Shown here: positions 1 to 64,000 of the stretch, piece after piece
Position numbering within the stretch: position 1 is the first letter of the stretch
How the letters are laid out: each line of letters starts with the position of its first letter
DNA from: Botryllus schlosseri
Taxonomy: Eukaryota
DNA: 64,000 nucleotides
Direction of reading: 5' to 3'
Assembly (NCBI GenBank): GCA_051294905.1
Contig: CM119379.1
Location: 16,616,001-16,680,000 of the forward strand
Position numbers and translations under genes: made by a program
Notes under the pieces: model-generated
Databases searched by the model: none
Seen by the model: the letters and a program-made list of their open reading frames with translations, nothing else
Told to the model about the DNA's origin: nothing

Positions 1-1470
1 AGAACGGTGCTGGTTGTTAGCTTCCATTGTCAATTATCAGAGCGATGTGGCGCACTGGACGACTTGGGATACTTGCGAAGGCCGAGTGCCGCGATTGTTG
101 CAGGCATCACTGTACCTCGATATAGCCGTACAAAGTAAACCGTGTCCGGACGCTTTTACGTTGGCATTGTTGTTAACACAGCAGAATACTCCGATGCAAT
201 GAAAGGTTGCGAGTTTCACAACGAATCGGCAAAGTCTATTAATCAGACAACCACATTTACTTGCAAATCAGATTGTAATAAAATAGGAACATATCTAAAT
301 TGGCATTGAATAAGAAATATACAACATAGAAAAGGGGCTGATGCTGATGTGATGGGGCATGCATGGATACGAAGTAGGGGAAATCGCAATTCGGTTAACT
401 CGTTGATGATGGTTGTAGTTGTGGCCTTCAGTTGATCCTGTTCGTTGTATGCTCTTATATACTACCCTTTTCGATCTATCTGCTCACACAAAGTTGCCTG
501 AAATATCCCGCGATAAGCATGGTGACGAGAGGAGGTGACGATGACAATGAACTATTGTAGATCAATTGTCGCCACCACGCGGAGATGATCTAAATTCGGA
601 TTGAAAGATTCGTACCAACAAAATGTATGTGCATTGAACACATAAGATCAGTAGGCCAGAATATAATTGTTATATTTTATACATGTCTTGTGTTATATAT
701 CGGAACTGATACCACTAAAATATTTTATACAGAGAAATTGGATACTTAAATTGCGACGCGTTCTTGCGTGGATTCGTAGAACACGATTCATAGTTTATGC
801 GTGTGGAGTACATTGGCATTTCATTCTCCGGGTCAGCTCGCCGCATACATATAGAACCACACATCTCTGGGTATATTGTGCTTATACTTTCTTGCTGTAT
901 TTATAAATATTCTCCCCGGCCCTGCTGCTGTTGTTGCTAAACAACACGAATTCTGTTAGTATATTTTGTTTTACCAGATCGAAAATAACTCTTGGTTCTT
1001 CTTCTCACAGACCAATTTGTGTAATTCCTTTCAACGAAAAAATATACTACCAGCGCCATGGTATATGTGCAGTGTGCACTGTGCAGCATGTGCCACAAGC
1101 CCCAAAATCTATACGTGGGTATATATATGTATGTACTGTACGGACGCATCCCACACATATTGTCACTGTAATGCTTTCAAACTTTTGATCTGTTACTTTA
1201 TGTTATGTGGCCTTGATAATCTGGCGGTTGGAATGTGAATAAATTAAAAACGACACGTCACCGAAACTACATTTCTTAACATTACTTAGCGAAGGGAGCC
1301 TCGACATCATTCGCAAGTCTCGCGTATAAACAGAGGAGTCGTATAAATCAATCATATTTCCGGACCACATGGTAAATAATCCAAAGTGACAAAAGTCTGA
1401 ATTATTCTTTAGATAATCATTATTTGCAAAAAATAAAAATCGATTTTCTCATTTTCTGCCTACTATGTTG

Positions 1471-1592
1471 TTGTTTGTGGTATTCATGGTGTTTGTCGAC
1501 TACTATGGTAATTTACACCAGGCCAATTTTCGCCATTTCTTTCCGTAGCTGCCGACTTGTAGCACGGTCCACTTCTGGGCTTCTTGTAAGAC
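1471..1592. repeat. Dispersed ~120-bp repeat (second copy 26292-26415)
   Basis: Direct alignment TTGTTTGTG..TTCATGGTGTTTGTCGACTAC.ATGGT.ATTTACACCAGGCCAATTTTC..TAAGAC; possibly a retroelement remnant (unverified). Confidence 0.75.
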
Positions 1593-3449
1593 TTCGCTCA
1601 CAGGGATGAAATGCCTACTATGTGTACAGTGATTCTGGTAGATATTGGTTGGGTGGTTGGCTGGGTGGCACTGACTAATAATCAAGTCGCTGTCATGTGT
1701 AAGACCTGTTTCCGCTTAAACCACCTGTCTCCTCAATTGGTTTTATATCAAGAGGGAATCTTGTTCACAATATACATTAAATGTTTACCCCCTGGTTTCT
1801 TGTATATTGAAATGACGCAAAAAACGACCGCTTGTGGCTCAAGTAAGATTCGCTGCCAACTGTAGGATATTGATTGCAGGCGGGAATTTCCAAATATAGT
1901 TCCTAACTCGATGAATGTTTCATTAAACCACATAATTCGTCAAATTTGAATAAAGAGATTACGTCGACAATGTTCGTGGACGTGTTTAGCACTGGAGTGA
2001 TGATATATTTGAAGTTACAGCGGTAAGGTATCTGGCCCGTTGAAGACAGCTGATAAGCTGATGTGGCCCGCGATAGAGTATGGATAACTAACCTACGTAG
2101 GTTAGTTATCTATAGATAGAGTGAGTTTGGCGCCTCTGGCGTAAGTGTGGTGGCGTAAGTGAGTAATAAAGTTAGGTTACCAGCAGCTGTACTAAATCCT
2201 CCTTGCGATTGAAATAGACCGGCTATTTCACGAAGTAAAATAATTTTAGAAGGTTGAAGAATTCAGTTCAATACAGTCAGCAATATCTTGTCCGTTCAAA
2301 ACTCTTCAAGATTGTAATAGAATGGAAAGATATGAATGCATCGAAATCACCCGAAAACGTGTGTTGACCAAACAAACGCAAACATTTGCTGAAAAAATAG
2401 TGATAAACGCAAATAACACTTTGTAGAGAGGCAATAAAGTAGGGGTGGCCAACCCATGGCGCGCGAGAACGTTTTGAGCGGCCCGCGCGGTATTTTTTTT
2501 TGTGAACTTGCAAGACCAACCAAAACCTTGGTTATGGCCGACCACGAAATTTGGCGAAGCCAAGGCGGTTAAAAAGCCATCCACCACATTTTCGTAAAGA
2601 ATTGTAAATGAATACAAGCCAGAGTCTTTTTCTGCATTTTAATTTGTTAGCGTTTCGCACGATTATGTGCCTCCGTATTTCTTGGTTTTAGATATTCCAA
2701 ATATATCGAATTGTTTCTAACTGCATCCGCAATTGCGAGAAAACGGCATATTCCCGGTATCACTTGAGGTCGCTGGATTGCTTCCGTTGAGTGGTGTGCA
2801 ATGTGCATGTTCACGTGCAGCCCGCGGGACTGATCTCAGAGCCAGTCATCTCCTGGCCAGGACACGCCAATAAAATTTTGGCCCAAAATGATTTATGTGT
2901 GTTGGCCGAAACCGGGTCAGTTGCCGAATACTGTTGCCATTGCAATCTGAGCCCGGCGGTACAAATGTGACCCGCAATATATGCAAGTACCGATATTATT
3001 GACCGAATTCGACCGAACTTTGAGATATCTTCAAGCTTCGCGTGGCTAGAATATGAATACTAGGGTGGAGTGAAAGTGACTTTGTTATAAAATCGAAAAA
3101 AGGGGGATCCCAAATCCCGACAAATGACCAAAACTTTAGGAAAATTTGATTTTAGGAGATTGCCCACATTTTCAGCCGGCAAACCCCCAATTTCTGCGCG
3201 AGAGGGGGTAGAATTGCCCATCTCGACAACCACAGGTGGTAGAGTCATGATAAATAGCTCAAAAGCTTCCAAAACATCTTGTTTCTATCTGTCTTAAGAA
3301 GAAAGTTTTCTCTATTGTGAACACAAAACGAGTTACAGCCAAAAAACACTAAATTTTGACGCGGGTAAATGGCAGGAGTAAATAAGTTACATGTTAGTGT
3401 GATTTACACAAGAACAGCTAAGTAAATCAATCTACTTATGTAAAAGCTC

Positions 3450-4330
3450 ACTGGTAATGGATGTTGCTCCATATATTTTTAGAACAGGCCCGCGGGCGAT
3501 TCATCTGGTCCTTGCGGGCTACCGGGGGCCCGTTGGCACCGCATTGGTGACCCCTGATGTAGAATATGGCTGTGGAATGGGATCTTTTGTGGTCGTCGAA
3601 CCCCTTTGAGTAGGGTGGCTGGACACAGTCGTAACGCAAGTTCAAACCTCTCTAGGCCATATTGGTTTCCACCCAGGACTTGAAACGTTTCACAAGATCC
3701 TAGGTGGCCCAATAGGTATCCGCCCGCGCACACACTCCGATACCCTCTAATGCCTGCCGAGCCGACAACATGACGCCTTAATGCCCCTTCCAGGCTGGGA
3801 TCCGCTTGTTTCTCCTGTCGGATTTTCCTTTCGGCCTCATTCTGTTGCCACCAGAGACTAACCCATCCTCAGACGAGGCTGGGAGGTCATTGCTGACATG
3901 GTATATTTGCTACTGAGGCCACAGTCTAAACATGACTTGCCTCTTCTCCTTTCTCACATGGAGATTGGAGACGTCACCCGTTTGGGTATTCCGCAACAGT
4001 ATTCATAATCAACCGATCGGGCGTCGTCACTCCCAGGTTAGCCCCCTTGCATTTAGGAAGAGCATGGATGTTCTTTTGCCATTTTACCGACTTTGCGCAC
4101 GGCGCCGCCCACACACCTCGTGACGTCCTCTTACGCCAAGCATATCTTGGACGGACCCTTGTACGCTTCATACTTCAAGGAATAATCAAGCCATAGGGGC
4201 TGTGATGCTACAGCCTCACATATATTTGGTACCATGGCAGCAGTCGAATCACGACTGTGTCCTTCCACCCACTCAAGGGGTCCGACGACCACTCAGGGTC
4301 TCCTTCCACCCTCACTCCACCCTAATGAAT
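3450..4330 (-). mobile_element. Possible decayed non-LTR retrotransposon (L1/Tx1-like) fragment
   Basis: GC-richer tract with broken frames; IHALPKCKGANLGV resembles the LP..KGGLG motif downstream of RT in L1/Tx1 elements; no RT core seen. Confidence 0.3.
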
Positions 4331-5003
4331 ACATACACTGATTCTTCACGACATAAATGGCAGCGATTTTTGTGCGTTGTACGATGAGTCTTGCGTTCAC
4401 CGATACCTAGCCTATCTCTAAACAACAGGACACAACTCGTCAATACGCAAGAGCCCCGCGCAATGGTTTGGAAAACCGCCAATGGACCTTTGGGCTTTGG
4501 CCAAAAAGCTTGCCCACCCCTGCATAAAAGGATGCTATATAACATCGGCAGACATGAAAATGAAGAGATACGTAGTTGATCTAGCAAACTCAAAACGCAA
4601 GATCTAGTATAGTCCTATGGGTTCTGCTTGAAAGTAGGACTATATAGATAATACTCGCGCGCGCTATGCTAGCCTGCGAAATACCATTCTACGTTTGGGA
4701 CCCACAATTCCATTGGGCGTTGTGTTTTTCTGTAATTCAACTGATTAAGGTCCATTTAAAACATATGGCAGGTAGTGTCCAGATAAAATCCTTGCGCCTA
4801 TACCCTGTCTAACTTCACGCTTCAAATGAACCCCTGCGATTCGGTCAGCGAGTCTCAACTCAGGGGCTCGCCGGAGGTCAAGCAAGACGTACAGGTACAT
4901 CCGACTCATGTCATTCGTGATGACACGCCGGCTCTGGTTATTACTATGGCTGCATGGTGCAATCAGAAGTCGACATGTGGCTCTGGTGGTGGTATGTCGT
5001 GTG

Positions 5004-5501
5004 TCTGGCTGGGCTTAATGATTCGAGTACTCGAATCTGAATCGAGTATAAATTTTAATGATTCGAGTCGAGTAGTAAAAGACGATTTTTAGAGTACTGA
5101 AATTATGCGCTCCTCGCAACTGAAAGTTAATTTACTAACGAGAATTATAGTTTGTATGCTATTTTCCACTGAGGAAGCCTTGAAACCTTGATTGGCCGTG
5201 TCGCAGCATACGAGACGTAGTACAAAACTACGAACGTTACTGGAAATACCACATTTCCGAAGTCATGATCATCCCACAACATTGTCAAGAAGTGCAATGA
5301 AATAGGTATGGTCGGAAAATACTCAAGTCTTTAATGTGACGCATAACAGGCATTATGTTTTTTGTGTTGGCACAAAATGTACATCTTTGAACTTTGACAT
5401 AGTTAATTATGTTGTGACGTCATAGTGAGTGATACTCGACTCGAAGCGCAATACGTGATTCAGAATCGAATAACTCGGGTACTCGATTTGGCCCAGCCCT
5501 A
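5004..5501. mobile_element. hAT-type MITE family 1, copy 1
   Basis: TIR (TAG)GGCTGGGC / GCCCAGCCCTA; 8-bp TSD GTCGTGTG at 4996-5003 and 5502-5509; homologous to 29964-30478. Confidence 0.88.
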
Positions 5502-6458
5502 GTCGTGTGTGATCAGTGGCATACGCAGGTGATGGGGTTGGGGTTGGGGTTCGGAATCAAAAACTCGTGTTTTTAAAATGCATCATCAGAACAGCTTTTC
5601 TGGTCACATAAAGCGGGATTCTACTCACAATCAAAATTGTGCGAGTTATAGACAAACATGACGCAATAATGTGGCATAGTAAGAGTCGGACCGCCCCGAC
5701 ATTATAAATTACAGAGTGGGATTAAAAGTACTTTTATTGGTGGAGCCCCTTTTAGGGTTCTAATCGCATGACAAACAAGGCCCTTTTTAAACGGGGGAAA
5801 TGTTTTTGGAAAGCCGATCCTGTAAATATTTACCGTTTAGTTTCCGAAGAATGGGCGTAAGCTGCGGCACCATAGGAAATGAGCGGGAACAATCGAATGC
5901 GTTTGACACATTTCGAATAACTTTCTATAGCCGAGGACAGAGATTGATTACGATAAAATCAAGTCATTCGACCATATATACACGCTATAGTTAGTCGCAC
6001 GCACGTTTTTGAGAGGCGAGCGCAAAGTACAATGCCAACAGTCTCCAAATGAAGGGAGAAATAGGTACAGAAAGGAATTTACGACATGTTTGAAACAGTG
6101 TGCAGAATCGAGAGTTTTCTCTGTGGTATATTTTCCGTGTGGCGATATTATTGCTAAATCTTCTCAATGATATGATTATACACGTGACAGTATGAGTATG
6201 GTTAATATTGCATGCTCTATTATTGCTTGCGGTCAGTGCCTAATTGCTTACGTACTCTTTAACAAGCAATCATGATCCCTCTGCCGACGGCCACATGTTG
6301 ATCAACGCGGGAGGCCTTTTGTCCTTATGCCCGACTACAAATTTATTACGTTACTTCTACTTGAGTGCAAACGATGAACACTTTCACCACCTCTGCCGTT
6401 AAGCTATAGGAAATATAGATCAATATTCTCAGTCTAGCAGTCCCAGATGTGTTATCAG

Positions 6459-7300
6459 TAGGGCAAGTTTTTGCAACTTTTTTACAGCTTCCGACAGCTT
6501 CGTAGATACTCAGAATCTATGTACTATGGCATTTTAAGCTGTTTGGAGGGATTTAATAGTGCAACTTTTCGCTATTTTCCTAGCCAATTTTTGCTGCAAC
6601 TATTATCAAATATTGCGTTAAAACGTGAAAGAGTGATTTAAAAACATACTATAAACTATTTCTGTATGGTTCTACTTTCTCGATTTGCACAACAAAGATC
6701 TATATGATGGGTTAGCTGCATCTCACTGTTATCTATGACACAATGGAGAGAAGTTCAACTCCCCGTGCCAAACACGACGGGGCCCGAATAATATGTAATA
6801 GATCGCTTTATTAATTCTGTCGTTTAAATTTGAAATAGTTCACGAACGCCCAAGCGAGACCGCCGAAAATTACATAATTTTCACTGGGTCCCCTTCTTCA
6901 GGCTATTGATTTTGTTAAAGTCGCCAAGAGTGAGTTGTTTTCTGTAATGCCTTGGGTCAAGTTTGCGGACCTACGGGGTTTGGTGTGTGTTATTCTACTT
7001 GTTTTAGGGGGAGGGGGTTATCGCTATGCTGTTTGGAATTTTGTGGGGAATTATTCCCGCATTGCGTAATTTTCTTGCTGTGTGCCGGGGAAAATGTAAT
7101 TTTGGGAGGTTTCGTCAGAACGTTAAATGGCGAAGTAACAAATTTGACAGCTCTGCAGGAACTAGGTTATACAGCGGAGCCTTTCGAGTGTCTCATACCC
7201 TAATAATTCAACAAAATTATAAATGCAACTTTTTACTGCAACTTTTGTTAAAATTAAATGCAACTTTCTCGTGATTTTAGTGCAACAAAAACTTGCCCCA
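6459..7300. mobile_element. hAT-type MITE family 2, copy 1
   Basis: TIR TAGGGCAAGTTTTTG / CAAAAACTTGCCCCA; TSD GTTATCAG at 6451-6458 and 7301-7308. Confidence 0.88.
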
Positions 7301-8913
7301 GTTATCAGCTCATCACTATCATCCATGCGAAACCGACGCCATTTTGTACAAACAATACTCGTTCCTTCTGGAAGTTCTCGCCGCTAGCTGATGCTGTCGC
7401 AGTTGAAACGGATCACAACAATCTCGGCTCTCGGGTGAACAATGCGTGAAAAGCTCAGATGACACTCGAAATGATTTGATAATCCTCAACACAAAGCGTC
7501 ACTTGTAGATAACGGTAGCGAGGCTGTTTAGATATTGTAACCAAACTTTCTAATTAAGCACAGGAATGGTAAAATACGTAGTTGGGTTTGTAGAGCTGGT
7601 AGGGAAATAAAGTGTGATCTTCACGAATGCGACTCAGCGCACAGTGCGAATTCACGACAATGCGCGGCAGTTTCAACGGACATATTTATAGTTCGCAAAG
7701 AGTTGCATATTTAGCTGGCATATCAGTAATATCTTTCTGGTGTTTATCCGATAGTTCTTTTGGTCTATCAAGTTACAAGGGAATGACTGTCATCTTTCCG
7801 AGTCCACCGCCGATTTACTATTGATCGGCGTAGTGAATATTTCCTGACTTTGTTTGAATATAATTAGGGATTGCTCAAAATGAGAGGATTAAGCAGCTTA
7901 GCTGCATCACCGCTAAGAATTACTACTAGCTATTGTTTCGTTTGCAACTCGAAAATTAAGTGATTCACGTTGTTGCCGGAACCATAATTTGGCAACACAA
8001 TTATTTACTGATTGTCATCCCGCGGTCTGGTTACTGGTACGGATGGAACGATAACTGCGTAGTTTCTTCCAAGTGTTTTTCTACTCAGGAGATCATATCG
8101 CGTAAATAATCCACAATTCCCGCAGGCTAATTCTGTGCCGCGAGCGGATAGGCCGTTCACAGATCAACTTATCCAGTTCAGACGCGGCAGGCTCAGCTCT
8201 CGATTTGTTTTGAATTTATCGATCTCACGAATCGTTTGTATCCATGCTCTCGATTCAGCCTCGGTTAGATACTGCTTTCGATGCATTGATTTAATTTAAT
8301 CAGATCTGTTGGTAAAATATCCTAATAGAAGTTTTGGCTTATGGAGGACGTTCCTGTAGGGACGCACTATAGGTAGTTTAGCTAAGTGCATAAATCTCAG
8401 GATATCCAATAAGTCAATAATGAGTCGACACAATTCGGAAAATACTGGTTCCTATCCGACCGTCAAACATAAGAAGATCTTCGTAGAAGTCAGGTCCGGT
8501 TTAGAGGATGGGTGGAGTCAGGCAATATACTAGCTAATGCGGCTTGTTTTGCACAAATGGTTCAGGAGACATCAATCGCGGAGAACGGTAGTCAATTCAT
8601 AGGCCACGCAGGGACGTTTGTTGCAAGTGCGGCATAGCCCGATAAGCTTATTATCTAAATCCAAGCGTACTAATTATGTCCCACTATTTTGCAATATGTA
8701 TCAAGCTACAGCAGGAGACAGAACCAGGGTGGAGTTTTCGTACGTTTACAATCTCAAGACTTTTGCCTTCAGAACTTACACTGAAGCGTACCTACGTATA
8801 TTCGTTACATTGTAAACGTGTTTAGTGCGACTTCTGGCCTATACTTCTGTTGCTACCTGGAAGTATCATGAGAACGCGACACTTGTAGCTGAAATCATTT
8901 TATATGGGATATA

Positions 8914-9056
8914 ATGATTGGATATGTCAACATTGGAGTTATTTTAGCGCTTTTCATCGGGACGTCGCTGACATACGCGTCCGATCTGTCGGTAACTGAA
9001 GAACAAGACGCCGGCACTAGTGTAGGAAATGTTGATGGAGTCAATGACGATTATAC
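8914..9056 (+). CDS. FAT4: Fat4-like exon 1 (signal peptide, start of EC1)
   Basis: ATG 8914, MIGYVNIGVILALFIGTSLTYA-SDLSVTEEQDAGTSVGNV; donor GTAAG 9057; phase 2 matches exon 2. Confidence 0.85.
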
Positions 9057-12000
9057 GTAAGATTATTAAGCTGTCTATTATGTCCGGGAAGCTAATGTTA
9101 TATTTTCGGTTTTTATTGACGCGATTATGGGCACAGGCCCTAGCGCCGTCGTGGCTGTGTGCGACGTTTGTTAGCGATTGTGTTTGGGTATCTCCAGCTT
9201 TTTGCCTTGTAGGCGGGCTCAATTCATTTCTCGTTACTTGTTTTTTGGTTTATATCGGGCTTATTATTCAATATTGGAAGTACCTGGCATCTGTATACAG
9301 TGCACACACTTTTATACGAAATGAGATTCACATTTCGGTTACAGGTTATCGAAATACCCACTTCACATTGCGTAAGCAACTGATGAAATATGCATTCCGC
9401 TTTGAAACCACTATGCTTGACTTCGCTACTGCGTTTTCCAACAGCGTGAATGCATAATATATCCATTGCTCTGTATCTTTGTAGATAGTATTCCAAGTAA
9501 CTGCATCGACAGAGAACGGCCAAATGTCATGTGGCATTGTGGCGTGTATAATGAATTGTAACATCTTTCAGCCCGCATCCAGATTCGCTCTTGTTGGGCA
9601 GTAATCCATAGTTTGCCTAAACGCCCTAAATCCTACTTTGCGATTTCATTGCAGGCTCACACCCACGCCGTACTTTCGTTTATCCGGCTCGCTACTGTCC
9701 ACGAAGGTCCGCATAGATCGCGAAAGCCTATCGAGCGATGTCATCCGGCTAACTGCAGTGCCGATGACCGCCGGTAAGGCGCCGGTGGAGATCGAGGTCA
9801 CTGTACTTGACATCAACGATAACAACCCCGTTTTCCCGGAACCTGTTTTGCACATGAATTTGCCGGAAACGACTTCGCTACAGTCCAAGGTAAATACCTG
9901 TATGGAATTGGTTCGACCCCGATATATTTTCAACGTGATCGAGAGTGGACTTGTATGATATATATAAGAAACTCTGTTTCCATACGCATCGCCCTGTCAT
10001 ATCACTGACACTGACATCAGCAAGGTATTCGAAAGTATTGCAACTCGACGCGTTGGTAATAACAATGACTCAAGTTCGGGCCTCACTACAAATTTGTACG
10101 TTATTAATGACACTGCGATGGAAATTACGTACATATCATACTCATATACTCCTCGAGGATAAAATATATATAAAACTTTATTTTTTCAATCTATCCGGTC
10201 GTATATTAATAAAATGAGTCCTTTCCAAAGTCTGAACGGGCCGATTTGCATTCCGCCTACAATCAATATTGTATCCATATTATCCATCTCGGTTTCGTAT
10301 TAATAATTTAATGCTGAAGCGGTTGAAAGATATGGTCAGTGTCCGGTAATATTCGGATTATACCCACAGTTTCAACGACTTATACCTTTTGGCACTTTGA
10401 ACATCGGTACTTCATTCGCTTACAGTCCGCCACGCATTACAGTGGCGCAATTCTTCACGGAAATCCCGAACGCGCGAATTGCGATACCGCCTATGCGCAT
10501 GTTGACATAGTCGATCATTGTAATGACACCTACACAGTTGCTAAACGTGATCCAATCCGCACCAACGACCAACGTATATCGAGACGGTTTGCACGTGTTT
10601 GAGAACATTCAGTTGAAATCTCTTCTCGGAAATCGCGTCCCGTTGGCATCTTAATTACCGCCGCCAAGCTGGTTTCATTACTGCAAATTGTCAGTACACA
10701 TTTTCCGTTTCGTTAGGATTTTGTTTGGCGATGATCACATAAAGTTTCACTCCCCGCTTTCCAAAGATTCTCGGTACTTGCGCGCATGTGAAAATGAGCT
10801 ATGCATTTCAGCACATACTCCCGTTCGCGGTCGACAGCGACGCGGGGGTTAACGCGCAGATTCAGAGTTACGAAATTGTTTCCGGCGACACGGACCGCTT
10901 TGAGCTGTCGCTGGAATCTTCGCTTTTTCTAAAACTGAAAAAACCCATCGACAGAGAAGAGCGAGTAAGTCGCTGATTTCATCGACCCGCGCGCACCATG
11001 TTAATTTAGAAATTTTTATTCACCACAGAGTCGGTATGACTTGAACATATCGGCGACCGACGGCGGAAGTCCAGCCAGAAAAGGGTATGTGCACGTAATC
11101 GTCAGCGTGCTTGACGTTAACGACAACGATCCCAAGTTTACGGAGGAGGAATACAATTTCGAGGTGCCCGAAGACATGACAGTGGGCGAGAAATTGTTCA
11201 CCGTGAAAGCGGAAGACGAGGACGCGGTATGAGATTTATTTATAGTTTCAAGCAGTCGGAAATATAATTTCGGTAAGCGCGGATTTGCACCCTGCCGGCG
11301 CCCGCAGCGTAGGAGAAATGAATCTGTTTAGGTGTACTTATATGCGATAATTACGCCTTTGTTACTATCATATTTTTAGTTGATTTTGTGCGCATACCGG
11401 AGGCGGTCAAAGTATTAATATTTGGAACTCAAGTAGATGTAAAAGGTGATGCAGACTAATCCCAAAACTATTTTACACTTTTGAAAATCCAAAGTATAAA
11501 AAGTAAATAGTTTGGCCTAAAAAATGCACATAGCAGTGAAAGTAGTCTAAAAACCATTAGAGTGGAAGTAGACAAACCTACTTTAGTACTACCACTACCT
11601 TTAGTACACGCCGCACTAAGATCGTAGAATGCAGATTGCAGAGTGTTTTGCGTGCGCCAGTATACGCGTATGGGTATATTGTCACGCGTATCGCCGTGAT
11701 TTTCGGTTAACGCGAGATTACCAATACGCGGTCTTCACCAAAATCATAGTGGTAACGGCTAATCTGTGATGCGCTTGGTACGAGGCTGCCTGCGCGACTG
11801 ATAACATCTCGCGTGTATACAATATATCGGTTGAGGCGAGCGGCATCAAAATAAACACGACAACAGCCTTCTGTTTCACTCCTATCACGGCGCTGTCGTT
11901 AGTATAGATACGACATTGCGTAGCTTGACGCGAGGATTATTTGCCAGGAGATCACTGTTGGGTGTTCTGTTGGTGTGTCTGTGTTGTAGTGCAAAACCCG

Positions 12001-15000
12001 TTTGTATTGGAAATTGATACAATAAATTTATCGTGCGAAGCGGTCGGAACGGGGCAAAACGCGCTCCTGCCACTTCAAATTTCGCGTTTGTATATTGTGT
12101 CGCTTAGTTTTCGAAAATTACTGCGAAAATTCGGTTCTCTACAAGATCATGATCATACGATAACTGACAAGTAGTTTTAATTATTCCAGTGTACTAGTGT
12201 GACAACTTATGCTGATTGGCATCAACTGCACAATATACCGTACAATGTACTTTTTTGTTGATATTTTACAGTTGCGAATAGATATTGACTGGCAAAACCC
12301 TCGAAATATGAATACTTCATACCCGTAGATCCTGAGACTCGCACATAACTGTATAATGCAGCTCTAGAAATATCCCCCTTTTCGAAATCCCCGACTTATT
12401 ATTGTCGGTCAACTCATACTTTTTACTTCAGGGAAGTAACGGTATTATCAGCTACGTTCTGGTATCGCAACCAGTTCCCGGTACATTCGTAGTTAACTCT
12501 ACGACCGGTGACATCACCTTGGAGAAAGAACTGGACCACGAGACCAGGCGCACGCACACTCTGGTAGTGTCGGCTACCGACGGCGGAGTGCCTAGCATGA
12601 CGGACGACGCTCTTGTTCACGTCACAGTGATCGATGTGAACGACAATGATCCCGTAATTAACTTCAGGTAGATTATCCTCTTTTTGTGGTGGCTTGCGCG
12701 TATATTTACTTGCCATATAACTTCTTCTACTGCGTTGGACATTGTTTCTGTAATGAGCGCGTAATCTGCGGACCCTGTCAACTTCTCGCAAGTGCTGCGA
12801 TGATTTGATACACTATTAATTGAGAGCAATTCGAACGCTTTACAATTCTTCTTGTTATTATATGATTGGCATGCGTTGAAAGTGTGGTCGCATACTTATC
12901 GAAAGTGCTGAATAATCCAAATCGTTTGTGTCGGCATAATGTAGCATAAATAATTCACGGGATCATATAATTTGCTGCGAATTTTTACACTCTTTCAAAG
13001 CAAATAAGCCGTGAAAGTGCACACTGAAGTCTGTATAAATCATATTCTCTATTTTGATAACGAACTGCATCAATTGGTGACAATATGCGATGGATATTTG
13101 TATTGTTACGCCTGTGTGCCAGTTAATTTCTTCTGTGCGCGCATTTATTTCGTTTTCGAGTAAGACATTTTGCACAGTGAAATCTGCGACCAAGTATCCA
13201 TTAGGGCGGAATCAACGGTGTATCGCGGATTCGCCGCATAATCGTACAATAAATATTTTCGAGCGCGTCTCGAAACCGCTGTGCTGCATTTCATCTTTAA
13301 AATTCGAATTTAGGAACGTAACAAATATTTTTGGGCCGTGTCAGAAGGCATAATGACGAATCAATGATGATATAAAACTCAATGATGGGTTTTCTAAAAA
13401 AATACACCCCTGCCTATGACGTATATTGCTTTTTGTGCATATAAGGACCGTCGAAATTCTATAATTTGAGTACATTTGTCGCATAGCCAACTGTGAGAAT
13501 GTGTTCACTTAGCGGTCACATATTCCCAAAATACCGACACAATTAAATGTTGAGTAATTTCGGAACACCGAACGCGAATAGATCGGTTTTCATGGCGACA
13601 TATCGTGACACAATACACGAAGCTGACTCGCGTGAACCTACGGAAAATGCTGACGTGCCACGCGGAACGGGCCGTTTCGTATCCGTGCGATGCCTCACCG
13701 TACAGGTCAAGGCCCCTCTGATTGAAATTGGAAATTTACCAGAATTCGCAGGACGCCAGACACGGTCTTCATCGCACGTTTGCGCGCTTATCGCTCTAAT
13801 CTCCGCGCAGCGCGACGCTTATGTACGGCGGCTGAAACTCGCGTGGACTTTATCGAGATGAGTCAAGTCATGTGGGAGTTATCGCAAAATAAACATAAGC
13901 TATTCTTGTAAGTTCGCCCGTGCAACAGCGCGCCGCGAAGTTACGGGCGCTGCTGGAATCGTGTTCCAAAACAACGTGATGTAGAATTCCAAATTTCCAT
14001 AGTTCCAATTGTTTTTTGATTTTTTTCAAGCATAAGTTGTTCTGAAAATGTTCTACTCAACTCAAGTACAAGTACAAATAGATATTTAAGATATGTAATA
14101 ATAATAATATAATATAATTTATAGAGCACCGCCCAGCAATATTTCATCGTTACACAGGGCGTTTTACACTGGGACCCCTAAAAGTGTAAAGATATTTTCA
14201 CGTCTACATAAAATGGCTACAATTAGGGTTGCATTTAAAACAAATGGTTGTTTAAAACACTTCGTTGAAAACGTGTTTTAAACAGTTTTTAAAAAAAGGC
14301 CATTATTAAAATGTTTTTTTAGCTGTACAATTATGTCATTATTGTGTAAATACTTTTCAAAAAACATGTTGTATGAGCCTACGGGCAATCACCCCCCCCC
14401 CCCCCCGATAGCCGACGTATACGATATGGGACGATTGGAATCCTCAAAATAGTCAGTTCAACAGCTATAGTAAGTAGATATTTCATCAAAGGAGCTGTAT
14501 TTACCCTATTTTTTCAATTGTCTATGGCAATCCACTATGGCGTGACAATTGAATATTCGTGACGTCTTGACTTGAAAAACATATTTCACACAAGGGCCTT
14601 GTTTTAAACATGTTTGTTTTAAATTGATTTTTGTTTTAAATGCAACCCTAGTTACAATCAAATATACTGGCCTCGATATCAAATATCAAATGTAGTTCCC
14701 AAATCCCAACTATGGTACATGGCATCTTTCAAATTTACGAAACACGTGCCTGCCGTACTATCGTGCCCACTAAATGGAGGAAATTTATTTGGGCAGTATA
14801 CCTTCAAGGAAATTTTAGATTGTAGATTTACATTGTACACTTATTATATCGTCTTTGCAGATTCTTGAGCCCGGCTTCGGTGGCTTCCATCGACGAGCAT
14901 GAGAGTATCGGCGCCATTGTGGCAGTCGTCACGGTGTCGGATGCCGACTCGACGTGGGCCAACAACCCCGTGGCGATGGGTATAGCGGAGGGCAACGAAT

Positions 15001-18000
15001 TGGAGTTTTTTGAGCTCACCAACATTGCCAACACGGCCGGCGCGATTAAGGTAACTCTTCATGGCCGTTTCTTTTGTTTTTACCATTTCGAAAACATGTT
15101 GCATGTGGATATTCTCACTCTGATCTGATGCCTAGTGTATTCATCTTATCTGAAGGGTCTAATGCGATTAATACTTGCACCCGGCGTGTCGAAATTGCTT
15201 ACAGGATTATGTAGCGAAACGCACGAAACAGTTGATGCATTATTGCAACACCAATGTCTGTACCAAAAAAGTTATTGATCAGTTCTGGCCCCCTATACCG
15301 GCAACCTATTATAATTATTTAACTTGGCGCTCACCGCGAACAAGCTAAGAGATATTGAAAGTTCCCATCGGTCACGACACAATGCGTGTTAGTGGGATGA
15401 CAAAAGTATCTTCTTCCCCGGCCCGAACCCGAACCGTATTTGAAATTTGATACTTCAGCCTGCACACGTTGATTAGTTGATTCGTCATGGTGCCCAATTT
15501 AGGACCGAAATATTCTTCAATGTTGAACGTGAACCGGAAAGGCTCATCCAGACTTCCATCTCTGTTTCGCTGTATATTTCGAATACCTGACCGCGCGCCG
15601 CGTATATATAGGCTTTTGAGTGTAGTTTCAAGTCCCATCATCTCTTCGAGAATTGGTAACGATGAAGGCAAGACTTATGATTTACCAATAATGTTTGATG
15701 TCGCTGATGGGGTAAATCCCGCAAAGCGCGAACAAAATTTCAGGTTGTTGAATCAAATTTTGTGAAAAATATCCATCTGCAAAGACATGTTTCAACGATT
15801 TTAATGTTTTTCGTCTCTTCTCTCAGCGCACTTCAGCTTGGCTTAAACCTATAGCACATTGTAAGCTAAATTAGAAACCAAATTTTCTGGCCGCGCAACC
15901 TTCTCTATATGGGCAGCATTTTACACACCCCTGTCCAAGATGACTCCGTAAAATCACAGATACCATCGATATCAACAAATGCGCATCGCAGTTCCAACCG
16001 CGTCTTCACACGCGGCGCTCGCGTTTGCTGACATTTCGCCAACACACTGGCGGCGATTGTGATCGGCGTCTCAGTAAAACGGGCGCTTTGATTGACGTCG
16101 CTAACCGGATGGATGACGTATTTGACTATGCTTTATGCGAGATGGGTATCACGAGTCGTTACTGTGACGGGATCTAGCTGTCGCGCTCGTTTATCTTGTT
16201 CACGGCTTGGCCGTGTTCAACCGGAGATGCAGTGTTAGTCAATCTGCCAATTTCATAAGATTGCGGTCAAGTTTTGGATTGGCGGAGCATGTGAGACGTG
16301 AGTGTGAGTGACGCTTATAGCTCGACATCGGATTCATTGCCGAAATGTGCATGCAGTCTCAATTGCGTGATCGTACTAGGCTTGTACAACCAGATAATTC
16401 TACTTGCTTAAATAGACTAGTCAGAGCGAAATGCTGGTAATCTAATTAGAATCTAATTTGTGAAATGTTTCTATGCTGTAATTTTAATTTTAATCTAATT
16501 CCTGCTTTTCCGGAAAACTACCACAGAGTGCGAAACGAGCCAAGTTTGCTGTACAGACATTTGCCATTCTCGCGCATGATTGCACCCGGTTGATTGCATT
16601 GTTACGTCACGCCGCAGCCGTCAAAGTTATTTCGCTACCGTTGTTGTGGGCGATTGACGGCCATGGCTAAACAAATACATATAATCACGCCCATTCGTGA
16701 AATTTAAACGAATATTTCCAATTGTCTTTCACAGATCGTGAACAACCAAAGCTTGAACGCACGGCCGTTTTACAACCTCACCGTGCGCGTGCACGATGCC
16801 GATACCGACAGCGAGAGATTCGCGCTGGCGAGCATTATCATTGTAGTCAACTCGGGAGAAAACCACCCGCCCGTCTTCGACCAGAGCCATTACGAAGTAA
16901 CCATGTCGGAAACGGTACCGGTGGGCAGCGTTGTGGTCCATGTCCACGCCGCTGACGATGACGCGGGGCTGAATGGGCGATTAGTGTACAGGTATTTGTA
17001 TTGCATTTTTAACACCGAAGAATATGCTTAGCACAAAACCTACGAAATCTGGATTGCGTTCGAAAAAAAGCGTTAGGTACATTCCTTGTAAATGTTTCCT
17101 TATTCGTATTGTTATTGAAGTAAAATGTGGATTCCTGGATCATGACACACGCAACAATTACGGTAATGATAGGGTCTCGCGCTATGCAACTATTTTATCA
17201 TTGTTTTGAAACAATGAAATTTTGATGCGTGATCTTGGAAATGCGCCACTTCCGTTATCATTGTGAATTAGCCCTCACGTAATTTACGGCGGTTCAATTT
17301 GGATATTCTTGTTTCTAATTATTTCTGGATTACAGCGCCCGTTTTATTTTTGCTTTCGATTATTCCGTGACAGTCTACGTGACGTTGATTGCTGCGTCAT
17401 ATTTTCGTACCGATGATAATCCGTAATAGTTTCGCTACTAATATGCCAACGCAAACTTTTGTCGCGACGTTGTAGACATCTCCTGCGTGTGTCTGCTAGT
17501 TGGAATTTCTTGGAGGTCGAAAATAAGTGCTTGGTGTAGATTGAGCCCGTGTTGCGCCATGATAACATTTTCGAATCGACCACTTGTGGCACTTAGCGAA
17601 ATTGGGCAATTACCGGATTGGTGTATTTGTCGCGAAATTATAGCGTGCGATATGAAAAAATATTTGTGTTGCGCCAGTGCTCGCAATTAATAAAGGACAT
17701 CGCAATAGACAAGGGTAGTTCTGTAATCAAAGCGCAAGGCGAATTTGGAATTCACGTGTCTTCCTTCTCAAACTTTTCTCTTAGAATACCAATGTAATAT
17801 TTAGATAGGTGTACTTCAAAACATATCAAGATTAGATTTTTCACTACTTGTTACGTGAATATTTGCATATATGCATAATGCTTAGTATTTGGTCGTGTGT
17901 GGCATTTAAACGGCATACTTTTACTTCAATATCACCATGCAACTTGCAATTTTTCTAGACCATGTGAAGTCTGTGCGATATGTCATAATACAGTAGTTTC

Positions 18001-21000
18001 CTTGAAAGCCAATGTTGATTTCGAACCAGAGTTTTCAAATTCAACGATGTCTGCCCGCCAAAATCCGAAAAACTCTATTTGCCCGAGTCATTCGTTATTT
18101 ACCGTATTGATTTTATATTTAGTGCATTGTGTATACAAATTAACAACAACAATTCATACTCTCCGTAATTAATGTCACTTAATTTCCATCAACATGCTTG
18201 TAATCTGATGCTAAGCAAGTTCATTCATAGTTTACAATAGATGCAACTCGTGTGTGATGTCACTATGACGTTCGCGTGTGCCTTGCCGTCTGCGCATAAC
18301 AGTTTGTCCCGTGTGCAAGCACTTTATAGTCCTTCTGCTACTGTATTAATAGCATTACAAAGCCGCAGGGTATGATTGATTCTTCACTTTGACATACTCA
18401 TAAGTCGATTGTCCTCGCCTTTACACGGTAGTCATTTATGACTAATACTCTATTTCGCACGCTATCGTATGTATGAGCTTGGGTCGCTGGGTGATATCAC
18501 GAATTGTCGGCTGCGTGTATTAGCCGCTCCGCCACGTTTTCCGATGTGATACGTCGCTTCGTTTTGGATATTTCTTTTGTTTTACCATTGCAATTTAATA
18601 GTTTACACATGTACGGAAAGGATTAAGCCTGTAATTTTACGTTTGATGCTTCCGACACCTCATATTTTGTCATCAAAATTGACTTGCCTGCAAACGCGTG
18701 ATGATGAATAACAAGTCTTCAAATCACATCTATCATTCGATCCATCAGATGTAAAGAGTGTACGCATAATTTCTTTACGTATATACCTTCCGCCCATAGG
18801 TTATTTCGCGCGATTTAGGTTAAACACTGTGTCTTCACCCTGTAATCATACCTCACAAGTTCATGGGAACATCTCAACTACAGGATATAAGTGTGGTCTA
18901 CTTGATTATAAGGAAGCGTCGCCTTATCATCTTCTATTCGGCGGCAATTTTCCGTGTCGGCGGTCGACTCGCGATTTTGACGTACGGCGGTATTGTTGCG
19001 GGAGAATGGGTAGCGGAGATATTACGACTAGTTCCGCTAATGTCGGCGGAAAAGATTCCTCAGCTGTGATGATGATAGTGAAAGTCGGGGAAAACGAATC
19101 AAATTCAGGTTGATCTAAAAATGGTTCCACCACCCACCAATTTCTCGGAGCTCCTACGTAACCGAACTCTTAATTAGATGTCTGCAAGCGATAAGTTGTA
19201 AATAAACATCCACCCGTATTGCCGGAGTGGAGAATCACACAACGCGACTGATCTATAAAGCCCACATGCCTCCAATGCACCGCAGAAACGCGCAGTGGAA
19301 GGCAGCTCGCTTTCATCCAGTCGTACATAATATTTATGGTTCATGCGTTCAGTTAATCGCGGGATTGGTAACAATTCATGCATCGTATTCTTATGATGAC
19401 AAATCTCTGTGACTGGTCGATTGTACATTTTCGGATGGGAAGCGAATTGCCAATCATGTGTCATGAATCATACGCAGTCCTTTTCGACCCAAAAAACATA
19501 CAGAAATCGCCATGCGCGATTCGTCAATTCGGATGATTACACGAATGTCAAGGTCAGAGATTCTCAACTGCGCGCGCGCAGATGTACTCGAAGGGAATCC
19601 AATCAGCGCTGTATCTATTTTGCGTGTCACGGTTATCCAATTTCAGCGAAAATCCCTCTTTAATCCGTAATCCGCTAGATCCAATTGCATCCTTCTTATC
19701 ACTTTCCCTTCCTCGATTTAGCATTTCCGGAGGGAACAGCCGGGGCTGGTTTCTCATCGACAAAAGCACGGGCTTAATCACGACCACGTCATCGCTACAT
19801 TTCGAACAGACCGCCGCCAACGGCACCGTGACCCTTGACATCGTCGCGAAAGACGAAACCAAAAAAGCCCTGTCCGACGAGGCGACACTCGTAATTAGGA
19901 TACGAGACGAAAATGATAACGCGCCCGTTTTTGCGATGCCGAGATACTATTTCAACGTCACGGAAAACCGGGTGAACGCAATAGGCGAAATCATAGCCAC
20001 GGATGACGATTACGGAGTAAACGGCGACGTATTTTACGGCATGGAATCCTGTCAATGTATCGGCGATGTACACATGACTCGAGACACTGAGCCCTTTGAA
20101 ATACGGGCCGACGGATTAATCAAAACTACCGCGCCTTTGGATCGTGAATTTTGCGCGGAGTACAGCGTGCAAGCTTGGGCTACCGACTCAGGATCACCGC
20201 CTCTCAAAACTACAGTCGAAATCCTCGTCAAGGTGATAGATGTCAACGATAATCCGCCTGTTACGTACCCGTCCAGATATTTTACGGTTATTAAGCCGGG
20301 CACTCCGGTAGGCGAGGTTGTGGATCACGTCAGCGCGAGCGATTTGGACATTTCCGATCTAAACAGGCTGACTTACAGTATGGCATCGACCAGTAGGTTT
20401 TTTCGCGTGGCTGAAAATACAGGGGCCTTGTCGCTATCGCGAAGCGTGGCCGGCCTAAACGGGGCGAACCACACGCTCGAAATTGTCGCCAGGGACTTGA
20501 GTGGGCAGGTTTCAAACACTGCTTTCGTAACGGTGCTGATCAGAACCGCCGTCAACACTGCCGCGTCGTTTACGAAGGCCGCTTACGAGTATTACATACA
20601 GGAAGATGAAGGCGATGGATATTCTGTCGGAGTTGTGGAGTTGGAAAATCTATTTGGAGTGGACGCCACGTTCTATGTTACAGAAGGAAACCCCGACTCT
20701 GCGTTTAGAATTGACGACTTCAACGGCATGTTGTACGTCGAAAATTCCACTATGTTAGATGCGGAAATATCGACGGTTAGAAATTTGACAATCGTGGCTG
20801 AACTGCGGGACGCAAGCACCCACAATGGAGTAGGGTATATCACGACGCGATGCACGGTGCGCATTGTCGACGTGAACGACAATTTCCCGTATTTTGTGTC
20901 TCTGCCGCAAACCGCGTCTAAATCGGGCGATAATTCGTACGAAGACGCGGTCTCTGTAATCCTAAGCGGCAATTTCGAAAGGAAGTTCATCTACAACGCC

Positions 21001-24000
21001 AAAGCTGACGACGATGACGTCACGTCACGTGATCGCGATGTAATATATGAAGTGCGATCTTCGTTTCCCGGGTTTGAAATCGATCCGACTACCGGAGTAT
21101 TGTATCACACACTCGTACATGCACTGGATGGCGGACACAATAACTTGACGACACAGCTCGAAATCTCAGCTTGTGACATGATGGGAATTCAGAAATGTGC
21201 CAAACTCCTTCTCGGAGTTACCCTCGTTTTGGTTGACAATATCATTTCGCAGCCCGCGGAAAATATTTACACTGCCTTACCGGAAAGCGCCCCGGTGGGA
21301 TCTCCAATCGGACTTGTTCCCGAATTGAGTGGTCTAGCCGACTCATTTGCGGTCAGCCACGACTTAATTTCTGACACTCCGTTCCGCGTTTACCCGCGAG
21401 GCGAAATTATAATATCCGATGAGTCGGATTATGAAAAATTAACTGGCTATCAACTGGCCGTTACCACGAATGTAAAAACGCACGACAAAGAATACCGGAA
21501 GCGATCGTGGCTAACTATGGCGGTGGAAGATGTTAACGATAATTCCCCGACTCCCACGCAAAGTGAATTCCAATTCGCGATAAAAGAATCCGCCCTACCC
21601 GGCGATCACGTGGGTACGGTCCGCGCTTATGACCTAGACAGCGGAATTCACGGTGCTGTGGTGTACGAAATACCGAAAATGGCCAACAGATACGAGACGG
21701 ATCTGTTTTACTGTGACGCTTTCACGGGTGATATCTACCTGACGCAAAGACCAGACAGAAATCTTCTACAGCTGCTCAATTTACGATCTGGTGAAATTGA
21801 CCTTAACATCGTCGCGTCGGATCAAAACGGAGTGAACTCCACCTTGTCCGAAGTGCGAAAATCAGTGTTGACGGCGCAAATATCGATGCAATTCGATAAC
21901 AGATATCCCATGTACTTCAAAACGAATACTTACTACGTCGAAGTCATGGAAAACCTTCACATTTCCGATATAATCACAGTACAAACGATGGACATGGACG
22001 AGTTGTGGGTAACGAATCCACCGATGGTACATTACGGACTACAAGTCGCCGGTACCGGCGAAGAACCTGAATCTTTCCGAATCGGGAAAGACACCGGAAT
22101 CGTAGGAATGAGAAACAGCGTACAACTCGACAGGGAAGAATCTGAATTCCATCATCTCATCGTACGGGCCAAATACGCCGACGGCACAGAGGAAGCGACC
22201 TCGAACTTATACATCAGAGTCCTAGACGAGAAAGACGCACCGCCCGTGTTTACAGCGGACAGCTACCGATTCCAAATACGAGAGAAGTCACTTACGCGAG
22301 CTCCGATTGGACGAGTCGAAGCACGTGACGGTGACGTCACAACAGAAAGAACGAGGATCTCGTATCGGTTCAATTCCGAGACGAGAGAAAGGTTCGAGAT
22401 TGACGAAAACAGCGGGTTCCTGTTTCTGTCGCGGCCTTTAGATTACTCGGAAGGGTCTGAGTATAACTTGATAATAGCCGCGATAGACGAGTCCGGTGCG
22501 GAATCCGAGGTGTCGGTTGTGATAAACGTTGAAAAAACAACCCAAGCAATCCCGCGAATCGTTTACAACGCGTTTAAAAACTTGAAAGAAGGGTATTACA
22601 GTGACGGCACTATAGTAGCCACTCCTGGGATCGCAGAATCTTACACCGGCACCCCGTTAACGTACTCAATAATCAGTCCTTCGGGTATACAGCGATCCGG
22701 AATGCCTTCCTATCATATTAACTCTGTAACGGGAGCGATTACAGTGACCGGTACAGTGGATCGTGAAGTGTCTGACCAATTAAAATTGACAGTCCGAGTC
22801 TCGGACGGCACGTCACAATTTAACGACATCCCAGTCGATGTGAAAGTCAACGATGTCAACGACAACGCGCCATTTTTCACGAGCCCGTCGTCCTACAAAT
22901 TTCGGCTGGAGTCAGCGTCTCGGGCCGGTGAGGCGATTGGAAGGGTGGTTGCTCGCGATAAAGATACGGGTCGCAACGGGCTTGTGTCGGTAAGCTTAGC
23001 TAATCCGGCGGACAGTAAATTTATGCTGGACGGAGACGGGTATCTTCTGGTGCGGTCGCCGTTGGATGTGACTACCGTGCTGCATGCCGTGGACATAATA
23101 GCCACGGATAAAGGTAAGTGCTATTTTGTTACGATCGTAGTCACCCAAAAGCATTTTTGATCTCGTGGTCTTCCATATATTATAGTCTAGCCGCCAATAT
23201 AGTGATAGATATAGCTTTTGGTTTGGTACTTCAGCAGTTTCGAGTGCGAAACTTGCTTTACACACATATTTATATGTGCGATAGTAATGAACATTTATTG
23301 ATAAAAGTACCCGACATTTATTCATACCATTTTATGCTGGTGATGGTAAAAATTAAAATATTCAAATATCCGAGTACAAAACTTACATTTAGCGACAAAC
23401 AGTATGTTTTATTGCCAATTTTGTTCCACTCTAAACTTTTCGACTTATTCTCATCAGGAGAAAACGTCAGCAAATGTGGTTAATGAAAACACTAATTATA
23501 GAAAAATGTTTGTCACTGCGGCGTAATCTTGACAAGTAAATAGACTCGCGAACTGTGCGTTGTTCTGTGGCGTTCGATAGTCTGTTTACTTATCATTGTA
23601 AAGTCGCAGCGAAAAAATTCCTAATATATTTGTAATTTGGTTAACCGTATTTACTGACGTTGGTCGTGATAACAGTCAGCCGAAAGGCTATAAGTGGAAT
23701 TACTTTGGCAATTAGAACATAATGTTTGTAGCGATATTAAAATATTCATTCACATTGTAACCATGTGGTATGCAGTATACGATTTGCAGTCGTTCTTGTA
23801 AAGCACGCGACTGCTGCATTTGTTATTCCCAATCACACATAACGTGGTTGACAATGCACGCGACAAGTTCTTAAAAGTATCAATAAGACCACTACATCTC
23901 ACATTTCCTATCCATATCTTCGACACACATAAAACAAAACATTATCAGGACCTTCAACATAGCATTTTTGCTACTTTTGTCCCTATTATTCAGTATTATT

Positions 24001-27000
24001 TGTTACAGTTTTTTGCTTGTTTGATGGTCCATCTTCGGATACAAATTACTATGTATTTTAGCTGTACCCGGTCTAATTGTATCGACTGTATACTTTCGCG
24101 TGTAACATCGTGACTATAACCACCTGGTGTTTGCGCTAAACTGCCTGCATCGCCTGTCGGCATTGTGCTGCGAACATGCCGGCAAGAATTGCTTGTTTAC
24201 GCGGATTCTTCATCTCAAATTAGTCGCCGCCGCAACGTTCAAAAGGTCGCGAGTGCCGTAATAGCTAACCCCGCAATGGGCAATATGTAGGAGATATCGT
24301 GCCGGAATCCTTGTGCCGTGTTTTGATTTCGATCCCAAACGAACAAGCCGCTGTATATTTAATCCCAGCCGTGACATTTTCACTGAAACGCAAATCGGTT
24401 TACGGTCATCAACGGTCATGTTTATGACATTTGGTGCGACAACGTTTCAGGCACGCCTCCGAAGTCAACGCGGACGACGGTCTACGTTCTGCTTTATTAC
24501 GAAATAGTGCAGGCGAAATCTGCGTCGCCAAAAGTGCATCTGTCCGAGACAGCCGGCGACAGTGTGCGCGTGACTACCATATCCGGCGGTTTGGAGAAGG
24601 TGAATATCAATACTGTGCTATTAGATAGCACAGGTGGTCAACAAAGATTGCTTATACTTTACCGGAGTACCTTACTTGCACTATTTACTCATGCAGTTGT
24701 GTTTTAGACTACTTTCCGTTTTTTAGCCAGAACTAGGCTTTGAATACTTCCGGATTCAAACTTTTTTCTGATACGGCCTGAGTTTGATTGGAGCCGAATT
24801 CCATTTGGAAAAATAAGGTCTAAGTCAGACTAGGGAATTTGTTGATCTGTCCCGCTCTAGTACACGCATGCAGAGCCAATTACAATAATTGGAAATATAT
24901 CTTCATAGTCATTGGTATATGTGACTCATATTCACCGATTGGAATAGGCGTGAAGGCAACATTTGGCCTGATTTGCGCCTTACGCTAATGTGGAAATCTA
25001 GTAAATACAGCTATTTTCAACCCATGTATTTACAGTGCGATACTAATTTCAGATTAGCCGAATAGGAAAATCGGCGATAAAACAGAGTTGACAATTGATT
25101 GATAGAATTTGACTGGCCTAATTATTTACACGTTTTCTAAGCAGTAAAGTTTTACGCGTCGCGTGACCTCCGACGACATTTCTCTTCGCATTTATCGCGT
25201 CACTTGACCGATCGCCTTTTCCGTCTGTTCAGAGTGGCAGCGCTCGTTTTTACCTGGGCGATGTAACCGGCGGCCCGCCCGACTACCGAGACGCCAACAC
25301 TCTGTTCTCGGTCGGCGCCAAGACCGGCGCCGTCGTGACCAAGTCGGCTCTGGATAATTTGCACGGGACTTACAGACTTGAAGTGTTCACGGTGGAGGAA
25401 GTCTCGCAAGGCAGACGGGCGCGGATATCAAGTCAAACTGTGAGTAGAGCACGACTTTTACGTTGTTGCGCGCTCTTCATATGTGTGAAATTGTGATACT
25501 TATGAATTGTGTGATATAGCCCCAATAACTGTTGAATATATTTTGGAAGATTGTATCTATTTGTAGTGTCATTTGTCGTTTTGCGTTCGTCGCGAAAACG
25601 TATCTAATGATTTCGAAAGTACATATAGCCACCAATCGATTAACTTCCAATAGTGGTCCGTGGACATATAAGCAATGAGCATGCAACACTATAGCATGCG
25701 ACATTATAGCATGCGACAATTGGGCAATGGGCATGCCACGCATGAGCATGTGGGCTAAATTTCGGGTTAGGGTGGGTTACGGATGGATTTATGGTTGGGT
25801 TAGCGTTAGGGTTAGGATTGGGGTTAGGATATATATAAGGGTTACTTTCAGGGCTATGTTTTGGGTTAGGGTAAGGTTTTGGGTTATAAAGTCACATGCC
25901 GAAGTGACGCATGCTGAAGTGTCCCATGCTGAACTGTCGTTTTCCGTTGTGTCGCATGCTCATATGTCGGGCAATCCCTAAAAGTATGCAAACCTCGACC
26001 AAATATAGGTCTTGAAACCAGTTACTTGAGTACTTTTCAGGTCTTTTATTTTCTGCTTCTACTTGCCGTAATTTTGACGCGTATTGGAAATAGCAACTTC
26101 TATACTTGTAATTGAGTAGAAATTTATGACGTCACGTCTACTTCTACTTGAGTAGCACTGCTGTGTACTTTGATCGCCTCTGCCTTTGACGCATTTGGTA
26201 AACATTTCGTTACGATAAAACACGAGTTAGTCTGTGCATGACCTGACCATTCTCCACCGCGTATCTATGTTGTCGACGAGGGCGTGAGTGTTTGTTTGTG
26301 AGATTCATGGTGTTTGTCGACTACCATGGTCATTTACACCAGGCCAATTTTCTTCATTTCTATTCTGTAGCTGCCGGAATTGTAGCACGGCCCAGTTCCG
26401 GGCTTTCTATAAGACACCGCTAACACGGGTGATATGGCGAGGAGGAGCCTAGATAAACTTCCAACACTTGGGTAGGAATTCTGGAGTCGAACCCGCAACC
26501 CATTGGTGTTGTAGCTGGGGATTATACCACTACGCCATCTCGCCACAAACGCACGAGTGTCGCGCACCAAACGCGAATAAGGATTAAAGAACTTTGTATG
26601 TAAACAGCGGGACGTGTCAGCTCATAATTTGATAGCGATCCACCAACTTGAAACGGGTTATACGGTGCTGGTTGACAAAAGTCACGAGCTAAATTTATCG
26701 AGTTTAAATCTGTATTTTAGTAAATCCCAACCGGGAGCAATACTTTGAACATAGTCATCCGCTAAGACTGTCAAGATGTTAGCAATATTTCAAACTTTTA
26801 ATGATACCGTAAAAGCTTTATCTGTTCAGGCCTGCATGGCTCTTTTATCCGATTTATAAACTATTTGAAATGTACCATGACTTAGCAGTTAGCACGGTTG
26901 ATATTGCGTGCGGCGCATGTCCATTCCTTCGGATTCCGTGGGAATCTAGATTATTAGATACACTTAGCGGAGTCTAATTAGCGAACCGCAAACATACGCT

Positions 27001-30000
27001 ACGCAAGGTAATTGGGAGATTACTGTGTCTGGCATTTACATTGGCGATTCGCCGCTTTTGCTTGTTTCTTGTTGACAATGGTTTATCGACTGTTGTAAAA
27101 CACGGGTATAGCCACGTTATCACGCACATCATGATTTTTGCAATCTATTTTAGAGCGGATGAAATTCCCTGGATTCAGCTTATTTGGATGCGATGGAATA
27201 CCATTTTCTCCTTGAACTTCTAATGTATAATTAATTGCTGTTTCATAAATAAAATCTCGCAAATACATACGTAACTGGGCACATCTTCAAAACAATAAAA
27301 ACTTCTTATCAATTAATCACATCATGACTTGTGTAATCGCAGGCAATAATCAGTCCGTGTTGTAACTAATTTTGATGCCTTTACATTGTGTATGCGATAG
27401 GGCATACGCCCTATATTCCCACGTTATTTATTCTATTGTCCAACCACACAATGCTTCGCCACGCACAATGTCGGTGATTTGAAATGGACGTCTAAAAGCT
27501 TCATCCACCCTTATTTGATATAACGCCTAGTGAGCTATTGATATTTCCACACTGTACATTTTCCAAGGTTTTATGCTCAACGTCATCGTACCTAGTGTGT
27601 TTTTTCGCAATTATCGCGGGAATGTTTCAGTGTTTTTAGTTACGTTAAGACTAGAATAGAAACGGACTATAGCCCCATGTAATTATGTCCTGTAATTTCA
27701 CGCCAGCGAACGGCTGCTTTACTATTCGCCCAACGGAGACATACTTTACAGAGCCTTTATGGGCGCGGCGACATATTGAATTGTTTCAAACCCATTCAGA
27801 TTTATCGCCAAGTGAATTGTTGCCCGGGGTATCTGGTTTCTAACGATCGTAGGCGGATAGTTATTAACTGAAATAACTGAGACCCGTGTTTGTATAGGAC
27901 TATAAACATATCGAAGAGTTCATGTAAAAGGTTTCTTATGTTACATTCGCCTTAATCGCATTGACGAGATTAGTAAAATTTTCATCGCCACGCTTCAACA
28001 CTTCCGTCTATTTAAAAATCGATATAATTTGGTTTTATCCTGCGATTTACATTTGAACCTTCGCGCAAACGTGCCCTTTGTAGCATCAGCTCAGATTTCG
28101 GCACTTGGTAACTTTGGAAAGCGTATCGTCACAACTCTCTGTTTCTTATTCGAGAATACTTAGCCGTTTGGTATCGCTTCCATTTCCAGGATGAAATCAT
28201 ACGCGTCAGTTACGTCATGTGTAATTTATATAGCACTTGTTTGCGATGTCCGCAACCGACGCGATGATAATGCGGCGAGGTATTGTCGATAAAGGCGCCG
28301 CCGTGTGATTGTAAGCCCGCGATTAATCGGGGGCCCGTTATTCTCAAGCATTTGCCCGTGACTTGGTGGGGATATGGCGGACGTGCCGTTCACGCCAAGC
28401 GCGAGAATTCGACCGGGATTGTTTCACGGCCGTTAAACGTAGAACGCATTCCTGAATCATGCCCTGAAAAAACAAACGCGCTACTTATGCGTCGCGAATC
28501 GGAAGCCATTATTAGAAATTGTTGTATTATTTTTCTCTCGTGAGCGCTCGTTATGTTCTTATCTCGAGCGGGCAGTGACAGCTTGGCATTTTCTGGCAAC
28601 GCGGGTCTGGAGTTCTCGGTAATTAGCGACACGTTGGCGAAAATTCTAGGAGGTAGTTTTGATTTGCGCTGAGACGCAAGTACGACTGCGAGCAACACCT
28701 AACGGCTATGTTGAATCATATTTGCGACACATACTAAGGCCAGTGGGCTACTAGGCAATTATATAGGCAGTAGTTGGCAAATTGGCTAAAGCTACCTACC
28801 TACCTCGCCTATGGTAGGGACCTGGGCATGCCGTAATGCAACATGGGATTACATCATTAGTTCATTACTGCTGCAATATATTCGTAAATTGCACCGTCCG
28901 GTGCTGATATAGATACATGTGTGTAGTGTGTGTCAGGCCACCCTGAGAGTCCTGCCCAACCTCACCTCAACTAAGCGTGACGAGCTTGGTCTGTGGATAC
29001 ATTCCAATTAGCTGTGTCACAATCGGCATTTATCGCGTAACAGAAGGGATGCGCGTGTCGTCAGATCGAATATGAACTTTAAAATCCGATTTGGGATTTC
29101 ATAACCCGACCATAAACAGCTTATAACTTGTAACCTACCGATAAGTAAACGAGATGATATATTTATCATCGTGTGCGTAAGTCAACTACTGGAGTTAGCG
29201 GTAGAAATGAACTTTTAACGCCTGGCCTTCACTAATCTAGCCCGCGATGTTGAGATTGGCCTCGGCGGGAAACACTTATAAAGCAAGAATCACTTGATGA
29301 AAAGGCTATTACCATAATTGCTCGATTGCTACTATTTTGGAAGCGAGCCCGTTACCGTTTCGGCTTTGTTGTCTCGGCTGGGTTTTCTCATTGCGCGCGT
29401 TTTACCTCGTGACTTTGCTTGATTACGGTGATCGTAATTAATTATCGCTTCGGTCTGAGCAAATGTGGAACATTCTGAAGAAAATTGACATTCTTCACCT
29501 CAAGTGTCATGCGCTTTAATGGTCTTTATTTTTGGATTGGCGGCATCGGTGCAGTCGCCGTGTTTGAATTTATGAGAGGTCTCGAGGTCATCTCGTGAGT
29601 ACCGGTAGCCGTCTCAAATTTTGACGCTACTTCGCTTGCGCTGCATTAATGAGTGTAGTGGGCAGTGGGCACACTCCGAAAAGTAGAAGTACTTCGTTTC
29701 TGACCACCTCCGTGTATAATGAATTGTATATGCATGCTTGCATGCGTCACCACCAAGTTTTCGTGAGTATTCGAGCGGATGATAGTTCACGCAAGTTAGT
29801 TAACACGGAAGTGTAAAGTACCTGCAATGTGTTGGTACTCAAACCATCTGATTCGATGCTCAAAAGACGTGCATCGATCGGAAATATCTGATTCTGATTT
29901 TAATCGGTGCTGGTCCGTACTGCCCATCCTTTTTTGCAATAGAGGCATTGGTTGTGTCGTCACTAGGGCTGGGCAAAATGATTCGAGTACTCGAATCTGA

Positions 30001-33000
30001 ATCGAGTAGTAATTTTAATGATTCGAGTCGAGTAGTAAAAGACGATTTTTTCGAGTACTGAAATTTTACGGTCCTCTCAACTGAAAGTTAATTTACTGAC
30101 GAGAATTATAGTTTTGATACTATTTTCCACTGAGGAAGCCGTGAAACCTTGATTGGCCGTGTTTGAGCACACCAGGCACAGTTTAAAGCTACGAACGTTA
30201 CTGGAAATATCACATTTCCGAAGTCATTATCATCCAGCAAAATTGTTAAGAAGTGCAATGAAATCGGTATGGTCGAAAAAATACCAAAGTATCTTTAATG
30301 TGATGGATAACAGGCATTACGTTCTCTGTGGTGGCATAGAAGGTTCATATTTGGACTTCGACATAGTACATCCTGTTGCGACGTCATAATGAGTGATACT
30401 CGATTTCTCGACTCGACTCGAAGCATATTACGTGATTCAGAATCGAATCACTCTGGTACTCGATTTTGCCCAGCCCTAGTCGTCACATGACGTGTACAGG
30501 CTTTTTCTATTCTCGCCTTCTACGCTTTGACACCGAGACAGACTCAGTATTTTGGGGGAAATTCCGCTTCGATCTGACCTTGTGAACCGCAGTAAGTGAT
30601 TTTGCAACACCGGTCGAACGGTATACAGCATGCACGATTTTGACCGAAGTTGCAAGCACATTCGAAAGTTATTTTCGATATACGAGATGGCTGAGTGTAG
30701 GCCCAAACGCCGAAACAAGCCTTCGTGTTAATCGCTGCGTTATCCCGGACGCTATCTCGAATGAAAACGACTCTCACGGCCGAAGGAAAATAAACAGCGC
30801 CTAACCTAACGAGGTGATTACTCGGAGAATATGGCATCGAGAAACATTTGTTCTGTTGTTTTGCTGGCGCTGACTGCGGTCACTTTCGCCTCGCTTGTAA
30901 AATCAGATCTCTAATAAGCTTTCGGATTTTCTATTCTGTATCGTGCGCGAATATGGAATATGTTTGTTATGGCAACGCGCGCTGCAGCGGGATGTCTAGT
31001 TGCGCCGAAAGTAGCAATCGATAATACGCACGATTTTAGCTTTAAACAAATAAAAGTGGAATCTTCGCGAATATATACCGGGATATGTTATCCCCGGTAA
31101 TCATGTTTGGGATTGCAATAAATAGAAGGTCTATTTTCGCAATTTACTTGATTTGAACGCGAACGCTTGATTGCTCGTTATTTGCATTTGGGTTGCGGCT
31201 CGTCAATGGAAAAGCGGTGAACTTTAAGCGCGCCTTTCAAGCGCATTTGTATAACCGTGAGATAAGATTTTGGCAACGATAAAGTGTGCGCGGATAAGCA
31301 GCGCTTGGCACTGTATTAAATCTCTTTTCGCGATATAAATGTCATAACTCACGATATAGAACGTTTTAAACGTAATCTCCGCGTTACATTGTCGATTAAT
31401 GTAAACAAGTCAAGTCGTTTTGATGCTGATGCATTTCGTTACGATCCGACTCGTGTGTATTCCGCTACCGAAATAAATGTCGGACAAAATATTCTTGCCA
31501 TCTTCAATGGGCGACTTGGTACTTTCGCCAACCAGTTCCGTACTGTACTGGGAAATAAGCGAGTGTGTACCGGTACTGTCTCGCAACGTAAAAATGCTAC
31601 ATGCGTGCGTGTGCGGGAAAAAGTTTGAGAAATTTAACTGTAGCAATGTCGTGTATCTACGTTTTCATTTGCAATCCATTTTGAGAGCAAAGTTTATATA
31701 AACACACACACACACGCAGTCGTGCCGCGGCCTCGTGGCTTTTGGTATGAATTCTCTCCCCCGGATTCGAGATGTTATCGCTGTAGATTTTGTTTTCCGC
31801 CCCTCTGCCATTACGGGATAGTTATCTCACAATTCCGGAGTACGGAACACGAGCGTCCGCGTCACGAGCGACAGCGGGGCGAAGCTAATGGTTTCCCGCG
31901 GTTTGCAAATAGTGTAATGCGATCCATAAATACATGTAGTTTTGTTATAACCCTGGTATCGCGACCATGCACTGTTGATAACTGACTGGTACCTGATTTA
32001 AACGACTGTTTTTTGGTAGATTTTGAGATTACTATTCTTTTTTCTGTCTGTGCTTAAACGCGGGACAATGCCGTCTCAGCATTTCACTTAATGGCGACTC
32101 CGCGACATGTGACGTGAGATCACATTGAACCGTATGAACTATGAAGGTATATTCGTGGATGGTGAATGTTAAATTATTTCGTAAAAGACACGAAATAGAA
32201 TTGGTGTAAATACACAGTTACGCATCCACCTTATATCCACCTTCCACTGGCGCATAGGATAGCCAATATGGACAAAATGTTCTTTTTACATATTCTTAAA
32301 TTGTCGACGTAGGCTTTGTGACGCCATATATGGTCACTACGTCACAATGAATACATGGCGTCACACGATTACTAAAAACTTTGCTCCTCCAAATTTTCAT
32401 TCTGGCTTGGCCTAGGCGCCTGCCACAATCTGGCTATTGTCACTCACGACTGGTTGATGTTTGTTACAGGCCTTGAAATTGGGATTTACAAGCAGGTAAA
32501 ATCCAAATGAACAGGTGGATTGGAGCGGACTATAGAATGCCTGTCGTATTTTATCATTTAATAAGAAATAAAAGTGACGAACCGTTCTGGAATTTCTCCA
32601 ATCTCGCTCGGTGTTAAAGCGAAGCAGCAGATAACTTCCGAAGCGCCCTGCGATTATGTAAATTATACCAAACAAAATTGCATATAGATAGTGACAGTAG
32701 TCTCCACTTTCCGGTGGCAAGGGCGTACAATTTCAAAGCAATCCGCGGCGCATTTCTAAACTAGCAACTTCCATCCTTGCCGCGCGCGTTTAGATATTTC
32801 AGCGATAAGCTCACGGTACCAGTCGGCCCTCATGAGATCAATATCGATCACTCAAATTTTCTCGTGATTCGATCGTGACACATACAGCATCACCTTGCGG
32901 GCTAAATTCACGCCTGAAGTAGGATCGCCTACATTTCGTTTGTGGCTTCAGAAATGGATTCTTTTATCGCCTTTATAGTGGCTATACTGACCTGCACATG

Positions 33001-36000
33001 ACAAAGCGCTATATACGCAATCCTAGTGGGTAGCCTAAGGATATACCCGGCATTTGCGTTTCGATTGAATTGGTCTCATCATGCAATTGTCACGCCATTT
33101 CGTTATTCAACAATATGTTTTCCTCGCTCGGTCAAGACTTATCCGCTGACTTTGGCAAATGAGGAAATAACGGGTCGCACCTAACCATGCGTCCCTTTTA
33201 CGTTGTATGATCTCGTGAACGAAATGTTGGTGAAATCAAGCCGCGCCAGCGTGCAATTTGTTTTGATTCGAAACATATTTGTTGGAACCGTGTACGGATA
33301 ATGCTCACAGCCTTTCCATAAAACTAATAAACCGTGTTACTAATCACATAGTCGACACATAGACACATAAGTCGCTGTGTACAAATATTGCACTGTCGCG
33401 AAAGGAATTCTGGTAGCAGCTCAATCCGAATCATCCGTACTCTGGTGTTATCGAAATTGGAGCGAAAAGATTGTTAAGTTTCGCTAAGACATCAACAATT
33501 CTCGTGGATGAATACAAAAAATACAGCACACCTTAACCAGACGGTTTCGCAGTATTAAGATACGTCAAAAGCGATATTGCTAAGTTTTTCTTGCTCTGGG
33601 ATCGGAAATTCTCTATACTTTACCTGGATTGTCAGTGACCCAGTTTAAAATATGTTCGTGTCAAACATGCCTTTCAGACGACAGTTCGAAACTAGATAAT
33701 CAAATCGAAATTCATCTTCGGTCGCACAGAATACGAGCATCCGAGTCTGATCACCTTGATTTGATTATACTGATCCTTGTCTTATACTGTGGCAATGCCG
33801 AATACTATGGATTATTGTCATTTATCGCTTTGAATGTTCTACTTCTCCATTTTCTTATCTTCGAGCTACTATATACCTATATATATTTATATATGCGTCC
33901 TATATCGCCCTTTTTAGAGCAATTTGATTGTAAGTTTAGGACCAAAGACTTTACTTTGATCTGACGCCCCCTGAGCCAGGCGATCGAACAGGTCTTGTCA
34001 ATATTTTTGTACAATATTCATGAAACATAACCAGTGACGTGCGGTCTAGACCAGGGGTGGGCAATTATTTTCCTCCGCGGGCCAAATGAGAAGTGGAAAA
34101 TACGTTGGCGGGCCGAGTGAAAACTTTTAGCTATATTCTCCGGCGTATTTTGATATATTTCTAAATTACATTGTTGATAAATGCTGCTCAGTGAATGTGT
34201 TGATGTTAGGTAATGAGAAAGCGGCGGTAAATTTTAAAAAATATCTATTTGCAGTCATGATTTGAAACAATGTTGAACATGATACATTGCTAACTCACTA
34301 AACAACTTTCCACGTTATTCTTTTAAGGCACTAGAACAGTGGTTCTCAAACTTTTTTAGAAACGTTCCCTTTGTGATATTGAAAAATTTCGCGTCCAACG
34401 CCCCCCCCCCCCTAGCATGATATCAAAAAAACATATTAAAAAGAGCAACCAGCATGCTAGCAATCCCGACGGATAGTTTAATGGCCTGGAAGGTTATGGT
34501 TGTTTATGAGAGAATTCTGTAATATCAAAGTCGGACAATACACAGAGCAATAAACTATAAGCTGGGGTTAAATCGCGCTGGGCGCGCAAAATGTTTTCAT
34601 TCAACTTCAGCTTCGCGCCTCTTTTCAGATGCATTCACGCCCCCCAGTTCGAGAACCACTGCACGGAAATGTATATGGGATAGTACAAAGCAATTGTCTT
34701 GGTTGCTGTATTCCGAGCAGTGTGTAGCTCATATAGCCTTGATGTTGAGCGAAGTTTGCAGATTTTCTGAATTTCACCCTCCCTTGACCGAGTGTTTCGT
34801 GTTTTTGGCATAATTAAAATTCTTAACAAATAAATAAATAAATAAAAATAGCAACCAATCTCGGCACCATGCTCGGCAAAAACTAAAAGGACGGGTTTAC
34901 CCCTAAACTCCAGTATACAAATATTTAGTGCCCTTAACCTTCTTTGAATTTCAGCTTTCGGCTTTCTCTTTTTGACATGCCTGTTCAATGTTCATAATTT
35001 ATGGGTGATAGATATGATGAGTCATATAGTAATCGCGAGCACTACTCATCAACATTCAAAAAGCAGGTTTAATGTTATGAATTCCAAGCAACCTTACGCG
35101 GGCCGCACAGAATGGCTTCGCGGGCCGCATTTGGCCCGCGGGCCGCACTTTGCCCAGGCCTGGTCTAGACGGATAATAATTACTATCTCTTCAAGTACCG
35201 GTATAAATTATTCGAAGCATAAAGCAACGACAATGCAGCCTATGCAAGTAGCTATCACATACCATAATTTAACGGAAAATCAATACCAGCTACATAAGTA
35301 AGGGAATGTATTTGCTCCGAGTTACGTATTGGCCGTCGCTACTATATAATTCCTACAAGACAGTCAAGAGTCAAGACTGTTGTATTTCGAAATCGATAGC
35401 GCGTTTCACCGTGCAGCGATTGTCCAATTGTTAGCGAATAGTGCATGAGGCAAATTCGTTTGTGCCTCACCTGGCCATTGTTTCTCTGCGATGTCATTGT
35501 TTGTAATAAAGCCGAATGTCACCTTCCTTGGCGATTTTGAGGGGGTTCTGGTGGTCTGACACTGTTAATATTTGGATTTTCGGAATCATTGTGACGATAG
35601 CATTTGATTGATACCAGTTGTTATGAATTTCGAGCTATTTATGATGAATTGCATTGTCGCAGGTCTCCTTTCGCGCTGTATTTTTGAATAATAATTATGA
35701 AAATTGATGATGTTGTGTGACAAAATGTTGTTCAAATTTAGTTATTTATGAACGTCGATGTAAAATATCAATAATCATCGACTCATGGAGGGTTTTCACA
35801 ATTTTCACTTATTCGCCCTGACGTCAGGTGAGGCACTGCCTCACCTGCCTCATTGGACCGCACGTCACCTAACATAACGGTCCGCTAACTTGGCTACGAA
35901 GTCTACTATGCCAGCATACCAGTCGTGATATTTCCGCGCAGCTGTTCACTGCAGAGATCAAACAATTATTGTCGCGAGTCTTTGTAGCGTTAATATGAAT

Positions 36001-39000
36001 TTAATTGTCGGCGTCAATGGAGTAATGTTTGTCACCTGCACTCTGGCAAATAGGCGTACATTGTACTCAAGGTGACACAAGGAGCTGCTTTCGCTTCTCC
36101 CGGTACTTGAGTGGCACTCGACCGAGTGTAAGCTATCCCCGCCCATTTACCATGTATATTGGATATGCGCGAGAAATATATGCGTTGAGGACTGATGATA
36201 GCTTTCGATCTAAAGTTTGGAATCTAACAGTGAGGGATAGTTGTATATCCCATCTGGGAATAGAAATTGTATAACAACAGGTATGCTTTCTCACTTTCGC
36301 TTTACTGAACCAAATTTTAGACAGATCATTGCTTTACGTTACAAGCCACCCCTGCGCGCATTTCCAAGCCCCTTATTGCACCTGAATCGCTAGTCACGCG
36401 AAAGACGAACCGGCAAAACTTTTAAGAATTTCCAACGAAATGGATACGGTATAAACATCGTATACACGCGGAGCTGTCACCGTATAATAACAAGCCTCTA
36501 GGCCAGCCATTATGCACTTTCCACCATATTTTTAAATATGATGTAACTGTAAACGGACGTTAAATTTCCAGTATACTGTAATCCATTTTGATATCAGAAT
36601 CAAATCGGTGATTGCGCGCTCCCGTTTTGATAGATCGGAAGATAGGCTATTAAGAAGCGGTGAGATATATAAATTTAATAACAGCGCAGCGGTCTCTAGC
36701 ATAGTGTTTTTCAACGTGAATGGCACTCGCTGGTAGAACGCCTTGCATAATAAATGGTCAAAATATTGCTATGGATCTATTCTCTCATATTATCTCTCTT
36801 GAAATTCAAGATTTATGTGATCATACATCATGCCGTATTATTATAAAAGTAATGCTGATTAATAACGAGGAACGTAGCTGGCAATACAGGGCTATTCGAT
36901 GAACGAGCGAGCGTATATTCCATGCAGTTGGAAAAAGTAACGAGATTTAGCCTGTGTATTGTGGAGTTTTGATGGGTTATACCACTTTCGACTGTATTTA
37001 ATTTGGATTATTAGCACGTTATTGTGCTTTCTAGAAAAGAGTTTGTGTGAATTGTGGGAATTTTAGCTTCCGACGCCGTTTAAACGTGATCACGCGAATA
37101 ATGCTCCCTCTTAATACGGATGAGCGTTAAAACTTGTCAATCGCCGTTTCCAAACGTGACGACCATCGAACGCGTACTTTTCGCGCAAAATTCGTATATT
37201 AAGCACAACCGAAACGCTAACGCCCCCCCCCCCCACGTCGGACCACTCTGCATAATTTTTAATCAAATCACAATATATCCGCACCTGCACCACTATTTAT
37301 ATTCGCGTTGACACCGAATAACTATCCGAGTCCGATTGAAAGGGAGATGAATATATATATAGTATATATATATACAGACAGAGAAAGATACTTTATTTGG
37401 TATTTACATTTACAGCATCAACATAGAATATAGAAGAAAGCGCAATTAAACCCGAAACACCGACATACCATGCGCTAATTCGCACTGATCTAGAGATGAG
37501 AACGAACGTGAACGTATATCAATATACAACATGCACATTTGCACAATGTACAGCGATTATCTGGACAGCGAAATAATCACAGATGAACGACATGCACAGC
37601 TTATCAAAAGCGCAGTTCCCTCTAGACGGGCTTCGGAAACCCCGGAAACAAGTATAGCTTTTTGCCGTTAAACGAATCGCTGCTTTCCACGGTCGCCGTG
37701 CACTCGTGATACTTCGGCATCTTCGTGGGCATGTTCGACAGTTTCTCGCCCACCTCCCGACTGACGTGCTCCATGATCTCCACCACGTGACAGTCTTTCG
37801 CGCGCTTCTTGAACTGATTCGCGATGGCGGTGATGAACCAGCCGCGAAATGAAATGTGGTCTGGCTGGCACGCGAAAGCCAGCATTAGGTCTGCCCCCAT
37901 GCCTGTGTATTCGAACGCGGTCGCGTCGCTTTCAACGCTGTCCGACTCGATCGTGCTTCTTCTGGGTGTGTTGTAGTTGTAACGCGGCGGAGCTCTGTGT
38001 GTTTTTTTCGCAGGTTTTATGATACTATTGAGTAAGCTTCTCAGCCACGCGCTGTCCGATTGTGGTTCTATAAAGCCAACCGCGTCTGACTCCACCGCGC
38101 CCCTTCCCGGTGATTTAACAGACGTGTACTTCTTGGCCTGTTTGCCTCTGCACATCTGGAAAAATAGCATTTTAGGCTTCCCATTCAACACCGGACACCG
38201 CGTCACTTCCGACACAATCTCCGTGACGTTGGTTTTCGTATTCATATCATCGCCCAGTATAAAGTCGTCCTTCTCTCCGTGCGACATCACTATGATCGCG
38301 CATACGGCAGCACGCTTCATTGCCGGCGAGTTTACGAAATCCGCCACAGTTTGCTTCATGGCTTCTGCGGTCAAGTCACCTACAAACTCAACGGCGAAGC
38401 CTAACGACTGCCAGAGTACGACCATTTTCTTCGCGTCTTCCTGACTGCCGTTACGCTTTAGTTTCTGGTCCTTAAATTCGTTGTTCATGATCAAGATACG
38501 GCCTTTTGGATGTCCCCTAATCGGGTACACGTCGTTCGCGTTATTTTTGCTCACGTAATCCTCGTAGTCGCAATCCTCGACTTGTGCGTCGATCTCGTCT
38601 TCAACACTTGCTGATTTCCCGAGCTTGACAGGCATCTCGTTCAACTCTTTCGAATGCGTCGTTCGAGTATCTTCCGCGGGCAGCGTGATGTTGAAATGGA
38701 CGGGCCCGTAAAATATCGGATTCCCGCTAAAAGTGGACGCCATCGCCTCCGCGCGAGGACTTTGGTTTTCACTCATTTTCGATCAGTATCTTTTACCGTT
38801 ACTTTGAATAATTTAATGCAATCTAGAGAGGTTCTTATGATTGGTAAGCTTTGTCGGTAATTGCTGGAAAAGCACTACTGACCTTCCAGTTTTTACGCGA
38901 CTGCCTTCTCGGATTGAAGCCGCATGTGACTTGATAGAATCTAAACGGGGCGCGGGGCTTTAAAGCCCATATACTTCCTTAAAAAGCCTGACGTATTCAT

Positions 39001-42000
39001 CGTCATAAGTCAAGCCCGACAAGGAAATTCTCGCTCTCGTTTTCTTAAGTTTACACACGCCTGTCAATTCTGTAACAGTCACTGAAAATCCGTCGTTGAG
39101 ATATGTTAATGCAGCACTGCGATATGTTTACCATTAATACATGACGTTTCGTGAAGTCACATCCGCAACGCTGGCATGGCAGTGTCTACTATTCAATGCT
39201 CGCAAGCCGTGATCAATCCTTCGCGTGACTACTGCTGGACTTTGTCTTTTCTCAAATTCAACATGGAGTCAACTGAACTGTACAATCGAAATTCATCTTC
39301 TGTGATACAGAATACGAGTACCGTATGTCCGTATCCGGGTCTGGTCACTACGGCAAGTTTTTGTTGCAGTCAAACCCGTGAAAAGTTGCACTTACTTTTA
39401 CCAAAGTTGCAGTAAAAAGTTGCATTTATTTTTCACAAAGATTGCACTAGAAAGTTGCATTTAAGGACAAGTTCCTTGAAATTATTAGGGTATGGGATAC
39501 TCGAATCGATCCGTATTCAAGGCACTGTAGCAAACTCGGTGTTGGCGACTTCAACAAAATCAATAGCCTGAAAAAACTGACCCATCGGAAATATAATTTT
39601 CGGCAGTCCGGCCTGAATTGACGTCAAATCAGAAAGGACCTCAAATTTAAACGACAGCGAAATAAGCAAGCGATCTATTTACATATAGGGCCAAATATTT
39701 CCAGTAAAAAGTAGGTTGCATGAAAAATGGAAAAAAGAAATGCAAAAAGTTGCATGAAAAAATGGAGAAAAGTTGCGATATAAGATTCCTCTAGACAGCT
39801 TAAAACACCATACATAACTTCTGAGTAATTAGGAAGCTGCCGGAAGCTGTAAAAAAAAGTTGGAAAAGTTGCAAAAACTTGCCCTACTGATCACCTTGAT
39901 TTGATTATGTCGATCCTTGTGTTGATTTTGAAAACTGCGGCAATGCCGAATACTATGGATTATTGTCATTAATCGCTTTGAATGTCCTATTTCTTCATTT
40001 TCTTTTCTTGGAGCTGCTATATACTTATATATATAGGCGTACTATTACCATATTTTTAAATATGATATAACTGCAAACGTATGTTCGATTTCCAGTATAA
40101 TCCGTTGTGTTAAACTGAATCAAATCGGTGATTGCGTGCTCGCGTTTTGATAGATCGGAAGATAGGCTATTAAGAAGCGGTGAGATATATAAATCTAATA
40201 ACAGCGCGTCGGTCTCTAGCATAGTGTTTTTCAACGTTCGTTGCGCGCGCTGGTAGAACGACTTGCATTACGTATATTAATCACCATCGAAACGCTAACT
40301 CCCCCCACGTCGATGGACTGGGCAGTAGACACGGGACCAAGCACGACTACAGGGCATACCTCGAAAATTTTACCTCGTGACTTTCCCATTATTAAAATTT
40401 TCGTGACTAATTGTGTTGCGTTCATTTTAGCGTGTGCAAACTGCGAATAAGGTTTTGCTTCTGAGGCAGGGTGCAGCTCATATCCGGACGTGACGCCGCA
40501 CCGGGTGGGATTGTCTTTGATTATATTTCGGACTTGCCCACTTGCGACGCCGCACCACCCTGCATAATTTTTTAATCACGTCACAATATATCCGCGCCTG
40601 CACCACTAATTTTATTCGCGTTGAGACCGTATATATATATCTCAATCCCATCAAAAGGGAGTTGAAGACAGAGAAATATACTTTATTTGGTATTTACATT
40701 TACAGCGTTGACATAGAATAAAACAAAGCGCAATTAAACCTGAAACACCAACAGACCAAGCGCTAATTCGCTTATATCTGGAGATGAGAGTAAAAGTATG
40801 CTATCAAGTACAACATGCACAATATACAGCGAAATAATCATAGGTGGACGACATGTATTGTATAGCTTATCACCAGCGCAGTTCCCACTACACGGGCTTC
40901 GGAAACCCTGGGAACAAGTACAGCTTCTTGCCGCTAAACGAATCGCTACTCTCCACGGTCGCCGTGCACTCGTGATACTGCGGCTTCTTCGTGGCCATGT
41001 TCGACAGTTGCTCGCCCACCTCCCGACGAACGTGCTCCATGATCTCCAACACGTCACAGTCTTTCGCGCGCTTCTTGAACTGATTCGCGATGGCGCTGAT
41101 GAACCAGCTGCCTTCCTTGTTTCGGAAAGAAACGTGGTCCGGCTGGCACGCGAAAGCCACCATTAGGTCTGCCTCCATGTCTGTGTATTCGAACGCACTT
41201 GCGTCGCTTTCAACGCTGTCCGACTCGATCGTGCTTCTTCTGGGTGTGTTGTAACGCGGCGGGGCACCGTGTTCTTTTTTCGTAGGTTTTATGATGCTTT
41301 TGAGTAAGCTTCTCAGCCACTCGCTGTCCGATTTGGGTTCTGTAAAGCCAATCGCGTCTGACTCAACCGCGCCCCTTCCCGGTGATTTAACAGGCGTGTA
41401 CTTCTGTGCCTTTTTGCCTCTGCACATCTGGAAAAATATCATTTTAGGTTTCCCCACCAACACCTCAGACTGCTTCACTGCCGACACGATCTCGCTGACG
41501 TTGGTTTTCGTTTTCATATCATCGCCCAGTATAAAGTCGTCCTTCTCTCCGTGTGACATCACTATGATCGCGCATACGTCAGCACGCTTCATTGCGGGCG
41601 AGTTTACGAAATCCACCACAGTTTGCTTCATACCTTTTGCGGTCAGGTCGCCTACAAACTCGACGGCGAAGCCTAGCGACTGCCAGAGTACGACCATTTT
41701 CTTCGCGTCTTCCTGACTGCCGTTACGCTTTTGTCTGTGGTCCTTAAATTCGTTGTTCATGATCAAGATACGGCCTTTTGGATGTCCCCTAATCGGGTAC
41801 ACGCCTTTCGCGTTTTTTTTGCTCACGTAATCCTCGTAGGCGCAATCCTCGACTTGTGCGTCGATCTCGTCTTCAACACTTGCTGACTTCTCGAGCTTGA
41901 CAGGCATCTCGTCCAACTCTTTCGAATGCGTCGTTCGCGTATCTTCCGCAGGCAGCGTGATGTTGAAATGGACGGGCCCGTAAAATATCGGATTCCCGCT

Positions 42001-45000
42001 AAAAGTGGACGCCATCGCCTCCGCACGAAGACTTTGGTTGTCACACATTTTCGATCAGTATCTTTTACTGCTACTTTGGATAATTTAATGCAATCTAGAA
42101 AAGTTCTTATGACTGGTTAGCTTTTTTGGTAGTTGCTGGAAAAGCTCTCCTGGCCTCCCTTCTTAGATTCGAACCGCTGACGAGTGACGGCCCGTCACTG
42201 ACGGGGCGCGGGGTTAAAGGCTGTTTACTTCCGCAAAAAGCCTGACGCATTGACAATAAGTCAAGCACAAGGAAATTCCTGCGCTCGTTTTTCTTGAGTT
42301 TGCACACGCCTGTCAAGTGTCAACTCTGTAACATTTACTGAAATATGTCGCATGTCGCTGTTAATATGGTAATGATTAATGTTACATGACGTTTCGCGAA
42401 GTCACATCCGGAACGCTGACATGGCAGTTTCTGTTGTAGCATGCAAGCTGTGTTCAATACTTAGCGTGACTACTGCTGAACTTTGTCTTGTCTCAAATTC
42501 AACATGCAGTCAGCTGTATTATGATAGCTCGTACGCTTGACGGTTGCTATACCGATATTCCACACTTCATCGATTTCCCGTCGACCGCTCGCCACCGGTC
42601 CTGATATTCTGACAACTGAATTCAATTCAACTTATTGTAAACAATTTCATCATTTTAATATACCACAAGACTGCGATACAATGGAAGAAAGGAAGGTGTC
42701 AATAGAAATAAATGACGCTCTGACATCGATGATGCGTTGTAACGCGCCAAGTGGAAAATTTGCTCTCAACAACGTGTCGTTATTTTGCTAGTGAGGTTGC
42801 GGGTGAATGAATGTCGTCATCTCGCGACCGAAAGTCATTTGTACCGACTACCGAGTCACAAACTATGATGAAGTGACTACTCTGCATCGAATGTGCATTA
42901 TAAGCTCGGATCAGGCCAATACCATGAGTACCAATTCCTATGTTTATTCCATCACAAATGGCAGCATTTTGGTCCGATACAAATTGATATCTTATCGAGG
43001 TGACTGGAGTCGCGAGACTACTGTGTATCATTATGCATTCAAGTATAAAATATAATCAAATATAGTCAAATGTATGTAAATTCGGTTTCGTCTTCGTATT
43101 TTAGATAACAGTTGAGGTCAGCGACGAAAACAACAACCCACCCGAGTTTCCGGAAGGCTTGGCCCGTGCCAGCGTGTCCGAATCGAAACCGCCCGGTACC
43201 AAAGTGACCACGGTCAAGGCGACCGACCTGGACTCCGGCGATGTCTTGACTTATTCACTGAGCTCCAAATCAGGAGACTTGGGATCGGACTTCGTCATCG
43301 ACCCTGTCGAAGCTGTCGTATCCGTCGGACCCTCTGGAGTTGACCGAGAGAGAAAATCTCAATATCTACTTGAAGGTAGGAGATATTTTCAAACATACTA
43401 GATAAAACGATTGTATCTTCTCCCTCAAGAGAATTTTCGAATTGATTTATAGTAGGTTAATTACTATCATTTCAGTGGTTCTTGACCTTACCAACCCTTT
43501 CGATACTCCGACGAACCCAAATATTTGTACAGTCACAAAAGCAAACGCAGTACAAATCAAATACGTTACTATAGAATATTGGTGCACTCTGCACAAGGTG
43601 TACTGTGCGTCAAAAGCATCGTTAAAGAACAAAACCACTGAGACATCATACAACCAAATGATTATAATGAATATTTACCAGTTAAAACCACTGTATTCCA
43701 TTAAATAAATACCCTCTTTTCCTAATACCAACATGACAATGGTTATATTCTGATAAATATCACAGAAAATGTTTGATATTTATCAATATCAGTTATTATT
43801 ATTACCTTGAATTGTGGTGTAAGCCCACCCCAGTACTTGAGTTATGTTGGGAAATGGTGGCCAGTGTTAAGTGCAGCGAGTTGTGACGTCACATTGCGCA
43901 TTTGTGGTAGATTCAATGTCCAAATGCCAGGTTTGAATTACTATCACAGGATTAATATAAATGAGACTTCTTATCGTTTTAAGTCACTGCCGATGACGGG
44001 ACGCACCGGTCCACCATGGAATTGCAGATAGACATCGAAGACGTTAACGACGAGGCGCCGCAATTTACGTCCACCCCTATCTGCTTTGATTTGTCGGAAA
44101 ACTCTCCGTACGGCACCGTCGTGGGGCACTTAGAGACAGAAGACCGGGACCAGGATTCCTATGTTGAATATTCGATCATTGGCGATAATGGTAGGTTTCA
44201 TGCACCACTTTATCTTAAGCCTTTACCACATCTACTCTACATTGGCAATAACCTATCAACTTCGAATTCTGATATCAGTTTGGCTCCACAAAAATCACTG
44301 AATGGGTACTTTTAATAATATAATTATTCTGTATCTGTATCTCGAAAATCCGATAGCTGTTTTTGAACGATTTATCATTACGTCTTGATATTCTAAATGA
44401 ATATCTGGATACATTGTGCCATATTGCTGCTTGCGTATCACATATCGCACTTTCTGTTTGTGATTTGAGTCATGCTATTGTTTAGCGCTTGTGGCTAAAT
44501 TTAACGCCTTGACTCGTTTGATTAATCACAGACTGATACCGATTGTTTTGCTTCTTATGTATTGAAACGTGTCGCTTTTATGTTTCAGAAATGCACACGA
44601 ATTTTACAATCCACGCTAATCACGGAACCATACGGTATACCGGAACAGGTGGACTGGATAGGGAATTACAAGATTTGCACATTTTACAAGTTCGAGCAAT
44701 CGATCAAGGCGGTATGTGACAGAATTCCTACAACGCCTCACGGTATCTGTTGGATATTCATTTGAGCGTATTGTCTCTCAGTAGAAATCGAAGAGAATCT
44801 TCAATTTATGTACGTGAATTGTGTTGTCATGATTTGAGCTGGATGAAATAGTACGCTCTGTTTGTAGGACATTTACACCCTGATTGAAGTTATATTTTTG
44901 TGAATAGGTTTAACGGCATTTCCACGTTACATAAACCATCACTTCTCATGCTGAGTTCTAAAGGATTTTACCCCATGTCCTACCCCGTGTCACTTCAGTC

Positions 45001-48000
45001 TGCGGTATATTTTATGCATTTTATAAATGATTGCAAAAATTAGGTTTCTTAATAACTGACCCCAACCTTATTTCACGAATTCTACTACCAGACCTCAGTT
45101 GAAGTCTAAATGAGAACATTGCTTGATACCTCCAAATTTTGGTCCCCTGACTGGTCTGCACTTCTACAATAACTCATCTACAGCAGCAATTATCCTGACT
45201 CACATTAACACGGTGTACTGTCGAAAAGAAAATTAAAAATGCTGACTACCCGGTCAGTATTATTATTGTTTTATATAACATCAATCTTTTTGCTTCACAA
45301 TCCATTACTGACAGGAGAAAATGATCATGCCCAATTTGGCTTTTCAATCATCAAAGCTTCAATCATGATATGCCGGTGATTACTCGAGATTATATGGTTA
45401 TGATTATAATTTGATGATAACAGGGAATATCATCTGAATTAACCATCGTACTTGATTTATCTGTGAAACCACATCGTCTTTGGTGTGGGTGTGGGTTATT
45501 TCCTATTAGCTTTTGCATAAGTTATCTGTCAATTCAATGCTGAATGTTTTACAGGCTTGCACTCCATCGCCCGTGTGTACATTTATATCACCGACGAAAA
45601 TGACCACCAACCTATGCTGCACGTGCAGGGCCATGACATTATCGAAATATCAGAAGAGTCCCACATTGACTCGGTCGTTGCTAGGGTGCATGGGACTGAT
45701 CTCGACCTTGGTGAGGGTACTTCTTTTGTTGGTTTGATGTGAACTAGTCAGTGGTGTGCTCCACAAGTCTGGGGTTTGGATTATGACGAAGCCAAAAATG
45801 TATTCTAACTCTGACTAGATCTTGCACATCTATTATAGTGAAGTATCAGCAGCATTGAGATGTGTGATGGCCACTCTCTTTGTTTCGTCTAGTCTGGCAC
45901 TTTGCGATGTTGATTCATCAGTAAATATTCCTTCCCCCTTTGATACAACATCTAACACATCTTAGAGGGCATCTGAAAAATGCTGGTCAGCGATGCTTTA
46001 CATATTACTCATACTGTGAACTTTGTGACATAGTTGGCGATGCGCAATGACTTTTGCGTGCATTGTGATGATTGAATTTGCCTCGTGTGCTATGATGAAA
46101 TAATAATAGGAACCAACAATCGAGATGTCACTGGTGCCCCCTTAATTAACGAGTTTAAATACTTTTTTTACTGTCCCGACCATAGCGGTGTTGAAAACGC
46201 ATGTACAGCTAACACGCGACTTAATGGACCACAAAGTTTTCACAACTGACAATATACTGTTAAACCACGAGGAAATAGACACAAACTATTGACCTTATGA
46301 TATCTTGAAGGCATTGTTTGCGCGTGACTCCACACCACTCGGTGCATAAATTCAGTACTTGAAAAATGGATTCAATATCCTGGTATGATTCAACAAATGC
46401 TAATATTGCTGTAAATTTAGAAAGAAATTGCGCCTATGAAGCGTTTTATGAAACTAATGTTTTCCACATCTCATTTTTAGGCGACAACCAAGAAATTTAC
46501 TACAGCATTGTTAGCGGTAATCCCTACGGTCACTTCCGCATCGGCACCTTTTCCGGACTGGTCCATGTTAACTCTAAGTTGGACCGGGAAACCATCGGCC
46601 AGTACCGTTTGACCATCATGGGCAGGAACAAATTTGCCGGTCTCGGGTTCGAGCAATTCTCCAATCTCACTCTTGATATCAGTCTTCTGGATGAGAACGA
46701 CAACACGCCATATTTCACAACTCCCTTAATCACGTAAGTATCACATTGGTAACATTACAATCACATAACTCCTAAGACTTTGCCTACCAACATGTGCCAC
46801 CTCATTTTCATGGCATGTACTTATATGTTATCGTCTATTCCTTTTCATTCAACTTGCATACATGGTATATACCTGTTCTAGGCCGAGGTAGGTGTCTGAT
46901 TGAAATGTTACTCCAAGTCGTTTCAACACTCTCCTCTGTTTTCATTATATCTCAATCTTGTGTTGTTTTGAAATGATGAAAATATCAATAAAATGAATGA
47001 AAATTGCCGGTTGGGGAAAAGCTGTTGGGTATTAATTACCATCTAGTAACCGATAATTGAGAATTATTTTGTGATCGGATTATTAATTTACTGAAGCTTA
47101 GATATATATATCGCTCAAGTTTGATGCAATTCTTGATAATTATCGCACAAAGCATATTATGATTCCGGTACAATGATCAGTTTTGACATGTTTACATTCT
47201 AAAATTCATGGAAATTTTCTAGATACCTTCCAGAAAATGCTCCTGTGGGACACACGGTGGTCGATATCAAAGCTGTCGACCCCGACGAGGAATTGGACGG
47301 GGTGGTCTCCTATCGCCTGTTAAGTCAATCGCCCAACGACGGAACCTTCTCTCTCGATTCCCAATCGGGACTGTTAACCGTTTCGGACAATAGGAATCTC
47401 GATTTCGAAACTACCACACAATATAATTTGACAATCGAAGCCAAGGATGGAGGTAAGTTCACTTTGACAACAGGTGATTGAATTACAAAGCTTCAACTTG
47501 TTGAAGACTCAGTCAATAGCATGGAAAATCTATGCAAACAGTACACTCAAGTACCTTACCACTGTTTCGTCCATTACGTGAAGTAGTTTCAGTGAAGTGA
47601 TAAGAACTTATTCTTCAACAGACTTTAAAATCAAAGAATTCAACTTTTGGATTTGTCAATTAGTTTAATTTAGTGCGTATCAATTTCTTCGTGATAATAA
47701 ATCACAGCAGTAAAAATGAGACGGCACTGTTGCAACTTTTGTTTGACCTTCACACAGATCTATTGACCCACGCTTATTTGAAAAAAAATAATTGCTAATA
47801 ATTGCCTTCATAATTGCTAAACAAATACCATTACCCACTGTTATATGTATAATTTCCGCTGTATTTTCTTCAGCGTGTAGATTCGTAGAACTCCACCCGG
47901 GGAAAAATGTTATCATCAGTGTTTATTTATTCAGGCTATCCTGCATCGACTTCGAAAGGAAAAATTGAGGTACGCATAGTCGACGCTAACGATAACCGGC

Positions 48001-51000
48001 CAGTTTTCGAAAAAAGCCAGTACACTGCAACGCTTCGTGAAGACAGCCCTGTTGGATCGCACATCGTACGAGTGGCAGCTGAAGATGACGATACCGGGCA
48101 CAATTCCGAGATCCTGTACCGAATAGTACCTTCTTCGAATGCGACGTTTTTCCACATTGAACGATACACGGGTAAATAAATAACTCGAAATTCATGCCAT
48201 TCTTGTTTAACATCTATCAACAATCGGGAATTCTCAGGTCGCGTAACACTGTTCAATACTTTGGACTTTGAAAAGAAAGAATATATATCGGTGGAAATTG
48301 AAGCCATCGACGGTGGCGTGAATCAGCTGTCAAGCCGCTGTACGCTGCTTTTGAATGTGGAAGACGTGAACGATTGGTCGCCTATTATATCTCCGGACCA
48401 CATTATTTTGCATGTGCAAGAAAATTCTCACGCGCAATCTCTGGCAAAGGTACGATAAGAAGTGATTGTGTCAGGAGTAAATATTTTTAAATAAATAGTC
48501 TTCATTTATGGTGTGCTAGGATAAAGCGAGCGTATTTTGATATCTCGTCCTTGACGCAGATGGATGAAAATGTTTTGATATTGTCATTTACAGACAATCA
48601 GAATTGGTCCATGATGAAGTACTTCTAATTCTACTTCCATAATTGGTTCTGTTTTAGTCTACCGCTACTTCAGAGTTTTTTGTTTACCTGACAAAACTAG
48701 GCCAAGAATACTTTTTTAGCCACTTGGAAATGACTACTTCTTCTACTTGAGTACCAACCATGCATTTCCTCATTGATGTTGATAAACAACTTCCCAAATT
48801 ATTCTCAGAGTCGATAGGATTTTACATCATTTGAAACCGCAATTTCGTGCGTTGTTTATGCTTTTGTCATTGCCTGACAGTTCACCGCTATTGATAATGA
48901 CAACGGTAACAACGGAGTCACCAACATCTACGGTATCCAATCCGTCCCACATTCGGATTCGTTCAGTTTGAATATCGGCGTCGACGGGTCTGCTTCGTTA
49001 ACTGTCAACAAAGCACTCGACCGCGAATTAGCTAAGGAATATCAACTCACTATCAAGGCTCGAGACCGAGGTACGTACGTGGTATCTATGAATAAGCATT
49101 GGAGTTATTCATTAAATTAGTTCAAATTGGACTGATATTTACGGACATTTTACAGAAAAAATTAATTTATTCTCTCAACTATTTCAGGGTCTCCGCCCAG
49201 GACGGGTGTCGCGACTTTGCTTTTGATCGTGGATGACAGAAACGAATATCCTCCCGAGTTCAATCAAATTCAGTATTTTTCATCTGTTCGAGAGGATGTG
49301 TGGCCGGGTAGTTTTGTGACGTTTGTGAAAGCTACCGACAGGGACGGATCGCAAATCAGGTAGATACCTATCTCAAAAGCATACAAATATTTTGTCTACT
49401 GCCAGTCTTATTTTCGAAATTTAGGTCCTTCTAGAGAACTGTTCATTTTCCTACAATTTTCTAGCGCCGAACCCAATCTAATTGCAATGCCACTTTTTGT
49501 ATGTGTATTCGATGGCATCGAAGTTCTTATCTTATGGGAGATAATATGATTTACAGATATGAGTTGCAAGACAGTGAGAACCTTCCATTCTACATTAACC
49601 ACGACGACGGCAAGATCTACGTACGGGCGTCCTTGGACCGTGAAGTGACAGGACACTATAACGTTACTGTCGTCGCGTATGACGAAAAAGGTAGTTTCCA
49701 TAGCACTCAAATTATTACGAGTTCAAACAAATTCCAATATCCAGATGTCACCGGATTGCAATATCACCACAATGTCACGCTGGCGATCGATGTTCTTGAT
49801 GTAAACGACAATACTCCAGTTTTTACGCATGGAAATACGGATTTCTTTGTGGATTCGTCTATTTCGAGTATGTATTTGCCTCTGGTAGATATTTTGTGAT
49901 CATCTGCTCAACTGTTGTTCTTGTTATCTGTCAAGCAAAATTTCCTTCAAGTGGCTGAACCTTATATACAGGCTCAAACCAACAGCCCACTTTCCAATCT
50001 GTTCTGTTCACAAAATAACTGCGAAACGTATCTATTTCTAGGTGGTACCGTGCAGGTTATAGAAGCGATGGACCCCGATTCCGGTGATAACGGAAGGATA
50101 ACTTATTCCATCGTTAGCGGAGACGGGATCTTTTCAATCGATTCTCATACCGGCGAAATCATCATTTCATCTGCAATGTCATCCGGACCTTACAATCTAA
50201 CCGTAAGCAGTGCTAATTGCATTGAATTTAAAAGATATGTGTTGTGTTTCATGAATGCAATTCATCCAATTCGTGAACTAATTTTTTGCGCGCAGATACA
50301 AGCCGCTGACAACGGCGCGCATCCAAAGTATGCCGTCGCGCACATTCGATTGTTTCTTCACAATGAACGGCAGCCAGTTATTTCGCACGATCTTTCGTCG
50401 ACTGCAATTGATTTGGTTGAAGGCTTGAAATCTATCGAAGACATTGGAACATTCAAGGCTACGGGAAATGTTGAATTTCAACTTATAGGTACGTGCATTG
50501 TTGTGGATTGTTTGCTGGGTGATTTTTAAGTTGTTTGTAATAGCTATCAGTGCCAAAGAACAGGCTGTAAGGCTGTTAAGATCACGGTCATAAATCGAGC
50601 TGTGCCGTCATGCGAAACATACGTATATCTTCTTGTGCATTGATAGTGCTATCCGGTATTTTTTCGATTTTTACATTGTTTCTACATTGCAAATTTTTGT
50701 AGGAGATCGGTATGGGTGGTTTGCGATAAACCCCACCACTGGTCATCTGACCGTGTCTGGAAACGTGGACAGGGAATTGACATCGACTCTCACTCTGTGG
50801 GTGGTGGTGACGGAGACTGGAAGCCCTGGAAGCCCGTCTTTTTCCGGCTTTCAAAAACTTACGGTCAAGGTGCGTATTTTGCTGGCTTTGATTCAAGTAC
50901 TGTGATCCCACGATTTACTTTACGAAACAGATAAGCGATGTCAACGATAACCGACCGATGTTCAACGATGCCGTTTATGAGGTGCACGTCAGGGAAGGCG

Positions 51001-54000
51001 AAAAGGGTGATATCGCTAGCTTTTCTGTGAACGACATGGACGAAGGTATTTTTTTCATTAAAATTCATGCCTCTAATTTTCAAATTCCATCTCAGTGACG
51101 TCATGTTTGGCAATACGAATGTTGATATACAAAGTTATTCTGCAATCTCTACTAGATGCTGACGAGTGTCAGCCGATAATATTTGTGTTTCTTTCAATGC
51201 GAATATATATTATTCAATTGTATATTGAAGTTCTCTACTTCCAAGAGTCTCTTACAATTCATGTGCTTATTACCCAGTAAAGTCAGATATGACGCCCTGT
51301 CGAGATTTTTTCACGTAAAATAGGCAAGGGTAACTGTATTTTCAAAACACTTCAATTGAATCAGCTACGTAACAGCTTACAATCAGTTGTCAAGAATTTA
51401 CCAGGCTGTTATAAGTTGGTAGTAGTTGCCTCGATGGTAAGCTACATGATGCCTCAAAGAGTATTCGATATATTTGATTCACCCCAATTGTATTTCGCCG
51501 CTGTGCTCACAAGTCTATTCTGCTTATCATTCAAAACATCCAAGTCTTACTGAGGGCTTTTATTCAGGTCAAAATGCCGAATTTTCCTTGTCCATCGTTG
51601 ATGTGAACGATGATGCAGATTCATTTTCCCTGTCGTCCGACGGAAAGTTGAGGATTGTTGAAGGACTCGACAGAGAAAAGCAGCCAAGGTATGTTGGATT
51701 TCAGACTTTTACCTTGACAGTTAGATGAATTCATAAAATTATTTTTTATGTATATTTTGATATAGACCTATACTTTATTTCATATTCAATTTTGCTCAGC
51801 TACAAGCTGGTGATCCGGGCTACCGATCGGGGCACTCCGGCTTTGCACACTGACCTCGTTTTCCGTGTGATTGTTGATGATGTCAACGAACACGAACCCA
51901 AGTTTGAACGCTTGCTGAGCGCTAACATTCCCGAAGACCTATCAGTGGGTGTCGCTGTGCTGAAGGTGAGAGTGAACAGTTTCAATAATGTGGTTTGACA
52001 TTGTATGTATGATGTGCATAATGCTGGTGGTAATGCTTATCGGTATTCGTTTAATCTGTAATGAACCCAGGTGTCTTCCATTGATGATGACGAAAAATCG
52101 AATCACACGTATCGTCTCACCGACAATCCCGGCGGATATTTTGATATCAATCATGAGGGTTACATCACTGTGGCTAAACCGCTGGATCGCGAAACTACTG
52201 CTACGTATGTATATCCATATTAGATATATTCCTTTACCAGACGTGGTCAGCAATGAAGTACTTCTATTCTTTCGAAGTACTCAAATAGGTTATGATTTTA
52301 TACTACTACATGCTTGACTACATGTCCTTATATGATTGTAGCGCCTTGGTAATATACCAGTTCTATTCAGTACTAGTAGTAACCGTAAACCGTTTTAGGC
52401 ATGCCTTGGAAGTAGAGGCGTTTGACGGAACATGGACAAAGCCTGCCTCGGTGACAATCCGGTTGAGTGATGCTAACGACAATGCTCCTAGGTTTGTTGG
52501 AATGTCTCAGAAATAATTTCCATGCTTGGTATTTATACTGGCCTGACTTTTTAGGTTCACTGAAAATACGTATGCAACTTCTATTTCTGTCGATACCGAA
52601 AAAGGCGCCGCAGTTCTGAGTGTCAATGCAACTGATGTTGACATCGGAGATAACGGAAAGGTGCGATACAATGAATCGGTGTCACCCACTTACGATGTTG
52701 CATGCTAACCGATTTGAAAATGTTAAATATTATTGGGGAACGGTCAACAATAGACTATCAAAACTGCAATAGCTACGTCTCCGATTTCAATGCTCGAGAT
52801 ATATCTGTTCACGTTACGTCAAATTTGAAGTAAAGAGTTGTGTCTTATACACAAATACTCCTGTCTACAAATTCCATTTTATGATCTAGCAAATATGTCA
52901 ACACTACGTCAATGTTACAGATCAACTACAGAATCTCCGGCGGCAGCTTGTATTTTGATATCGATGACACTGGCCTGATCACCATCAGACAAGTTCTAGT
53001 TTGTAGTGCCGAAGGTATGTGTGTTGCGGTGTGCAATTTTGCGAATTACCTTATCTAATGTGTGGCGTTTCGTCGTAGGATGTCCCACAAAACATTCCCT
53101 GTCTGTCGTCGCTTGCGATGGGGGTCTGCTGAGTGTGCAATGCAGTTCGGCGAATGTGTTTATCACTGTCAAATCCGTCAATGAGTATACGCCACAGTTT
53201 ATCGGCGGCAACATAGAAATCGCAGTGATGGGATCTACTCCCGTAAATGCAAAGGTATGTAACTTTAGACTTTAGTCTCGTTGCAATTTTTGATTGCATG
53301 CTTTTGGTATGCGATGTGTATGTGTGAAAGATCTACTCATTACTCCTTGACATTTGTGTCGTATATAGGGAGTCATGATAAAAAATATGTGTTTGACAAT
53401 TGTTTTGAGATATTATTTTTGGTAGTGTATTGGACTATTATCTACATACCATTATAAACATTATTCATTATGATATTGCCCGCACTCAATGTTTGGTCAG
53501 TTACCAAGTACATTCCATATCATCATTTTGATTGTGGGGACTCTGTTGAGATATTCATTTAATCTATATTATAGTTGATTATAATCTGTCAAAATGTATA
53601 GTATATGTACAAATGCAGGTGATATGTGTTTCTTAATGCTACATTTTTTATTGCAGATTTATGAACTGTGGGCCACTGACCCCGATCCTGATACGATTCT
53701 CACGTTCGCCATAATGCCCGGTCGAAACGCAGACTACTTTTCCATCATCAACGAAAATCAACTGGTCCTAGAGAAATCGTTATCATCGTTTGGGCAGGGT
53801 CATAAACTCACAGTGGACGTGATGGTGTCGGATGACGGTGTGCCGATGAAGTCGGCTTTGAGAGAGTTGATGTTTGAAGTTACCGGGGAGAACGTGAATA
53901 GGTATTTTAACGTGTTGTAGTCGATGTTAGGTTCGTCTGGAGTCCAAATCGAAATTGCAACCACAAACAAGCGACACATTCTGAGTCCTTTGAAAAATCT

Positions 54001-57000
54001 ACAAATTCTAAATTCAACACCGTCCCCTTTTTATAGCTGCAGTTTGCATTTGATATTGCTACAATATCTCTTTATACAATTTTCAAGTTCATTGAACAGT
54101 GCACAGTATACATTGCACTGATCTGTATTAAACTAAATTCACCTTACACTGATATTTCTATTGCTGAGTATCACTTTTGTATTCTAAATACTGTACGGTG
54201 TACTGGGAATATGTAACGCAATACAATCATTGACTGTGCTTTGTTGCAGTCCGAGATTTTTGCGCGAATCCTACTCATCGACGCCGGTACCTGAAAACAG
54301 CGAAGTCGGTTTTGAAGTGATCGCAGTGCAGGCACTTGATTCTGATTATGGGGTGAATGGATGGGTATGTTATCCTTGCAATGATATGTGAATGTATCGT
54401 GTCAACTTCGTTCTCTGTGACGTAGGTCAAATACAAGATAGTAGGCGGAAATGACGAGAAGAAATTTGGCATCGACGATTCTGGTGTCATTACTCTTCTG
54501 GATACTTTGGATTTTGAGATGAGAAAATCATACGAGTTGATAGTTCAAGGTATGGTGTCCGGTTGAAGTACTATCTTTATGTAACTAAAACGTATAGCTT
54601 GCTAAACCAGTACTGGTTTGTTGCAGCCGTTGAAGTTGTTATAGAACATTATGATGTCTGGTAGCAGCCCAGAGGTGGTTAAATTAGACAGTGTTAGTGC
54701 TCAAGAATATGTAATAAAATTATAGCTAGTTATAGTGATACAGGGGCCATTTCGTCAAGTTGTTATGATAATTTCACTTATAAAAGCAATGCAACCAGAT
54801 CTCAAAACTAATTTACAAAGTTCACAGTGTAAAAGGACGTAGTTTAACCTTTTTTGCCTACAAAACCAACCACTTCTGGGTAGCACCCAATGAGACAATT
54901 TTCAACCATTGGCACTTATCAGATTAAAAAATTATCTTCCGGATGCTATAAAGAATGTTATTAATTTTGGCTCTATCCATCATTGTGATTGATGCCAATC
55001 AAATGACATCTTCTTTTCAGCCTCGGATTACGCTGTCAACTCTAAGAAAACAACTGTGCCCGTCATAGTTACTGTGGAAGATGTGAACGATAACGTACCG
55101 CATTTTAACGCTTCTGAATATGCGATTCGTGTATTTGAAAATACGCCGATCGGGGACACGGTATCCAGGTGAAATTACCTTCCATCATAGATATCTAGTC
55201 CGCAGTTACTGAATCAATACCTTTTGGCTAACTGGTGTTTTCTCATAGGATTCTCGCTATCGACGAGGATTTCGGGGAGAATGCGGAAGTTCTTTACTCC
55301 ATGCAATATCCGTCGGTTATCGGAGTCCGACAGAATGGAGAACTCTACGTCAGCAGTGTTGTGGATTATGAGCATCATACGTTACACATAGCGCAGGTTA
55401 GGATTTTAACGCGTATCTATGACTATAACAGCATTCTCAATGTGTCTACCTTATGCCATTTCTTGTTTCAATTAACTCGAGCACTTGTAATCTTTAATTG
55501 ACTTTGAGGAAAAAAGGCAAACCGGTTTGATGTGAACCATCTTTAATTGAAACTAATGTTAGGATAGAAGTATAACTTGGAAAAAATTCTTCATCAGATT
55601 CTGGTGTCCAATGCTGGGATAACAGGAAGCAACCGTGCTCAGCTTGATATATCAGTGTTGGGACGCAACGAGTATCGACCTGTGTTTACCCCGGCAACAC
55701 GCGACTTCACCATTTCACATTTATCCGGATTCGGTAAATTTTTTTGCGTTTGTAGCGTCAGAGTGCCGGTTTTAATGGCTATTGTGTATTTAGGATCGCT
55801 CGTGGGATCGGTTAATGCGACGGACCGTGACGACGACGTAGATGGGATCGTGGAATATCTAATGATTCCGAATAACGACTCGAAATATTTTAACCTTGGA
55901 AGAAGATCAGGTTGGTGTAATCTTATTTGGAACTTTCTCGTACGATGTCTCACAACAGCACTTGTACCATGTCAAAATTCCGATTGTCAACATTTTTATG
56001 TGGTTGTTTGCCTGTAAATAGTCCATATGATCATCTAAAAATAGTATAATGACCTCGAGCCGTCTGATTGCCTTGATTACCTGAATGACGTCATATTTGG
56101 TGATAATGATTGTAGGTAGATATACAATGTAATTTTCTATTCTCTACTAGTTGCTGACGATTACCCCTGACAAGAGTCAGCCGAAAATATTCTGATTTAT
56201 TTAGATATGAATGTGTTTTTTAATTAAATACTGATGTTCTGTACCTCCAAGAGCCTCTTCAAATGGTCCATATTAGTATATATCAAAGATTGATCTGAGA
56301 AAATCTTTCTGAGGCCGTCCTATCATCTATACGTGAAGTATCTCACTCGAAGTCTCTCCAAAGCATTGGGACAAACTTGTTATTATTTTACAATGTTGGT
56401 TCTAAATTTCTGTTGCCACATTTCAACAGGGAAGCTGATCGTGCTGGACGCGTCTCCCTACGAGGTCGGCGATAAAATCACGATCGACATCATTGCGAAG
56501 AATCCAACTACTTCCGCCGAGTTTTGTCTGTTCGACGAAACCACGGTGACGATGCAAGTCATATCGAACGAATGCCACAAAGAGCCGTGTAAAAACGGCG
56601 CGACCTGCGAAGACGGGCCTACCAGATTCATATGTTACTGTCTACCAGGTACTGTATATCCTCTCGTGTTACGCTTCAATGTTACGCATTGTGGAAATCG
56701 TACAGGATTCACCGGTATTGATTGCGGTGCCAACATTGACGACTGTAAAGCGAATCCGTGCGGCGATCACGGTACTTGCTCTGATCAAATCGACGATTAC
56801 AAATGTAGTTGCGAGCCAGGTTACACCGGAAGGAATTGTGATGTCAGAATCGATTTTTGCGAAAGTTCGCCTTGCCTGAACGGAGGAATATGCACCAGTG
56901 AGCAAATTGATTTACTTGAATGTTGTTGCTATTGATTAAAAAAATTAGATACGATTGGTGATATACAATGTTCTTTTCAATTCTCTACTAGCTGCTCATA

Positions 57001-60000
57001 AGTGTCAGCCGTAAATATTAGTTTTCTATTTCAATAAGAATATATTATTTAATTGGATACTAAACTCTGTGCGTCCAAGAGTCTTATAAAAAATAGGTGC
57101 TTATCAAATGCACCACAGCCAATAATGGCGTGTTCACATTGCAAGAATTAATATTTGGCACGGTGGCAAAATACAATCAAGGCCTAAAAATCATAAATTG
57201 ACGGTTTCCGGACAACATGAATTCAATGGTGTGTGTCATAATGTTTCGGTTACTATTACATTCAATTCGTCATATCTGTAATGAAAAATTTACAGAGATA
57301 TATATTATAATACCTTGTCATCATCGCTCAGGTCTCGAAACCAACTTTTCGTGCGAATGCCCGTTTGGCGCGGAAGGCGACAGATGCGAAACACAAAGCT
57401 TAAATTTCCCGCCCCAGTCTTACATCAAGCTGCCCGCCTTCACATCAAGCATATCATTTGAATTCTCAACAGGTAGATATCATTTTCTTATCGACACGCC
57501 AAACAATTTCATTATGCTTTGAAACATTTTTAGTTTATCCAAACTCACTGCTGTTTTATTCGGACTTGACGCTGTCGGCGTATGTTGCACTGGAGATTTT
57601 GGACGGAAAGATACAGTTGAAAGTGCAGCAGAGCGGTAGCAGGTAAGAAAAAATGTATTTGTAGTAGTGATATCGTTCAAGCAATCACCGATGTTGGAAG
57701 TGATGCTATAAATATACGTGCAACCATTTTCCACTACCTTTAAACAGTCGCTAATTAGTGCTGAGTGAAGTTGGGTCAATTCAGGGTATCAAGTCAAGTA
57801 TATCTCACTATCAACATATGTCTTGATATAATTTATATAATCATACGAAATTATTTTACAGTGAGATTTCCTTTCTCAACTTGAATACTATGGTCAACGA
57901 CGGCGCGTGGCACACGTTGGCCGTCGATACCACGGATCGAAAATTAAGTCTGGTTTTGGACAGCTGTACCTCTGGAGTGGATAATCAATGCGCTGCCACC
58001 TTGAACTTGAATAGCGTTTCCAACGTGGTATCGTCGGATCTGATTGTAGGTGGAATTCCGGAGATCGATGTTATCGAAAATGGAAAGGTATGCAGAATGC
58101 GTATTTGTTTGACATTGCTTTGTTCACTAATGACATCAGATGCTTCTTAACCTGTGAAACAAAAGCATTTCGTGTATAATTTAAAAATAGTACATCAAGT
58201 GTAGGCCACCTGTTTGCCTCGATAATTACAATTTTTCGTGTCAGTGACATCATATTTCACGATACTAAGTTCCGTTGATATGTCTACCAGTTGCTGACCA
58301 TTGCCCATGACGTGTGTCAGGTGAATATATTCAGATTTATTTCAGTATAAATAGATTATTAATTGCTCAATTGTATATTAAAGTTCTGTACCGCCAAGAG
58401 TTTTGTCAACCTCAGAAACATCATGTATTATGAAAAAAATTGCTACAATATAGCGAATTACCGTTATATTGCAAAACTTCACTGGAATATGCTTCTTTCC
58501 CAGCTTTCTTCTCACGACTTTGTTGGTTGTATGAGATCGTTGACCTTTGACACGAACGCAATTGGATCGTCTTTGTCGCCATATATTTTACGGAAACATC
58601 TCATTCGCGATGGTTGTGATAAAACCACTTCGCTGAGCGCCTGCTCGAGCACCTCGTGCCAAAACGGAGCTGGCTGTGTAGACGCGTGGACGCAGGCAAT
58701 ATGTACATGCACAGACGGCTGGCAGGGTCCAGATTGCGACACCAAACTGGTAAGTTCCGATTGTAACCGAAAAACTCGGAGAATCATGATGCATATTGGG
58801 TAGAAAATTTCCCAGAACTATTACCTATTAATAGTATCAACGGCTGGGCAAAATATTACTCCCGGTGTGAAGATGTAAATCTTAGTCTCATAAAAAATTC
58901 GACTGTCATTACTCAACTCGAATCATTACAATGGATACCCGACTTGAACACTCGACCGTGTATTGAAGTTAATTTTTAATAGATATATCTGGATGAAAAT
59001 ATGTTAATTGCAGTTGAACACATCACATTAAATGACACCCCAAATATCGCCTTTCTCAGCATACTGATACGGTCCCATGGAAATCATGTATGTAATCTTA
59101 AACATAAACTCTAGTGCGCAAATTATCACGAGATTCATGTCTATCTGGAATAAGCTCCTTGCAACCTATTTTGTCAACAGTTAAAAGCAAATTGTCTTTC
59201 TTGCAGACCGGCCATACGTTCAGCGGCGAGGGATACGCGTCGATCAGCTTCAAGGAGTCTTACTATCGCGACGTTTTATTGGAGACAACCCGAAACACCG
59301 CGATATCGAAGCGCAGCGTCGGTGATACAGAAAGTAGTGTGGAAATACGATTCCGCACTACAGAAAACAGCGCGATGCTGTTCGCCGCTATCGCCACGGA
59401 CAAAGACAATTTCGGCTACCTCTACGTAAGTCACAAACGGCATCTTCGTCACGGATCAAAACTTAGCAGGATGCGTTTCTATTTAAAAGGTTTCCGAAAA
59501 CTTACTACACTACAGTCATATCGGTTCCGACGGTCTTGTGACATTATTTTCAACCAAAGAGATTTCGGACGGATTGTGGCACGACGCTAAAATTACCCTG
59601 ACGGGCTCTGGTAGCGAGAATGTGGAGGCCGTCCTGCAGATCGACGGCGAAGTGCCTGTTTCCAATGGCAAGCAAACGTTCCCGGTGGGCAATCGTGACG
59701 GATCGGTGCGCATTACGGACTTCGAAAACCCGTTACAAGTCCAGGTGAGATCAATATTGGAACTGTTGATGGATTTAGTGTCAAAATTTTTAGTTTCGAT
59801 AGTACCGAAAGTGCGTAAAATTCGAAATCAATTCGCATGGCATGCAGAGTCTGGTAAAATCCTCATTTCTATAATATATTTCTCTGTCTCGCAATAACGA
59901 CATGTATTTAAGATGCCTCTGTCCATTGTAAAAGTTTATGCAGTTCATTTCAGTCTACTCCAAGTCGTTTCGTCGCTTTCCTATCTTTTCATTGTATCGG

Positions 60001-63000
60001 AGTCATGCGGTGTGTTGAAATGATGAAAATTCTTAATAAACAGATCTGAACTAAGAATAATTTAGTCATCTGAAGAGCTTCTTACAGGTACAGAACTTCA
60101 ATTGAATAGTATTTTTAATAGTAGAATGTTTGGCTGTATTTCAATACGAATTTTATCATTTCAAAACATAACAAGATTGCGATACAATGAAAAGATAGGA
60201 AGGTGTCTACACGATTTAGCGAAGACTTTCAATCGTGCATCCACCTTGCCCTGCAGATATTAATAAAATATTATAGAAATAGGAGGCATGCGCGCTGAAT
60301 CAAAAGTAACAGATGGCAACATAAAAAACACACAATGAAAATGAAGTAGCATGTTTTGGTAGGCAAAATCGATGTGTCAGTCTGTGGTCCGATAATCGTA
60401 AACGCAGACTAGTATGCATTCTGCAGAATCTGCTGGTATTTTGTCCTGAATGTGGACATTACCAGCATGATCAAGAATAAAGGATTGGTTCAACTCGGTA
60501 AAAGAGCTTGCGGTTATATGAGCTGCGAATACATGGATTAAATATTTGTGTTGGTGTGGTTTGTCTTTCCTAAAACCGGTCCTAAATGACAAGCACGTAT
60601 GATTGTTTCATGCTCAATTTCGCGTTTAGCACATCTACATCGGCGGAACCCCCCTGAACGTGGCAAGAAACGCCCCGCAAGTACCATCGTTCATCGGATG
60701 CATTTTTCACTTCAAACTGAACGGCGTCAGACAGCAGTTGAGATCGGACGTGTCGAACCAGTTCCTCTCTTTCTCTATCGACGATTCGGCGATATCGCAA
60801 AGCTGTGCGGGCTTCGGAATGTGCGATTGGGTGATTTGCGAAAATGGTACGATACGCGTTTCGGTCTTTAAATAGTATATTCACATTGAAATGAACCCGA
60901 ATATTTTCGGCTGACACTCATCAGGGGTAATCGGCAGCAACTAGTAGAGAATTCGAAACAACATTGTATATCAATAACCGTATCACAAAATCTGACGTCA
61001 CAAGCATGAAATTTTGAACGCTCTCTTATTCGTAATTACATACTGGTGAAGTTACTCGTTACCGACCAAAAATTGTAGCGTTGACATGCAGCTCGCAAAC
61101 ATGTTCTCAATATGCTTACAGGACGGGTTTGCGTGTCCAACACCGAGACTGCGACCCAGTGCGTTTGCCCCGACGGACATACTGATGACGGAAGTGGATG
61201 CGTCCCGGCAGCTGCCGGGTTCAGCTGGTGGATCATTGTGATCGCCGTTGCGTTAATAGGTGCCGTCGGTGCCGGCCTTGCGTTCTTCGTGTATAGACGA
61301 AAAAAGGTATTATCGGAATTTCTGTTTTTGTGAATATCGAACATATCATTGTGTGCGGAAATTCGTATATTATGTACAGTGTTAGGTTATGAGTATATTT
61401 GCTATTACCATCATTCTGTTGTCCTTTCATGCTTTGCGTTGCAGTGATGCGTAGGTAAATCAGTCTACGTAATTACAGTATTGCCAGAGGTGGTCAGTAA
61501 TAAAGTATTTCTTGTTTTTCAATACTCAAATAGTATTTCTGCTACTTACCAGATGGTGTAATTCCTTGCCTATGTCTATTTCCAAATCAACGGGTTTTGA
61601 AGCAGGACTATCTTACTACATTTTAGATCTTACAAAGTAGAAAGTAGTGTATGGATAGATTCGCATTACCTCGGTGAGTGAAATTGTCCTGACAAGCTGG
61701 CTATGCAGACCCCTGAACGACGGGGACAGATTGTAACTTCGAGAATTGAAGCTATTTTCGTCGCCATTAGTCATTTAGTGTTGTTTGCAACGTTGCATCC
61801 GACAATTTCTGATAACTGGCCCCATCGATCTACAAACAAAAGGCTGTCTTTTATCCTACTTCTACCCGCAGTAGTTTTGATATGCTCTGAAAATGGCTGC
61901 ATCCTCATGGTAATCGAGTAGAAATTTACAGCATTACTTCGGCTTGGACTCTAGTACCGACAATGACTATTTTTTTGACAACACGATCTATTTTCTGTCA
62001 CGAATGAACGAATCTGTTTGTGCTATTCGCTTGCCTGTGATTTTCCAAGCTGATATCTTCTTTTGAATGTGTTTTCAAGTGACTCGGAATAACTCAATGT
62101 TATTTTTTGCCTATTTTGCATCAGGCGAGGAGCGAAACCGTTGAACAGCGATCGGAATTTTCAAGCGTGGAATACGACGTTTCGTCTATCGCAAACTCGT
62201 CCGCTCCAGAAGCTGGCCACCAACCGGAGATTGAGGTTGTGACCGACGACAACAGCGAGAAACCGGTAAGTTTATGCCGTGTCCTTGTACCTGCTTTTAT
62301 ATGGTTTCAATACCATCAGCGGCCCGTAATTCCCTAAGTAGCCCCCTCTGGTTAACTGCCAAATGTATGTGGCCCGTCAACCAATTCACTCGAGCACTTT
62401 CCAGACCTTTCGTTTTCTACTGCCTCTCAAAGTAATTTGAATTTAACTCGACTTGACTTGAGTCAAAACCAAAAAAGTGTGGTAGACTTGTGACTTGGAA
62501 CCTTATGACTAGGTTACAGCCCTGGAGGCCGCACGCATCGGCTTCAACTAAAAAAACCTGAGATAGAATCAACACAACTCGTAATTCTCTCCAGATGATC
62601 ACAGTCAGCAGCTGCGACGAGTCTTCCACCCACGGCTTCTCAAGCCAAGTGACGCTGATACCGACCGCCAACAGCGCCACCAAAAACGGGCGCCTCTACA
62701 CCAACGCACGGCCCGACCAACACTCAACTACCGACCCGAGTGGACGCATATCAGCTTGCGACATCCGCCTGAACGAAAACTTTGACCGCCCGGCACAGCG
62801 GCCGGCGTCCGCGCAAGCCAACTTAGTCCCGGAAGTTTTGTATCCGACGGTGGACAGGACTAATGCGTACACGACTTCAGCTTCCAGGACTTTGCCCAGG
62901 AAAACGCCAAATAAAAATATGTCATATACGAAAGATCACACGGACACGAATCCGCGAAGGCCTGGATCACGGTAAGTTATTTTCGGGAATTGACGTTTGA

Positions 63001-63731
63001 GAGTACAAATTCTAGGTGCCCCGTTCAACACCGTCACCATCTTCACCATAAGAACACTGCGATCCATCAGCGACGTATTTTTTATCATCTCGATTACGTT
63101 TGGGGAGGTTGATCACTTTTACGTTGTTTTTGGATGATGATTGCCACATCCTGTTTAGCAGGGCTGACCAAAAATTAAGAATCCGACAAATTTGATTCCG
63201 AATTGAGTATTTAGCGTTGAGTGGAATATTCAAGTACCGTTCGTCATGACGTTTTGCATAGTGAGAGTTGAAATTTGCATCGTTTAAGCAATCAGTATGA
63301 AAATACCACTGGTTAGGTTAGGCTTACCAAAATTAATATTTTCATACTTGTAAACCTTTGAACAGTGAACAGTCAAACACAAACTCTTGCTACAGGTCAT
63401 TGATATTGTGTTAATCCCAATCGAGGCTTCTTGGCTTACATCGCAGGAAGGCAGTGCCAAAACGATAATTCCTGTTGATAAAATACTTCCTAGTCATTAA
63501 GGGGTGCACTGCTGTTAAGGTTTAATATCGGTACCCAAGAAATCAGACTTTTGATGCTCGACTAGAGTCCATTTGCCCTGCGCTAGCTTACACCTACAAC
63601 CTTATTACAACACCGTCGTGACTCTTTACATTTGTAGAATCAGAAACCCCTCGGGAAGCCAGTCCGCCATCGAGAGAAAACGTCAGAAAGCCCGCCTGAG
63701 AGACAATGAGAATATTGAAATGATGTTAAAG
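8914..63731 (+). CDS. FAT4: Fat4-like giant atypical cadherin (53 coding exons in window; 3' end continues beyond window)
   Basis: Manual exon chaining: every junction is GT-AG and phases are consistent (12648 nt = 4216 codons). Architecture is SP + ~32 EC + EGFx3-LamG-EGF-LamG-EGF-TM-tail. Two LamG domains separated by an EGF is the Fat4/Drosophila Fat arrangement, not the Fat1-3 one (established knowledge). Orthology was not tested phylogenetically. Confidence 0.88.
9655..9889 (+). CDS. FAT4: Fat4-like exon 2
   Basis: LTPTPYFRL..IDRE..VLDINDNNP; AG/GT flanks. Confidence 0.92.
10812..10964 (+). CDS. FAT4: Fat4-like exon 3
   Basis: HILPFAVDSDAGVN..PIDREER; AG/GT flanks. Confidence 0.92.
11029..11226 (+). 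CDS. FAT4: Fat4-like exon 4
   Basis: YDLNISATDGGSP..VLDVNDNDP. Confidence 0.93.
12432..12667 (+). CDS. FAT4: Fat4-like exon 5
   Basis: GSNGIISY..LDHE..VIDVNDNDP. Confidence 0.93.
14224..14650. mobile_element. hAT-type MITE family 3
   Basis: TIR TAGGGTTGCATTTAAAACA / TGTTTTAAATGCAACCCTA; TSD GCTACAAT / GTTACAAT. Confidence 0.87.
14861..15050 (+). CDS. FAT4: Fat4-like exon 6
   Basis: FLSPASVASIDEHE..VTVSDAD. Confidence 0.9.
16735..16991 (+). CDS. FAT4: Fat4-like exon 7
   Basis: FYNLTVRVHDAD..GENHPPVF..AADDDAGLNG. Confidence 0.92.
19722..23113 (+). CDS. FAT4: Fat4-like exon 8 (giant 3392-bp exon, EC5-EC15)
   Basis: Lies within the 1192-aa ORF 19582-23160; acceptor TTTAG ends 19721, donor GTAAGT 23114; about ten cadherin repeats. 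Confidence 0.95.
24451..24599 (+). CDS. FAT4: Fat4-like exon 9
   Basis: G-TPPKSTRTTVYV continues DKG of exon 8 (phase 1). Confidence 0.85.
25233..25439 (+). CDS. FAT4: Fat4-like exon 10
   Basis: SGSARFYL..LFSVGAKTGAVVT..YRLEV; donor GTGAGT; phase 0 matches exon 11. Confidence 0.85.
25663..25968. mobile_element. Palindromic MITE-like element with internal degenerate (GGGTTA)n tract
   Basis: Imperfect inverted ends GACATAT..GAGCATGCAACAC / GTGTCGCATGCTCATATGTC, GCATG subrepeats; GGGTTA-like repeats at ~25762-25885. Confidence 0.6.
26292..26415. repeat. Dispersed ~120-bp repeat (first copy 1471-1592)
   Basis: Same orientation alignment with 1471-1592. Confidence 0.75.
29964..30478. mobile_element. 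hAT-type MITE family 1, copy 2
   Basis: TIR TAGGGCTGGGCAAAAT / ATTTTGCCCAGCCCTA; perfect TSD GTCGTCAC at 29956-29963 and 30479-30486. Confidence 0.92.
34052..35162. mobile_element. Middle Charlie/Buster-like hAT MITE
   Basis: TIR CAGGGGTGGGCAA / TTGCCCAGGCCTG, GCGGGCCG subterminal repeats; TSD GTCTAGAC at 34044-34051 and 35163-35170 (NTCTAGAN is the known Charlie/Buster target). Confidence 0.9.
34337..34661. mobile_element. Inner hAT MITE
   Basis: TIR CAGTGGTTCTC / GAGAACCACTG; degenerate TSD CACTAGAA / CACGGAAA. Confidence 0.75.
37622..38776 (-). CDS. Intronless caspase (peptidase C14A), copy A, 384 aa; caspase-2/9-like catalytic domain without CARD/DED
   Basis: KRNGS, IVMSHG (catalytic His), KPKMLFFQMCRG (catalytic Cys), SFR.WF, C-terminal LYLFPG; AATAAA on - strand at 37392-37397. 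Confidence 0.93.
   Translation of the reverse strand: MSENQSPRAEAMASTFSGNPIFYGPVHFNITLPAEDTRTTHSKELNEMPVKLGKSASVEDEIDAQVEDCDYEDYVSKNNANDVYPIRGHPKGRILIMNNEFKDQKLKRNGSQEDAKKMVVLWQSLGFAVEFVGDLTAEAMKQTVADFVNSPAMKRAAVCAIIVMSHGEKDDFILGDDMNTKTNVTEIVSEVTRCPVLNGKPKMLFFQMCRGKQAKKYTSVKSPGRGAVESDAVGFIEPQSDSAWLRSLLNSIIKPAKKTHRAPPRYNYNTPRRSTIESDSVESDATAFEYTGMGADLMLAFACQPDHISFRGWFITAIANQFKKRAKDCHVVEIMEHVSREVGEKLSNMPTKMPKYHECTATVESSDSFNGKKLYLFPGFPKPV
38945..39170 (-). promoter_or_regulatory. Putative promoter of caspase A (conserved with 42200-42420 of caspase B)
   Basis: Blocks retained in both copies: GGGGCGCGGGG GC box, TGACG half-CRE, GGAAATTC(T/C) kB-like site, TGACGTTTCG.GAAGTCACATCCG. Function is inferred. 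Confidence 0.45.
39349..39886. mobile_element. hAT-type MITE family 2, copy 2 (inverted relative to copy 1)
   Basis: Same TIRs; TSD CTGGTCAC / CTGATCAC; empty site CTGATCAC at 33747-33754 in duplication unit A. Confidence 0.9.
40888..42048 (-). CDS. Intronless caspase (peptidase C14A), copy B, 386 aa
   Basis: Same motifs (SHG, QMCRG, SFRNKEGSWF, LYLFPG); about 50 substitutions plus two indels vs copy A by manual count; AATAAA on - strand at 40682-40687. Confidence 0.94.
   Translation of the reverse strand: MCDNQSLRAEAMASTFSGNPIFYGPVHFNITLPAEDTRTTHSKELDEMPVKLEKSASVEDEIDAQVEDCAYEDYVSKKNAKGVYPIRGHPKGRILIMNNEFKDHRQKRNGSQEDAKKMVVLWQSLGFAVEFVGDLTAKGMKQTVVDFVNSPAMKRADVCAIIVMSHGEKDDFILGDDMKTKTNVSEIVSAVKQSEVLVGKPKMIFFQMCRGKKAQKYTPVKSPGRGAVESDAIGFTEPKSDSEWLRSLLKSIIKPTKKEHGAPPRYNTPRRSTIESDSVESDASAFEYTDMEADLMVAFACQPDHVSFRNKEGSWFISAIANQFKKRAKDCDVLEIMEHVRREVGEQLSNMATKKPQYHECTATVESSDSFSGKKLYLFPGFPKPV
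42200..42420 (-). promoter_or_regulatory. Putative promoter of caspase B
   Basis: GC box 42203-42213, GGAAATTCCT 42271-42280; paralogous to 38945-39170. Confidence 0.45.
43105..43375 (+). CDS. FAT4: Fat4-like exon 11
   Basis: ITVEVSDENNNPPEF..ATDLDSGD..VDRE. Confidence 0.93.
43984..44190 (+). CDS. FAT4: Fat4-like exon 12
   Basis: VTADDGTH..IEDVNDEAP. Confidence 0.92.
44589..44711 (+). CDS. FAT4: Fat4-like exon 13
   Basis: FTIHANHGTI..LDRE..AIDQG. Confidence 0.9.
45555..45710 (+). CDS. FAT4: Fat4-like exon 14
   Basis: ITDENDHQP..GTDLDLG. Confidence 0.9.
46481..46733 (+). CDS. FAT4: Fat4-like exon 15
   Basis: YSIVSGNP..LDRE..LLDENDNTP. Confidence 0.93.
47223..47452 (+). CDS. FAT4: Fat4-like exon 16
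   Basis: LPENAPVG..AVDPD..LDFE..AKDGG. Confidence 0.93.
47935..48171 (+). CDS. FAT4: Fat4-like exon 17
   Basis: IVDANDNRP..AEDDDTGHN. Confidence 0.93.
48238..48449 (+). CDS. FAT4: Fat4-like exon 18
   Basis: LDFE..AIDGG..VEDVNDWSP. Confidence 0.93.
48881..49070 (+). CDS. FAT4: Fat4-like exon 19
   Basis: FTAIDNDNGNNG..LDRE..ARDRG. Confidence 0.92.
49188..49359 (+). CDS. FAT4: Fat4-like exon 20
   Basis: GSPPRTG..VDDRNEYPP..ATDRD. Confidence 0.92.
49557..49690 (+). CDS. FAT4: Fat4-like exon 21
   Basis: FYINHDDGKI..LDRE. Confidence 0.9.
49745..49867 (+). CDS. FAT4: Fat4-like exon 22
   Basis: VLDVNDNTP. Confidence 0.88.
50042..50202 (+). CDS. FAT4: Fat4-like exon 23
   Basis: EAMDPDSGDNG..FSIDSHTG. 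Confidence 0.92.
50296..50488 (+). CDS. FAT4: Fat4-like exon 24
   Basis: IQAADNGAHP..LHNERQP. Confidence 0.88.
50703..50869 (+). CDS. FAT4: Fat4-like exon 25
   Basis: WFAINPTTG..VDRE. Confidence 0.92.
50931..51045 (+). CDS. FAT4: Fat4-like exon 26
   Basis: ISDVNDNRP..VNDMDEG. Confidence 0.9.
51095..51255 (+). repeat. Local ~170-bp intronic repeat family (also 56085-56260 +, 56948-57087 +, 58244-58407 +, 60072-60136 -, 60900-61001 -, 63933-64000 -)
   Basis: Shared blocks TGACGTCA..GATATACAATG..TTCTCTACTAG.TGCTGAC..GTCAGCCG..AATATT..AATTG.ATA..AAGTTCTGTAC..CCAAGAG. Confidence 0.8.
51568..51688 (+). CDS. FAT4: Fat4-like exon 27
   Basis: GQNAEFSL..LDRE. Confidence 0.9.
51800..51965 (+). CDS. 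FAT4: Fat4-like exon 28
   Basis: ATDRGTP..VDDVNEHEP. Confidence 0.92.
52071..52204 (+). CDS. FAT4: Fat4-like exon 29
   Basis: YFDINHEG..LDRE. Confidence 0.9.
52399..52491 (+). CDS. FAT4: Fat4-like exon 30
   Basis: AFDG..LSDANDNAP. Confidence 0.9.
52555..52660 (+). CDS. FAT4: Fat4-like exon 31
   Basis: FTENTY..ATDVDIGDNG. Confidence 0.9.
52921..53014 (+). CDS. FAT4: Fat4-like exon 32
   Basis: INYRISGG..YFDIDDTG. Confidence 0.88.
53079..53254 (+). CDS. FAT4: Fat4-like exon 33
   Basis: ACDGG..VKSVNEYTP. Confidence 0.9.
53657..53901 (+). CDS. FAT4: Fat4-like exon 34
   Basis: ATDPDPD..VSDDGVP..VTGENVN. Confidence 0.92.
54250..54364 (+). CDS. FAT4: Fat4-like exon 35
   Basis: VPENSEVG..ALDSDYGVNG. 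Confidence 0.92.
54426..54549 (+). CDS. FAT4: Fat4-like exon 36
   Basis: YKIVGGND..LDFE. Confidence 0.92.
54669..54879. mobile_element. CCAGAGGTGG-terminated hAT-like MITE (related ends or fragments near 11401, 26020-26182, 29685-29712, 48598, 52237, 61484, 63850-63894)
   Basis: TIR CCAGAGGTGGTT / AACCACTTCTGG; TSD GTAGCAGC / GTAGCACC; several related ends carry GAAGTACTTC. Confidence 0.7.
55021..55168 (+). CDS. FAT4: Fat4-like exon 37
   Basis: VEDVNDNVP..VFENTPIG. Confidence 0.92.
55249..55396 (+). CDS. FAT4: Fat4-like exon 38
   Basis: AIDEDFGENA..VDYE. Confidence 0.92.
55598..55733 (+). CDS. FAT4: Fat4-like exon 39
   Basis: VLGRNEYRP. Confidence 0.88.
55794..55910 (+). CDS. FAT4: Fat4-like exon 40
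   Basis: ATDRDDDVDG. Confidence 0.9.
56430..56648 (+). CDS. FAT4: Fat4-like exon 41 (last EC + EGF1)
   Basis: ..VTMQVIS-NECHKEPCKNGATCED..CYCLPG. Confidence 0.92.
56706..56897 (+). CDS. FAT4: Fat4-like exon 42 (EGF2, EGF3)
   Basis: IDDCKANPC..CEPGYTGRNC..IDFCESSPCLNGG. Confidence 0.93.
57332..57472 (+). CDS. FAT4: Fat4-like exon 43 (end EGF3, start LamG1)
   Basis: CECPFGAEGDRC..SYI..ISFEFST. Confidence 0.9.
57534..57642 (+). CDS. FAT4: Fat4-like exon 44 (LamG1)
   Basis: NSLLFY..YVALEILDGKI. Confidence 0.9.
57862..58087 (+). CDS. FAT4: Fat4-like exon 45 (LamG1)
   Basis: VNDGAWH..LIVGG. Confidence 0.92.
58504..58749 (+). CDS. FAT4: Fat4-like exon 46 (end LamG1, EGF4)
   Basis: FVGCM..CQNGAGC..CTDGWQGPDC. 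Confidence 0.92.
59207..59425 (+). CDS. FAT4: Fat4-like exon 47 (LamG2)
   Basis: FSGEGY..VEIRFRT. Confidence 0.92.
59490..59744 (+). CDS. FAT4: Fat4-like exon 48 (LamG2)
   Basis: ISDGLWH; acceptor AAAG 59489 gives the required phase 0. Confidence 0.85.
60630..60846 (+). CDS. FAT4: Fat4-like exon 49 (end LamG2, start EGF5)
   Basis: IYIGG..FIGCI. Confidence 0.9.
61122..61306 (+). CDS. FAT4: Fat4-like exon 50 (EGF5 + transmembrane helix)
   Basis: CVCPDG..WWIIVIAVALIGAVGAGLAFFVY-RRKK stop-transfer. Confidence 0.93.
62125..62265 (+). CDS. FAT4: Fat4-like exon 51 (cytoplasmic)
   Basis: CAG/GTAAGT flanks, phase 0, open frame. Confidence 0.8.
62595..62971 (+). CDS. FAT4: Fat4-like exon 52 (cytoplasmic)
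   Basis: CAG/GTAAGT flanks, GC-rich open frame. Confidence 0.8.
63638..63731 (+). CDS. FAT4: Fat4-like exon 53 (cytoplasmic; gene continues)
   Basis: TAG/GTAAT flanks; phase 2 matches exon 52. Confidence 0.7.
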
Positions 63732-64000
63732 GTAATTTTGTGACGGACATTGCAATACCATTACAAAATTAGGTATTCTAGGCCAAGTTTTGCCCCAAAA
63801 ATGAATACTGTTATGTAGTCTAAGATCATAACCAGGCAAAAACTACACGAGTACTTCTAGAAATGTAGAAGTACTTCGTTACCGATCACCTCTGCCGCTG
63901 ATTACGTGATTAAAAATAGCGCCTATACTTTTGAAGATTCTTATAGAGGTACAGAGCTTCATTTTATAATTGAATAGTATATTCATACTCAAATCACCTG

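Follow-up and report, generated by a model that had tools for sequence, protein, structure and literature searches.

A probably tandem-duplicated pair of caspase genes on the antisense strand of a putative Fat-type cadherin intron in Botryllus schlosseri

Caspase repertoires of Ciona have been described by Terajima et al. 2003 and Weill et al. 2005, as cited in PMC2779465, and the lineage considered here is, likewise, a tunicate one possessing caspase paralogues of its own. A spliced leader, GATTGGAGTATTTGGTTGTATTAAG, has been published for Botryllus, Halocynthia, Styela, and others (PMC3795323). Further points of comparison are the nested intronic genes of animals and, for the proteins themselves, CED-3 and the effector caspases-3/-7 (Peptidase C14A), with which the two proteins discussed below have in common the p20/p10 domain, the His of SHG, the Cys of QxCRG, and the residues of the pocket. 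The stretch of DNA analysed, referred to below as the window, comprises 64,000 nucleotides of Botryllus schlosseri contig CM119379.1. Its two caspase genes, A and B, are probably a tandem-duplicated, independently transcribed pair of short-prodomain caspases of a tunicate-specific “QMCRG” subfamily, situated antisense within a Fat-type cadherin intron where their ancestor was already resident before a species split. What is new here is the 3.27-kb duplication with its flanks, the limits of the RNA, the leader of B, the presence of at least 34 single-frame loci in the genome, and the old age of the nesting.

The host intron (25440-43104, plus strand) is 17,665 bp long, has GT-AG borders and phase 0, and separates two cadherin exons designated exon 10 and exon 11. 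Exon 10 (25233-25439, plus strand) ends with a complete codon followed by the GTGAGT donor (...CAAACT|gtgagt at 25439/25440), and exon 11 (43105-43375, plus strand) starts in frame after the acceptor tttag|ATAACAGTT at 43104/43105 and is followed by a GT donor at 43376-43377. Exon 10 gives a weak match to the Pfam Cadherin model (model positions 41-84), and exon 11 begins with the repeat-end linker ITVEVSDENNNPPEF, after which positions 3-69 of the model are matched by the next repeat; the two matches thus fit a single EC repeat rebuilt across the intron. The form of the splice sites, the phase, and the rebuilt cadherin repeat make it probable that exon 10 is spliced to exon 11, and the splice borders and Pfam scans agree with the length, phase, and rebuilt repeat given in the preliminary description of the locus. 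The intron was also called the largest one, which is correct only for the part of the host gene within the window.

The host gene encodes a long run of cadherin repeats (E 6e-87), then EGF (56.3-56.9 kb), LamG (57.4-58.1 kb), and EGF (58.4-58.8 kb) domains, and after them a hydrophobic segment at ~61.3 kb. Judged by sequence, a Fat-type cadherin is plausible, and the EGF-LamG-EGF order of the tail makes the original name Fat4 plausible as well, but PDB and atlas searches with the host returned only generic cadherin or “FAT4-like” labels, by which Fat4 is not separable from other cadherins. The EC linker motifs of the big host exon are too degenerate for the EC-repeat HMM. Scanning the window against Rfam and for tRNA genes gave nothing.

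Both the location of the caspase genes inside the host intron and their orientation on the opposite strand are established. The coding region of A (37622-38776, minus strand) specifies 384 aa plus stop, that of B (40888-42048, minus strand) 386 aa plus stop, and the proteins are 85% identical. Pfam Peptidase_C14 is matched by both (A, E 1.9e-34, 119.8 bits; B, E 1.1e-41, 143.5 bits; cut-off 21.4), SHG and QMCRG are intact in each, and the motifs with the catalytic His and Cys read VMSHGE and FFQMCRG in A and B, as they do in the homologues P0001 and P0002. The two complete antisense caspase ORFs first described in the Fat-type intron are therefore real in respect of strand, domain, and motifs, and, as set out below, both are transcribed. 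The nearest solved relatives are CED-3 and caspase-7/3, with R-N-G, QxCRG, and S-F-R-N..GSWF aligned. In the alignment of B to CED-3, the Arg of RxG, the Gln of QxCRG, the Arg of SxR, and the GSWF loop match; A keeps both pocket Arg residues and the Gln but carries a derived deletion of four residues in the SFR....GWF loop. The AlphaFold2 model of B, obtained with an input alignment of 4 sequences only, has a mean pLDDT of 38.7. A and B would be zymogens of Asp-specific cysteine proteases, with the catalytic His in SHG and the Cys in QMCRG, and their activation would occur by cleavage at (I/V)ESD sites, which are repeated in the linker of ~70 aa that connects the large subunit to the small one.

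The RNA evidence, in the form of reads and contigs, comes from four runs, each belonging to a different study, with runs X1-X3 only guessed to be RNA. RNA covers only 37392-38769, 40560-42118, and a repeat between the genes, the neighbouring intron being silent in raw RNA-seq, and no joints within the caspase genes were present in the four runs. Gene A is represented by specific contigs at least 99% identical to it (e.g., 37392-37761) and gene B by overlapping, joint-free contigs extending from 40140 to 42096, and both genes are thus transcribed.

The mRNA of B is joined to its leader at a trans-splice acceptor AG (42095-42096, minus strand; cttttctAG|ATTGC), and a contig of run X3 ends at 42096. 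Six raw RNA reads pass from the acceptor into GTATTTGGTTGTATTA, which equals the last 18 nt, at the 3′ end, of the leader published for ascidians; the junction is thus seen in six reads of a single run plus one contig end, and for B alone. A distant cis exon was considered as the source of these non-genomic 5′ letters and dropped, since the letters are those of the leader. Between the acceptor and the ATG, there is a 5′ UTR of 46 nt (42094-42049, minus strand). Gene A has a candidate acceptor at the conserved position (38823-38824, minus strand; ctctctAG|ATTGC), and leader-junction reads looked for in the RNA were not seen for it. Because the B mRNA is trans-spliced, A and B are better called genes with a single coding exon than strictly unspliced ones, and the earlier word “intronless” is appropriate for their uninterrupted coding regions but not for the B transcript. 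At the other end, AATAAA begins 225 nt after the stop codon of A (37392-37397, minus strand), where RNA coverage stops just past the signal, and 201 nt after that of B (40682-40687, minus strand), where raw-read coverage stops in the bin 40543-40739. These signals, already reported at about 200 bp downstream of each ORF, occupy aligned, conserved positions; taken alone, the hexamer shows no enrichment across the window, with 75 occurrences against the 84 expected.

A similar arrangement exists in a second species. In another sample, one 5351-bp contig carries a 450-aa caspase in a single ORF (P0002) and the orthologue of exon 11 (P0004), which lie on opposite strands, 2.0 kb apart, and in the same relative orientation as A/B and exon 11. 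P0004 is 66% identical to exon 11 over all 91 aa (translated 43105-43377) and begins at the same residue, and the caspase is 45-55% identical to A/B. In both species, the promoter side of the caspase faces exon 11 at a distance of 1-2 kb. The presence of an orthologue antisense upstream of the orthologous exon 11 indicates that the nesting is old, and the synteny of the host intron, initially proposed as a check, has thereby been found in another species.

In public protein data, the A/B orthologue group is, by sequence similarity, a narrow one. A word-based homologue search gave only 3 hits, and among the thousands of caspases returned by an exhaustive profile search, only the P0001 cluster is close, the next best score dropping from 784 to 238 bits. 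In the tree, A and B are joined with 100/99 support, their grouping with P0001 and P0002 is moderately supported (85/79), and the other paralogues from the same genome form a separate clade (96/99). P0001, P0005, and P0006 lie on short contigs on which neither neighbours nor the spliced leader were found, and these contigs are therefore uninformative on synteny. The genome contains at least 34 Peptidase_C14 loci with the whole domain in one open frame; single-ORF paralogues are 34-36% identical to B over the full length, and the few intron-split caspase loci are 22-33% identical to it over exon-sized pieces. Uninterrupted caspase genes are, thus, the rule in this genome, so that the lack of introns in A and B is no sign of retroposition. 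In the literature searched, nothing linking ascidian caspases to intron loss was found.

The tandem duplication of A and B is a duplication of 3.27 kb of DNA including both the promoter-side and 3′ flanks. Unit A (36520-39280, minus strand) comprises the gene together with ~500 nt on its 5′ side and ~1.1 kb on its 3′ side, and unit B (40040-42520, minus strand) is its counterpart; the ~470 nt preceding the ATGs are 85% identical between the two, which bears out the conserved upstream region of the preliminary description. Between the units lies a MITE-like repeat (39341-39894) with GGCAAGTTTTTG/CAAAAACTTGCC ends and CTAC flanks; its very high RNA depth comes from many genomic copies, and a second copy is found inverted at 6451-7308. 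As sea squirts are highly polymorphic and the DNA of the copies differs by only ~9%, A and B might be viewed as divergent haplotypes misassembled in tandem and not as two loci. Such a false duplication is very improbable, however, since three runs, each of a separate study, contain A-specific contigs alongside B-specific ones (each at least 99% identical), contigs lead from the sequence between the units into B (40140-41085), several large indels and the repeat inserted at their junction distinguish the units, and a dS of 0.15 is high for alleles. The two genes do not seem to have diverged evenly. Polarised changes number 13 in A, plus the deletion, and 7 in B, a ratio that is not statistically significant, and the branch lengths are 0.095 and 0.052, respectively; B is probably nearer to the ancestral sequence, with A evolving about twice as fast and having lost four residues of the substrate-binding loop. 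That A is becoming a pseudogene or a non-catalytic regulator, leaving B as the sole working protease, is a possibility to be kept in mind, although we consider it the less probable outcome: the derived 4-aa deletion beside the P1-binding Arg, a 2-aa insertion, the larger number of derived changes with the longer branch, and the lower depth of A in the raw RNA run all point that way, but the ORF of A is intact, its catalytic motifs and the Arg are retained, the gene is transcribed, and the pairwise dN/dS of 0.42 (bootstrap 0.26-0.71) is below 1.

It was also suggested earlier that A and B arose by retroposition, as processed copies of a caspase gene with introns that inserted into the Fat intron, their coding regions being uninterrupted despite the intron-dense host gene. 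This origin is unlikely. The existence of a few intron-split caspase loci does make conceivable an ancient retroposition, which may have taken place at the base of the single-ORF family, but these loci are the most distant from B, farther than the single-ORF paralogues, and a closely related intron-containing parent sought in the genome was not found. The homology of A and B extends into untranscribed flanks on both sides, and, in accordance with the first account, neither a poly(A) tract nor a target-site duplication is present at the two genes. A relic of the leader, looked for with up to 4 mismatches in 20, is also absent from the window and from 30 paralogue loci; this absence counts for little, as the LINEs headed by the leader may have leader genes as their targets instead of copying capped RNA, and an old event would have lost the relic. 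The view of the ~420 genomic leader copies as leader-RNA genes was dropped for the 12 copies examined, four of which are followed by ORFs of 254-476 aa, including two of the LINE-type ORF1. Taken together, the duplicated flanks, the single-frame family, and the old nesting, shared with another species, leave the retroposition of A and B unsupported; all caspases of the clade being intronless, a circumstance named in advance as arguing against it, is nearly the case, only a few loci being intron-split. Quite improbable, too, is a functional coupling of the nested genes to their host, in which the Fat cadherin and the caspases would be co-regulated, or else exclude each other through transcriptional interference, and which would keep the arrangement in place. 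The arrangement is indeed conserved though the other caspase is only 45-55% identical, and its promoter side is directed toward exon 11 in both species, but both caspases come with a conserved upstream region and a trans-splice acceptor of their own (in A, a candidate one). Besides, a gene nested in an intron does not easily leave it, so passive conservation is to be expected. It is very improbable that the caspase has been kept facing exon 11 specifically because its transcription is mechanistically coupled with that of Fat, a gene of growth control and polarity, by interference or shared regulatory DNA; if true, Fat signalling and cell death would be hard-wired to each other in sea squirts.

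The preferred history, that of a resident gene duplicated in place, would run as follows. A single ancestral caspase gene would have been resident in the host intron, facing exon 11, before the split from at least one other species, and a local 3.27-kb DNA duplication would have given rise to copies A and B. B, and probably A, would be transcribed from its own upstream region, with a short outron lost and the ascidian spliced leader added at the AG 46 nt before the ATG; the resulting mRNA of ~1.45 kb would be co-linear with the genome and end past the conserved AATAAA. The case is tidy and fairly ordinary, and it does not overturn current views. It provides a gene model for two tunicate caspases that look unannotated (for B, a trans-spliced 5′ end; for both, one uninterrupted coding exon followed by a poly(A) signal), and the nesting common to the second species is a small but usable microsynteny marker. 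The locus is also a natural case for asking about interference between a nested gene and its host, and the pair, with the loop deletion in A, offers a ready comparison for the function of the caspase substrate loop.

In comparison with CED-3 and caspases-3/-7, A and B differ in having QMCRG in place of QACRG, a 90-aa N-terminal region that lacks a CARD or DED but bears a short conserved FxGxPxFxxPVxFN motif, an unusually long inter-subunit linker with its repeated sites, and a coding region free of introns. Like other trans-spliced stolidobranch genes (PMC3795323), B has the same leader in its reads and a polypyrimidine-AG acceptor, but no operon is evident for A and B, which are 2.1 kb apart, each with a conserved upstream region of its own. 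They resemble the nested intronic genes of animals in being a complete gene pair on the strand opposite to the host, with their own promoter side and poly(A) signal, and differ from them in trans-splicing to the leader, with the junction seen for B, and in a position common to a second species.

The caspase genes A and B are best explained by a lineage-specific tandem duplication of a tunicate caspase gene that has long resided in an intron of a Fat cadherin gene; this picture is well supported, and it is an ordinary one. The host, a cadherin gene of many exons on the plus strand, encodes eight cadherin repeats significant in Pfam (E 6e-87) in a single exon of 1207 aa, followed by EGF exons (56.3-56.9 kb), Laminin-G pieces (57.4-58.1 kb), further EGF (58.4-58.8 kb), and, near 61.3 kb, a hydrophobic segment; we take this domain order to be of the Fat4/Drosophila-Fat type. 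GTGAGT directly follows exon 10 (25233-25439), TTTAG precedes exon 11 (43105-43375), and neither junction splits a codon. In exon 10 there is a weak match to positions 41-84 of the Pfam Cadherin model; exon 11 opens with the repeat-end linker ITVEVSDENNNPPEF and passes into the start of the next cadherin repeat. Because of these splice borders, codon junctions, and repeat matches, the 17,665-bp intron (25440-43104) and the exon 10-exon 11 join appear real, as far as sequence alone shows. The two complete caspase ORFs reported on the opposite strand are indeed present on the minus strand (A, 384 aa, 37622-38776; B, 386 aa, 40888-42048), with Peptidase_C14 matches far over threshold and the SHG histidine and QMCRG cysteine kept in both. 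In position and strand, the nested pair is confirmed.

Expression was followed in contigs from three small runs, each of a different study, and in the raw reads of a bulk RNA-seq run. They cover 37392-38769 and 40560-42118, as well as the repeat between the duplicated units; neighbouring intron bins are empty in the raw RNA-seq reads, and no joints inside A or B occur in the contigs or reads. A-specific contigs match A, and B-specific contigs match B, at 99% identity or more. At 42096, where one contig also ends exactly, six reads depart from the genome into 16 letters followed by sequencing adapter. Taken with the AG at 42096-42095 and in the mRNA sense, these letters give GTATTTGGTTGTATTAAG, the 3′-terminal part of a spliced leader (GATTGGAGTATTTGGTTGTATTAAG) described in Botryllus schlosseri, Halocynthia roretzi, Styela plicata, and other stolidobranch ascidians (PMC3795323). 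The window lacks the leader letters, but the genome holds about 420 copies of them. The genomic site in B, cttttctAG/ATTGC, is conserved in A and, judged by its letters, would make a good acceptor. The leader match at this site marks the genome as that of a tunicate and places the caspase transcript on the minus strand. It also means that the genes have one coding exon each, while the mRNA of B, and probably that of A, acquires the leader by trans-splicing 46 nt ahead of the first AUG; "intronless" therefore holds for the coding sequence. A contig of run X1 (41995-42324) crosses the acceptor into the upstream region; it is probably outron or pre-mRNA, which puts the start of transcription 230 nt or more ahead of the acceptor.

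Twelve of the ~420 leader copies were inspected (L031-L042; the leader occupies 1501-1518 in each), and in 12/12 the leader is followed by unrelated sequence. ORFs of 254-476 aa follow it in four, two of them LINE-type ORF1; in L035 and L042, the post-leader ORF is coiled-coil and has a Baculo_FP-like domain, as LINE ORF1 typically does.

The duplication units, delimited by direct repeats and pairwise alignment, span about 36520-39280 (A) and 40040-42520 (B). Their coding part is 86-96% similar, and the likeness extends ~470 nt upstream of the ATG, in keeping with the conserved upstream region noted earlier, and more than 1 kb past the stop. The AATAAA signals (minus strand, 37397-37392 in A and 40687-40682 in B) align; no A-run follows either, in agreement with the reported lack of a poly(A) scar, and the homology runs on past them. 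Shared flanks, homology beyond AATAAA, and the missing A-run show that the pair arose by duplication of DNA in tandem rather than by two retropositions. Divergence between the copies corresponds to a dS of 0.15 and a dN/dS of 0.42 (bootstrap 0.26-0.71). Between the units lies a MITE-like repeat (39341-39894; another copy, inverted, at 6451-7308) with 12-nt inverted ends GGCAAGTTTTTG/CAAAAACTTGCC, CTAC on its flanks, and numerous internal AAAGTTGCA motifs; its very high depth and many loose ends in RNA-type runs mark it as a multi-copy transcribed repeat. Within the same intron, 6 kb away, 33703-33886 is 85-89% identical to both sides of the inter-unit junction (39284-39318 and 39887-40034). 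It may have been left by an older rearrangement, and no caspase coding remnant adjoins it.

The preliminary description took the single-exon structure to suggest retroposition. A whole-genome scan with the Pfam Peptidase_C14 model gave ~70 matches, at least 34 of which hold essentially the whole domain in one stop-free open frame, and only three or four loci are apparently split by introns. The split loci share 22-33% identity with B over exon-sized pieces, versus 34-36% over full length (E 1e-58 to 1e-62) for single-ORF paralogues; being more distant, they provide no intron-bearing parent. With duplicated flanks, no A-run, and so many single-frame loci, retroposition of the pair is unsupported, and the caspases of this clade come close to being generally intronless. 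A single ancient retroposition may have occurred at the root of this family; no leader relic is found in the window or at any of the 30 caspase loci, which argues weakly against retroposition. At C4:14.32-14.40 Mb, five or more related QMCRG caspase copies lie together, and frameshifts or stops in some make these likely pseudogenes. Elsewhere, a repeat spanning 7.9 kb or more, whose copies on different chromosomes are 98% identical (L050:2035-9947 on C16, L051:2099-10000 on C13) and which occurs in at least 14 places in the scan, carries a 257-aa Peptidase_C14-like ORF (E 2.8e-13), preceded on the same strand by four ORFs without Pfam match and one ending in a chromodomain; it may be a young mobile element with a caspase-like gene.

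The nearest public proteins are P0001 (397 aa; 52% by BLASTP, 56% in alignment) and P0002 (450 aa; 45% and 55%), and a profile search finds the A/B orthologue group narrow in public data. P0002 comes from a 5351-bp contig of another sample, whose opposite strand encodes a 138-aa cadherin product, P0004. Exon 11 as query retrieves this same product, with 66% identity over all 91 residues and an alignment beginning at residue 1 in both. P0004 lies 2.0 kb from the ATG of P0002, and the two are oriented relative to each other as exon 11 and B are here. In the tree, A and B form a pair (100/99) that groups with P0001 and P0002 at 85/79; the other QMCRG paralogues of the same genome form a separate clade (96/99). 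The contig arrangement and the tree together indicate that the nesting preceded the divergence of the two species and that A and B were duplicated later. Since P0001 and P0002 both read FRGQ(D/E)GSWF, the SFR----GWF of A is a derived 12-nt deletion. Polarisable differences number 13 for A and 7 for B, and A has the longer branch; its ORF is still intact and transcribed.

The two proteins are 85% identical. No CARD or DED was found in their first 90 residues, and a linker of ~70 residues bears VESD and IESD/VESD motifs. The linker of P0002 (residues ~300-345) contains four to five tandem GPG(R/Q/K)IESD units, a putative Asp cleavage motif multiplied. Near the N-terminus, A, B, P0001, and P0002 share the short invariant motif F-x-G-x-P-x-F-x-x-P-V-x-F-N between variable flanks (residues ~14-32 of B and A; 41953-42009 and 38681-38737, minus strand). 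A structure model was of too poor quality for use. Of the solved structures, CED-3 is the closest relative, followed by caspase-7 and caspase-3, and the pocket residues of B (R-N-G, QxCRG, and SFRN..GSWF) align to all three.

What the first reader, a model, noticed from the sequence alone, without database searches (positions are those of the whole stretch)
38681..38737. Caspase prodomain is an invariant short motif resembling a cryptic RHIM amyloid-signalling motif instead of CARD/DED (also 41953-42009)
Seen: neither caspase has a death-fold prodomain. Residues 8-45 are identical in both copies despite three synonymous changes (CGC/CGT, CCC/CCT, ACT/ACG), while the rest differs at about 50 positions. 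The core STFSGNPIFYGPVHFNITL is beta-prone with alternating hydrophobics and glycines. Known: Drosophila PGRP-LC/LA/LE and Imd signal through cryptic RHIM amyloids; from memory PGRP-LC has a core like TFGDKHFYEGPVTIQ. Inference: these caspases may be recruited and dimerised by amyloid templating rather than death-domain assembly. That would be an amyloid-activated caspase module, which I do not know to be described in chordates. No partner with the motif was found in this window.
Basis: partly seen in the sequence, partly recalled or inferred. Interest (0 to 1): 0.78.

Follow-up and report, generated by a model that had tools for sequence, protein, structure and literature searches.

The report
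Conserved N-terminal tag on caspases
Two neighbouring cell-death protease (caspase) genes, and eleven relatives elsewhere in this genome, start with the same short conserved peptide where such enzymes normally carry a folded recruitment domain; the peptide is real and under selection, but it is not a recognisable RHIM and nothing yet shows that it forms amyloid.

Summary
Window 37622-38776 and 40888-42048 (minus strand) encode two expressed caspases, 85% identical. Neither has a death-fold domain.

That identical run alone is not significant (P about 0.1). The motif matters because it is family-wide. Thirteen caspase loci in this genome (seven intact) and two orthologues from other assemblies begin with phi-x-phi-S-G-G-x-P-x-F-x-G-P-[IV]-T-I-N-[VI]-Y. 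It is an island of conservation in an otherwise variable, predicted-disordered prodomain, followed by a conserved caspase-type cleavage site. The mRNA carries a spliced leader, the first AUG lies upstream of the motif, and an in-frame stop rules out a hidden upstream domain.

The RHIM reading is not supported:
- The motif lacks the (I/V)Q(I/V/L/C)G tetrad.
- No member matches Pfam RHIM or HET-s models, or the sequence of any solved chain.
- No non-caspase gene in the genome carries it.

Most likely it is a lineage-specific recruitment or clustering tag that replaced the CARD of a CED-3/caspase-2-like caspase. Amyloid-type templating remains possible (about 0.2) but is untested. Other notes of this scan report different short tags on NLR and ZU5-UPA genes of this same genome.

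The parts
40888..42048 (-). Caspase gene B, single coding exon, 386 aa (stop codon included)
   Evidence: ORF. Peptidase_C14, E 1e-41. RNA-seq covers the gene up to ~42095 and a poly(A) tail is read at ~40662.
37622..38776 (-). Caspase gene A, single coding exon, 384 aa, tandem copy 3.27 kb from B
   Evidence: ORF. Peptidase_C14, E 2e-34. 85% identical to B. Tandem repeat spacing 3266-3288 nt. RNA coverage is lower than for B.
41953..42009 (-). Conserved N-terminal motif of B, residues 14-32 (STFSGNPIFYGPVHFNITL)
   Evidence: Aligned with orthologues and paralogues. Mean column identity is 0.56, against 0.24 and 0.34 in the flanking prodomain and 0.64 in the catalytic subunits.
38681..38737 (-). 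Conserved N-terminal motif of A, residues 14-32, identical in DNA to B
41857..41871 (-). D-E-I-D|A (residues 60-64 of B): inferred prodomain cleavage site
   Evidence: DE[IL]D-A is invariant in the four orthologues. Paralogues have xE(S/C)D at the matching place. That it is cleaved is an inference.
38585..38599 (-). D-E-I-D|A (residues 60-64 of A)
   Evidence: Same as for B.
41416..41430 (-). Active-site pentapeptide QMCRG (residues 207-211 of B); the catalytic His is in SHG at residues 165-167
   Evidence: Invariant columns Q207, C209, R210, G211, S165, H166 and G167 across nine family members.
42049..42096 (-). 5' UTR of B and its 3' splice (trans-splice) acceptor, ttttctAG|ATTGC
   Evidence: Six RNA-seq reads continue beyond 42096 into an 18-nt leader that is absent from the window and then into adapter. 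The 17-mer of that leader occurs 717 times in the genome, against 5 for the control.
42055..42057 (-). In-frame TGA three codons upstream of the ATG of B
   Evidence: Sequence. The open frame is 388 codons for a 386-aa ORF. There is no ATG in the 46-nt UTR, so M1 is the first AUG.
40662..40662 (-). Poly(A) addition site of B (3' UTR about 226 nt)
   Evidence: Loose ends made of T runs before 40662 in five reads.
19582..23160 (+). Cadherin-repeat exon of the host gene on the opposite strand (left flank)
   Evidence: Pfam Cadherin, 8 stretches, E 5.5e-87, plus Cadherin_FAT4_N.
46366..46737 (+). Cadherin-repeat exon of the host gene (right flank)
   Evidence: Pfam Cadherin, E 2.5e-13.

Best explanation
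The motif is the conserved N-terminal tag of a lineage-specific, expanded family of caspases encoded on a single exon. Their catalytic domain is of the CED-3/caspase-2 (CARD-caspase) type, but the CARD has been replaced by a ~20-residue peptide: phi-x-phi-S-G-G-x-P-x-F-x-G-P-[IV]-T-I-N-[VI]-Y.

The peptide sits at the very start of a 35-65-residue prodomain that is predicted to be disordered. The prodomain ends in a caspase-type cleavage site, DE[IL]D|A here and xE(S/C)D| in the paralogues.

I read the tag as the handle by which the zymogen is recruited and concentrated, giving activation by induced proximity. The prodomain would then be cut off, and the (V/I)ESD sites in the inter-subunit linker processed. 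The likeliest binding mode is a docking peptide, perhaps a beta-strand addition, that binds a folded domain of an adaptor not yet identified.

It is not a member of the RHIM family.

Shown: the conservation, the position, transcription, the start codon, the absence of a death fold, and restriction of the motif to caspases. Inferred: recruitment, cleavage and the binding mode.
For: - Only Peptidase_C14 is found.
- The nearest solved catalytic domains are CED-3 (1e-27) and caspase-2 (2e-21). The nearest outside homologue, P0003, is a CARD-caspase.
- The motif is present at the N-terminus of 13 caspase loci in the genome, 7 of them intact, and of 2 orthologues from other assemblies.
- It is an island of conservation: 0.56, against 0.24 and 0.34 in the flanks. 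Many synonymous differences show selection on the peptide, not on the DNA.
- Residues 1-62 have pLDDT <50 and no secondary structure in the AF2 model.
- An acidic cleavage site is conserved after the motif.
- Both genes are transcribed. B carries a spliced leader and a poly(A) tail, its first AUG is M1, and there is an in-frame stop upstream.
- The motif profile finds no other gene class in the genome.
Against: - No partner has been identified, so the docking model has no positive evidence of its own.
- Twenty conserved residues is long for a linear docking motif. It is the typical length of amyloid signalling motifs.
- The AF2 alignment was shallow (9 sequences), so the 'disordered' call is soft.
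- The peptide could instead regulate the enzyme in cis.
- Cleavage at DE[IL]D has not been shown.
Confidence: 0.5

Rival explanations
1. Amyloid-type (RHIM-like in function, not in family) signalling motif. The tag folds into a beta-arch and stacks with tags of other molecules, either the same or paralogous caspases or a sensor with a diverged tag. This nucleates a fibril that concentrates the protease domains and activates them.
For: - The length (~20 aa), the strand-turn-strand-turn-strand pattern (phi-x-phi / GG.P / F / GP / ITINVY) and the conserved G and N are typical of amyloid signalling motifs.
- The tag sits where a homotypic death-fold domain is expected.
- A whole-library profile search found the nearest sequence look-alikes to be single rungs of repeat proteins: DUF285 repeats in P0007 and the repeats of P0004. 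Their beta-solenoid and fibre-like character is my own reading, not a tool result.
- Earlier notes of this scan report other short tags instead of death folds on many NLR, ZU5-UPA and RNase-like genes of this genome.
- Amyloid signalling motifs are known to escape profile methods (PMC8086366).
Against: - There is no RHIM tetrad and no Pfam RHIM, HET-s or sigma hit.
- A profile search of all PDB chain sequences returned only two rhamnosidase-family chains.
- Two nearly invariant prolines lie inside the core.
- No sensor or adaptor carries the tag: profiles A2, A4 and A6 and two patterns hit only caspases.
- The look-alike hits are sums of weak repeat matches, not homology.
- Self-assembly was not predicted. 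That job gave no answer and counts neither way.
Confidence: 0.2
2. Cis-regulatory N-peptide. The tag keeps the zymogen inactive, sets its stability (a degron) or directs it to a compartment, as the short N-peptides of executioner caspases do. It does not recruit the enzyme to a platform.
For: - The prodomain is short, disordered and removable.
- The N-terminal position is strictly kept, 0-13 residues from Met1.
- No partner was found in the genome.
Against: - The AF2 model does not dock the peptide onto the catalytic domain.
- The catalytic domain is closest to initiator-type CARD caspases, which need recruitment.
- The motif matches no known degron or targeting signal that I can name.
Confidence: 0.2
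3. No function. The identity of the two copies reflects recent duplication or gene conversion, and the resemblance to RHIM is chance.
For: - A run of 38 or more identical residues is expected in ~10% of random placements.
- There are no synonymous differences inside the 57-nt core.
Against: The motif is kept in orthologues at 45-52% identity and in paralogues at ~35-40% identity, with saturated synonymous divergence and variable flanks.
Confidence: 0.03

Closest known systems
CED-3 / caspase-2 type CARD caspases (Peptidase_C14)
   Same: The catalytic domain is the same: His in SHG, Cys in Q-x-C-R-G, the R-x-G-S..D and S-F-R...G-S-W-F substrate-binding elements, and Asp-specific processing sites in the linker. 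The best solved matches are CED-3 and caspase-2.
   Different: There is no CARD or any other death-fold domain. The prodomain is a ~20-residue conserved peptide in a disordered stretch of 35-65 residues. The pentapeptide is QMCRG or QICRG. The coding sequence is a single exon, and the family is expanded to 13 loci.
RHIM of RIPK1/RIPK3/TRIF/ZBP1 (PF12721) and insect cRHIM (PGRP-LC/LE, Imd)
   Same: It is a short, non-globular, beta-prone motif of about 20 residues with conserved Gly and Asn. It stands at a place usually held by a death-fold interaction domain, as Kajava et al. described for invertebrate RHIM proteins (PMC4262963).
   Different: There is no (I/V)Q(I/V/L/C)G tetrad, no profile match, and two conserved prolines in the core. 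The motif sits on a protease rather than a kinase, receptor or adaptor, and no partner carries it. Kajava et al. state that tunicates appear to lack RHIMs (PMC4262963). A Pfam RHIM scan of this genome gave only non-coding chance hits.
Fungal and bacterial NLR-associated amyloid signalling motifs (HET-s, sigma, PP, BASS)
   Same: The architectural logic is similar: a short tag at the end of a cell-death effector takes the place of a folded adaptor domain. The genome has a large NLR repertoire.
   Different: In those systems the same motif sits on the NLR N-terminus and on the effector, often in neighbouring genes. Here no NLR or any other gene carries the caspase tag, and the neighbours are cadherin exons. 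There is no Pfam match.
Short N-peptides of executioner caspases (caspase-3, -6, -7)
   Same: The prodomain is short, unstructured and removed at an Asp site.
   Different: Here the peptide is longer and holds a strongly conserved 20-residue motif shared by a whole paralogous family. The catalytic domain is nearer to initiator-type caspases.

Membership tests
RHIM (PF12721) | Core tetrad (I/V)-Q-(I/V/L/C)-G (PMC9444067) | tested here: not met
   None of the sequences read (window A and B, P0001, P0002, 11 paralogous loci) has it. The matching place reads IFYG, IFNG, VFNA, IFQG, SFQG, TFQG, TFKG, IFHG or VFHG.
RHIM (PF12721) | Match to the family profile | tested here: not met
   hmmscan found no RHIM hit for the full proteins at E<=1 or for nine N-termini at E<=10. 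HMMER's filters may drop very weak matches.
RHIM (PF12721) | Sequence likeness to a solved RHIM or HET-s amyloid core | tested here: not met
   The motif profile, searched against all PDB chain sequences at E<=10, returned only two rhamnosidase-family chains.
RHIM (PF12721) | Homotypic: the same motif on the interacting partners | tested here: not met
   Three profiles and two patterns found the motif only at caspase N-termini in the own genome. It is shared among caspase paralogues, so caspase-caspase pairing is not excluded.
RHIM (PF12721) | Forms cross-beta amyloid that is needed for signalling | not testable with these tools
   The complex prediction with four copies gave no answer. ThT, EM and SDD-AGE assays are needed.
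Insect cRHIM | VxxG core in which only the fourth Gly is invariant (PMC10268257, PMC13506858) | tested here: inconclusive
   A phi-F-x-G tetrad can be read in 14 of the 15 sequences, and P0002 has Ala at the Gly place. The definition is too loose to discriminate.
Insect cRHIM | [quoted passage not shown] | not tested
No tool gave me these sequences, the key papers are not held and a text search found none.
Caspase (Peptidase_C14) | Pfam match and catalytic His/Cys dyad | tested here: met
   PF00656, E 1e-41 and 2e-34. SHG and QMCRG are invariant across the family.
Initiator caspases with a death-fold prodomain | CARD or DED in the prodomain | tested here: not met
   No Pfam death-fold hit. Residues 1-62 are unstructured in the AF2 model. 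An in-frame stop and a spliced leader exclude an upstream coding exon.
Fungal/bacterial NLR amyloid signalling motifs | Motif present on both an NLR end and an effector end | tested here: not met
   The genome has >=94 NACHT hits, but the motif profiles hit none of them. The NLR tag exons themselves could not be fetched.

The most novel reading that the evidence does not exclude
In this SL-trans-splicing chordate (sea-squirt-like), death-fold adaptors have been widely replaced by short peptide tags. The caspase tag would be one of them: a beta-arch unit that activates a whole family of CED-3-like caspases by templated, amyloid-like polymerisation. That would be an animal counterpart of fungal and bacterial NLR amyloid signalling, and the first amyloid-activated caspase.
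Probability: 0.15. Interest if true: 0.85.

Novelty: new variant of a known kind. Interest (0 to 1): 0.5.

Why it matters
Caspases are thought to be activated either through death-fold prodomains (CARD, DED) or by cleavage. Here a whole expanded family of initiator-like caspases has a conserved 20-residue peptide instead. I found no description of this in the papers I could search.

Finding what binds the tag would reveal a recruitment route for caspases that does not use the death fold. If the tag self-templates, it would extend amyloid signalling to direct protease activation in a chordate.

It also fits a wider pattern noted elsewhere in this genome, where short tags take the place of death folds on NLR and ZU5-UPA genes. 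That pattern could be studied as one system.

Tried and rejected
- **Pfam RHIM (PF12721) scan of the own genome.** It gave only three sub-threshold hits, all in non-coding frames. It therefore yielded no native RHIM to compare with.
- **First motif profile (A2, orthologue group only).** It was too narrow and missed the paralogues in the own genome. The single whole-library job run with it is likewise blind to the paralogue-type motif. Its non-caspase hits are repeat proteins that score by summing weak matches, or a dubious gene call: P0004 (no Pfam family), DUF285 repeats in P0007, Ig V-set repeats in P0006, and P0008.
- **Strict pattern search.** The third hit, on C2, is a non-coding tandem repeat.
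- **Pattern F.G[PA][IV]TIN.** It gave six extra hits, at the level of the control. They are what look like beta-sandwich (Ig-like) exons and a dispersed repeat.
- **Complex prediction with four copies of the tag.** No answer (score 0.02). This is no evidence either way.
- **ESM Atlas search with the tag.** No usable hit.
- **The search for homologous proteins.** The full length and the family profile found only P0001-P0003. The tag region of a paralogue found nothing. Records of this genome and near ones appear to be withheld, so the phyletic range is unknown.
- **NLR tag exons reported by earlier notes.** The 1.1 kb I already held upstream of 30 NACHT exons shows no shared tag.
- **Insect cRHIM papers and the amphioxus TICAM paper.** They are not held.
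- **My early assumption that the genome is amphioxus.** I dropped it after the spliced-leader evidence.
- **IAP-binding motif, LIR and TRAF-binding readings of the peptide.** I considered these by eye and rejected them, because the needed residues are not conserved across the family.
Full report
**What is there**

The two places given lie on the minus strand, near the start of two open reading frames: A at 37622-38776 (384 aa) and B at 40888-42048 (386 aa). Both match only the caspase domain Peptidase_C14, at about residues 92-360 (E 2e-34 and 1e-41). Neither shows a CARD, DED or Death domain. They are tandem copies 3.27 kb apart and 85% identical in protein.

They sit between cadherin-repeat exons of a large gene on the plus strand, at 19582-23160 and 46366-46737. 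An orthologue from another assembly (P0002) also has a cadherin gene on the opposite strand 2 kb away, so the arrangement is old.

**Check of the observation**

- Residues 8-45 are identical, and the only codon differences there are CGC/CGT, CCC/CCT and ACT/ACG.
- The rest of the protein has 51 substitutions, 6 indel columns and 27 more synonymous differences.

However, a run of 38 or more identical residues arises in about 10% of random placements of the 57 differences, and the next longest run is 31. The 57-nt core also holds no synonymous change. The pair alone therefore does not show selection on the motif.

**The motif is family-wide**

Two more distant homologues, P0001 (52% identical) and P0002 (45%), keep F-x-G-[NS]-P-[IV]-F-x-[GA]-P-V-x-F-N at the same place.

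A search of the window's own genome (495 Mb) with the catalytic domain found many paralogues, the nearest ones each in a single open frame. Reading their N-termini showed the same motif in a second form: M-E-x(2-4)-I-x-I-S-G-G-x-P-x-F-Q-G-P-I-T-I-N-V-Y. A third form is M-D-K-x-S-[VI]-x-L-S-G-S-A-V-F-H-G-D-V-N-L-H-F-H.

A profile of nine such N-termini (A4) finds 13 places in the genome at E<0.01. Every one is the start of a caspase gene or of a broken caspase gene. Seven are intact and six are disrupted or fragmentary.

Within the family the motif is an island of conservation. Its mean column identity is 0.56, against 0.24 before it, 0.34 after it, 0.36 in the inter-subunit linker and 0.64 in the catalytic subunits.

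The paralogues use different codons for the same residues: TTC/TTT, CCC/CCA/CCT, ATT/ATA and ACC/ACG/ACT. Over 21 pairs the 19-codon block shows 89 synonymous-only and 233 amino-acid-changing codon differences. The next 19 codons show 27 and 358. So the peptide, not the DNA, is under purifying selection.

**Gene structure and translation**

Public RNA data cover both genes, B more deeply.
- B has a poly(A) tail at about 40662.
- At its 5' end, six reads leave the genome at 42096, at a ttttctAG acceptor. They continue into an 18-nt sequence that is absent from the window and then into adapter.
- The 17-mer of that leader occurs 717 times across the genome, against 5 for the reversed control.

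I read this as spliced-leader trans-splicing. Among chordates that is known only from tunicates (my knowledge), and earlier notes of this scan independently call the genome sea-squirt-like.

The 46-nt UTR between the acceptor and the ATG has no ATG and holds an in-frame TGA at 42055-42057. No upstream exon can therefore add a death-fold domain. M1 is the first AUG and the motif is translated.

**Anatomy of the protein**

The catalytic residues are intact: SHG, QMCRG, R-x-G-S..D and S-F-R...G-S-W-F. The nearest solved relatives are CED-3 (1e-27) and caspase-2 (2e-21), ahead of caspases 7, 3 and 1. The nearest outside homologue in the protein library is a CARD-caspase. The catalytic domain is thus of the CARD-caspase type, with the CARD gone.

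After the motif comes a variable stretch and then a conserved acidic site. This is D-E-[IL]-D|A in the orthologue group and xE(S/C)D in the paralogues. The inter-subunit linker holds several (V/I)-E-S-D sites. These are inferred cleavage sites.

An AlphaFold2 model built on the nine-sequence alignment gives a confident caspase core. Residues 1-62 have pLDDT below 50 and no secondary structure, and they do not dock on the core.

**Is it a RHIM?**

The defining tetrad (I/V)-Q-(I/V/L/C)-G (PMC9444067) is absent from all 15 sequences.
- Pfam finds no RHIM, HET-s or sigma match for the full proteins or for nine isolated N-termini at E<=10.
- The motif profile, searched against all PDB chain sequences, finds only two rhamnosidase-family chains at E 0.45 and 1.2.
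- Two prolines are nearly invariant inside the core, which is unusual for RHIM cores (my knowledge).

Kajava et al. report that tunicates appear to lack RHIMs (PMC4262963). A Pfam RHIM scan of this genome gave only non-coding chance hits.

The insect cRHIM is defined as VxxG with only the Gly invariant (PMC10268257, PMC13506858). A phi-F-x-G can be read here in 14 of the 15 sequences, but a definition that loose cannot discriminate.

I note as an unchecked lead that the paralogue form F-[QH]-G-P-[IV]-T-I-N resembles it more than the window form does.

**Is there a partner?**

Three profiles (A2, A4, A6) and two back-translated patterns were run over the genome in six frames.
- Significant hits are caspase N-termini only.
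- The extra pattern hits are at control level. They are a non-coding repeat, a dispersed repeat and two exons that look like beta-sandwich domains.

The genome has a large NLR repertoire, with at least 94 NACHT hits. Earlier notes of this scan say that many NLR, ZU5-UPA and RNase-like genes of this genome carry other short tags in place of death folds.

The 1.1 kb I held upstream of 30 NACHT exons shows none. With 150 or more copies reported, though, tags similar to the caspase tag should have surfaced in the profile searches, and none did.

**Other searches**

The one whole-library profile job used the narrow profile A2. Its only caspase hit was P0001. The other six hits were repeat proteins whose units each weakly resemble the motif, or a dubious gene call:
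- DUF285 repeats, F-x-G-C-S-x-F-N-Q-P-V-x-F-N-T-S;
- the repeats of P0004 (no Pfam family), P-S-F-S-G-N-M-V-V-N-G-P-V-E-F-K-S-S;
- Ig V-set strands.

These scores are sums of weak matches and are not evidence of homology. At most they show that the motif looks like one rung of a beta-rich repeat.

The Atlas search, the last word-based search and the four-copy complex prediction gave nothing usable.

**Verdict**

The RHIM/cRHIM filing is not supported.

The best reading (0.5) is a lineage-specific recruitment or clustering tag in a disordered, cleavable prodomain that replaced the CARD of a CED-3/caspase-2-like caspase. It most likely docks to a partner that is still unknown.

An amyloid-like, self-templating mode remains open (0.2), as does a purely cis-regulatory role (0.2). 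Chance or gene conversion is essentially excluded (0.03).

I found no paper describing such a caspase prodomain. I therefore class it as a new variant of a known kind, of moderate interest until a partner or an assembly mode is shown.

Noticed in passing
window 42049-42096 (minus strand), and genome-wide: The mRNA of caspase B carries an ~18-nt 5' leader that is not encoded nearby (...TATTTGGTTGTATTAAG). That 17-mer occurs 717 times dispersed over the genome, against 5 for the control. This looks like spliced-leader trans-splicing and points to a tunicate.
   Followed up: partly
window 19582-23160 and 46366-46737 (+), with the caspases at 37622-42048 (-): The caspase pair lies antisense between cadherin-repeat exons of a Fat-like gene. 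The orthologue P0002 in another assembly also has a cadherin gene on the opposite strand 2 kb away, so the nesting is conserved.
   Followed up: partly
window 37835-37860 (copy A, around residues 308-313): Copy A lacks four residues (SFR----GWF against SFRNKEGSWF) right after the conserved substrate-binding Arg. It also has two extra residues (YN) in the linker. Its activity or specificity may differ from that of B.
   Followed up: no
window 37622-38776 against 40888-42048: The two copies differ at 51 amino-acid-changing codons and 30 synonymous-only codons. That is a crude dN/dS near 0.5, which suggests relaxed or diversifying selection outside the motif and the catalytic core.
   Followed up: partly
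window 41704: Four of 21 RNA-seq reads in run X23 lack 2 bases here, inside the coding sequence of B. This may be a frameshifting allele in another individual, or an artefact.
   Followed up: no
window 39400-39900: The stretch between the two caspase genes has very high contig depth in one transcriptome-like run (545-1238, against 10-150 on the genes), with many loose ends. It is probably a dispersed, transcribed repeat.
   Followed up: no
window 41857-41871 and 38585-38599: Cleavage at the conserved DE[IL]D|A site would expose a new N-terminus A-[QN]-V-E in the orthologue group, faintly like an IAP-binding motif. The paralogues lack the Ala.
   Followed up: no
G000 C4:14.32-14.40 Mb, C7:13.84-13.89 Mb, C1:25.88 Mb: Six of the 13 tag-bearing caspase loci are broken by frameshifts, stops or separated pieces. 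Several lie in clusters, so the family is turning over by birth and death.
   Followed up: partly
G000 genome-wide: At least 94 NACHT-domain hits were scored, out of 224 candidates. Most lie in single ~500-codon open frames with a conserved pre-P-loop segment (…LIK.VN..T…EDF..E.LHEPDF.V[FY]PQM…).
   Followed up: no
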